NCBI GenBank assembly: GCA_030549845.1
Contig: JAUQQN010000004.1
Span: forward strand, 6,760-38,759
Source of the DNA: Patescibacteria group bacterium
Lineage (GTDB): Bacteria > Patescibacteriota > Minisyncoccia > UBA6257 > HR35
Length of the DNA: 32,000 nt
Reading direction: 5' to 3'
Shown here: positions 1 through 32,000 of the stretch, piece after piece
Layout of the letters: each line of letters begins with the position of its first letter
Numbering within the stretch: the first letter of the stretch is position 1
The notes under the pieces: model-generated
Database searches by the model: none
What the model saw: the letters and a program-made list of their open reading frames with translations, nothing else
What the model was told of the DNA's origin: nothing
Position numbers and translations under genes: made by a program

Positions 1-101
1 CTCATGCCTTCTCTATTTTCTATAACTCTTGGCACCCCAGCTTCAACAATTGCTGCTACTGAATTGGTTGTGCCTAAATCTATTCCGATTATCTTGGGCA
101 T
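1..101 (-). CDS. dnaK: Chaperone DnaK (Hsp70), N-terminal fragment; gene continues beyond the window edge
   Basis: The reverse complement of 1..101 reads ATG CCC AAG ATA ATC GGA ATA GAT TTA GGC ACA ACC AAT TCA... = [33 protein letters not shown]. This is the canonical Hsp70 phosphate-1 motif ([10 protein letters not shown]). The gene lies downstream of hrcA-grpE on the same strand. Confidence 0.9.
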
Positions 102-107
102 GGTTAA
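48..107. repeat. Copy A of an exact 60-bp direct repeat (grpE stop/TAACC/dnaK codons 1-18)
   Basis: Letter-by-letter comparison shows 48..107 is identical to 347..406 (offset 299 bp). The flanking bases differ on both sides (47 c vs 346 t; 108 a vs 407 t). Confidence 0.95.
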
Positions 108-124
108 ATTTCTTTGCTAATTAA

Positions 125-400
125 TTAAGTATTAAGGCATTTAAAAATGCTGAAAAATAAAGGATTTTTAAAACATACAGCATTTAAGTGATTTAGCATT
201 TGATTTAACAAACATCTAAAAGCTAAAGTATAGCCTCCTAAAACTTTGCCTAACGTTGGAGTCTTTACTTCCATTTGCTTCTTCAAATTATTAAAAATCT
301 CCTTAAATAAAGGGATTTTTGCATTTTTAAAATATTTATTCTTGTTAATTGCTGCTACTGAATTGGTTGTGCCTAAATCTATTCCGATTATCTTGGGCAT
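125..400 (-). CDS. Chimeric ORF: first 18 codons of dnaK fused to 73 unrelated codons (product of a duplication or insertion); coding status uncertain
   Basis: The ORF-track translation starts [18 protein letters not shown], identical to the dnaK start, and then diverges (NKNKYFKNAK...) with no motif I recognise. Its start has the same TAA-CC-ATG junction to the grpE stop that an ancestral dnaK start would have had. Confidence 0.3.
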   Translation of the reverse strand: MPKIIGIDLGTTNSVAAINKNKYFKNAKIPLFKEIFNNLKKQMEVKTPTLGKVLGGYTLAFRCLLNQMLNHLNAVCFKNPLFFSIFKCLNT

Positions 401-406
401 GGTTAA
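347..406. repeat. Copy B of the exact 60-bp direct repeat
   Basis: Identical to 48..107. It includes the real grpE stop codon (403..405). Confidence 0.95.
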
Positions 407-933
407 TGAGAAATTACTATAACCTTTGCTGGCCTAATTAATTTTCCATTTAAAAGATATCCTTTTGTTAATACTTCCGCTATTATATTATCATCATTTT
501 TATCACAGCTTTCTTTTTCACATTTTTTAACACCAATTGCTTCGTGAAATACAGGATCAAATTTTTGATTTTCTGGATTTATTACTTCTAATCCATGATT
601 TTTTAATATATTCATAATTTGGGATTGGATTAATATGTATCCTTTACCTAAAGGAGATTCTTTTGCTTCTTCTGAAAGGTTAGAAATTGCAAGATCAAGA
701 CTATCAATTACAGGCAATAAATTTAATATTAATTCTTCATTTGCATATTTTATAAACTCTTGGATTTTTTCTTCAACTTGTTTTTTATAACTTAAAAGAT
801 CTGCTTTTGCTCTTTTTAAACTTTCCAAATAACTTTCTTTTTCTTTTTCCAATTTCTTAATAACTTCGTGAAGTTCCTTTATTGTTTCGCTTTCTTGTGG
901 TAATTTTTCAAAATTCTCTCTTTCTTCGCTCAT
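403..933 (-). CDS. grpE: Nucleotide exchange factor GrpE
   Basis: 176 aa with a coiled-coil N-terminal part (KELHEVIKKLEKEKESYLESLKRAKADLLSYKK). The C-terminus is typical of GrpE (FDPVFHEAIG ... GYLLNGKLIRPAKVIV). It sits between hrcA and dnaK. Confidence 0.9.
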   Translation of the reverse strand: MSEERENFEKLPQESETIKELHEVIKKLEKEKESYLESLKRAKADLLSYKKQVEEKIQEFIKYANEELILNLLPVIDSLDLAISNLSEEAKESPLGKGYILIQSQIMNILKNHGLEVINPENQKFDPVFHEAIGVKKCEKESCDKNDDNIIAEVLTKGYLLNGKLIRPAKVIVISH

Positions 934-1592
934 TTGAAGGTGTGTTCAATTAATTTTACTAAATAAGGATAATTAATTCTTTTTAATGCAAGGAAGCAAA
1001 TAAATTTGTTAGAAAATCTTTTGGCAATAAATGAAAAAGGAGTAGATTCTTTTCCGTTTAATGGGAACTCTTTACCTATATAAAGAACAAGGGATTCATC
1101 TTTATACTTTCTGGATAATTGATCTAAGTATTTTTTAGCTTTAGTTAAAAATACAGCAAAGTCAGCAATATTTTCATTTTTTCTAAATTCTCTATTTTTT
1201 AATATATTCTCTAAACCTCCTTCTACCATATGTCCGTCGCTTTCTCTAAGAATATAATAAATTTTCAGCAATGAAGAAAGAAACATAATTTTACCAATCA
1301 AACTCATACTTTTTATCGTTCGCAATTCTTCATCATTTAAAATTATGTTATCAATATTCCACCTTAAAAAACACCTCCATCCATAATCTGTTGGCCTTCT
1401 CCCACAATAATTTTTCACATTTTCAAGTAGTCTTTCTTTAGAAAGTTTATTTAAATACAACCTAATAGTAGAATCGCCCAAATCCTCAAAAAATCTTTTT
1501 TTCAAAATCTTGGAACCAACAGGCTTTCCGCTTTCTAAATGCAATTCAACACATCTTATAAATACTTCTTTTTTAAGATCATTCCTTAACAT
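930..1592 (-). CDS. hrcA: Heat-inducible transcription repressor HrcA, short form (220 aa)
   Basis: The N-terminal winged-helix pattern matches HrcA (ESGKPVGSKILKK...GDSTIRLYLNKLSKERLLE....GRRPTDYGWRCFL; compare canonical GEPVGS...S.ATIRNEM..LE..G.L......GR.PT..GYR.Y). The position upstream of grpE-dnaK and a CIRCE element upstream of the operon agree. It is about one third shorter than typical HrcA. Confidence 0.7.
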   Translation of the reverse strand: MLRNDLKKEVFIRCVELHLESGKPVGSKILKKRFFEDLGDSTIRLYLNKLSKERLLENVKNYCGRRPTDYGWRCFLRWNIDNIILNDEELRTIKSMSLIGKIMFLSSLLKIYYILRESDGHMVEGGLENILKNREFRKNENIADFAVFLTKAKKYLDQLSRKYKDESLVLYIGKEFPLNGKESTPFSFIAKRFSNKFICFLALKRINYPYLVKLIEHTFK

Positions 1593-1604
1593 ATATTTTT
1601 AGTT

Positions 1605-2021
1605 TTATTCAACTTTAATTTCTTTTCCTCTTTCTTCTTTTTCTACTGGCTTAGGAAATGTAACCTTTAAAATTCCTTCTTCTAATTTTGCCTTAGCTTT
1701 GTCAGGATTTACAACATAAGGAAGTGAAATTATTTTTTTGAAACTCCCTCTTCTGATTTCTTTTCTATAATAATTTCCTTCTTTTTCTTCCTTTCTTTCT
1801 TCTTTTTTAGCTTCAATAATAAGTTGATCTTCATCGACTCTTATTTTTATATCTTCTGATTTAAACCCTGGGACTCCTACTTCAACTACTAATTCCTTGT
1901 CAGTTTCATACATATCAACAGGAATATCAGAAAACTTAAAAGTGGGAACTAATGCTGGGAAAAATTCTTCTGAGAAAAATTTTTCAATTTCTCTAAATGG
2001 ATCCCATCTGATTATTGCCAT
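1605..2021 (-). CDS. Small heat-shock protein, Hsp20/alpha-crystallin family
   Basis: 138 aa. It has an alpha-crystallin domain pattern (VDMYETDKELVVEVGVPGFKSEDIKIRVDEDQLIIEA ... RRGSFKKIISLPYVVNPDKAKAKLEEGILKVTFPK). Confidence 0.9.
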   Translation of the reverse strand: MAIIRWDPFREIEKFFSEEFFPALVPTFKFSDIPVDMYETDKELVVEVGVPGFKSEDIKIRVDEDQLIIEAKKEERKEEKEGNYYRKEIRRGSFKKIISLPYVVNPDKAKAKLEEGILKVTFPKPVEKEERGKEIKVE

Positions 2022-2084
2022 TTTTTAATTTATATCCTTAATTCGACCTAACTTTATATTTTTTATTAACATAATTCTAATATA

Positions 2085-2122
2085 ATTATAGAAAATTAGC
2101 ATCCAAAAATCAAGGGTGCTAA
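2085..2122 (-). promoter_or_regulatory. CIRCE-like HrcA operator (2096..2122) overlapping a sigma-70-type promoter (-35 at 2108..2113, -10 at 2085..2090) for hsp20-hrcA-grpE-dnaK
   Basis: The plus strand reads TTAGCATCC-AAAAATCAA-GGGTGCTAA, versus the CIRCE consensus TTAGCACTC-N9-GAGTGCTAA. The arms are complementary at 8 of 9 positions with a 9-nt spacer. The minus strand reads TTGATT-N17-TATAAT, with the -35 inside the CIRCE. The element lies about 75-100 nt upstream of the hsp20 ATG. Confidence 0.75.
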
Positions 2123-3375
2123 TTTTCAATTTTTTCAATTTTTGCTCCTATTTTTTTCAATTTCTCTACCAAATTTTCGTATCCTCTCTCTATTTTCTCT
2201 GCTTCATAAATTATTGTTTCTCCTTCTGCAATTAAACCCGCAATTACTAACGCTGCACCAGCTCTTATATCCAAAGATCTTATTTCCTTTCCTTTTAGTG
2301 CTGATGGGCCTATGATTAATGCTCGGTGAGGATCTAAAATTTCTGCATTTGCTCCCATATAAACTAATTCATTTATATAAGAAAATCTATTTTCATACAT
2401 CCAATCATGAATCAAAGTAACTCCTTCAGCTTGAGTAGCTAAAGCTCCAAATGGTGGTTGTAAGTCTGATGGAAATTTCGGATATAAACCAACCTGGATC
2501 TTTGTACTTTTTAAATTGTTATTTTTATAAATTTTAATTTTTTTATCAAGAACTTCGTACTTAAAACCCATTTCCTTCATAACAATAAATACAGAATCTA
2601 ATTCATATGGATTTATATTTTTTATTAGTAAATTACTTTTAGTTGCTCCTGCTAAAGCTATAAAAGTACCTGCTTCGATGGGATCTGGAGGGATTTTGAA
2701 TTCTACTTTTTTTCTAAAGTTTTTTGGACCCACGATTTCTAAAAATGGAGTTCCTATTCCTTTTATTTTTACACCTAATTTTTGCAAAAATTTACAAACG
2801 CTTACTACACTCGGTTCTGTTGCAGCTAATCTTATTTTAATTGGTTTAGTACTAAATGCAGAAAAAAGAAGTAAAGTTTCTGTTGCTGTTACGCTACTTT
2901 CTTTTAAAATGACTGTATCATTTTCTAATCTTTTAAATTTACCAGTTAAAACCTCACCAGAAGAAAATTCACATCCTAATTCTGAAAGAGAGTTTAAATG
3001 AACATTTATTGATCTTGCTCCAATTATATCTCCCCCTGGTCTTGCAATTTTAATTTCATGAAATAATCCAAGCAGTGGACCTAATAAAACTATTGAAGCT
3101 CTAAGCTTTTTAACTTCTTCTATATTCAAATCTTTGTTTTTAATCTGGGAGCTATCTATAATTAACTTATTATTTTCCCATATCACTTTACAATTTAAAT
3201 ACTTTAAAATATCTAAAAGCCAAAGTACATCTAATATTTTGGGTACATTGTATAAAACATTAATCCCTCTATTTATTAAACTTCCAGCGATAATTTTTAA
3301 GGCTGTATTTTTAGATCCTGATACTTTTATTTCTCCTTCTAATTTTCTGCCTCCTTTAATTACTAAAATGCTCAT
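2119..3375 (-). CDS. murA: UDP-N-acetylglucosamine 1-carboxyvinyltransferase MurA (Asp at the active-site Cys position)
   Basis: 418 aa. The N-terminus is LVIKGGRKLEGEIKVSGSKNTALKIIAGSL. The active-site loop RPGGDIIGARSINVH aligns to E. coli LPGGCTIGARPVDLH. Confidence 0.92.
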   Translation of the reverse strand: MSILVIKGGRKLEGEIKVSGSKNTALKIIAGSLINRGINVLYNVPKILDVLWLLDILKYLNCKVIWENNKLIIDSSQIKNKDLNIEEVKKLRASIVLLGPLLGLFHEIKIARPGGDIIGARSINVHLNSLSELGCEFSSGEVLTGKFKRLENDTVILKESSVTATETLLLFSAFSTKPIKIRLAATEPSVVSVCKFLQKLGVKIKGIGTPFLEIVGPKNFRKKVEFKIPPDPIEAGTFIALAGATKSNLLIKNINPYELDSVFIVMKEMGFKYEVLDKKIKIYKNNNLKSTKIQVGLYPKFPSDLQPPFGALATQAEGVTLIHDWMYENRFSYINELVYMGANAEILDPHRALIIGPSALKGKEIRSLDIRAGAALVIAGLIAEGETIIYEAEKIERGYENLVEKLKKIGAKIEKIEN

Positions 3376-4415
3376 TTTAATTTATCTAAAATAAATATTA
3401 AAACTCCCAAAATTGCCCCTATAAAATTTATAACCCAGAATTTAAAAACAATATTTGCCTCATGTAATCCTAAGGCCTCAAAATGGTGGTGGATTGGTGT
3501 AGAAATAAATATTTTTCTTTTTAAAAATCTTTTGTAGGTAACTTGTAAAATTACTGAACCAGATTCTAAAATAAAAACTGGGGCCAAAAGAGGCAATAAA
3601 AGATAAACACCTTCCAATAAAGAAACTATTGCTATATAGCTTCCTAATGCCATTGATCCTGTATCGCCCATAAAAATTTTTGCTGGATAAATATTAAACC
3701 ATAAGAAGCATAATATTGCACCTAAAATCACTACAGAAAGTGCAGTTAAATTATAATGTCCATTTATAAAAGAAATTATAGCTAAAGCTCCTATAATTGA
3801 TAAAGAAACTCCTCCTAAAAGTCCGTCTAGACCATCTGTTTCATTGGCAGAAAAAGACACTGCTATCACATAAAAAATTAAAAAAATAAAAAAGATGGCT
3901 ATATGTAGATAAATCCTTCCCCAAAATGGAACATATAAATATCTAATGCCTAATTTTGCTGTGAGCCACCAAGCAACAACTAACGAAAACGCAAAGTATA
4001 TTATTAACTTTTCTTGTATTGAAAGGCCTTTCTTTTTTCTAAAATTTACAATACCCAAAATATCATCTATTAGACCTACTATCCCTCCTAAAATTAAAAA
4101 ACCTAGAGGAAGAAAAGTTTCTTTTCTATTTAAAAAATTGATCCATTGATAGAAGTCAGGAGTTAAAAAATTAAAAATATAAAGTAAAAGCAAAAGTAAT
4201 GGCGGGGTTAACCAAAAAATAACTCCTCCCATAGTTAGAGTTCCTGATTTTTTACTATGAAGAGATTGAAATACAGGAGCATTTTCTTTTGCAATTTCTT
4301 TTTTTATCTTCAATTTATTTAATAAATGAATGATCAAAGGAAAAATTAAAAAACTCAGTAAAAAACTAAAGATGCCCAATGTAATTATTTTTATTATCAA
4401 AAGTTGTAATTCCAT
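3372..4415 (-). CDS. mraY: Phospho-N-acetylmuramoyl-pentapeptide transferase MraY
   Basis: 347-aa polytopic membrane protein carrying the MraY signatures NETDGLDGL, MGDTGS and PIHHHFE. Confidence 0.92.
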   Translation of the reverse strand: MELQLLIIKIITLGIFSFLLSFLIFPLIIHLLNKLKIKKEIAKENAPVFQSLHSKKSGTLTMGGVIFWLTPPLLLLLLYIFNFLTPDFYQWINFLNRKETFLPLGFLILGGIVGLIDDILGIVNFRKKKGLSIQEKLIIYFAFSLVVAWWLTAKLGIRYLYVPFWGRIYLHIAIFFIFLIFYVIAVSFSANETDGLDGLLGGVSLSIIGALAIISFINGHYNLTALSVVILGAILCFLWFNIYPAKIFMGDTGSMALGSYIAIVSLLEGVYLLLPLLAPVFILESGSVILQVTYKRFLKRKIFISTPIHHHFEALGLHEANIVFKFWVINFIGAILGVLIFILDKLK

Positions 4416-4417
4416 TT

Positions 4418-5290
4418 TTATGATTGATTTTTATAAAAATCTTCTAAAACTTTTAATATATACTCCCCATCTCGAAAACGGTCATTTGAATTTAAGAGTC
4501 CTATAAATATTAATGGCGATTTAGGAAACTTTACTATCATAATCAAACATTGCCCTGCTTCTTCTGTAAAACCGGTTTTGCTCCCTAAAATATTTTCATC
4601 ATATTTATAAATTAATTGATTGGTATTATATAAAATCCTGTTAAACTTTCCTTTCAAGGTAAAACTTTTATCTTTAGAAAAAAAGAATATCTCAGGATAA
4701 TTTGACAAAATATACTCACTTAAATAATAAAGATCATTTAAAGAAGAAATATTTTTATTAGAAAGACCAGTCACATCATCAAAATTTGTGTCACTTAAAT
4801 TTAAGGATTTAGCAAGATTGTTCATTTTTTTAACAAATTCATTTTCTGAAATCTTTGAAGCAATAAGTAATGCAGATGCATTTGAAGAAGATATCAACAT
4901 TGATTTTATTAAATCATTCCTATTAAATTCTTCCCCTGGCTTAAATTCTATCTGTGCTTCATAAAAATTAAAATTTTTAGGTACTTTAAATTTCTCTTCT
5001 TCATCAAAGGTAGTATAAGTTACTAAAGCAGTCATTATTTTTGTCAGAGAGGCTATTGGTCTTTTTTCTTTTATATTTCTAGAATAAAGAATAGGGCCTT
5101 TTATTTCTTTTATTAAAACATTTTTTGCTGAGATTTTGTTTTCATCAATTTTTAACAAATTGATCTTTTGCAGTTCTTCTTCTTTTATCAAAGGAGTGGT
5201 AGTATTATTTAAATTATTTACAGTTAGAAAAACATTAGAGGGTGTTAATAATTGCTTGATGAATTCAAAAAAAATTAAAAATTCTACCAT
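4418..5290 (-). CDS. D-alanyl-D-alanine carboxypeptidase (peptidase S11, PBP5-like)
   Basis: All three penicillin-binding motifs occur in the correct order: SxxK (ASLTK), SxN (SSSNAS) and KTG (SKTGFT). Confidence 0.85.
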   Translation of the reverse strand: MVEFLIFFEFIKQLLTPSNVFLTVNNLNNTTTPLIKEEELQKINLLKIDENKISAKNVLIKEIKGPILYSRNIKEKRPIASLTKIMTALVTYTTFDEEEKFKVPKNFNFYEAQIEFKPGEEFNRNDLIKSMLISSSNASALLIASKISENEFVKKMNNLAKSLNLSDTNFDDVTGLSNKNISSLNDLYYLSEYILSNYPEIFFFSKDKSFTLKGKFNRILYNTNQLIYKYDENILGSKTGFTEEAGQCLIMIVKFPKSPLIFIGLLNSNDRFRDGEYILKVLEDFYKNQS

Positions 5291-5314
5291 TATTAGTATA
5301 ATTTTAAATAAAAT

Positions 5315-5692
5315 ATGAGAAAATTAAAAGATAAAAGTTCAAAAGGTAAACGATTAGAAAAATTTTTTTCTTTAAAGCTAAAAGAGCTTTTCCCCTCAAG
5401 TGAAACAGAAATAAAACCAAGGATAATTAACTTGAGAAAAGATTTTTGGGGTTTATTTGATGGCTTGACTTTTATAAAATCTAAAAGAAAATATATATTC
5501 TGGCAAATAAAAGGTAAAAAACTATCATCCAATGAAATAAAACATTTTTGGAAGCAATCTAAAATTTTTCAGACTGCAGATATTTTAATTCTTTTAATAG
5601 AAAAAACTCACTCTGGTTGGAAGATTTTTTACAACAATAAAAAATACGTGACCAAAATAGAAGAAATTAAAAATATCTTAAATTTACAGTAG
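5315..5692 (+). CDS. Hypothetical protein, possible PD-(D/E)xK nuclease fold (Hjc/endonuclease-like)
   Basis: 125 aa. The pattern GKRLEKFF..LKELF ... DFWGLFDGL ... YIFWQIKGKK resembles G..E...L / D / (E/Q)xK of restriction-endonuclease-fold resolvases. This is motif-level evidence only. The opposite-strand ORF 5293..5532 is judged a shadow ORF. Confidence 0.45.
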   Translation: MRKLKDKSSKGKRLEKFFSLKLKELFPSSETEIKPRIINLRKDFWGLFDGLTFIKSKRKYIFWQIKGKKLSSNEIKHFWKQSKIFQTADILILLIEKTHSGWKIFYNNKKYVTKIEEIKNILNLQ

Positions 5693-5696
5693 GAAT

Positions 5697-5963
5697 TTAT
5701 TTATTTTTAGTTTGTACCTTCAAAGAAATTGCAGCTCCAACTGCTCCTCCTATGCTCTTTAAGATCTGCCTTATAGCATTTACAGTTTGGCCTTTTCTTC
5801 CTATCACCAAAGCTAATACTTCCTTAGGTCCATTTACTTCAACAAGCACTCCTCTTTCATCAATTTTTGCATCAATTTCTAGCTGGTTAACCTTTGATTC
5901 ATCAATCCACAAAGAAAGGAGCCTCTGGAGCCTCTTTTTGATTTCCTCTAATTTTTCGCTCAT
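5697..5963 (-). CDS. KH-domain RNA-binding protein (UPF0109/YlqC-like)
   Basis: 88 aa. The KH GxxG loop and its context are present: VIGRKGQTVNAIRQILKSIG. Confidence 0.8.
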   Translation of the reverse strand: MSEKLEEIKKRLQRLLSLWIDESKVNQLEIDAKIDERGVLVEVNGPKEVLALVIGRKGQTVNAIRQILKSIGGAVGAAISLKVQTKNK

Positions 5964-6511
5964 TTTTTTATATTCTTAATTTTCGACCAATTACTTTAAT
6001 TCATGAGATAAGAAGAGATTTTAACAAAATATTTTTCAAATTGCAAGATCTCACAATAAGATTCTCTGGCTATTTTAAAATCGCTAGAACTATCAGAAAA
6101 AATATTAACATAAAAATCTCTCTTGTGTATTTTCTGTTTTAAATTTTGTAATCAGCCTTGCCATTTGTGTATTTTAGCTTTATTTTTAATAAATAAGCAA
6201 AATGTTTTAGGGGTAGTAGCTCTGTGTTGCCTTTTATTATGCTTTTTAAGATCTCTTATACTTTTGTTTTTTTTATTGTCCTGATAATTATTAAAAAAAT
6301 TTGAAATCATATCATAATATTCGTATTGTTTGCTACTCAAAGTCTTAACAATTTTCCTTTAAAAAATATGCCATAAATAAATATTTTTAGGATTGTCAAT
6401 TTGTAAAATTAATTTTTAAATCCAATAAAACGTTTTTGTCTACTAGCTTACACTTCTCATTTTAACGAAATATCTAGTTGATATTTATGGTTAAAATTCA
6501 TTCTACAATTG

Positions 6512-8356
6512 TTACTGAGGGCAAAGTTCAATACTATTAGGAACCGCTTCAGAAATAGAAGGTGATACGAAAGAAATAGACAATGACGGAGAAGCAATGG
6601 ATAGATCTATAGCAGAACTAGATAAAGATATTGATAGTTGACTAGGAAAATAAGAAGAGATAAGATTGCAATTACCGCAATTACCATTAGAATCTAATTT
6701 AATAATAAAAATGTCGCCATTTGTTCCATAACTATAAGTATAACCTGCAATTATATATCCGCCATCTGAAGTTTGATAAAGACCATTGTTATAAGTATTA
6801 TCATTATTTGCTCCGCCAATTGTTTTTGCCCATGAAATATTTCCATTGTTGTCTAATTTAATAACAAGAATATCATAACCCCCCGCTCCATAACTAGTGG
6901 TTGCTGCAAGAATGATATAACCCCCATCTGATGTTTGCTGGATGAAATTACCATAATCATCATTTATTCCACCAATTGTTTTTGCCCATGAAATATTCCC
7001 TGAAGAATCTAGTTTGATAATTATAATATCACGATTACCAACCCCGTAGCTAGAGGTATATCCTAAAATGATGTATCCATTATCAAAAGTTTCGTGGATA
7101 GAAAAAGAGGTATCATCACCACTACCACCCATTGTTTTTGCCCAACTAATATCTCCACTTCCGTTAAGTTTAACAACTAAAATATCTCGATTATTTACTA
7201 TATAAGTATGCCCCGTAAGAATATATCCCCCATCTGAAGTTGGCTGTATTGAATATCCATAATCATTATTTGCTCCGCCAATTGTTTTTGCCCATGAAAT
7301 ATTTCCATTGTTGTCTAATTTAATAACAAGAATATCATAACCCCCTGCTCCATAACTAGCAGTATTTGCTATCAAAATGTATCCACCATCTGAAGTCTGT
7401 TTAATAAAATTACCGTAATCGCTATTTGTACCACCAATTGCTTTAGCCCACGAAATATTTCCTATAGAGCTTAGCTTTACTATAAATATATCACGAACGC
7501 CTGCTCCAAAACTACGAGTGTATCCTACAGCAATATATCCACCATCTAATGTTTGCTGCCCTGAATAGAAGGAATCATCCATCCCCCCACCTATCGTTTT
7601 TGCCCAAGTAATATTTCCTGAGTAATCTAATTTGATAATAAAAGCATCCCGGCCTCCTGCCCCTTGACTTTGTGTATTGCCTGTAATAATATACCCACCA
7701 TCAAATGTAGGTTGCGAAGACCAAGCTTCTTCATAGTATGTCCATCCTATTGCTTTTGCAAATAAATTGATATACAACGGAAGAGTTGGAATTGCAAGCT
7801 TTTTATTACTTCCTACCTCATATGAATCAGGATCTGTACCTCCATCGTTTGCAGAAATATTTTGATTTGTTTCGAGCTTGGCTATGAATTTATAACCTTC
7901 TCCAACAATAAGTGCATAGTAATATGGGGGTTTATTAATAGGATCTATAGGCAAAGAGATAAGATTAAAAAGAGAAAGTTGGTTAAAAGGTATAGGGATC
8001 CAGCCAGTACCGTCTATGTTAGTAGGATTTGGAGAACATCTATAGACCCATCCCGGAGGTAACTGCGGCAATTTATCACTCCAATTCTCACAAGTAGAAG
8101 CACTATCTGGTAACGAAATGTATACTGTACCAGAAGAAATATAATTTAATTCTTTAAATTTAGGATCTTCTATTTTTAGTAATTTCAAGGTTTTTTCTAG
8201 GTTATCTAAATGAGAAATTCTTAAAGTATCTCTTGCATTTGGAAACATTTGTGTTGATTTTGTTAGCGTTAGTACTAAAGTTAACATCCAAAGGATTATT
8301 ATTAATCCTATTATAAACTCTAGAAAAGTGAAAGCAAAGTGTTTTACAATCTGCAT
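6512..8356 (-). CDS. Type IV pilin-like (prepilin N-terminal methylation motif) protein fused to a 7-repeat SBBP-type beta-propeller and a Cys/Ser-rich tail
   Basis: I trimmed the start to the ATG at 8356, because the longer ORF to 8389 reads through tRNA-His. The N-terminus MQIVKHFA|FTFLEFIIGLIIIL fits the prepilin motif, with Glu at +5 and Ala at -1. It is followed by a pilin-like ARDTLRISHLDNLEKTL helix and a YYYALIVGEGYKFIAKLE motif. Seven repeats of about 51 aa follow (DGGYI..G.T.S.GAGG.D..(I/V)IKLD..GNISWAKTIGG...D). The C-terminus is NGNCGNCN plus a Ser-rich tail. Confidence 0.75.
   Translation of the reverse strand: MQIVKHFAFTFLEFIIGLIIILWMLTLVLTLTKSTQMFPNARDTLRISHLDNLEKTLKLLKIEDPKFKELNYISSGTVYISLPDSASTCENWSDKLPQLPPGWVYRCSPNPTNIDGTGWIPIPFNQLSLFNLISLPIDPINKPPYYYALIVGEGYKFIAKLETNQNISANDGGTDPDSYEVGSNKKLAIPTLPLYINLFAKAIGWTYYEEAWSSQPTFDGGYIITGNTQSQGAGGRDAFIIKLDYSGNITWAKTIGGGMDDSFYSGQQTLDGGYIAVGYTRSFGAGVRDIFIVKLSSIGNISWAKAIGGTNSDYGNFIKQTSDGGYILIANTASYGAGGYDILVIKLDNNGNISWAKTIGGANNDYGYSIQPTSDGGYILTGHTYIVNNRDILVVKLNGSGDISWAKTMGGSGDDTSFSIHETFDNGYIILGYTSSYGVGNRDIIIIKLDSSGNISWAKTIGGINDDYGNFIQQTSDGGYIILAATTSYGAGGYDILVIKLDNNGNISWAKTIGGANNDNTYNNGLYQTSDGGYIIAGYTYSYGTNGDIFIIKLDSNGNCGNCNLISSYFPSQLSISLSSSAIDLSIASPSLSISFVSPSISEAVPNSIELCPQ
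6800..6897. repeat. Intragenic near-identical repeat, copy 1 (98 bp, 1 mismatch versus 7262..7359)
   Basis: By base-by-base comparison at an offset of 462 bp (154 codons, or 3 propeller repeats), the only mismatch is 6884 c vs 7346 t. Confidence 0.9.
7262..7359. repeat. Intragenic near-identical repeat, copy 2
   Basis: See copy 1. Both encode SYGAGGYDILVIKLDNNGNISWAKTIGGANND. Confidence 0.9.
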
Positions 8357-8362
8357 AATTTT

Positions 8363-8437
8363 GGTGGGCGACGGGGCTCGAACCCGCAACCTGAGGCTCC
8401 ACAGGCCTCCGCTCTAACCAATTGAGCTACGCCCACC
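8363..8437 (-). tRNA. tRNA-His (anticodon GUG) with genome-encoded G-1; no encoded CCA
   Basis: The reverse complement is G-GTGGGCG-TA-GCTC-AATTGGTTA-GAGC-G-GAGGC-CTGTGGA-GCCTC-AGGTT-GCGGG-TTCGAGC-CCCGT-CGCCCAC-C. This folds as a full cloverleaf with anticodon loop CU-GUG-GA. The G-1:C73 pair is typical of bacterial tRNA-His. Confidence 0.92.
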
Positions 8438-8440
8438 GTT

Positions 8441-8513
8441 TGCCCCCGGCAGGATTCGAACCTGCAACCTTGGGCTTAAGAGGCCCCTGCTCTGCCAATT
8501 GAGCTACGGGGGC
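8441..8513 (-). tRNA. tRNA-Lys (anticodon CUU); no encoded CCA
   Basis: The reverse complement is GCCCCCG-TA-GCTC-AATTGGCA-GAGC-A-GGGGC-CTCTTAA-GCCCA-AGGTT-GCAGG-TTCGAAT-CCTGC-CGGGGGC-A. It folds as a cloverleaf with anticodon loop CU-CUU-AA. There is one G.A mismatch at 27:43. Confidence 0.9.
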
Positions 8514-8531
8514 TTCATTAAAAATTATAAA

Positions 8532-8780
8532 TTAAATCCCGGGGGAGGAAACAATTAAATAATATTTCTCTTTTATTAAATCTGCTTCATCTAAAATAGG
8601 CTCTATTGATCTAGAAACAATTTCACAGTCCCTTAGGCTTATTCTGTCATCTTCTTTATCGATAAATAAAGTAAGTGTTTTTGTGCCCCATTCTCTTTTT
8701 ATTTCAACCTTTAATAACTTATAGCCTAATTCTTCTATTTTATCTTTTAAGAGTTTTTCAATTTTTTCTTCTAATCTCAT
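8532..8780 (-). CDS. rimP: Ribosome maturation factor RimP, N-terminal domain only (82 aa)
   Basis: The sequence IEELGYKLLKVEIKREWGTKTLTLFIDKEDD.ISLRDCEIVSRSIEPILD......YYLIVSSPGI matches the RimP N-terminal domain up to the conserved (E)VSSPG(I/L) motif. The ORF stops immediately afterwards, 18 nt before tRNA-Lys. The Sm-like C-terminal domain is absent. Confidence 0.7.
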   Translation of the reverse strand: MRLEEKIEKLLKDKIEELGYKLLKVEIKREWGTKTLTLFIDKEDDRISLRDCEIVSRSIEPILDEADLIKEKYYLIVSSPGI

Positions 8781-9088
8781 TTAAATTGTATTGTTTCAAT
8801 TAAAACTTCATCGAAATAATTTTTATAGCCCTTTTTCTTTCTGTAGCGAGTTTTTGGTTTGAATTTGATTATCAAAATTTTCTTTTTTATGTGCCTCAAA
8901 ATTTTTCCTACAATCTTTGCATTCTCAATATAAGGATTTCCTATATATGTTTTACCGTCATCATTGATCAGTAAAACTTTATCAAAAATAATTTCTTCAC
9001 CTACTTCTTTTTTTGATCTATTGATAATTATCTTATCCCCTTCTTTAACTAAATATTGTTTTCCTGAAACTTCTATAACTGCTAACAT
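8777..9088 (-). CDS. rplU: 50S ribosomal protein L21
   Basis: 103 aa. MLAVIEVSGKQYLVKEGDKI matches the canonical MYAVI..GGKQY.V.EGD, with a basic C-terminal half. Confidence 0.9.
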   Translation of the reverse strand: MLAVIEVSGKQYLVKEGDKIIINRSKKEVGEEIIFDKVLLINDDGKTYIGNPYIENAKIVGKILRHIKKKILIIKFKPKTRYRKKKGYKNYFDEVLIETIQFK

Positions 9089-9090
9089 TT

Positions 9091-9402
9091 TTAAAAATTG
9101 ATAAAAAAAATATAAATTTCCGTCAACGCCCCTATAAAGAAGACTAAAAAATTTAATTTATTTATTTCTGACTCTTTAACCCCTAAGAATTTCAAAGTAA
9201 TATTATAAAGGATAACAAATGAAAAAGCAATAGGAAGAATAAAAATGCTTTCTCTAGGAAAAAGGAGAATGCTTTCTGGATAAGGGTGATAAATAACAAC
9301 AATTTGAGGTTCTTTTATTACATAAAAAATGAAAACAGCGACAATCCATAAAATTGCAATTAATAAAAAGTTAAAAATAAAATTATCCATTTTTTCAATC
9401 AT
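9091..9402 (-). CDS. Small integral membrane protein, unknown function
   Basis: 103 aa with about 3 hydrophobic segments. It overlaps the murG stop by 4 nt (ATGA-type coupling). No motif recognised. Confidence 0.5.
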   Translation of the reverse strand: MIEKMDNFIFNFLLIAILWIVAVFIFYVIKEPQIVVIYHPYPESILLFPRESIFILPIAFSFVILYNITLKFLGVKESEINKLNFLVFFIGALTEIYIFFINF

Positions 9403-10541
9403 TCCTCTAAGAAAAATAACATTAATTCCCTTGCTAATATTTCTGTTGCTTCTTTTTTAGCAAATTCTTCTGCATATTTAGCCATCCTTTCTAATAACTC
9501 TTTATCGTTTAAAATTCTTGTTACCACTGAACTAAAAATTGAAGGAGTAAAATTTCTTTCTTCAATTACAACTGCAGCTCCAGTATTTGAATATTCATAT
9601 GCATTTTCTATTTGATGCCTTCCTACTACATTTTCAGGAATGGGAATTAAAATAGATGGTTTTCCTGCTGCTGCAATTTCAAAAATAGCTCCTGCTCCAG
9701 CTCTCGAAATTATTAACGTTGCCATTTTCATTAGCTTTATCAACTCCTCTTGTTCAACAAAATCTAAAGGATGATATAAATGTTTTCTTACAGGTACATT
9801 TTCTAAAATAAAGCCCTCTGCTACTTTTTTGTCTTCTTTATAAAGTTTTGGACCTAAAATGTGAATAATTTGAGCAATTTTTAATAATTTATCTAAAGAA
9901 AGAATAACAACTTCATTAATTTTTGCAGATCCTTGAGAGCCTCCTAATACCAAAATGGTTGGTAAATTTTTATCTAATTTATATCTTTCATAATCTTTAT
10001 CTGTTGGAATAATCTTTTCAAAATCTGGATGAAGTGGTTGCCCTATTATAGCTGTCTTTTTAGGGTTGAAATATTTTTTTGCTTTTTGGAAATTTAAAGC
10101 TATTTTTGTTGCAAATTTTCCTGCTATTCTGTTACTCAATCCTGGAATTGAATCAGATTCATGAATTATTACAGGGATTCTCAAAATCCAAGCTGCTAAA
10201 ACTACTTCTAAAGAACCATACCCACCTTTTGAAAAAACTACATTTGGCATTTTTAAAAATAAAACCCATAAAGATTTTAAAAACCCAAATGGGAATTTAA
10301 AAATATCAATAAAGTTTCGTATATCAAAATATCTCCTAAGTTTGGCTGAAGGTATTGTAATAATATTTATTCCTTCCTTAACCAAAGATTCTCTATTAAA
10401 TGGTTCTGCCCCTAAATAAAAGATTTCATAATCCCAACCCTTTAAAGATATTTCTTTTTTTAAAAATTTAGCCACATTAATTAACGGAAAAAGATGGCCG
10501 CCTGTACCTCCTCCTGTAAGACAAATGATTATTTTTTCCAT
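9399..10541 (-). CDS. murG: UDP-GlcNAc:lipid I N-acetylglucosaminyltransferase MurG
   Basis: 380 aa. The N-terminal motif is GGGTGGHLFP. The C-terminal GT28 region reads RAGAGAIFEIAAAGKPSILIP. Confidence 0.9.
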   Translation of the reverse strand: MEKIIICLTGGGTGGHLFPLINVAKFLKKEISLKGWDYEIFYLGAEPFNRESLVKEGINIITIPSAKLRRYFDIRNFIDIFKFPFGFLKSLWVLFLKMPNVVFSKGGYGSLEVVLAAWILRIPVIIHESDSIPGLSNRIAGKFATKIALNFQKAKKYFNPKKTAIIGQPLHPDFEKIIPTDKDYERYKLDKNLPTILVLGGSQGSAKINEVVILSLDKLLKIAQIIHILGPKLYKEDKKVAEGFILENVPVRKHLYHPLDFVEQEELIKLMKMATLIISRAGAGAIFEIAAAGKPSILIPIPENVVGRHQIENAYEYSNTGAAVVIEERNFTPSIFSSVVTRILNDKELLERMAKYAEEFAKKEATEILARELMLFFLEE

Positions 10542-10542
10542 A

Positions 10543-11592
10543 TTATGAATATTCTAAACTATTAATTATCCCTAAACCTATCATCAAAGAAATTGCATTC
10601 GATGGCCCATAGCTAAAAAATGGAAGTGGCACTCCTGTTGTTACTATTAAATTAGCAATAATATGAACATAAATTTGCGCTGAAAGCATTGTTCCAAACC
10701 CATAAACAAAAAATTTTTTTTCTTCATTTTTAACTAATCTTGCTTTTTGAAAGATTATAACTAAGAAAAGAATAAAAATTAATATTAAAGCCAATGAACC
10801 TATAAAACCTGTTTCTTCTGCATAGATAGCAAAAATTGAATCTGTCATCATTAAGGGTATTCCTATTAATTTAAACTCTGACTTTCCAAAGCCTTTTCCA
10901 TAAATTCCTCCTGAGCTTATGGCTAATCGTGCTTGTTTTAATTGATACGCAGTTTCTCCTTCAGTAGTAAAAATACTTAAAATTCTTTTAACTCTATATT
11001 CTTGCGTCAAACCTATCATAAAAATTAAAATCCCTATTAATGCAATTATTAATAAATTTCTGAAAGAGAATTTTAAACCAAAAAATCCTCCTGCTATCCC
11101 TGCAAGAAATATTAAAAGATTACTTAAGGCAGGTTGCTTATAAATTATTACGCATATGCTTCCAATTATAAATATTGTAATAATTAGGTAATCTCGCCCC
11201 CTTTTTATTAAGGGAACTATAAAGGCTATTAATAATAAGGTTGAAATTTTTAAAAATTCTGTAGGTTGAAAGGAAATGTTTTTAAAATAAAACCAACGAG
11301 CAGATTCTTTCCCGGGTAATTGAAAATATGGCAAAAAAGCTAGTAATGTAAAAATTAAAGAAAATAAAAAAAATGGGAGAGTAATTTTTCTTATTGTGCT
11401 CCACTTAAGAAAAGCAAAAATAAAAAAGAATAAAAAAGGGAGGAGAACATTACCTAGAAGAAACTTGATAAATAAAAATCTATAAAAAATTGGATCTTTT
11501 ACTACTAGGATAGCATATATCCCATAAAAAGTAAATAAACCCAAAAATGTTAACACAGCAATGAAAAATATTAAAGGTTTATCTAATTTCAT
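10543..11592 (-). CDS. ftsW: SEDS-family peptidoglycan glycosyltransferase (FtsW/RodA)
   Basis: 349-aa polytopic protein. It carries FQPTEFLKI (compare QPSEF.K) and a C-terminal GVPLPFFSYGPS (compare G.PLPF.SYGGS). It is adjacent to murG. Confidence 0.85.
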   Translation of the reverse strand: MKLDKPLIFFIAVLTFLGLFTFYGIYAILVVKDPIFYRFLFIKFLLGNVLLPFLFFFIFAFLKWSTIRKITLPFFLFSLIFTLLAFLPYFQLPGKESARWFYFKNISFQPTEFLKISTLLLIAFIVPLIKRGRDYLIITIFIIGSICVIIYKQPALSNLLIFLAGIAGGFFGLKFSFRNLLIIALIGILIFMIGLTQEYRVKRILSIFTTEGETAYQLKQARLAISSGGIYGKGFGKSEFKLIGIPLMMTDSIFAIYAEETGFIGSLALILIFILFLVIIFQKARLVKNEEKKFFVYGFGTMLSAQIYVHIIANLIVTTGVPLPFFSYGPSNAISLMIGLGIINSLEYS

Positions 11593-12116
11593 TATCTTTT
11601 ATGCCATTGAGGTGCCCTTCTTGCTTTTTTGAGTCCATACTTTTTTCTTTCTACTTCCCTTGAGTCTCTAGTTAGATAACCTGCTTTTTTAAGCTTTGGC
11701 CTCCATTCCGGATTTAATTTTACTAAAGCCCTAGCTAAACCTAATTTAATCGCATCTGCTTGGCCATGTAATCCCCCACCTTTTACCTTTACAGTAACTA
11801 AATAATGTTTAAATAATCTTAACTTCCTAAGCGGAGCATCTACTATTTTTTGCAAATACAATACAGGAAAATATTCAGTATAAATTTTACCATTAACATA
11901 AATCGGTAAGGTTTCTTTTGTAGTATTTTGCCAAATTCTTACTCGTGCAATTGCTTCTTTTCTTCTCCCTATTCCTTCAATATATCTTCCTTCTTCAAGT
12001 TGGGGAACATTCTCAACAATTTCTTTTTCTTCAGTTTTTTTCTCTTCTTCAATTTCAAATTCTTTTAATTCTTTTTCTTCAACTTCTTCTAATGTATCTA
12101 ATTTTTGTTCTTCCAT
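11592..12116 (-). CDS. rpsI: 30S ribosomal protein S9 with a ~45-aa acidic/lysine-rich N-terminal extension
   Basis: The core reads GRRKEAIARVRI ... GGGLHGQADAIKLGLARAL ... LTRDSREVERKKYGLKKARRAPQWHKR. The first ~45 residues are an E/K-rich low-complexity tract. Confidence 0.92.
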   Translation of the reverse strand: MEEQKLDTLEEVEEKELKEFEIEEEKKTEEKEIVENVPQLEEGRYIEGIGRRKEAIARVRIWQNTTKETLPIYVNGKIYTEYFPVLYLQKIVDAPLRKLRLFKHYLVTVKVKGGGLHGQADAIKLGLARALVKLNPEWRPKLKKAGYLTRDSREVERKKYGLKKARRAPQWHKR

Positions 12117-12123
12117 TTTTAAT

Positions 12124-12501
12124 CTACTCTACTAATATTATTCTTTTTAATCTATTTTTTCTTAATTTATTTTTGGGAAGCATCCCCGCTACAGCTTTTT
12201 GAATAATTTTCAAAGGATTTCTTTGCCATAACTCTTTTAATGTATATTTTCTTAAATGTCCAATGTAACCTGTATGTTTATAAATTAATTTTTTTTCAAA
12301 TTTATTTCCAGTAAATTTTATGTTTTTCCAATTCTTTATTTTTACATAAACAGGAAAATCTATATAAGGAGCGTAATTTGGTTTATGTTTGCCTTGTAAA
12401 TAATAAGCAATTAAGGTAGAAAGTCTTCCTAATGACTTGTTATTTGCATCAATTTCTATTTCTTCGACTTGTTGTTCTTCTTTTATTGTTTTCTGGAGCA
12501 T
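12124..12501 (-). CDS. rplM: 50S ribosomal protein L13
   Basis: Diagnostic stretches are IDANNKSLGRLSTLIAYYLQGKHKPNY and GMLPKNKL.....RL. I trimmed the start to the ATG at 12501 (MLQKTIKEE...), because the longer ORF would overlap dnaG. It lies upstream of rpsI as in the conserved rplM-rpsI operon. Confidence 0.88.
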   Translation of the reverse strand: MLQKTIKEEQQVEEIEIDANNKSLGRLSTLIAYYLQGKHKPNYAPYIDFPVYVKIKNWKNIKFTGNKFEKKLIYKHTGYIGHLRKYTLKELWQRNPLKIIQKAVAGMLPKNKLRKNRLKRIILVE

Positions 12502-12528
12502 TATTTTAATTTTAACAAATTTTTTATA

Positions 12529-14190
12529 ATGAAAAAAGAAATGGAGAGTAGAATATTGCAAGAAATTAAAGAAAAATTAGACATTGTAGAATTTATAGGT
12601 GGGTATGTAGAGTTAAAAAGAGTAGGAAGTTATTATAGGGGTTTATGCCCTTTTCATCAAGAAAGAAACCCCTCCTTTTTTGTATCTCCAGAAAGACAGA
12701 TGTTTAAATGCTTTGGGTGTGGAGCAGCTGGTGATGTAATTACTTTCTATATGAGAATCGAAAATCTCGAATTTAAAGAAGCTGTGGAAAGATTAGCTGA
12801 AAAATTAGGCTTAGAACTTGATATTTCTCAAAAAGAAACAGACTTTCAAGAGATCAAAAAAATCCTAGAAATTAACCGGATAGCCCTAAACTATTATAAA
12901 AAAACCTTGAAAGATGTCAAGGAAGCTTTAGATTATTTAAAAAAACGAGGATTAAAAGATGAAACTATAGAGTATTTTGATTTAGGTTATGCAAATGAAG
13001 GTAATTTCTTAAGAGACTTTTTGCTTTCCTTGGGTTATGATATAGAAGAAATTCAAAAAGCAGGGCTTTTAAATGAAAAGAGGGAAGATAAGTTCCAATC
13101 CAGAATAATTTTTCCTTTGATTGACATTGATAAAAAAATCGTTGGTTTTACCGGAAGAAGCTTCCCAGAAAAAGAAAGGGCTCCAAAATATTTAAATAGC
13201 CCTGAAACAATTTTATTTAAAAAATCTAGGTTTATTTATGGACTAGTTTATTCTAAAGATTATATCCTCAAAGAAAAAGAAGCAGTTATAGTGGAAGGAC
13301 AATTTGATTTTATACTTTCCTTCCAGAATAATCTAAAAAATTGTATTGCTGTATCTGGTTCTTCTTTGACAAAAGAACAGCTTCAAATTCTAAAAAAATA
13401 TACAAACAGATTAGTATTAGGATTTGATAACGATGACGCTGGTTTTAAGGCCTCCCTAAGGGCAGGTCTTTTGGCATTAGAATCTAAATTTGAAATATAT
13501 AAATTGATATTTGATCCTTACAAAGATTTAGCTGAATTTTTTGAAAATCAAAATACAATAGAAAACTTAAAGAAGGTGCCTTTCATTGATTATCTTTTTG
13601 ACTACATTGAAAATAAATTCGATCTTAATGATTTAGATAACAAAAGAAAAGCTTTAAATTTAATACTTCCATTTCTTAAATACTTAGACGTAGTTGCTTC
13701 TTCATTTTATATCAATAAGCTTTCACTTTTATTAAAAATAAAAGAAGATTTTATAATAAATGAATTAAATAAAGTACAAATAGAAGTCCAAGAGGAGCCA
13801 GAAACTCAAGTTTCTTATTTCACTAATAGATTGTTTGATTTAATAGAAAAATTTGTTGCTCTTTCAAAGCTTTTAAATAAAGAAGAAGAAAAGGAAATAT
13901 TGCTAAGGGAGATGGATTATGAGTTTAGGGAATATTTTGAAGAAATAGAGTTCAATGAAGAAAAGCAAGATATATTACGATTGAGAATGTTATATGAAGA
14001 ACTTAATACTTCTGATTTAGAAAAAGAATTTAAATTTATCCAAAAGGAAATTCTAAAGGAATACTACAAAAATAAAATAAATTATTATAAGGAGCTCATA
14101 AATAATATAAATCCTGAAGATTTGGAAAATTTATTAAAACAAGTAAAATTTTATACAGAGAAATTAAAAATACTAGAGAAAAATGCCTAG
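12529..14190 (+). CDS. dnaG: DNA primase DnaG
   Basis: The zinc-ribbon motif is CPFHQERNPSFFVSPERQMFKCFGCGAAGDVITF. The TOPRIM motifs are VIVEGQFD and LGFDNDDAG. I chose the start at MKKEMESR (12529); the ATG at 12541 is also possible. Confidence 0.92.
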   Translation: MKKEMESRILQEIKEKLDIVEFIGGYVELKRVGSYYRGLCPFHQERNPSFFVSPERQMFKCFGCGAAGDVITFYMRIENLEFKEAVERLAEKLGLELDISQKETDFQEIKKILEINRIALNYYKKTLKDVKEALDYLKKRGLKDETIEYFDLGYANEGNFLRDFLLSLGYDIEEIQKAGLLNEKREDKFQSRIIFPLIDIDKKIVGFTGRSFPEKERAPKYLNSPETILFKKSRFIYGLVYSKDYILKEKEAVIVEGQFDFILSFQNNLKNCIAVSGSSLTKEQLQILKKYTNRLVLGFDNDDAGFKASLRAGLLALESKFEIYKLIFDPYKDLAEFFENQNTIENLKKVPFIDYLFDYIENKFDLNDLDNKRKALNLILPFLKYLDVVASSFYINKLSLLLKIKEDFIINELNKVQIEVQEEPETQVSYFTNRLFDLIEKFVALSKLLNKEEEKEILLREMDYEFREYFEEIEFNEEKQDILRLRMLYEELNTSDLEKEFKFIQKEILKEYYKNKINYYKELINNINPEDLENLLKQVKFYTEKLKILEKNA

Positions 14191-15322
14191 GAAATCTAAA
14201 AAAAATAAAAAACTAGCAACAAAAAAACAAAGAAAGTCAAGAAAAAAAGCCCTATTCGAAGCAAAAATAAAGGAACTCATAAGAAGAGGTAAGGGGAGGG
14301 GTTTTGTTACAGAAAAAGAAATATTAGAATTATTCCCCAAAATTGAAGAAGATATTGAATTGTTAGAAAAAATAGCTGAAGAATTAGATTTAGTAGGAAT
14401 AGAAATAAAAAGTAGTGGAGAACTTTGGGGATTAAATGATGACTTGGATGAAGAAAGTATTAGCGAAGATATCCAAAAACTTACAGAAGAAGAGGCTTTG
14501 GCTCCTCATATTCAACAATATTTAAAAGAAATAAATAAGATTCCGTTATTGACACCAGAAGAAGAAAAAGAGCTTGCAAAAAGAGCAGCCCAAGGAGATG
14601 AAGAAGCAAGAGAAAGATTAATAAAATCTAACCTGAGATTAGTATTTAGCATAGCTAAAAAATATTATGGAAGAAGTAAAAAACTTTCATTTATGGATTT
14701 AGTTCAAGAGGGGACATTAGGTTTAATAAAAGCTATTGACAGATTTGATTGGAGAAAAGGATTTAAACTATCAACATATGCTACATGGTGGATCCGACAA
14801 GCAATTACAAGGGCAATGGCCGATCATGCAAGGACTGTAAGATTACCTGTTCATATTATTGAACAATTATACAGATTAAATAAAATAAAAAAAAGACTAA
14901 CCGAAGAATTAGGCAGAGAACCTACTCCTGAAGAATTAGCTCAAGAGTGTAGGATACCTGAAAGAAAACTTCATAAGTTATTAAAGTTGACTTATGATGT
15001 TACTTCTTTGGAAAAACCAATAGGTGAAGGAGAGACAGAACTTAAAGAATTGATAAAAGATGATAGAGCTTTTTCTCCTGAAAAAGAGGCAAGTTTAGAA
15101 GTTTTAAGAAAAAGACTTCTAGAAGCTATAGAAGATTTACCACCAAAAGAAAAAAGGATTATAATGCTAAGATATGGATTGGAAGATGGTATTATGCATA
15201 CATTAGAAGAAATTGGAAAAATTTTTGGTATTACAAGAGAAAGGGTAAGACAACTTGAAATTAAAGCACTTGAAAGACTTAAAAACCATGGAATTGTTTT
15301 AGAAATTAAGAATTATTACTAA
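14183..15322 (+). CDS. rpoD: Primary RNA polymerase sigma factor (sigma-70, RpoD)
   Basis: Region 2 reads NLRLVFSIAKKYYGR...FMDLVQEGTLGLIKAIDRFDWRKGFKLSTYATWWIRQAITRA. Region 4 reads LEEIGKIFGITRERVRQLE. It overlaps the dnaG stop, as in the conserved dnaG-rpoD arrangement. Confidence 0.95.
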   Translation: MPRKSKKNKKLATKKQRKSRKKALFEAKIKELIRRGKGRGFVTEKEILELFPKIEEDIELLEKIAEELDLVGIEIKSSGELWGLNDDLDEESISEDIQKLTEEEALAPHIQQYLKEINKIPLLTPEEEKELAKRAAQGDEEARERLIKSNLRLVFSIAKKYYGRSKKLSFMDLVQEGTLGLIKAIDRFDWRKGFKLSTYATWWIRQAITRAMADHARTVRLPVHIIEQLYRLNKIKKRLTEELGREPTPEELAQECRIPERKLHKLLKLTYDVTSLEKPIGEGETELKELIKDDRAFSPEKEASLEVLRKRLLEAIEDLPPKEKRIIMLRYGLEDGIMHTLEEIGKIFGITRERVRQLEIKALERLKNHGIVLEIKNYY

Positions 15323-15331
15323 AATTATTAT

Positions 15332-16441
15332 ATGCTTTATAGAAAATATCGACCTAAAACATTTAAAGAAATAGTAGGTCAAGATATAATTGTAAGAATT
15401 TTAAAGAATTTTTTAAAAAATAAAAATAAAATACCTCAAGGCTATCTTTTTGCGGGGCAACGTGGAACTGGAAAAACTTCAACAGCAAGAATTTTTGCTA
15501 AAGCTTTAAATTGTTTAAATTTTGATTTAAATGATTGTGAGCCATGTAATCAATGTATAAATTGTGAAGCAATAAATAACGGACAATTTTTGGATTTAAT
15601 AGAATTGGATGCAGCTTCTAATAGAGGCATTGATGAAATAAGAAACATAAAAGAACATATAGGATTTAGGCCTATCCAAGGAAAATATAAGGTTTTTATA
15701 ATTGATGAAGCTCATATGCTTACAGAACCTGCTTTTAATGCTTTGCTTAAAACACTAGAAGAGCCGCCAAAGCATGCGATTTTTATTTTAGCAACAACAG
15801 AACCAGAGAAAATTCCACCAACTATTTTATCAAGAGTCCAAAGATTTGATTTTAGAAGGATCCCTATAAAAGACATAGTAAGAAAATTAAAAGAAATATC
15901 AGAAAATGAAGGCATAGAGGTAACTGAAAGAGCTTTATATTTAATAGCTGAAGAGGCAGAGGGTGCTTTAAGAGATGCAGAAACTTTGTTAGAAAAAATT
16001 ATATTATCATTAAATCCTCATAAAACAATTACTGAAGAATATGTTGAAGAGTTTTTAGGTAAAGTAAGCACTAGAGAAATTCTTGATTTTCTTGAAAAAT
16101 TAATAGAGAGAAATTTCGAAGAATCAATAAAAAAGATACACAAAGTTTATGAAGAAGGATATGATTTAGTGGTTTATGTAAGGTCTATTTTAAAAATCTT
16201 AAGAGATATTTTGGTTATAAAAACATTGCCTATCTGGGAGAAGCAATTAATAAAAGATTATGAAGAAGAAATTGTTCAAAAAATCATAGAAATTTCTAAA
16301 AAAATAAACATAGACTCGGTTAAAAAACTTATAAAACTATTCTCTGAAGCAGAGTTAAATATAAAAAGAGATCCACCAATTTTAACCTTACCGCTAGAAC
16401 TTGCTGCAGCAGAATATATTTTTGAAAAAGAAACTAAGTAA
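15332..16441 (+). CDS. dnaX: DNA polymerase III subunit gamma/tau (short form)
   Basis: It begins YRKYRPKTFKEIVGQ. Walker A is GQRGTGKTS. A Zn module follows (CEPCNQCINCEAINNG), then Walker B IIDEAHML and sensor SRVQRFDF. Confidence 0.92.
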   Translation: MLYRKYRPKTFKEIVGQDIIVRILKNFLKNKNKIPQGYLFAGQRGTGKTSTARIFAKALNCLNFDLNDCEPCNQCINCEAINNGQFLDLIELDAASNRGIDEIRNIKEHIGFRPIQGKYKVFIIDEAHMLTEPAFNALLKTLEEPPKHAIFILATTEPEKIPPTILSRVQRFDFRRIPIKDIVRKLKEISENEGIEVTERALYLIAEEAEGALRDAETLLEKIILSLNPHKTITEEYVEEFLGKVSTREILDFLEKLIERNFEESIKKIHKVYEEGYDLVVYVRSILKILRDILVIKTLPIWEKQLIKDYEEEIVQKIIEISKKINIDSVKKLIKLFSEAELNIKRDPPILTLPLELAAAEYIFEKETK

Positions 16442-16443
16442 AA

Positions 16444-16761
16444 CTACCGTACCTTGCTTCCAGGGGTTACTTGTTCTAATGGTACTATTATTACAGGACC
16501 ATTTTCTGAATCTACTGCAAGAAGCATTCCTTCACTTTTGATACCTTTTATTTCTTTTGGTTCTAGGTTATTCACTACAATAACTAATTGACCTAATAAC
16601 TCTTCTAAATCATATTTTTCTCCTATCCCAGCAACTATTGTTTTTCTAACTTCACCTATATTTACAACTAACTTTACCAATTTAGTACCTTCTATTTTTT
16701 CTGCTTCTTCTATTTTCCCTACTCTTAAATCTATTTTATTAAAATCATCTATTGAAATCAT
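16444..16761 (-). CDS. tRNA-binding domain protein (Trbp111/CsaA/EMAP-like OB fold)
   Basis: 105 aa. DLRVGKIEEAEKIEG..KL.KL.V.IGE ... VVVNLEPKEIKGIKSEGMLLA is the classic tRNA_bind domain pattern. Confidence 0.85.
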   Translation of the reverse strand: MISIDDFNKIDLRVGKIEEAEKIEGTKLVKLVVNIGEVRKTIVAGIGEKYDLEELLGQLVIVVNNLEPKEIKGIKSEGMLLAVDSENGPVIIVPLEQVTPGSKVR

Positions 16762-16991
16762 TACATTGGTATTGGACTAGGTATTTCTTTACAATTCTCA
16801 TTTATAGGATAAAAATCTCCATGTTGAATATGAGCCTCCTCAGCGCTTTTATTTATTTCAATTAAAACATATTGATTTTTTTGACTGTGTGTTTTGTGAC
16901 ATATTAAAACCTTTTCATTAGCTAAGCTAATGTTTATATAAATTAAACTACCTAATAAAAGAATTATGAGGAGAAATATTGTTTTGTGCAT
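16761..16991 (-). CDS. Small secreted protein, unknown function (signal peptide; Cys/His-containing)
   Basis: 76 aa. It has an N-terminal hydrophobic signal-like segment (MHKTIFLLIILLLGSLIYINISLA). The mature part carries ICHKT....NQYVLIEIN.SAEEAHIQHGD. Confidence 0.5.
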   Translation of the reverse strand: MHKTIFLLIILLLGSLIYINISLANEKVLICHKTHSQKNQYVLIEINKSAEEAHIQHGDFYPINENCKEIPSPIPM

Positions 16992-17036
16992 AATTTTAAA
17001 AAATTAAATTACGACCTTTTAAAATTATATTATAAA

Positions 17037-17921
17037 ATGCAAAAGGTTATCTTTATAACAGGAGCTACTGCTTCTGGAAAATCAGATTTTGCAATCTGGC
17101 TTGCAAAAAAAATAAACGGAGAAATTATAAATGCAGATTCTAGGCAGGTATATAAATTTTTAGATATAGGAAGTGGAAAAATAACAAAAAAAGAAGAAAA
17201 AGAAGTTAAACATTATCTTTTAAGCATTGCTTCACCAAAAAGAAATTATTCTTTAGGAAAGTGGCTTAAAGATGTAGATAAAGCTATAGAAAAAATTGTA
17301 AAAAGGAGGAAGGTTCCTATTATATGTGGTGGTACTATTTTGTATTTAAAAGCACTAAAAGAAGGGTGGATATTACCTAAAGTTAAGCCTGATTATAAAT
17401 TAAGAAAGGAATTAGAAAAATTAGATACTAACACGTTATTCCAAAAATTAGCAAAAATTGATCCAGAAAGAGCTAGAAATATTCAAAAAGAAAATAAAAG
17501 AAGGTTGATTAGGGCTTTGGAAATCGCTTTAAAGCTAGGAAGGGTTCCTAAACTTATCAAAAAGCCAAAATATAAGATTTTAATACTAGCTCCTTATATT
17601 GAATTTGAAAAATTAGAAAAAAGAATTTATAAGAGATTAAAAAAAAGAATAAAAGGGATTATAGAAGAAATAAAAAAATTACGAAAAATAGGATTAAGCT
17701 TTAAAAGGATAATAAGTTTTGGATTAGAATATGAATGGTTTGGGAAATATGTTATGGGCAAGATTGATCTTAAATTTGCTATTGAAAAATGTTATAAAGA
17801 TATCAGAAGATTTGCTAGAAAACAAATAAGAGAATTAAATAAAATTGGGGAAGTTAAATGGTTTAAAAATAAAAAAGAGTTATTGAAGATAGTTCAAAAC
17901 TTTCTTAAAAATGAAATTTGA
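17037..17921 (+). CDS. miaA: tRNA dimethylallyltransferase MiaA
   Basis: I trimmed the start to MQKVIFITGATASGKS (P-loop). NADSRQVYKFLDIGSGKIT matches the MiaA signature (.D.MQVY..LDIGTAK). Confidence 0.88.
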   Translation: MQKVIFITGATASGKSDFAIWLAKKINGEIINADSRQVYKFLDIGSGKITKKEEKEVKHYLLSIASPKRNYSLGKWLKDVDKAIEKIVKRRKVPIICGGTILYLKALKEGWILPKVKPDYKLRKELEKLDTNTLFQKLAKIDPERARNIQKENKRRLIRALEIALKLGRVPKLIKKPKYKILILAPYIEFEKLEKRIYKRLKKRIKGIIEEIKKLRKIGLSFKRIISFGLEYEWFGKYVMGKIDLKFAIEKCYKDIRRFARKQIRELNKIGEVKWFKNKKELLKIVQNFLKNEI

Positions 17922-18114
17922 AGATTTAATAATAATTTTAGGAATTTTTTTATTCCTCATAGGCATATTATTGAAATTAAACTTAAAAATCTTTCCTTTA
18001 CCTGGCGACATTTTGATTAAAGGAGAAAATTTTGTTTTTTATTTCCCCATTGTAACTTCTATAATTATAAGTATATTAGCTTCTATAATTTTATGGTTTT
18101 TAAGTAAAAAGTAA
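17911..18114 (+). CDS. Small membrane protein, DUF2905-like
   Basis: 67 aa with two TM segments and the conserved LPGDI motif (FPLPGDILIKGENFVFYFPI). Confidence 0.6.
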   Translation: MKFEDLIIILGIFLFLIGILLKLNLKIFPLPGDILIKGENFVFYFPIVTSIIISILASIILWFLSKK

Positions 18115-18165
18115 GAGTCTTTTAACTAGTTTTTCGAAAAGATAAAAATTTATAAGCAAATATTA

Positions 18166-19080
18166 TTACCCCAATTCTTTAAAAGCTTCAAAAATGGCTT
18201 TACTTTCTTTTTTAAGAACAACTTTTATTTTATCTGAAGGGAATCCAATTTGGATCAATAATTCTCTAACTTGAGGTGAAAATACAACAACACCTTTAAT
18301 TTTTGATAAAGGTACTTCTGGATATATTTTAATTTCTGGATTACCTGAGTATCTTCCTTTTAAACTTAAATAAGTTTGTAAGCTTCCCCAAATTTTGTCT
18401 CGCAATTCTTCATCTTCATAATATTCATAAGGCGAATTTTTAAAATAAAGAGCAAGAAGTGCGCAAAAAATTTGGTAAAAATGTTTACCTTCTAAAATTT
18501 GTTTCCGGTATTCTTCCAAAACCTCTTTTGTTTGATCTTCAGTCAAAAAGTCTATTTCCCATTGAGTTAATCCTGTTAATTTTCGCATAATTTCTAAAAT
18601 ATCTTCCAATGAAACTAAAGAAAAGTACTCTTGCAATATAGTAATTTCAACTCCTATTAGGATTTCGCCAAATTGAAAACGAATCGGATTCATGCTGAGA
18701 AAAACGAAATTATCTAAACCAAATTTTCTATCAAAACCATATGTATGGGTTTTGATTTTCATTCCTAATTCTCTTAATTTTCTCAAAGAATAAATACTTG
18801 AACGTTTTTTCCACATTTTAATAAAAGACTCAGTAGATGTGGAATGAAATAAAACCATTTTATTAACAAAATTTTTTGCTTCTTCTAGTTTTTTAACAAA
18901 AATTTCTTCAGAAATTCCTAATCTTTCAGCTTCTTCTTTAATTTTAGAAAGGATTATTAAAAATCTTTGCTCTCTTTCTTCTTCTGTTCCAAAAGCTTCT
19001 ATTGGTAGTTCTTTGGGAATACGTGTAACTACTTCTTGGCTTGAGATATCTTTAGTTTTCTTAAAGAATTTAAAAAACAT
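18166..19080 (-). CDS. Hypothetical protein; possible divergent ADP-ribosyltransferase-fold (DarT/Tpt1-like) enzyme
   Basis: 304 aa with three ordered motifs: VLFHSTSTESFIKMW (H79), LDNFVFLSMNP (about 122-131) and NPEIKIYPEVPLSKIKGVVV (E249). From memory, these resemble the H.T / aromatic-strand / E....P...I..I.V signature of DUF4433/DarT-type ART folds. Not verified by search. Confidence 0.3.
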   Translation of the reverse strand: MFFKFFKKTKDISSQEVVTRIPKELPIEAFGTEEEREQRFLIILSKIKEEAERLGISEEIFVKKLEEAKNFVNKMVLFHSTSTESFIKMWKKRSSIYSLRKLRELGMKIKTHTYGFDRKFGLDNFVFLSMNPIRFQFGEILIGVEITILQEYFSLVSLEDILEIMRKLTGLTQWEIDFLTEDQTKEVLEEYRKQILEGKHFYQIFCALLALYFKNSPYEYYEDEELRDKIWGSLQTYLSLKGRYSGNPEIKIYPEVPLSKIKGVVVFSPQVRELLIQIGFPSDKIKVVLKKESKAIFEAFKELG

Positions 19081-19222
19081 ATAAATATGTAAAGTTAAAA
19101 TTTAATTTGATATTTAAAAATTTTATATAAAAACCACAGCAACGCAATGGCTATAAAAAATTATTAGCTAAAGAGTTATCCACTAATAGATTTTATTAAT
19201 TTAAGGTTAAAATTTTTATAAG

Positions 19223-19294
19223 CGGGGTGTAGCACAGTGGTAGTGCGCTGGCATGGGGGGCCAGAGGCCCCGGGTTCGATTCCCGGCACCCCGA
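19223..19294 (+). tRNA. tRNA-Pro (anticodon GGG); no encoded CCA
   Basis: CGGGGTG-TA-GCAC-AGTGGTA-GTGC-G-CTGGC-ATGGGGG-GCCAG-AGGCC-CCGGG-TTCGATT-CCCGG-CACCCCG-A folds as a perfect cloverleaf. The anticodon loop is AU-GGG-GG. Confidence 0.9.
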
Positions 19295-19322
19295 ATAATC
19301 TGATCATATTTTGATAAAGCCA

Positions 19323-21608
19323 CTATTTTACAACAAAGCTTTGGGTAAAATTTGGAAGAGGAGGCTTTTTTATTTTTTGCCATTTTTCATCAGTAAGCCG
19401 ATCTCTCATCGGATGTTTAAATTCATAATATGAGAAAATTGGGCCAGAGGTTAAATATAATTCACCGCCATCTTTTACCACTACTAATAAATTTAGAGGT
19501 TTCCCGATCGCTTCTTCCAGAACTTGAAATGTATTGCTATCTGTATGAACATCTGCGATGATTTCCATTTTTGTATCTGTTTCTGAAGCAATTTCTTTCA
19601 TTTCTTTTATAGAAAAACTAACCAAATTTTCAAGGATGTGACCTATATTTTTAATAAATTCGTAATCATCCTTTTCTAAATCCTTATTCGTTAATTCTTT
19701 TTCAGATATTGTCTTTAGGGTCAAAAGAATTTCTTCCATTTTTGTAAGTTTGTATTTGTATTCAGAGCTTAACAAATTTCTCGATTCTAATCCTTCTCGC
19801 ATGAATTTTGCTAAAGAAGCAAGCCGAGCGTATACTTCAGGATTAGGTTCTACATAGCCACGGTCTTTTACTGGAGGCCCTGGCTCGAATTCTATAGGCG
19901 AAAGAATTTCCCTAATAGTATAACTTTGTTTTGCATAAAGAATTGTATCATGTCGCAGTTCTGTCCAAGAACCTAAAAATGAATTTAAATCTTTATCCAA
20001 CCAAGCAGCTTGTCGCATAAATATTGGATAACCTTTACCTTTCACTGTAAGTGTCGGCAAAAGTGAATACAACCAATTCCAGTATAAATTTTCCACCCAT
20101 TTGTTTTGTGGAAGTGATGAAAATTCTTGTCTAAGTTTTTGAAACTGCTCGTTATATCCATAAAAAGCAGAATCCCCTTCTCTATCAAGAATTTCTTTTG
20201 CTCTTTTTGAACCTAAAACTGCAGCAACATCTAAGCCTCTAGGAAAAGCTCTAACGGTTTGAAGTCCGATTGTTTCTGCTGTAAATGGCTGTGGCTCAGT
20301 CCCAATGTAATCTTTTACATTTGGAAAAACAAGTTGATGAAATATATAAGAATCTGGAACAAAACGTTGTCCCATAAAACGAAAACCTTTAGTTGCCTCA
20401 GTAGGATCTTCTGTTTTTAGAACAAATGAAGAGAAAATTTTAGGACCTAGTAATTTTTTAAGTTCGGCAATTACTTGATCAATTTTTCTATCGTCGGCAA
20501 GACTATTAACAGATATGTTTTCTCCAAAAACTTTTTTCATTACATTAAAATAATCATAAACATTAAAATCATCTGTTTTACCTACAAAAAAACTAGTAAC
20601 TTGGTAAATTCTATCCCAAACCTTTAATGCATCTTCTTGATTAACTTTCGCCTGTTTAAGCATTAATGAAATCAATAAGGCTTGACGTGTTTCTTCTTGT
20701 GAAGTAATTCTAAACCTCATTCTCCCATACCACATCATTGTTTTAAAATACTTTTTGAAATCTTCATTTCGAGTATAATGCCCGCGTGGGATATATTGAC
20801 TGTAATCTTCTATATAGCCAAAAATAGGAGAATATTGAAAGCCTTCATGTTTATCAATTAAACTTAACTCTTTCTCCACAATATTTTTAACATCAGCTGG
20901 AACTGAAGTTTCTGGTTCAAGTAACTTTGAAGCGACCGCAAAATAAGCGACATTTTTCCTAGCGGCAGATTTCAGCTTAGGATCAGTAATGCTATTATAC
21001 TGATTTATAGCTGTTTGTAGTAATACTTTGTTTAAGTTTTTTAAATCAGGTATAAATTTATTTAACTCTATATTTCGCAAAGTGTAATCATAAAGAATAT
21101 GGAAAGCATGTAAAACAGAATCAATGGTAACAAAATTTGGTCGACCATTTTCGGTGTTGTCCTTATAAATAGAATAAATTTCATCATATTTAGTTGGTAT
21201 TGCAACAAAACCTTGTTTTATCAACTTTTGTTTAACTTTGTTGCTTAGATTAAATTTTTGCCTATTCTTAATTTTATTCCAATTTACTGGTAGGTTATAG
21301 GAGTCAGCATTTGGAATTATGTCTACAGTATATGGTTTATATTCAGCAAATTCTGTTAAAATCGTAGATTTTATAGAAATCGGTTGTTCTGTCTCAATCA
21401 ATTCAGCTGATTGGTATAGCTCAGGTGATTGTTGGTTACTTTTGTTACGATAAAAGAAGGTAAGAATAGTTATGGTGATAACACATAAAATACTAGTAAT
21501 AATCAAAATTTTTTTCTTAGCTTTTAGCTTTGATATCACAGAGGAGTTTCGATAATTTTCTTGCAAAGGCTCGTTTGGTTTATGCGGATTAAAATTTTTA
21601 TCATCCAT
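19323..21608 (-). CDS. Large membrane-anchored extracytoplasmic protein of unknown function (possibly DUF3160-like)
   Basis: 761 aa with a single N-terminal TM segment (KILIITSILCVITITILTFF), then a long, non-repetitive soluble region. The length and motifs such as PRGHYTR and MWYGRM remind me of DUF3160. That is recollection only. Confidence 0.4.
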   Translation of the reverse strand: MDDKNFNPHKPNEPLQENYRNSSVISKLKAKKKILIITSILCVITITILTFFYRNKSNQQSPELYQSAELIETEQPISIKSTILTEFAEYKPYTVDIIPNADSYNLPVNWNKIKNRQKFNLSNKVKQKLIKQGFVAIPTKYDEIYSIYKDNTENGRPNFVTIDSVLHAFHILYDYTLRNIELNKFIPDLKNLNKVLLQTAINQYNSITDPKLKSAARKNVAYFAVASKLLEPETSVPADVKNIVEKELSLIDKHEGFQYSPIFGYIEDYSQYIPRGHYTRNEDFKKYFKTMMWYGRMRFRITSQEETRQALLISLMLKQAKVNQEDALKVWDRIYQVTSFFVGKTDDFNVYDYFNVMKKVFGENISVNSLADDRKIDQVIAELKKLLGPKIFSSFVLKTEDPTEATKGFRFMGQRFVPDSYIFHQLVFPNVKDYIGTEPQPFTAETIGLQTVRAFPRGLDVAAVLGSKRAKEILDREGDSAFYGYNEQFQKLRQEFSSLPQNKWVENLYWNWLYSLLPTLTVKGKGYPIFMRQAAWLDKDLNSFLGSWTELRHDTILYAKQSYTIREILSPIEFEPGPPVKDRGYVEPNPEVYARLASLAKFMREGLESRNLLSSEYKYKLTKMEEILLTLKTISEKELTNKDLEKDDYEFIKNIGHILENLVSFSIKEMKEIASETDTKMEIIADVHTDSNTFQVLEEAIGKPLNLLVVVKDGGELYLTSGPIFSYYEFKHPMRDRLTDEKWQKIKKPPLPNFTQSFVVK

Positions 21609-21625
21609 GTTTTCTTCTTATATGA

Positions 21626-23452
21626 TTAAATATGATCTCTATTAAAAACTTCTGAATTCAAAATTTCTTCAAATTTTTCAAAAGGCAAATCTCCCAAATC
21701 TCCTTCTTTATGTTTTCTTACAGAAATTTTATTTTCAGATATTTCTTTATCGCCTATGATGATCATATAAGGTATTTTTTCTTTTTCTGCTTTTAGTATT
21801 CTCTTTGATAATGTTTCATCTGGTTCCCAGATTTCAACCCTAAAATTGTCTTTCAACTTGTAAAGAATTTTTTTTGCATAATCCATGTGTTTATCATTAA
21901 TCGGTAAAATAACTATTTGTATAGGTGCTAACCATAAAGGAAAATCTCCGCCATAATTTTCAATTAACAAACCGAAAAATCTTTCAATTGATCCCAAAAG
22001 CGCTCTATGAATCATAAATGGTGTTTTTGCTTTTCCATCTTTATCAACATAAGTGATATCAAATCTTTTTGGTAAATTAAAATCTAATTGAATCGTTGAA
22101 ATTTGCCAGGTTCTTCCTAATACATCTTTTACTTTTATGTCTATTTTGGGCCCATAAAAAGCTGCTTCACCTTTCATTATTTTATATTCCCAGCCAGTTT
22201 TTTCTATTGCTTTTTTTAACGCATTAATAGCAAATCTCCAATCTTTTTCTGATCCTAAATAATCTTTTTTCTTAGCAGGATTCCATATGCTTAGTTCTAC
22301 AAAAAATTCTTTAAATCCAAATTTTTCTAGGACATATTTTACTAAATTAACACAATTTAAAATTTCTTCTTCTAATTGTTCTCTAGTGCATAAAATATGA
22401 CCATCATCTTGAGTAAATCCCCTAACCCTTGTAAGCCCTGATAAAGTTCCTGATCTTTCATATCTATAAACTGTACCAAGTTCTGCATATCTTATTGGTA
22501 AATCGCGGTAGCTTTTAGGAGAGTTTTTATAAATCATTAAATGAAACGGGCAATTCATTGGTTTTAGATAGTATTTTTCATTTTCGATATCAATTGGAGA
22601 GTACATATTTTCTTTATAAAAACTTAAATGCCCTGATGTCTCAAATAAAGTTTCTTTTGCTATATGTGGAGTAAATACTAATTGATAACCATTATTTTTA
22701 TAAGTTTCGATAACAAAATCTTGGATTATTTGCCTAATTATCCCTCCTTTGGGAAGCCATAAGATTAAACCAGCACCAATTAATGGATTCGTAGTAAAAA
22801 GCCCTAATTCTTCACCTAGTTTTCTATGATCTCTTTTTTCAATTTCTTCTTGAAGCTTAAGATAGTTCTCTAATTCTTCTTTTGTTTTAAAAGCAATTCC
22901 ATAAATTCTAGTAAGCATTGGATTATTCTCATTTCCTCTCCAATAAGCTCCTGCAATTTTTACTAATTTGAAGCCATCTAGGGGTATTTCTCCGCTTCTT
23001 TTAACATGGCCTCCTTCGCATAAATCAATAAAATCTCCTGACTTATAAATTGTTACTTTTTTTATCTTTTTAGGTTTTTTCTTTTTTGTTTTAATCTCTA
23101 TTATTTCATCATAATCTGTTGTTCCATATTTTTGAAGATCATTTAAAAGTTCAATCTTAAAAGGTTGTTTCAATTTTTTAAATAAATTTTTTGCTGATTT
23201 TAAAGAAATTTCTTTTTTTTCAAATTTAATGTTTGCTTTAATCAATTCTTTGATACCATTCTCTAAATCCTGAAGAATATTCTCATCAATTTTTTTTGAA
23301 AATAAAATATCATAATAAAAGCCATTTTCAATAACAGGGCCTACACCAAATTTTGCTTTTGGATCAATTTTAAGAGCAACTGTTGCTAAAAGATGAGCTA
23401 ATGAATGCCTTATTTTGTATAAATCATCTAATTTCCTTGAAGATTTAACCAT
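21626..23452 (-). CDS. thrS: Threonyl-tRNA synthetase lacking the N-terminal TGS domain
   Basis: 608 aa. It begins directly at the editing/second-additional-domain motif (IRHSLAHLLA). Class II motifs are present (YRDLPIRYAELGTVYRYERSG; GFTQDDGHIL; GEAAFYGPKID). An anticodon-binding domain forms the C-terminus. Confidence 0.92.
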   Translation of the reverse strand: MVKSSRKLDDLYKIRHSLAHLLATVALKIDPKAKFGVGPVIENGFYYDILFSKKIDENILQDLENGIKELIKANIKFEKKEISLKSAKNLFKKLKQPFKIELLNDLQKYGTTDYDEIIEIKTKKKKPKKIKKVTIYKSGDFIDLCEGGHVKRSGEIPLDGFKLVKIAGAYWRGNENNPMLTRIYGIAFKTKEELENYLKLQEEIEKRDHRKLGEELGLFTTNPLIGAGLILWLPKGGIIRQIIQDFVIETYKNNGYQLVFTPHIAKETLFETSGHLSFYKENMYSPIDIENEKYYLKPMNCPFHLMIYKNSPKSYRDLPIRYAELGTVYRYERSGTLSGLTRVRGFTQDDGHILCTREQLEEEILNCVNLVKYVLEKFGFKEFFVELSIWNPAKKKDYLGSEKDWRFAINALKKAIEKTGWEYKIMKGEAAFYGPKIDIKVKDVLGRTWQISTIQLDFNLPKRFDITYVDKDGKAKTPFMIHRALLGSIERFFGLLIENYGGDFPLWLAPIQIVILPINDKHMDYAKKILYKLKDNFRVEIWEPDETLSKRILKAEKEKIPYMIIIGDKEISENKISVRKHKEGDLGDLPFEKFEEILNSEVFNRDHI

Positions 23453-23943
23453 TCTTTTAATTCTTTAATTTGGCTATCATTTAATATTTTATATTCTTCA
23501 ATAAGATTTAAAATAATTTTATAATCATTTTTAATAAATTCAAAATTTATTTCATGAAACCTTCTTAATTTGTCTATTAATAAAAATATTTGTTCGCAAA
23601 ATTCGAAAAGGTATTTTTGAGCTTTTTCTTTATTGTAAGCATTATTTAATTCTTCTCTTACTTCTAAAAGTACCTCTTTTAAGTTTTGAAGGTCTAATCT
23701 TCTTATAGGAACTTGATTTACAGCTTCATTGGTTTTTCTATATGTTATTAATTCAAAAATTTCTTTTATTTTCATCCCTTTTTCAGTTATTTTAAAAAAT
23801 CTTAAGCAATATCCAACTTCTAAATAATTTTCTTCTTGAATAGTTTTAACTTCTATTTTTAATGACAATCTTCTGTTATTTATCTTTAATTCAAAAGGCT
23901 CTACTGTATCCAAAAATGGTTTAAATTCTGGATGTTTTCTCAT
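23428..23943 (-). CDS. Hypothetical protein
   Basis: 171-aa ORF on the same strand as thrS, overlapping its start by 25 nt. No recognisable motif and no SD. Confidence 0.45.
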   Translation of the reverse strand: MRKHPEFKPFLDTVEPFELKINNRRLSLKIEVKTIQEENYLEVGYCLRFFKITEKGMKIKEIFELITYRKTNEAVNQVPIRRLDLQNLKEVLLEVREELNNAYNKEKAQKYLFEFCEQIFLLIDKLRRFHEINFEFIKNDYKIILNLIEEYKILNDSQIKELKEWLNLQGN

Positions 23944-23957
23944 AAAAAAATTTTAGC

Positions 23958-24004
23958 AAAATAAAATTGGCCGGGTGCAGCCCCCATCTCTCTTGCCCCC
24001 GGCC
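23958..24004 (-). terminator. Intrinsic terminator-like hairpin plus U-tract following the mini-ORF
   Basis: The minus strand reads GGCCGGG-(22 nt, with an extra GCA/TGC pairing)-CCCGGCC followed by AATTTTATTTT. The hairpin starts 10 nt after the mini-ORF TGA. Confidence 0.55.
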
Positions 24005-24014
24005 CACCACTTTC

Positions 24015-24122
24015 TCATCTCTTCTTTCTTTGTTTTCTTTTGCGGGCGGTTGACTTCAGTCGCCCGCAATTTTGGCACCTACCATTTCGGTAGGTGCCTT
24101 TTTTACACCGCTTACACTTCAT
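24015..24122 (-). CDS. 35-codon mini-ORF encoding a basic CxxC-x9-CxxC zinc-ribbon-like peptide (MKCKRCKKGTYRNGRCQNCGRLKSTARKRKQRKKR); alternatively part of a structured RNA or leader
   Basis: Hand translation of the reverse complement of 24015..24122. It is preceded by GGAAGGAGGTGGG (a perfect AGGAGGTG SD) 7 nt upstream of the ATG. It is too short for the supplied ORF track. The coding region contains a perfect 10-bp hairpin (24074..24098) and a 7-bp GC hairpin (24042..24067). It is about 45% GC by my count, versus a very AT-rich surrounding. Confidence 0.45.
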   Translation of the reverse strand: MKCKRCKKGTYRNGRCQNCGRLKSTARKRKQRKKR

Positions 24123-24156
24123 TTTATCCCACCTCCTTCCTCTAGAGTAACATTTA

Positions 24157-24186
24157 ATTATATAATTTTTCCCTTTTTTGTGTCAA
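24157..24186 (-). promoter_or_regulatory. Consensus sigma-70 promoter TTGACA-N18-TATAAT
   Basis: The minus strand reads cTTGACAcaaaaaagggaaaaattaTATAATtaaatg. The -35 is at 24181..24186, overlapping the TGA stop of the upstream membrane-protein gene. The -10 is at 24157..24162. Both hexamers match the consensus exactly. Confidence 0.65.
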
Positions 24187-25043
24187 GAGTTTTTTGGTAT
24201 ATTTTGAAGATATTTTGTCAAAAGACCTAAAATAGGAAGATATGTTGTTATTATTCTGTAATATATTAAAGAGAACAAAAATAATGTTGGATTATAACCA
24301 AGATAATAAACATAAAGCAAAGATAAGCCTTCACTCACTCCTGTACCATATAAAAATGGAAATATAGAAGATATTATTACCCAAATTAAATAGGCTATAA
24401 AAGAATCCATGAGTTTAACCCCTGGTAAAAATATAACGTTACTTAAATAAAAAAGATAAAAACTTAAACTTTCTATTAAAAAGGTTATTAATAGTAATTC
24501 TAGAAATTTATAAACTTCGATATTTCTAAAAAATTTTCTTTTTATGATAAATGAAAAAATCAATATTAATAAAAATAAAACTGATGGTAAAAATATTTTA
24601 AAAATCAAAAAAACTAGAGAAAAAAACAAAAATGAGCCTAAAAATACAAAATATGTATAAATTAAATAAGAAAGTGAGGCTCTTCTGCTTTCAGATTCTA
24701 GATTAATTATAGGAGATATAGGGCCAAAAGGAGAGAAAAGTCTTTTTGTGTGAATTTTAAAATACAAGTATGAAGATTGAATTAAATTTTTTTCAAGATC
24801 CAAAATTTTAAAAATTTTGTACCACAATAAAATATGCAATAAAGTAATTGCTAAAAATATTAAAATTGAAGAAATAAGGTAAGTTGAATTAAATAAAAAA
24901 TAATTTTTAAATGAAAATAGTTCAATTAAATATCTATCTTCTATTTCTTTCAACTTATAAATTAAAAAAATTACAAAAATAAAAACAAAGATATTTTCAA
25001 TTAATAATAAAATAGTTAAAATACTATTTTTATTGATTTTCAT
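24183..25043 (-). CDS. Polytopic integral membrane protein, unknown function
   Basis: 286 aa with about 8 hydrophobic segments. No catalytic motif recognised. Confidence 0.55.
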   Translation of the reverse strand: MKINKNSILTILLLIENIFVFIFVIFLIYKLKEIEDRYLIELFSFKNYFLFNSTYLISSILIFLAITLLHILLWYKIFKILDLEKNLIQSSYLYFKIHTKRLFSPFGPISPIINLESESRRASLSYLIYTYFVFLGSFLFFSLVFLIFKIFLPSVLFLLILIFSFIIKRKFFRNIEVYKFLELLLITFLIESLSFYLFYLSNVIFLPGVKLMDSFIAYLIWVIISSIFPFLYGTGVSEGLSLLYVYYLGYNPTLFLFSLIYYRIITTYLPILGLLTKYLQNIPKNS

Positions 25044-25047
25044 TTTA

Positions 25048-25365
25048 TTAGTCTTTTATTTGATAGGTTCGGGCAGCGAATATAAAATATTTTAACCAAT
25101 TTTTTAATTTTTCTTCATCTTCTTTATTAGTGATCTCAATTGAGCTTAAAATTTCTTCATATATTGTTTTAATCTCTTCATTTTCAGAAGGCGTAGGGAT
25201 ATAAAGGCCTTTTATTTCAATTTCTTTTTTTCTTATTTTTTCAAAAAGCTCTAATAAGGCCTCTTTAAATTTTTCTAAATTTTTTATTGTACAACAATTT
25301 TTAGCTGATTCTATTGCTTTATTAATAAATTCATCTTTTGTCAAAGGCTCTATTTTTTCTTTCAT
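25048..25365 (-). CDS. Hypothetical acidic helical protein
   Basis: 105-aa ORF, E/K-rich. It is co-directional with, and 4 nt upstream of, the membrane-protein gene. Confidence 0.4.
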   Translation of the reverse strand: MKEKIEPLTKDEFINKAIESAKNCCTIKNLEKFKEALLELFEKIRKKEIEIKGLYIPTPSENEEIKTIYEEILSSIEITNKEDEEKLKNWLKYFIFAARTYQIKD

Positions 25366-25385
25366 TTTAAAATAATATTATAACA

Positions 25386-27167
25386 ATGGAAGGATATTTA
25401 AACAAAATAAGAAATTTTGCAATTATAGCCCACATAGATCACGGAAAATCCACTCTAGCTGATAGATTTCTAGAAATTACAAATACTATTCCTAAGGAGA
25501 AATTGATCCCCCAATATTTAGATAGATTATCTTTAGAAAGAGAAAAGGGTATAACTATTAAAATGCAACCAGTAAGAATGTTATATAATGGCTATATTCT
25601 AAATTTGATAGACACCCCAGGACATTCTGATTTTTCTTATGAGGTTTCAAGAGCTTTATATGCTGTTGAGGGAGCAATTCTTTTAATCGATGGTACACAG
25701 GGAATTCAAGCTCAAACTGTTTCAAACTTAAATATAGCTCAAGACCTTGGAATTAGAATAATTCCAGCTATTAACAAAATTGATTTGAACATAATAGAGA
25801 TTGATAAATTAGTAAATGACATCCAAAATCTTTTAAGAACTAAAGATATAAAAATTCATTTAATATCAGCAAAGCTTGGTACAGGAGTTAATGAACTTTT
25901 AGATACTATCATAAAAGAAATTCCAAAACCAAAAATTTTGTCTGAAAAACCTATTGCTTTAATTTTTGACTCACACTTTGATAAACATAAAGGTGTTATT
26001 GCTCATATAAGAGTTTTTGGTGGTGAGTTTAAAAAAAATGAAAAATATTACTTAAAAGCCGTAGGTTGTCAATTCAAAGCCTTAGAAGTAGGATATTTTA
26101 CGCCTGATTTAAAAGAAGCTGACGCCCTAAGAGCAGGTGAAATAGGTTATATTGCTACAGGAATAAAAGAACCAAATATCATAAAGATAGGAGATAGCAT
26201 AACCAAAGATATGAATCAAGAAGCTATTCCAGGTTATAAGGAACCTCAGCCTGTAATTTTTGCTTCGGTTTTCCCCTCAGAAGAGATTTCTTATGAAAAA
26301 TTCAAAGACAATGTTTTTAAATTACAATTAAATGACCCAGCAATCAAATTAGAAAATATAAATTCTCCTGTTTTTGGAAGAGGTTTTTTAATTGGCTGTT
26401 TAGGTTTATTACATCTTGAAATCTTTCAAGAAAGACTTAAAAGAGAAATGGAAACAGAAGTTATCTTAACAATGCCGTCAATAAAATATAAAGTTATTTT
26501 AAAAAATGGAAAAGAAATTTATATACAAAATCCAAAGGATCTTCCTGATGCCTCACAAATTCAAGAAATTCAAGAGCCTTGGGTTAAGGTTTTTATTTAC
26601 TCTCCATTTACATATATTGAAGATATCTATGAATTATTAAAAACTAAAAGAGGGATGATTTGTGGACAAAAAATTTATGAAGGATTTTTAGAAATTGAAG
26701 GAGAACTTCCTCTAGATGAATTAATTACAGGATTTTTTGACAAATTAAAATCGGTAACTTCTGGATATGCTACATTAAATTATGAATTTTTAGAATATAG
26801 AAGGGGAGATCTTGTTAAGTTAGATATCTTGATAGCAGAAGAGATCAATCCTTCGCTTTCAAGAATAGTTGTAAAAAATAAGGCAGAAGAAATAGGAAGA
26901 AAAATTTTAATTGAGCTAAAAAATTCTTTACCAAGAGAACAATTTCCAATTAAATTACAAGCTGCAATTGGGGGGAAAATAATCGCAAGAGAAACAATTC
27001 CTGCTTTAAAAGCTGATGTTGCTGGTTGGCTTTATGGAGGAGATATAACTCGAAAAATTAAATTATGGCAAAAGCAAAAAAGGGGTAAAAAGAAATTACA
27101 AAAATTGGGCAAAGGAAAAGTACGAGTTCCTAATGAAGTTTTAATAAAAATTTTTAGAATCTATTAA
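25386..27167 (+). CDS. lepA: Translation elongation factor 4 (LepA)
   Basis: 593 aa. The GTPase motifs are IRNFAIIAHIDHGKSTLADR, DTPGH and NKID. The LepA-type C-terminal region is present (GGDITRK.KL...QK.GKK). Confidence 0.93.
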   Translation: MEGYLNKIRNFAIIAHIDHGKSTLADRFLEITNTIPKEKLIPQYLDRLSLEREKGITIKMQPVRMLYNGYILNLIDTPGHSDFSYEVSRALYAVEGAILLIDGTQGIQAQTVSNLNIAQDLGIRIIPAINKIDLNIIEIDKLVNDIQNLLRTKDIKIHLISAKLGTGVNELLDTIIKEIPKPKILSEKPIALIFDSHFDKHKGVIAHIRVFGGEFKKNEKYYLKAVGCQFKALEVGYFTPDLKEADALRAGEIGYIATGIKEPNIIKIGDSITKDMNQEAIPGYKEPQPVIFASVFPSEEISYEKFKDNVFKLQLNDPAIKLENINSPVFGRGFLIGCLGLLHLEIFQERLKREMETEVILTMPSIKYKVILKNGKEIYIQNPKDLPDASQIQEIQEPWVKVFIYSPFTYIEDIYELLKTKRGMICGQKIYEGFLEIEGELPLDELITGFFDKLKSVTSGYATLNYEFLEYRRGDLVKLDILIAEEINPSLSRIVVKNKAEEIGRKILIELKNSLPREQFPIKLQAAIGGKIIARETIPALKADVAGWLYGGDITRKIKLWQKQKRGKKKLQKLGKGKVRVPNEVLIKIFRIY

Positions 27168-28750
27168 ATAGAAAGATAAAGGGAGCTTAAAGACCAAAGC
27201 TGGACAGGACATCCCTCAAATCGTAATTCTTTCGCTGAACTTAGTTCGCTCATATAGCCTAAAGTTCCCATTTTTAATAAATTTTTCAAGCTAGCTTCTT
27301 TAATTTTATTTATTATTTCTTCATATTTTTTATAGGAGATCTCTCTCAGTGCATAGGAAGCAATATTATTTATCCAAAACCAAGAATCACCACTATGATA
27401 ACTTCTTGGATCTTCTCCTGTATGGACTTTGTGAAATTCTTTTGATTCCTTATTTTCTGAAGAAAACCCTCCCCATTCTAAATAAAATTTTTCAATTATC
27501 TTATCAAAATATTGTAACCATTCATATTCTTCAAAAAAACTTTTACAAAAGAAATATCCTAAAAAAAGGTTTGGAGAAAGAATCTCGTTCTCTGGATAAG
27601 AGTTTGAGAATATTCTTGCCTTTAATAATGTTTTATATTTTTTATATTCGTCAATCAAATTTAATTTTTCTAGCGCACTTAAGTACATCATATCAATCTC
27701 GAAAGCATTAATTCTATTTTTTGTGTCCATCCAAGTGCTTTTTGGTGGTAATGTTATTATCTCTTTTTTAAAGTCATTTTCCCAAATCTTTAGATATTTA
27801 ATCAATAAGTCATAATTATCTTTTATTGCTTTATTGTCTAAAGAATTTATTAAAAGAAGAAAGGTATCTGCTGTTTTAAGAAAGTTCTCCTCCTTATTTT
27901 TATCCCATATTTCTGCTAAATTGTTTAAATAAAAATTCAAAATCTTTCTTTTAATTTCCAAAATATCTTTATTGAAATTCAAAAATATTAAAGTTAGAAG
28001 TTCATCTCTAAACCACCTTTGAGGGAACCAAAATAAGCCTGCCCTGAATTTTTCTCCATTATATAATGAAAGAATTCTTGAAAATAAAAATTTTTTTAAT
28101 GGATGTTGAATTTCGATATCTATACCACCAAAATAATCTAATAAATCTTCTACCTCAACAACAATTTTGCTTATATATCCTCTCAAAGCTTTTAAAATTT
28201 TGAATTTCCATTCTTTCGCGTTTCTATTCTTATCAAACTCAAAATCTTCTTCAATAAATTCATTTATAAGCTGCAAGTTTCCTTCAAAATTTATTTTAAA
28301 ATACAGATCAAAATTTTCTTCTGTGTTAACAAATTGGATATAAAAAACATTGGTTGAAGGTAAAAAACTATACGGAATTTCTTTATTAAAAACTGAATAA
28401 AGTTTTCTTACATCAAAATAAATAGTTAAAAAAAATGGCTTTATACTCTCTAAATGTAATTTCCCTTTGTTTAAATAAATTTTGACAACATTTCCATCCC
28501 TTAAATAAAGCTCAGCGCTTTTTGTATTTATTATTTTAATGCTTTCTATTTCTTCTTGAAGTTCAATATCAGAAATAACCTTAAAAATTCCTTCTTTTTT
28601 TTCTACCCAATATCCCATATATATACTCTGCTTTTTATGAAACTCTTTTATAAACCAATGGTTGTTTTCCGCTAAAACCAAAATAGGATTTTCAACTTTT
28701 ACTTTATAAAATTCTTGAAGTTCTTTTAATTCTTCATAAACAACTAACAT
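27164..28750 (-). CDS. Glycogen-debranching-enzyme-like (alpha/alpha)6-barrel protein (amylo-alpha-1,6-glucosidase/GDE_C-type)
   Basis: 528 aa. The motifs FWFPQRWFRDELLTLIFL and YHSGDSWFWINNIASYAL resemble the conserved W.RD and YH.G..W.W segments of GDE C-terminal domains. It lies immediately downstream of the glycogen synthase gene. Confidence 0.6.
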   Translation of the reverse strand: MLVVYEELKELQEFYKVKVENPILVLAENNHWFIKEFHKKQSIYMGYWVEKKEGIFKVISDIELQEEIESIKIINTKSAELYLRDGNVVKIYLNKGKLHLESIKPFFLTIYFDVRKLYSVFNKEIPYSFLPSTNVFYIQFVNTEENFDLYFKINFEGNLQLINEFIEEDFEFDKNRNAKEWKFKILKALRGYISKIVVEVEDLLDYFGGIDIEIQHPLKKFLFSRILSLYNGEKFRAGLFWFPQRWFRDELLTLIFLNFNKDILEIKRKILNFYLNNLAEIWDKNKEENFLKTADTFLLLINSLDNKAIKDNYDLLIKYLKIWENDFKKEIITLPPKSTWMDTKNRINAFEIDMMYLSALEKLNLIDEYKKYKTLLKARIFSNSYPENEILSPNLFLGYFFCKSFFEEYEWLQYFDKIIEKFYLEWGGFSSENKESKEFHKVHTGEDPRSYHSGDSWFWINNIASYALREISYKKYEEIINKIKEASLKNLLKMGTLGYMSELSSAKELRFEGCPVQLWSLSSLYLSI

Positions 28751-30502
28751 TTATTTTCTAAAGCTAACGTAATAAAGATCTAAGTAATATTTAATCAGAT
28801 TATCCCAAGAACATAAACTTGCTATTCTTCTTGCTTCTAATTTATTTTGTATTCTTGCAGACCGTGAAAGTCTTGCTATTTTTAACATAATTTCTGAAAG
28901 TTCTTCTACAACTTCTATGTCTCTTCTGTTTTTTCTTCTAATAAAATAAATCCCTGGATATTCACTATTAAATTCAGTTATGGTTTTTAGATAATCACTA
29001 AACCCTGTTGTATCAGAAGTTATAGTCATAATCCCAGACAAAGCTGTTTCTAGTGGAGTATAACCCCATGGTTCATATAATGATGGAAAGACTCCTAAAT
29101 GGCAACCTGAAATAGCATCTTCATATGAAAGATTTAAAAATCCATCTCCGCTTCTTAAATAAATAGGGTAATAAATAACTTTCACCTTATCTTCTGGTTT
29201 ATTTAATAAACCTACTGTTTTTAATAAGGATAAAATTTCATCTTCTGGTTTTAAAAGGTGAGTGGATATTGGATAAGTTTTGCTTGTTTTTAATTGTTTT
29301 ATAATCTGCTGAATCTCTAAAAATTCTTCTTTTGAAAATAAAGTTTCACTTTGAATTTTTTCTTTATGTATTAAATAATGTACTAACCTTCCCTTAATTT
29401 CTGGCAAAAGATCCTCTATCTTTTCTTCCAAATTTCTATAGACATTTAAATTATTAAAAATTAAAGGATCTGGCCCTACTGTTTCAGAAGGAACAAAAAT
29501 AAATGCATAAATTTGAGGGTCTTTTTCATTTAATTTTTTATTTAATTCTCCCAAAGCTCTTATAAAAATATCAATTCCTTTATTTCTAATTTCTTTCCTT
29601 CCACTTATAAAATATAAAAGGCTCTTTGAAACTTCTACTTTATAAAATGGCGAAAAGAAGTATAAAATAAAATCCCTTATCAAATCTCTGTTTTTTCTAT
29701 GGAGATAAGTAATTTCTTCAATTGTAGCAAATTTTGTAATATCAATTCCATTAGGCAAAATAAAGTCTGGCTTTCTTTCTAATATAATTTCTGTTTCCGT
29801 TTTTAATACATTACTAATAACTGTAAAAAAGTCTGCTTTTTTAGCTGTAATCTTTTCTATCATATGCTTTGCTTCAACACCATACTTATAAGCTTCCTCA
29901 TCTGGTTTTATTGAATAAAGCTTTTCCCATAAATTACCTCCTGACTCGCTAATCGCTCTTCCTAAAACAGTAGCGTGCGTTGTAAAAATTGTTACAAAAG
30001 GTAATCTTTCAAATAAAATAATAGATCCGGATAACCACTCATGAAGATGCAAAACTTTAGGAATATTGGATAATTTTTCTCCTAATATTTTTAAAAATAT
30101 AGAAGAGGCCCTACACCAAGCAATTGGATGATTATAATCATCTCCTGTTCTTAAGCTATCTACTCTATAATTTGCCCAGAGTTCATACTTCAATGCATTA
30201 ACTTTATCTAAAAAACTTGAATAATCAATCAAAAAGCACTTTGGTCTGGAATTTATTAACCATTCTCCATAATAAACTTTTATTCCAAATTTTTCTGCTT
30301 CTTCTATTACATCTTTAAAAATATCTGGTGGAGTAATTTGAGAAAATTCTAAATAGCTTACTTCTGGAATATAAGGCCCAAGTAAATAATATTCCTCGTT
30401 AAAGTTTTTTTGAATATAAGGAGCCTTGCCTTTAATGACTGTATAAATTCCCCCAACTTTGTTTGCTACTTCCCAACTTGCTTCTATTAATAATTTTTCC
30501 AT
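28751..30502 (-). CDS. Glycogen synthase, eukaryote/GT3-type
   Basis: 583 aa with long collinear matches to animal and fungal glycogen synthase as I recall it. [16 protein letters not shown] matches human [37 protein letters not shown] and [11 protein letters not shown] also match. [20 protein letters not shown] matches [20 protein letters not shown]. Confidence 0.88.
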   Translation of the reverse strand: [583 protein letters not shown]

Positions 30503-31264
30503 TTATAAAATCTCAGTTAATACGAGATTTCCTTCTTTTAAAATTGCGACTGTAACTTCAAAATGGGATGAAAGTGAATTATCATGTGTTTTAAATTCAA
30601 AATCATTAATTTGAACTGCATATTCTGATGAAAAGCTTGCCATTGGTTCTATTGTGAAAATCATTCCTCTTTTTAATTTTAAGCCCTTTCCTTTTTCACC
30701 AAAATTTAAAATTTGTAAATTTCCATGTAAATATTCTCCTATGTCATGCCCACATAAATTTTTTATCACTTTAAAATTATAACTTTCTATAGTATTTTTT
30801 ATAGCAAAACCTATGTCTCCCAATGTATTTCCTTCTCTTGCAATATCTATGGCATTAATTAAAGCTTTTTTTGTTGCCTCTATTAAAAGCTTCGCTTTTT
30901 CTGAAATTTTTCCTACACCTATAGTTTTAGCTGCATCTAGATAAAAATTTTTATAAATAATTCCTATATCCAGTTTTACTAGATCTCCTTCTTTTATTAT
31001 TTGATTATTTTTAGCGATTCCATGGACTATAATTTCATTTAAAGAGATACAAATATTTCTTAGGAAAGGTCTTTTTGCAAAGTCTGGCTTATAACCTTTA
31101 AAAGCACTTTTTACATTATATTTTCTAAAAATTTCTCCAGCTTTCCTATCTATCTCTAAAGTTGGAATTCCTGGTCTTATATATTCTTCTAATTCCTGGA
31201 ATATGTTTTTTAAAATATTCCCTCCTTCTTTCATTATTTTGATTTTTTCTTCAAATTTTTTCAT
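30503..31264 (-). CDS. map: Methionine aminopeptidase, type I
   Basis: 253 aa. The metal-ligand context reads VHGI..., D(L)VKLDIG, GHDIG, FTIEP and (H)FE..V. Confidence 0.9.
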   Translation of the reverse strand: MKKFEEKIKIMKEGGNILKNIFQELEEYIRPGIPTLEIDRKAGEIFRKYNVKSAFKGYKPDFAKRPFLRNICISLNEIIVHGIAKNNQIIKEGDLVKLDIGIIYKNFYLDAAKTIGVGKISEKAKLLIEATKKALINAIDIAREGNTLGDIGFAIKNTIESYNFKVIKNLCGHDIGEYLHGNLQILNFGEKGKGLKLKRGMIFTIEPMASFSSEYAVQINDFEFKTHDNSLSSHFEVTVAILKEGNLVLTEIL

Positions 31265-31871
31265 TTTGGATATATTTTAAAACGTCCTTATGAACTTCGT
31301 TTTGGGATTTTTCTCCATTTATTTCAATTAATAATTTTCTTTTCTTTAACCAATCCAACATTGGTTTTATTTCTTTTTTAAAAACTTTTAACCTTAATTT
31401 AACAGATTTTAAATTATCATCAGGTCTTTTTTCTTTTCTACCCAATGCTCTTTTAATAGCTGTTTTATCAGATATTTTTAAGTAAAAAAAGAGAATTTTT
31501 ACATTTTGAAAGTTTTTTAAAAAATTTAAATACGTTTTTGCCTCAAATAAACTTCTTGGTGATCCTGCAAAAATTATGTTCTTTTTTTCTTTTATTTTCT
31601 TTTTTAAAACATTTAAAATAATATAGCTAACTAATCTATAAGAGGCAAGTTTTCCTTTTTCCATTATTTTTTTCTGTTTCTGAATATTTATTCTTATCTT
31701 CCCTATTTTTAAATATTTTTTCTTAAATGAATTAATAAAGTTTTTTATTTCTTCGCTTGTAGTTATAACTTCAAAATCTAACTTTTTAGACAATAGCTTC
31801 GCTTGAGTATTTTTACCGCAAGCAGGTTTTCCTGTAAAGAAAACAATAGTTATAGAAGTAATTTTTTGCAT
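31251..31871 (-). CDS. adk: Adenylate kinase (divergent P-loop)
   Basis: I trimmed the start to the ATG at 31871, because the longer ORF is a read-through of tRNA-Ile. The P-loop is FFTGKPACGKNTQAKLLS (canonical GPPGAGKGTQA). It also has RPDDN....RLKVFKKEIKPMLDW and sits in the conserved adk-map order. Confidence 0.75.
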   Translation of the reverse strand: MQKITSITIVFFTGKPACGKNTQAKLLSKKLDFEVITTSEEIKNFINSFKKKYLKIGKIRINIQKQKKIMEKGKLASYRLVSYIILNVLKKKIKEKKNIIFAGSPRSLFEAKTYLNFLKNFQNVKILFFYLKISDKTAIKRALGRKEKRPDDNLKSVKLRLKVFKKEIKPMLDWLKKRKLLIEINGEKSQNEVHKDVLKYIQNEKI

Positions 31872-31882
31872 ATTTGTGCTTA

Positions 31883-31954
31883 TGGGTGCGCCAGGGATCG
31901 AACCTGGGACCTCTGTCTTATCAGGACAGCGCTCTACCACTGAGCTACGCACCC
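31883..31954 (-). tRNA. tRNA-Ile (anticodon GAU); no encoded CCA
   Basis: The reverse complement is GGGTGCG-TA-GCTC-AGTGGTA-GAGC-G-CTGTC-CTGATAA-GACAG-AGGTC-CCAGG-TTCGATC-CCTGG-CGCACCC-A. It folds as a cloverleaf with anticodon loop CU-GAU-AA. Confidence 0.9.
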
Positions 31955-32000
31955 TTAATTAAAATTATAAAAAATTTTAAGCCTCATTGCATCATGAAGT

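Follow-up and report, generated by a model that had tools for sequence, protein, structure and literature searches.

A GC-rich, hairpin-dense island upstream of thrS in a Patescibacteria genome as a probable gene for a basic four-cysteine mini-protein

The island and its signals

The locus described here lies within a window of 32,000 nt, by which we mean the whole stretch of Patescibacteria DNA that was analyzed, and is situated between the gene for a 286-aa membrane protein and a 171-aa ORF that is followed by thrS. The intervening DNA is a GC-rich island in AT-rich surroundings, as a preliminary description of the sequence had pointed out, with a GC content of 46–51% vs ~20–30% in the flanks (100-nt windows). 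Every feature listed in that description is present where it had been placed, above chance expectation, and together these features would form a monocistronic minus-strand transcription unit of roughly 190 nt, consisting of a consensus promoter, a short leader that carries a strong Shine-Dalgarno (SD) sequence, a 35-codon ORF and an intrinsic terminator. The features are as follows:

24157..24186, minus strand: sigma-70-type promoter, with TTGACA at 24186..24181, an 18-nt spacer and TATAAT at 24162..24157
24123..24150, minus strand: predicted 5' UTR of ~28 nt, containing a conserved TACTCTA element and the SD sequence GGAAGGAGGTGGG
24140..24128, minus strand: SD sequence GGAAGGAGGTGGG, with its core AGGAGGTG at 24137..24130, ending 7 nt before the ATG
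24015..24122, minus strand: predicted coding sequence of the 35-aa mini-protein, with ATG at 24122, TGA at 24017..24015 and the product MKCKRCKKGTYRNGRCQNCGRLKSTARKRKQRKKR
24074..24098, minus strand: intra-ORF hairpin 1, GGCACCUACC-GAAAU-GGUAGGUGCC, a perfect 10-bp stem that encodes G9–C16
24042..24067, minus strand: intra-ORF hairpin 2, GCGGGCG...CGCCCGC, encoding C19–R27
23958..24004, minus strand: intrinsic terminator, with the stem GGCCGGG/CCCGGCC at 24004..23969, then AAUUUUAUUUU, and a T-run reaching 23958
23941..23955, minus strand: possible own -10 element of the 171-aa gene, TAAAAT at 23955..23950, 6 nt before the ATG at 23943

The promoter, which had been described as an exact TTGACA-N18-TATAAT, scores 12/12 and is the top-scoring site within 23000..25500, and perfect TTGACA-N16-18-TATAAT arrangements occur at 2 sites in the window vs 0.01 expected from shuffles. 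Its -35 hexamer overlaps the TGA stop (24185..24183) of the upstream membrane-protein gene, and transcription would start near 24150, judging from the position of the -10 element. The 35-codon ORF with its ATG 7 nt after the SD, both intra-ORF hairpins, and the terminator, whose stem starts 10 nt 3' of the mini-ORF stop codon and is followed by a T-run, were likewise confirmed. The stem of hairpin 1 is unique within the window, and the minus-strand RNA folds with z = -5.0 relative to dinucleotide shuffles.

The earlier remark that most genes in the window have a weak SD or none agrees with our tally, in which an SD-like motif of at least 4 nt precedes none of the 23 window ORFs of at least 150 aa. 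Ten other SD-like sites ahead of start codons, found by scanning the window, are 5-nt motifs with TTG/GTG starts or lie inside other genes or a tRNA, and the mini-ORF is the sole case in the window of a full AGGAGGTG before an ATG. Moreover, an SD-like purine run is retained upstream of the cassette ORF in every relative that we compared. The anti-SD is absent from the 16S rRNA in some Parcubacteria (PMC9297842) and genes of the window lack an SD, so that the apparent SD of the mini-ORF may not function as one. A literature search for work on leaderless or SD-led initiation in Patescibacteria brought up nothing directly on the subject. The possible -10 element TAAAAT before the ATG of the 171-aa gene would give a leaderless mRNA for which read-through from the cassette is not needed, and a TATAAT-like hexamer stands 7–9 nt before the ATG of the orthologous gene in three related loci (L006, L051, L052); these hexamers are weak evidence, because such motifs are common in AT-rich DNA.

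The predicted product has the layout CxxC-x9-CxxC followed by a Lys/Arg tail, with a net charge of about +15. AlphaFold2, run on the single sequence, returned a model of mean pLDDT 79.7 in which short beta bridges link the knuckles and residues 26–34 form a helix; the two CxxC knuckles, 9 residues apart, would together chelate one zinc ion, while the Lys/Arg-rich C-terminal tail is predicted to be helical. Neither the peptide nor any of its alleles turned up in an exact look-up among ~15 billion predicted proteins, and a homologue search with the peptide duplicated into a 70-aa query gave no candidate. The window peptide matched nothing above cutoff in Pfam and nothing in NCBIfam, a profile of window-type peptides had no match in the PDB, and Foldseek found no match for the mini-protein. 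Because there was no significant Pfam, NCBIfam, PDB or Foldseek match, the labels zinc-binding and nucleic-acid-binding are drawn solely from the CxxC pattern and the charge.

Conservation and variation among related loci

The gene order LepA, small ORF, ~285-aa membrane protein, cassette, (165–171-aa ORF) and thrS recurs in L005, L006, L051–L062 and L067–L070, the relatives with a syntenic cassette being related Paceibacteria (Patescibacteria); the small ORF between LepA and the membrane-protein gene encodes 105–122 aa and is absent in L055. CTTGACA followed by TAAAAT or TATAAT stands at the same place in L005, L006, L051, L052 and L053, and the promoter is also found in L056–L062, whereas L054 and L055 have TTGACA without the preceding C, and L055 is without a clear -10 hexamer. 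Every relative carries a GC-rich hairpin and a T-run 3' of the ORF, the stems of which differ in sequence yet remain complementary (GGGCGGTGG/CCACCGCCC in L006 and L052, GGGCCGTGG/CCACGGCCC in L005, AGCCGGG/CCCGGCT in L055). At L063 and L065 the membrane gene is followed by ~150 nt of AT-rich spacer and thrS, with no cassette. A search anchored on thrS gave three close loci, of which L004 begins inside thrS and is uninformative, and a search of genome contigs anchored on the 171-aa neighbor returned no relatives.

To judge the reading frame, which the preliminary description had proposed to follow through related sequences together with the cysteines, we compared the window-type alleles (window, L001, L062, L056/58, L057/59) and two orthologues, L054 and L055. 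In L001, L054–L060 and L062 the frame is kept, as are all four Cys, Y11, G14 and the motif CGRLKS[ST]AR; C3, C6, C16 and C19 are invariant in the window, L062, L056–L059, L055 and the partial L054 and L060, while L001 spans the second CxxC pair only. Cys codons switch between TGT and TGC among alleles. Between the window and L055 there are 27 differences in 78 nt (35% divergence), and 19 of 26 residues are nevertheless identical; of the changed codons, 9 are synonymous and 7 non-synonymous, and the changes include the switches Ser TCA>AGT and Arg CGC>AGA. Only one length difference can be aligned, a 24-nt insertion in the L056/L057 alleles that keeps the frame; the tail of L001 is one codon longer, and its divergence is too high for alignment. 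The frame and the four Cys are thus retained in the window's own lineage, and the ORF, SD and ATG are conserved at the same locus with coding-type substitutions, which supports the highly expressed zinc-ribbon miniprotein, one of the three readings offered beforehand; the comparative data favor coding.

Other syntenic genes are longer. Proteins of 70–78 aa (P0001, P0002, P0004, P0005, P0017, P0044, L051, L070) combine a zinc ribbon and a basic run with a Y[IV]NGGx[LMI]KxR[RH] C-terminus. Compared with these proteins, the window-type peptide reaches an hhalign probability of 16.8% over 16 columns, and three hand alignments compete (TYRNGR with YINGG; NCGRLKSTAR with NGGPIKNCRR, at the nucleotide level; NGRCQNCG with EGECKKCG). 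The same site, promoter and terminator type argue for positional orthology of the two kinds of gene, whereas at the sequence level their kinship is tentative. In L052/L068 the syntenic variant is short and entirely without Cys, which means that a zinc site would not be essential to the role of the locus across the clade.

A second layer of constraint concerns the RNA. The codons of the mini-ORF, which had looked uncommon by eye, are so when tallied: GC3 is 0.51 vs 0.175 in 18 long window ORFs, and the codon log-likelihood is -50.7 vs -26.5 ± 4.1 (6 sd below, with 0 of 5000 draws as extreme). Compared with permutations of its own synonymous codons, the native coding sequence has a much better fold in eight of nine homologues (z = -4.7, -3.7, -4.8, -4.4, -2.8, -3.3, -4.1 and -5.3). 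The codons of hairpin 1 include the rare GGC, ACC and TAC, and four of the five substitutions in its stem (alleles L062, L056, L057) still allow pairing, as G-U and only in the mRNA sense, the fifth breaking the top pair. In L062, L056 and L057 hairpin 2 pairs perfectly over 11 bp around an AAAU loop, and in L001 it has a 10-bp stem and a longer loop; in the window version it shows synonymous changes (CGG>CGA, TTG>CTG), two of them pair-breaking. L055 is without hairpins 1 and 2, the positions of hairpins shift between lineages, and the longer relatives have a comparable hairpin, AACGGCGG/CCGCCGTT, that overlaps their stop codon. The suspicion that selection may act on RNA structure is borne out by GC3, codon use and fold z-scores alike, and the mRNA is independently selected for GC-rich intra-ORF hairpins, made up of codons seldom used in this 28%-GC genome; the hairpins may protect the short transcript from RNases, tune translation, or both. 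Recent horizontal acquisition is an unlikely source of the GC-rich codons, since all lineages retain GC-rich cassettes at the same site.

The preliminary description had recognized no Rfam family here and had proposed a scan, which gave no family at threshold: at gathering thresholds the whole window yields tRNAs only, permissive filters over 23850..24300 have NmsRb as their best score (26 bits vs a gathering threshold of 52, plus strand) and ylbH at 18.8 vs 50, and eight related loci match no family. A plus-strand sRNA or terminator formed by hairpin 1 and TTTTTT, in an NmsRb-like layout, was discarded. There is no plus-strand promoter, and the T-run corresponds to two AAA Lys codons before the hairpin that are lost in L056 (CGA ACT), for which reason we read this arrangement as chance.

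Between strains, the cassette differs at 20–39 positions per 100 nt and the flanks at 0–6 per 100 nt, a divergence ~10–30 times faster than that of the flanks. At least five alleles exist, two of which were each found identical in two samples, and Logan contigs break within the island. A repeat or mobile element does not account for these breaks, which coincide with allelic variation, and hairpin 1 is unique in the window; diversification of the DGR type was rejected in turn, substitutions not being limited to adenines and no second copy of hairpin 1 occurring in the window. A housekeeping nucleic-acid binder would not normally be so variable between strains, which counts against the explanation that we favor below.

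Alternative readings of the cassette

The island appears to be a real, self-contained gene for a very basic, four-Cys mini-protein of 35 residues that was overlooked by gene callers. The mini-protein is probably abundant, and once transcribed and translated in vivo it would act inside the cell by binding nucleic acid, be it RNA, the ribosome or DNA. As a whole, we give a probability of about 0.7 to a lineage-restricted, fast-evolving zinc-knuckle mini-protein gene, whose mRNA is also selected for hairpins.

A rival explanation, which we consider unlikely, is that the ~190-nt transcript encodes the mini-protein and in addition acts as a structured regulatory RNA or a protein-binding decoy, for example by autoregulation through its own basic product or by titration of an RNA-binding factor. 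The excess of structure over synonymous permutations in most homologues, the G-U compatible changes in the stem of hairpin 1, the persistence of GC-rich codons across lineages despite an AT-rich genome, and a size and promoter/terminator layout typical of sRNAs are all in its favor. However, hairpin 2 of the window tolerates pair-breaking synonymous changes, there is no identifiable target or partner and no Rfam match, and the hairpins vary in position and sequence between lineages, being missing from L055; as they are not conserved in position, a generic selection to be structured fits better than a specific RNA motif.

We attach similarly low odds to the cassette being a hypervariable module, coding plus structured RNA, in which the intra-ORF GC hairpins are functional and alleles are kept by balancing or diversifying selection in inter-organism conflict, between an episymbiont and its host or a phage. 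The hairpins might then be autoregulatory sites for the zinc-knuckle product itself, or quasi-palindromes that drive template-switch mutagenesis. Such a module, if real, would be a new kind of fast-diversifying Patescibacteria mini-gene, and the principal case of SD-led initiation where the genome otherwise seems to do without an SD.

It is improbable, in our estimate, that the product is a conflict-related or secreted effector, i.e. a cationic Cys-rich peptide diversifying as an antimicrobial, host-directed (episymbiont), anti-phage or anti-defense factor. The strain-level divergence of the cassette relative to its flanks, the recurring alleles, the contig breaks inside the island, the lineage-restricted distribution and the high net charge are what one would cite for it, together with the upstream membrane gene, which has a weak LPG_synthase_TM match (E = 3.3e-4, below cutoff). 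That adjacent MprF-like membrane protein might serve export or immunity under an effector reading. Yet L063 and L065 have no cassette but do have the membrane gene, which belongs to the conserved core; the mini-protein comes with neither a signal peptide nor a leader or processing gene, paired CxxC motifs commonly mark zinc sites of the cytoplasm, and viral contigs, searched with two relatives, contained no related sequences. Synonymous sites are strongly diverged too, a pattern that suggests exchange of alleles or local hypermutation more than simple positive selection on the protein.

The preliminary description had also raised a leader peptide or attenuator, whereby translation of the mini-ORF would occlude the 5' arm of the terminator and govern read-through into the genes that follow, the 171-aa ORF and thrS. 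The cassette does lie immediately upstream of these genes, the distance from stop to stem is 10–12 nt in the window, L006, L051, L052, L056 and L062, and there is no obvious strong promoter between the terminator and the next ATG. Nonetheless, the distance grows to ~26 nt in L001, ~27 nt in L005 and ~46 nt in L055, ~300 nt separate the cassette from thrS in L005, L055 and L067, and the deeper relatives L063 and L065 have thrS without a cassette. There is no run of Thr codons, only two isolated Thr, T10 (A in L062, V in L055) and T25 (S in L055), and the peptide sequence itself is conserved, beyond mere translation, which is not so for regulatory leader peptides. In four lineages, moreover, a -10-like hexamer precedes the ATG of the next gene by 6–9 nt, which would give that gene a leaderless mRNA of its own, and neither the MFE nor the centroid folds showed an alternative antiterminator pairing. 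The attenuator claim is therefore unsupported and the reading very improbable; nothing suggests a switch controlling thrS.

Barely credible, and rejected as an exclusive reading, is the last of the three readings proposed beforehand, an unclassified structured sRNA with a fortuitous ORF, for although the GC island with its three hairpins folds well on the minus strand, the codon usage is atypical, the mini-ORF has never been called as a gene and antisense frames are likewise stop-poor, the frame, start, SD and four Cys survive 35% divergence, multi-nucleotide synonymous switches and an in-frame insertion, hairpin positions are not conserved, and the top Rfam score stays at half the gathering threshold. 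With an RNA carrying a chance ORF excluded as the sole reading, and RNA structure selected, the cassette is best described as coding and structured.

The favored explanation, a zinc-knuckle mini-protein gene with a structured mRNA, would concern a gene invisible to standard annotation, in a phylum whose biology is mostly inferred from annotation. GC-rich, hairpin-dense islands in AT-rich genomes are normally filed as RNA genes, which would not always be right, and the same 108 nt under both protein-level and RNA-structure constraint would offer a compact natural test case of overlapping selection. Hypervariability, assembly contig breaks and the lone full SD in the window raise questions about translation initiation and strain diversification in Patescibacteria. 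We regard the finding as modest rather than major, in that small unannotated zinc-finger proteins are common and the assignment of function is inferred.

Relation to known systems

Ribosomal proteins bL32, bL33, bL36 and zinc-type uS14 are tiny, basic and strongly expressed and carry CxxC motifs, as does the predicted mini-protein. They are near-universal and evolve slowly, whereas the window gene occurs in a sub-clade only, is missing from L063 and L065 and is hypervariable between strains, and the mini-protein matches no ribosomal protein model. The dual-function sRNAs SgrS/SgrT, RNAIII/hld and SR1/SR1P, members of a class surveyed in PMC5521070, resemble the cassette in being short structured RNAs with their own transcription and terminator and a small ORF. 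In the cassette, however, the structure lies inside the ORF and not beside it, and we identified no base-pairing target or chaperone.

The ribosome rescue factors ArfA, BrfA and ArfT are small (40–72 aa) and fast-evolving, like the mini-protein of the window, and their basic C-terminal regions bind the ribosome. A KKKKGGSY stretch in the longer relatives is reminiscent of KGKGSY of ArfA, no more than a lead; ArfA gave no match in Pfam scans with E up to 1. The arfA and brfA ORFs, as presented in PMC8012679, contain an internal stem-loop or terminator. The intra-ORF hairpins of the cassette, in contrast, precede A-rich sequence with no U-tract, and would thus not terminate transcription, their stems of 10–13 bp are short for RNase III, and the ORF ends at an ordinary stop codon, with the terminator as a distinct element after it; Arf proteins, for their part, are without zinc knuckles.

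One-domain zinc-finger micro-proteins (haloarchaeal CPxCG/C(P)xCG types, and MJ0042-, FmdB- and LysW-type proteins) are, like the window peptide, tiny and built on two CxxC knuckles, and often unannotated, as is the window gene. Those of Haloferax are described in PMC6562870. Among the relatives of the cassette, the L005 protein just passes the MJ0042_CXXC model (TIGR02098; 21.6 bits, cutoff 20.9), and the L006 protein has LysW-like and FmdB matches below cutoff. The window peptide itself fits no model, and differs from these micro-proteins in a knuckle spacing of 9 instead of 17 or so and in a long Lys/Arg tail, while its gene is set apart by a hairpin-dense mRNA written in rare GC-rich codons, and by hypervariability between strains.

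The mini-gene and its signals

All features that the preliminary description had placed in the GC-rich island upstream of thrS were found on the minus strand, coordinates included, and they exceed what is expected by chance.

Features of the cassette
24186..24181, minus strand: -35 hexamer TTGACA, 18-nt spacer to the -10
24162..24157, minus strand: -10 hexamer TATAAT, 3' of the 18-nt spacer
24140..24128, minus strand: Shine-Dalgarno (SD) region GGAAGGAGGTGGG, containing AGGAGGTG, with 7 nt between the end of AGGAGGTG and the ATG
24122 (ATG) to 24017..24015 (TGA), minus strand: mini-ORF of 35 codons
24098..24074, minus strand: hairpin 1, perfect 10-bp stem
24067..24042, minus strand: hairpin 2
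24004..23969, minus strand: terminator stem GGCCGGG/CCCGGCC, T-run after the stem

The cassette promoter is the only 12/12 promoter site in 23000..25500, and perfect TTGACA-N16-18-TATAAT sites number two in the whole window, against 0.01 expected. The other (TTGACA-N16-TATAAT, 12893..12920, minus strand) lies antisense within a 553-aa plus-strand ORF starting at 12529, ~770 nt upstream of a minus-strand 174-aa ORF with its start at 12116. GC content reaches 46–51% in the cassette versus ~20–30% in the flanks, and the fold of the minus-strand RNA is more stable than those of dinucleotide shuffles by 5 sd. The impression of uncommon codons, first gained by eye, was borne out by a GC3 of 0.51 in the mini-ORF versus 0.175 in 18 long ORFs, and by a codon log-likelihood ~6 sd below that of the same peptide under genome usage (0 of 5000 draws as extreme). 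The stop codon of the upstream membrane-protein gene (24183..25043, minus strand; 286 aa, multi-pass, with a weak sub-threshold LPG_synthase_TM (MprF-type) match, E = 3.3e-4) sits within the -35 hexamer.

Most genes in the window had been described as having a weak SD or none, and an SD-like motif indeed precedes 0 of the 23 ORFs of at least 150 aa. Scanning for SD motifs before start codons gave 10 sites besides the mini-ORF, all of them 5-nt motifs with TTG or GTG starts, or inside other genes or a tRNA, so that a full AGGAGGTG positioned before an ATG occurs at the mini-ORF alone. Many window ORFs carry a TATAAT-like hexamer immediately 5' of the ATG (e.g. 12529, 15332, 17037, 25386), which, together with the lack of SD-like motifs, suggests that initiation here may be mostly leaderless or SD-independent. 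Such a picture fits the frequent anti-SD loss reported for Parcubacteria, only 48% of which have the anti-SD motif in a published survey (PMC9297842). In view of both, the conserved GGAGGTG of the cassette would be either a rare SD-led exception or a signal with another role; the 3' end of 16S rRNA lies outside the window.

Relatives, gene order and coding signature

By its ThrS, which is 80–87% identical to those of Candidatus Pacebacteria and Paceibacter MAGs, the organism belongs to Paceibacteria (Patescibacteria). Since the mini-peptide is too short to serve as a protein query, relatives were located through neighboring genes: ThrS led to loci L005 and L006, an alignment built on the ~285-aa membrane protein encoded upstream to L051–L053, from metagenomes, and membrane-protein homologues followed by exact look-ups to L054–L070. 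At all loci whose membrane protein is at least ~40% identical, the genes run in the order LepA (minus strand), a small ORF of 105–122 aa (missing from L055), the membrane protein, the cassette, an optional 165–171-aa ORF and thrS, with a constant cassette build of promoter, SD, small ORF, and GC hairpin with T-run. CTTGACA is paired with a TAAAAT or TATAAT -10 in most loci; in L054 and L055 TTGACA is present but the C before it is not. Two deeper Parcubacteria MAGs (L063, L065) lack the cassette, and an AT-rich spacer of ~150 nt separates their membrane gene from thrS; the cassette is thus a lineage-restricted insertion. The 171-aa ORF of the window (23428..23943, minus strand) runs 25 nt into the start of thrS. 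Pfam has no match for it, and the patterns used to search the GTDB species genomes gave no relative; an ORF of 147–171 aa is present at the equivalent position in L006, L051, L052 and L068, and absent from L005, L055 and L067. Downstream, thrS is adjoined by a 761-aa DUF3160 protein (19323..21608, minus strand, E = 6.7e-215), which replaces the common infC-rpmI-rplT.

Window-type peptides
Window: MKCKRCKKGTYRNGRCQNCGRLKSTARKRKQRKKR
L062: MKCKRCKKGAYRNGRCWRCGRLKSTARKRKQRKKR
L056 and L058: MKCKRCRTGTYQFGRCQNCGRLKSTARKAARKKIEKRNQKKKR
L057 and L059: MKCKKCKKGTYQFGRCQNCGRLKSTARKAARKKIEKRNQKKKR
L001 (5'-truncated contig): ...GTYRNGRCQNCGRLKSTARKKLKKIKKK
L054 (contig ends): MARCKKCGSENTYVNGQCKVCGR...
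L055 (83 aa): MRCKRCGGVYDNGRCNECGRLKSSARRR...

The start codon, SD, frame, four Cys, Y11, G14 and CGRLKS[ST]AR are kept, with TGT and TGC interchanging as Cys codons. The window and L055 differ at 27 of 78 aligned nt and share 19 of 26 residues; their codon changes comprise 9 synonymous and 7 non-synonymous ones, with Ser TCA>AGT and Arg CGC>AGA each needing several base changes. In hairpin 2, the window and L001 differ at 3 positions (CGA CTG to CGG TTA), all of them synonymous. L056 and L057 have a 24-nt in-frame insertion that partly duplicates the ...CCGCCCGCAAA segment, and the K/R tail, swapped between alleles, stays open and basic throughout. The mini-protein reading, one of three originally put forward, is upheld by this retention of frame, start, SD and four Cys and by the coding-type substitutions. 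A pure non-coding RNA with a fortuitous ORF was rejected, as neither the ORF conservation nor the changes resemble those of such an ORF.

The cassette is not a known RNA. As had been judged by eye, no Rfam family fits: gathering thresholds gave four tRNAs and nothing else in the window, permissive filters over 23850..24300 gave best matches far below threshold (26 bits versus 52, 18.8 versus 50), and eight related loci had no match at the cassette.

Longer proteins encoded at the equivalent site (L005, L006, L051 and L070, together with P0004, P0005, P0017 and P0044, which an exhaustive profile search added) form one family of 70–78 aa. In these, a zinc ribbon of MJ0042 or LysW type (weak model matches) makes up the N-terminus, the C-terminus reads Y[IV]NGGx[LMI]KxR[RH], and a basic run lies between the two. 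L052 (3383..3487) and L068 (~2389..2493) encode a Cys-free protein of 34 aa that has the basic run and YINGG, MGK[SR]KGGKKGKM[RW]GPRYINGG[LP]MKQ[AT]SRPRPPKR, so that the zinc ribbon is dispensable in at least one lineage; this variant is called as a gene in the L068 version only (P0058). For the window-type peptide and the longer proteins we claim positional orthology only, because hhalign gives 16.8% probability and three hand alignments are possible.

Strain-level hypervariability and RNA structure

When the window is compared with L056, L057 and L062, the flanks show 0–6 differences per 100 nt. The segment that begins with the 5' UTR and extends as far as the terminator loop shows 20–39 per 100, and its limits are sharp, one at the -10 and the other at the terminator stem. 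Alleles recur across independent samples (L056 = L058, L057 = L059). Three independent Logan contigs of the locus end within the island (L001 starts at ~24099, L002 starts at ~23989, L003 ends at ~24138), as expected where strains differ; a repeat as the cause was rejected, the break sites matching the allelic hypervariable segment instead. Because synonymous sites are strongly diverged between alleles too, simple positive selection on the protein is not enough to explain the divergence. A likely source is exchange of alleles or local hypermutation, candidates for the latter being template switching in quasi-palindromes and transcription-associated mutagenesis. Among the longer relatives, the cassette is again the most divergent segment. 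Between L052 and L068, around L052 3295..3574, divergence passes from ~0.2% upstream of the cassette to ~3% downstream, which looks like a recombination boundary at the cassette, and the region holds a duplicated TTTTTCAATTTATAATT segment 3' of the terminator.

The early caution that selection may act on RNA structure proved right. With synonymous codons permuted within each ORF, peptide and codon set unchanged, the native fold had z = -4.7 in the window and -3.7, -4.8, -4.4, -2.8, -3.3, -4.1 and -5.3 in other homologues; eight of the nine tested lie at -2.8 to -5.3, and the ninth at -1.7. This excess stability, together with the persistent GC-rich rare codons, shows that codon arrangement is under selection to form hairpins. 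Their positions are not conserved: L055 has neither hairpin 1 nor hairpin 2, and in the longer relatives hairpins lie over the second zinc knuckle in a register that differs between L005 and L006. A conserved AACGGCGG/CCGCCGTT stem spans the last codons and stop in L005 (3620..3660), L006 (3350..3382), L051 (1968..2002) and L070; it covers the NGG and RR-stop codons, the stop codon lying inside the stem, so that C-terminal peptide motif and RNA stem share the same bases. Among alleles, 4 of 5 substitutions in the hairpin 1 stem allow G-U pairing, and this in the mRNA sense only, and the fifth breaks the top pair; two synonymous changes in window hairpin 2 each break one pair. We read these patterns as generic selection for compact, stable mRNA, rather than for a specific RNA motif, atop a dominant protein-level constraint; a dual-function RNA is an improbable reading.

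Proposed function and comparison with known systems

The finding is real, and represents a new, unannotated, fast-evolving family of tiny zinc-finger proteins, a known kind; the cassette is neither a new class of element nor a thrS regulator. We propose a monocistronic, strongly expressed gene whose zinc-knuckle, Lys/Arg-tailed product would act on nucleic acid inside the cell, and whose GC hairpins may protect or tune its mRNA. The signals, conservation, coding signature, excess of structure and variability are shown by the data, and expression, zinc binding, the binding partner and the part played by the hairpins are inferred. AF2 models the mini-protein with moderate confidence (pLDDT 79.7); in the model, short beta bridges join the two knuckles, and residues 26–34 form a helix. 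Neither a PDB sequence search nor Foldseek returned relatives. Only the hypervariability and charge hint at a conflict or secreted cationic peptide, an unlikely reading, and an export signal is absent.

Attenuation of downstream thrS, also raised at the outset, is disfavored: the peptide itself is conserved, the mini-ORF has no Thr-codon logic, spacing varies from 10 to ~46 nt, the cassette lies ~300 nt from thrS in some relatives, and deeper relatives carry thrS without it. Moreover, in four lineages a -10-like hexamer 6–9 nt before the downstream ATG would give a separate leaderless mRNA.

Among known systems, ArfA/BrfA-like ribosome-rescue factors differ from the mini-gene, whose internal hairpins are not trailed by a U-tract, and sequence lends them no support. 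The resemblance is in gene architecture only, and consists in a small, fast-evolving protein with a stem-loop inside its ORF (PMC8012679).

Follow-up and report, generated by a model that had tools for sequence, protein, structure and literature searches.

Near one end of the window (the whole 32,000-nucleotide stretch of Patescibacteria DNA analysed here), we detected two adjacent genes on the minus strand that are related to glucan metabolism. The first encodes a GT3-family glycogen (alpha-1,4-glucan) synthase of 583 aa (P0001; 28751..30502; PF05693, E 5.2e-125), and the second, downstream with a gap of 0 nt, encodes a stand-alone GDE_C/GH133-like six-hairpin glucosidase of 528 aa (P0002; 27164..28750; PF06202, E 2e-8). 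Directly upstream of the synthase gene, again with a gap of 0 nt, is map, encoding a type I methionine aminopeptidase (30503..31264, minus strand; TIGR00500, E 1.3e-70), which overlaps by 14 nt the adenylate kinase gene adk (31251..31871, minus strand; PF00406, E 3.6e-18, from residue 40 of a long ORF). The listed GTG start of that long ORF, at 31952, falls in a tRNA-Ile gene (31883-31954), so the ATG at 31871 is the likely adk start. On the opposite strand, lepA (EF4; 25386..27167, plus strand; TIGR01393, E 7.9e-206) is convergent to the GDE-like gene, with the two stops overlapping, and marks the 3' end of an adk-map-GT3-GDE unit. Recomputing the ORFs returned exactly the coordinates and the 0-nt spacing that the first-pass annotation had given for the two proteins, and all of the motifs it quoted were found in their translations. 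Its suggestion of co-transcription with map and adk is plausible, as the junctions are 0 nt or overlapping and the adk-map-GT3-GDE order is kept in 11 of the 13 metagenome contigs of relatives examined, where lepA is likewise convergent downstream of GDE. Promoter and terminator scans of positions 26500-32000 returned nothing exceeding shuffled expectation.

The synthase had been assigned to GT3 instead of the GT5 family, and profile searches confirmed this: it scored 418.9 bits against Pfam Glycogen_syn PF05693 (cut-off 27) over its full length (residues 7-577), versus at most 27 bits against GT5 and GT4 models, with the GT5/GlgA matches (E 1e-3 to 1e-6) far under those models' cut-offs. Its PDB matches were 4qlb (E 4.8e-101), yeast Gsy2 (E 2.6e-97), and human GYS1 (E 1e-94). 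Motifs were located at residues 10-22, 154-159 (HEWLSG), 172-182, 244-252 (KPDFILPNG), and 466-485, and the Gsy2 catalytic residues E169, H193, R320, K326, E509, and E517 align with E155, H176, R302, K308, E477, and E485; these catalytic and diphosphate-binding residues are invariant in 24 CPR/DPANN homologues. At the glucose-6-phosphate site, all five Gsy2 residues are matched by identical or conservative ones (H286 by H268, K290 by R272, H500 by H468, R583 by R550, and R587 by K554), with H268, H468, and R550 invariant and K554 at least 90% conserved among the same 24 homologues. Judging by these residues, the enzyme is probably still responsive to glucose-6-phosphate. The arginine cluster is only partial (Gsy2 R581 is S548 and R589 is E556 here), and the alignment stops near Gsy2 residue 616, with the phospho-regulatory N- and C-terminal tails of the eukaryotic enzymes absent. 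The base-stacking aromatics Y448 and Y460 are kept, residues that do not discriminate uridine from adenine. To our knowledge, characterized GT3 enzymes are glycogen synthases without exception, and we know of no CPR or DPANN GT3 that has been biochemically characterized.

The description of this synthase as eukaryote-type proved misleading. The closest proteins come from Patescibacteria and from DPANN archaea, at 42-78% identity and with 520-1060 bits, versus ~330-342 bits for the eukaryotic enzymes. A GT3 tree placed it within a CPR and DPANN clade separate from the GT3s of Bacteroidota and Planctomycetota, in an unrooted tree of prokaryotic sequences built by a quick method and with a weak CPR/DPANN backbone (86-93). 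By these sequence comparisons, the gene is prokaryotic, a member of the CPR and DPANN clade with no import from eukaryotes. The published GT3 tree contained only DPANN, Euryarchaeota, PVC, Bacteroidetes, and eukaryotes (PMC11046441), so that Patescibacteria are now added to the phylogeny of this family. Conservation was gauged by protein identity against neighboring housekeeping genes, since the nearest DNA is ~50-70% identical at the protein level and synonymous sites are saturated. Identity to relatives was 63-71% for GT3, 63-69% for Map, 74-76% for LepA, and 42-53% for GDE; the synthase is conserved as strongly as Map and is therefore functional.

The smaller protein carries the motifs WFRD (residues 246-249) and YHSGDSWFW (residues 451-459), and it matched Pfam GDE_C PF06202 at 34 bits (cut-off 21) over residues 364-524 only, corresponding to profile positions 201-365. 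Its orthologues in relatives, with which it aligns at E 9e-35, matched the same profile over positions 5-365 (96-107 bits, E 1e-27 to 1e-31); at 528 aa it is shorter than these orthologues (~600 aa) and more divergent. Neither its sequence nor its 42-sequence profile matched any PDB sequence. The AF2 model (pLDDT 95.3) consists of a beta-sandwich (residues ~1-200) followed by an (alpha/alpha)6 barrel (~217-527), and its top Foldseek match was 7vma (E 1.3e-11). VIA Z scores were 29.9 for the Candida glabrata GDE (5d06) and 27.0 for the Thermococcus gammatolerans amylo-1,6-glucosidase 7vma (446 residues), a modest margin of only 3-5 units over GH116, GH15, GH100, GH37, and GH63 (Z 24-25.4). Three acidic residues, D249, D342, and E502, do not vary across 42 sequences. 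In the model, D249 sits where helix 2 begins, D342 follows helix 5, and E502 precedes the final helix, positions that appear topologically equivalent to D1078, D1241, and E1492 of the C. glabrata enzyme. The profile score and the GH133 structural matches agree with the earlier reading of this protein as a GDE_C-type (alpha/alpha)6 enzyme and not GlgX. The further claim of a eukaryote- or archaea-type debrancher fold stands for the barrel, which is closest to solved GH133 structures. The protein has no counterpart of the glucanotransferase half found in eukaryotic debranchers and resembles the archaeal stand-alone enzyme.

The two genes had been described as a module, and we found that the pair is not complete in itself. 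A GT4-GH57-GT3-GDE_C cluster, with an ADP-glucose-phosphorylase-like HIT, GalT-like gene between GT3 and GDE_C, recurs in CPR and DPANN; it is contiguous in relatives and split here, with the other half, a GT4 and GH57 pair, on another contig, C2. In a survey of 121 genomes of the class, GDE_C was found in all 12 GT3-positive genomes, and in 16 of 19 CPR loci the GDE gene lies on the same strand within two genes of GT3. The GT4 on C2 has a GlgA-like N-domain. We considered the GH57 on C2 as the missing branching enzyme, which was unsupported, as it is closer to amylopullulanase (Z 34) than to branching enzymes (Z 28-30). These genes form a prokaryotic glycogen kit that is common to ultra-small CPR bacteria and DPANN archaea and is an already known kind of system.

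The absence of glgC, glgB, and glgP first noted in the window extends to the whole genome (0.64 Mb, 99.2% complete), where profile searches detected no PF00483 (GlgC/GalU-type nucleotidyltransferase), no GH13 (PF00128), no recognized GlgB-type branching enzyme, and no phosphorylase (PF00343, GT35). GH77, glycogenin, and classical PGI were likewise not found genome-wide. The NDP-glucose-forming families PF12804 and PF01087 had no match in the genome, nor did PF01704, a weak negative as the control set was equally silent, and tblastn with proteins of relatives likewise found no such enzyme in this genome. PF00483-type nucleotidyltransferases are also missing from the closed genome of a relative. 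The genome does contain a ROK-type sugar kinase, a PGM/PMM-family mutase, NDP-sugar epimerases, and many GTs.

We consider it likely that a glycogen-like alpha-glucan is stored in the cytoplasm through a cycle of the CPR/DPANN type, to which the pair contributes the synthase and one of the hydrolases, and storage alpha-glucan metabolism, as first proposed, is the best reading of the locus. The two enzymes would be transcribed via the adk-map operon, with GT3 lengthening alpha-1,4-glucan chains from an NDP-glucose and the GDE-like protein acting as an inverting glucosidase with one activity, like its stand-alone archaeal counterparts; it may hydrolyse alpha-1,6 branches or stubs, or trim chain ends, as the store is mobilized. 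The products of two unlinked genes may act with the pair, namely the GT4, possibly a second synthase or a priming enzyme, and the amylopullulanase-like GH57, and the ROK-type kinase and PGM/PMM-family mutase would link glucose, glucose-6-phosphate, and glucose-1-phosphate. Breakdown would be hydrolytic because phosphorylase is absent. The lack of a recognizable branching enzyme in the genome, and hence of an evident branched substrate, counts against a debranching role for the glucosidase, and because the ~1000-residue glucanotransferase part is missing, it would be incapable of eukaryote-style indirect debranching alone. In DPANN archaea, homologues of these genes lie next to each other and are expressed (PMC10266531), a null mutant for GH133 in Sulfolobus builds up excess glycogen (PMC11046441), and 7vma is an experimentally characterized alpha-1,6 debrancher (PMC9142091).

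The supply of sugar nucleotide in genomes without a pyrophosphorylase is the concrete question that this storage cycle raises. The first-pass annotation favored UDP-glucose; from sequence, ADP-glucose is at least as plausible a donor for GT3, because the gene between GT3 and GDE in relatives has its best similarity to the ADP-glucose phosphorylase of Arabidopsis. One candidate supplier is a divergent HIT protein of the GalT branch. In its fullest form, this idea holds that a laterally exchanged CPR/DPANN cluster (GT4-GH57-GT3-HIT-GH133) draws its donor from a reversed GalT-branch HIT enzyme of the ADP-glucose-phosphorylase type (glucose-1-phosphate + NDP -> NDP-glucose + Pi), and that the HIT protein at G000:C2:173293-174264 is the sole NDP-glucose source in the lineage of the window, a possibility that we raise only tentatively and think has perhaps one chance in several. 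If true, the reversed HIT enzyme would be an ATP-sparing route to glycogen. Two related candidates were rejected. A tblastn match on C9 to the cluster-type GalT-like gene proved to be only a Hint-like HIT protein of 136 aa, encoded downstream of hisS, with PF01087 silent. The P0156-like family does not serve as a glycogen-specific marker, as weak HIT-core matches occur in 69 of the 121 class genomes irrespective of GT3; strong members were found only in G000, G121, and G122.

The missing donor step also bears on whether these genes serve salvage and not storage. CPR bacteria generally depend on hosts, and GDE_C and GH57 could hydrolyse host malto-oligosaccharides or glycogen fragments to glucose while GT3 buffers the excess with scavenged NDP-glucose. 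The lack of a PF00483-type nucleotidyltransferase here and in the closed relative, alongside NDP-sugar epimerases and many GTs, would fit import of nucleotide sugars, and no branching enzyme was identified. We nevertheless regard salvage as unlikely: by eye, the N-termini of GT3, GDE, and GH57 have no signal peptide or membrane segment, which also makes processing at the cell surface of the host-derived glucans suggested earlier improbable; the Map-like conservation of GT3 points to a core role of the synthase itself; and the homologous DPANN systems are expressed and have been interpreted as de novo storage (PMC10266531).

The product of GT3 might instead be a different alpha-glucoside, for instance a short oligosaccharide with a protective or compatible-solute role or a glucan of the cell envelope, with the GDE_C-like protein as its specific hydrolase. 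Many six-hairpin alpha-glucoside hydrolases score only slightly lower against the model (Z 24-25), the GDE_C profile is matched in its C-terminal half only, searches found no branching enzyme and no glycogenin, and GH63 and GH37 six-hairpin enzymes for glucosylglycerate and trehalose provide precedent. We find this rather improbable, given the uniform activity of characterized GT3 enzymes, the retained active and glucose-6-phosphate sites, the conserved neighbors from starch/glycogen-type families (GH57 and the GT4 with its GlgA-like N-domain), and the best structural matches, which are true glycogen debranchers. That the pair is a decaying, non-functional remnant left after loss of the donor-forming step is very improbable, for although the cluster is split, its GalT-like gene and NTP_transferase were not found, and the GDE-like protein is short and divergent, both ORFs are intact, the catalytic residues of GT3 and the putative ones of the GDE-like protein are invariant, GT3 matches the essential Map in its identity to relatives, and map-GT3-GDE with intact genes persists across lineages that have diverged to ~45-50% GDE identity.

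Storage of a glycogen-like glucan, our preferred reading, can be compared with several known systems. Like the classical GlgC-GlgA-GlgB/GlgP-GlgX pathway, it presumes an alpha-glucan product and a store-and-mobilize logic, but the GT5, PF00483, GH13, and GT35 families are all absent here. The synthase shares full-length homology (E ~1e-97 to 1e-101), identical catalytic residues, the glucose-6-phosphate pocket core (H268, H468, R550, K554), and Y448 and Y460 with eukaryotic GT3s (Gsy2p, GYS1, and Caenorhabditis elegans gsy-1); it differs from them in its absent phosphorylation tails and partial arginine cluster, and its genome in lacking glycogenin. The glucosidase has the fold of the C-terminal glucosidase (GC) domain of C. 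glabrata GDE (5D06, the highest Z at 29.9) and human AGL, without their ~1000-residue N-terminal GH13-like 4-alpha-glucanotransferase part. Like T. gammatolerans AMY (7VMA) and the Sulfolobus GH133 'GlgX', it combines a beta-sandwich N-domain with an (alpha/alpha)6 barrel and has no transferase domain, though it is only ~14% identical to the 7VMA-type archaeal enzyme and ~90 residues shorter. In DPANN such as the Nanohaloarchaeota, the glycogen synthase adjoins a GDB1-type debrancher and is accompanied by a GH57 amylase (PMC10266531, PMC11046441), and the system described here shares with them the GT3 clade, an often adjacent GDE_C partner, GT4 and GH57 neighbors, presumably cytoplasmic enzymes, no phosphorylase, and presumed hydrolytic mobilization. 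It differs in its bacterial (Patescibacteria) host and in the attachment of the pair to adk-map apart from GT4-GH57, and the described nanohaloarchaea have a nucleotidyltransferase, whereas none is detectable in this genome. Such a small enzyme pair would be a convenient target for studying donor specificity and glucose-6-phosphate control outside eukaryotes. Its retention suggests that one of the smallest free-standing bacterial genomes has held on to glycogen-type carbon storage, under selection on par with an essential housekeeping gene, and with the DPANN/CPR version of the toolkit (GT3, GH133, GH57, and GT4) and not the textbook bacterial set.

For the glycogen synthase and GDE_C-type (GH133-type) genes that lie on the reverse strand at 28751-30502 (P0001, 583 aa) and 27164-28750 (P0002, 528 aa), the most likely mechanism, with reasonable confidence, is an alpha-glucan cycle in the cytoplasm whose store is mobilised by hydrolysis. 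The first-pass annotation had placed both ORFs exactly, including the 0-nt gap between them, all of its quoted motifs were found in the two translations, and its interpretation as a eukaryote-type synthase and debrancher serving a probable storage polysaccharide largely holds. The GT3 family and the GDE_C, (alpha/alpha)6 fold both stood; the origin appears instead to lie with ultra-small bacteria (Patescibacteria, CPR) and archaea (DPANN), UDP-glucose is only one candidate donor, the debrancher is predicted to be of a single-activity rather than a eukaryotic bifunctional type, and what was taken for a two-gene module has its remaining parts, GT4 and GH57, on another contig, C2.

Profile searches bore out the assignment of P0001 to GT3 and not GT5: Pfam Glycogen_syn (PF05693) matched it end to end (E 5.2e-125), versus at most 27 bits, far under cut-offs, for GT5/GlgA and GT4 models. 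Its PDB matches were GT3 enzymes only (C. elegans gsy-1, E 4.8e-101; yeast Gsy2p, 2.6e-97; human GYS1, 1e-94). In the residue map that a HMMER alignment with natively numbered Gsy2p (6u77) provides, the catalytic and diphosphate residues E169, H193, R320, K326, E509 and E517 correspond to E155, H176, R302, K308, E477 and E485 of P0001, six of six being invariant across 24 CPR/DPANN homologues, and the glucose-6-phosphate (G6P) pocket residues H286, K290, H500, R583 and R587 correspond to H268, R272, H468, R550 and K554. The aromatic residues F481 and Y493 that sandwich uridine in human GYS1 (PMC9287172) have counterparts in Y448 and Y460, which would keep the nucleotide site and do not tell base preference. 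We conclude from these alignments that P0001 is predicted to be an active GT3 enzyme.

The GDE_C profile (PF06202) matched only the last 160 residues of P0002, above cut-off (E 2e-8), and NCBIfam and PDB sequence searches gave no match. Orthologues in related genomes, which align with P0002 at E 9e-35, scored 96-107 bits over nearly the whole profile. In a confident AlphaFold2 model made with 42 homologues (pLDDT 95.3, pTM 0.94), residues 1-200 form a beta-sandwich and residues 217-527 an (alpha/alpha)6 barrel, and the model's top Foldseek match was 7VMA, a stand-alone Thermococcus gammatolerans amylo-alpha-1,6-glucosidase (E 1.3e-11). In VIA-align the highest score (Z 29.9) went to the Candida glabrata GDE glucosidase domain and the second (Z 27.0, over 446 residues) to 7VMA, versus Z 24-25 for the other six-hairpin families GH116, GH15, GH100, GH37 and GH63. 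Three invariant residues, D249 (WFRD) at the start of helix 2, D342 (TWMD) after helix 5 and E502 (SELSS) before the last helix, would occupy, by topology of the model rather than by alignment, the places of D1078, D1241 and E1492 in the C. glabrata enzyme (residues from PMC4837477).

One relative's locus carries, in Pfam order, GT4, GH57, GT3, a GalT-like HIT gene and GDE_C. This cluster is split in the present genome (G000; 641 kb in 10 contigs, 99.2% complete, about 28% G+C), with GT3-GDE behind adk-map and the GT4 (384 aa, L001:329-1483) and GH57 (390 aa, L001:1486-2658) genes at G000:C2:184719-187048 (L001:329-2658), 2 nt apart and directly upstream of pilB. The window spans G000:C6:6760-38759, and the names of its homologues put it in Patescibacteria (Parcubacteria/Paceibacteria). 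The best solved relatives of the GT4 protein are MshA, Pyrococcus GlgA and GlgM, and the GH57 model (pLDDT 91.7) is closest to a small Aquifex GH57 amylopullulanase (Z 34, versus 28-30 for GH57 branching enzymes). The C2 pair makes up the remaining half of the alpha-glucan cluster seen in CPR and DPANN. GT3 was found in 12 of 121 sampled genomes of the class and GDE_C in 25, including all 12 with GT3. Local HMMs made from class relatives were run on 80 named GTDB species-genome loci and on the class loci: among 19 patescibacterial GT3 loci, GDE_C lay on the same strand within two genes in 16 and within five genes in 16, and GH57 and GT4 lay within five genes in 13 each. The corresponding counts for 33 loci of DPANN and unclassified archaea, a set that takes in Woese-, Nano-, Iain-, Nanohalo- and Altiarchaeales, were 7, 17, 20 and 18, and all four were zero for both Bacteroidota (20 loci) and Planctomycetota (13 loci).

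The genome survey for a phosphorylase and a branching enzyme that the first-pass annotation had proposed gave no match in G000 to PF00343 or GH13 (PF00128). Profiles for NTP_transferase (PF00483), NTP_transf_3 (PF12804), GH77 (PF02446), glycogenin GT8 (PF01501), GalT (PF01087) and classical PGI (PF00342) were likewise without a match in this genome, as was eukaryotic UDPGP (PF01704), a weak negative in that the control set was silent too, and tblastn with the relatives' nucleotidyltransferases found nothing. G000 is the sole PF00483-less genome among the 12 GT3-positive class genomes. PF00483, PF12804 and PF01704 were also undetected in the closed genome of a relative, KatS3mg097 (G121, AP024681), which has GT4-GH57-GT3-GDE, so the absence of PF00483 from G000 is probably real. 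G000 nevertheless has a pair of genes for NDP-sugar epimerases/dehydratases (C2:239079-240787) as well as several for GT4-like glycosyltransferases, so the question of nucleotide-sugar supply extends to the whole genome. A PGM/PMM-family mutase of uncertain specificity is present, as is a ROK-family, glucokinase-like kinase (G000:C9:77406-78173, L132). The ROK gene was not found in three genomes of the same order (G123-G125); a different same-order trio (G031, G066 and G095) lacks GT3 and GDE_C.

In many relatives and DPANN archaea a GalT-branch HIT enzyme is encoded between GT3 and GDE (at L040:8678-9637 and 18 other loci, such as L054:4117-5085 and L065:5317-6261). Among solved structures it is closest, by a wide margin, to Arabidopsis At5g18200 (1z84/2h39; E 6e-69, versus 1e-31 for E. 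coli GalT), reported to be the ADP-glucose phosphorylase (McCoy et al. 2006). A literature search returned only plant papers on ADP-glucose phosphorylase, and no discussion of an At5g18200-like gene in prokaryotic glycogen clusters was found in it. In G000 itself, a divergent 323-aa GalT-branch HIT protein, P0156, is encoded on the reverse strand at G000:C2:173293-174264 (L128:5294-6265), with motifs YDPFC and EHPHFQIF (H-P-H-F-Q). No Pfam family matched it above cut-off (DUF4931_N weakly, E 0.003); a profile of 35 sequences picked up 1z84 (E 3e-4) as well as yeast Apa2 (E 5e-3), and hhalign against the cluster-type HIT family gave 98% probability (E 7e-14, 269 columns), the HxHxQ motifs of the two lining up. 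Profile comparison thus points to remote homology with the ADP-glucose-phosphorylase-like gene of the relatives' clusters. A tblastn match at C9:42434-44134 (L047:3434-5134), which seemed to be one gene, was set aside; it spans hisS (424 aa) and a separate 136-aa Hint-type HIT gene that follows in frame, a single stop codon and 15 nt later.

Strong members of the P0156 family occur in G000 and its two nearest GT3-bearing genomes (G121 and G122), and in KatS3mg094 and KatS3mg095 they share a long contig with GT3. P0156 is a candidate NDP-glucose-forming enzyme in a PF00483-less genome. Its profile also gives weak HIT-core matches to a protein of about 345 aa in 69 of 121 class genomes irrespective of GT3, so we do not take a donor role as a finding, and we consider it rather unlikely that NDP-glucose is formed by the HIT enzyme out of glucose-1-phosphate and NDP. 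The alternative would be that nucleotide sugars are taken up from a host.

Upstream of the pair, map adjoins the GT3 gene (0 nt) and overlaps adk by 14 nt; the longest adk ORF (GTG 31952) overlaps tRNA-Ile (31883-31954), which makes ATG 31871, 11 nt from the tRNA, the probable adk start. Downstream, lepA is convergent with the GDE-like gene, and their stop codons overlap at 27164-27167, leaving no intergenic room for a terminator on either strand. Map lies directly before GT3 in 11 of 13 metagenome contigs, ten of which carry the full map-GT3-GDE run (GDE 42-53% identical to P0002) while the eleventh stops at GT3, and where the contigs reach far enough, an ORF of adk size (about 200 aa) precedes map and lepA converges from downstream. 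The placement behind map is thus old. Identity across these pairs is 63-71% for GT3, 63-69% for Map and 74-76% for LepA, so the synthase would be under constraint comparable to that on an essential gene, which speaks against the pair being a decaying relic and makes that explanation extremely improbable.

A quick maximum-likelihood tree of 86 GT3 proteins splits in two at 100% SH-aLRT, with Bacteroidota, Planctomycetota, one Leptospiraceae and one Bdellovibrionota in the first group and CPR, DPANN and unclassified archaea in the second. CPR and DPANN interleave within the second group, but its backbone is weak (86-93), and P0001 groups at 100% support with two Parcubacteria: L048, and L049 (AP024681, KatS3mg097). 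This grouping suggests that P0001, though of the eukaryote family, is not of recent eukaryotic origin and belongs to a prokaryotic lineage in which the cluster seems to have passed as a whole between ultra-small bacteria and archaea; because the tree is unrooted and includes no eukaryotes, the direction of transfer cannot be stated. Also nested among DPANN sequences are the GT3 proteins of a 'Campylobacterales' MAG (L086, JAIVYO010000076) and of 'uncultured Methanosarcinales' MAGs (L053, L060, L063, L064, L066 and L068), often with GDE, GH57 and GT4 present too; these contigs or bins may be misassigned.

In DPANN the gene set has already been called a hallmark and is expressed (PMC10266531; PMC11046441), and CPR metabolic maps already show a glycogen synthase (PMC5220378). 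Compared with yeast Gsy2p, P0001 has lost two phosphate-sensing arginines (R581 to S548, R589 to E556) and stops near residue 616 of Gsy2, which leaves it without the phospho-regulatory tails of eukaryotes; the enzyme is plausibly G6P-sensitive and not phospho-regulated. Eukaryotic GDE is bifunctional, whereas neither the genome-wide PF00128 search nor the model revealed a GH13-like transferase half for P0002, so it would be of the archaeal and bacterial single-activity type. The 7VMA enzyme debranches maltodextrins directly (PMC9142091), and glycogen builds up to excess in a GH133 null mutant of Sulfolobus (PMC11046441).
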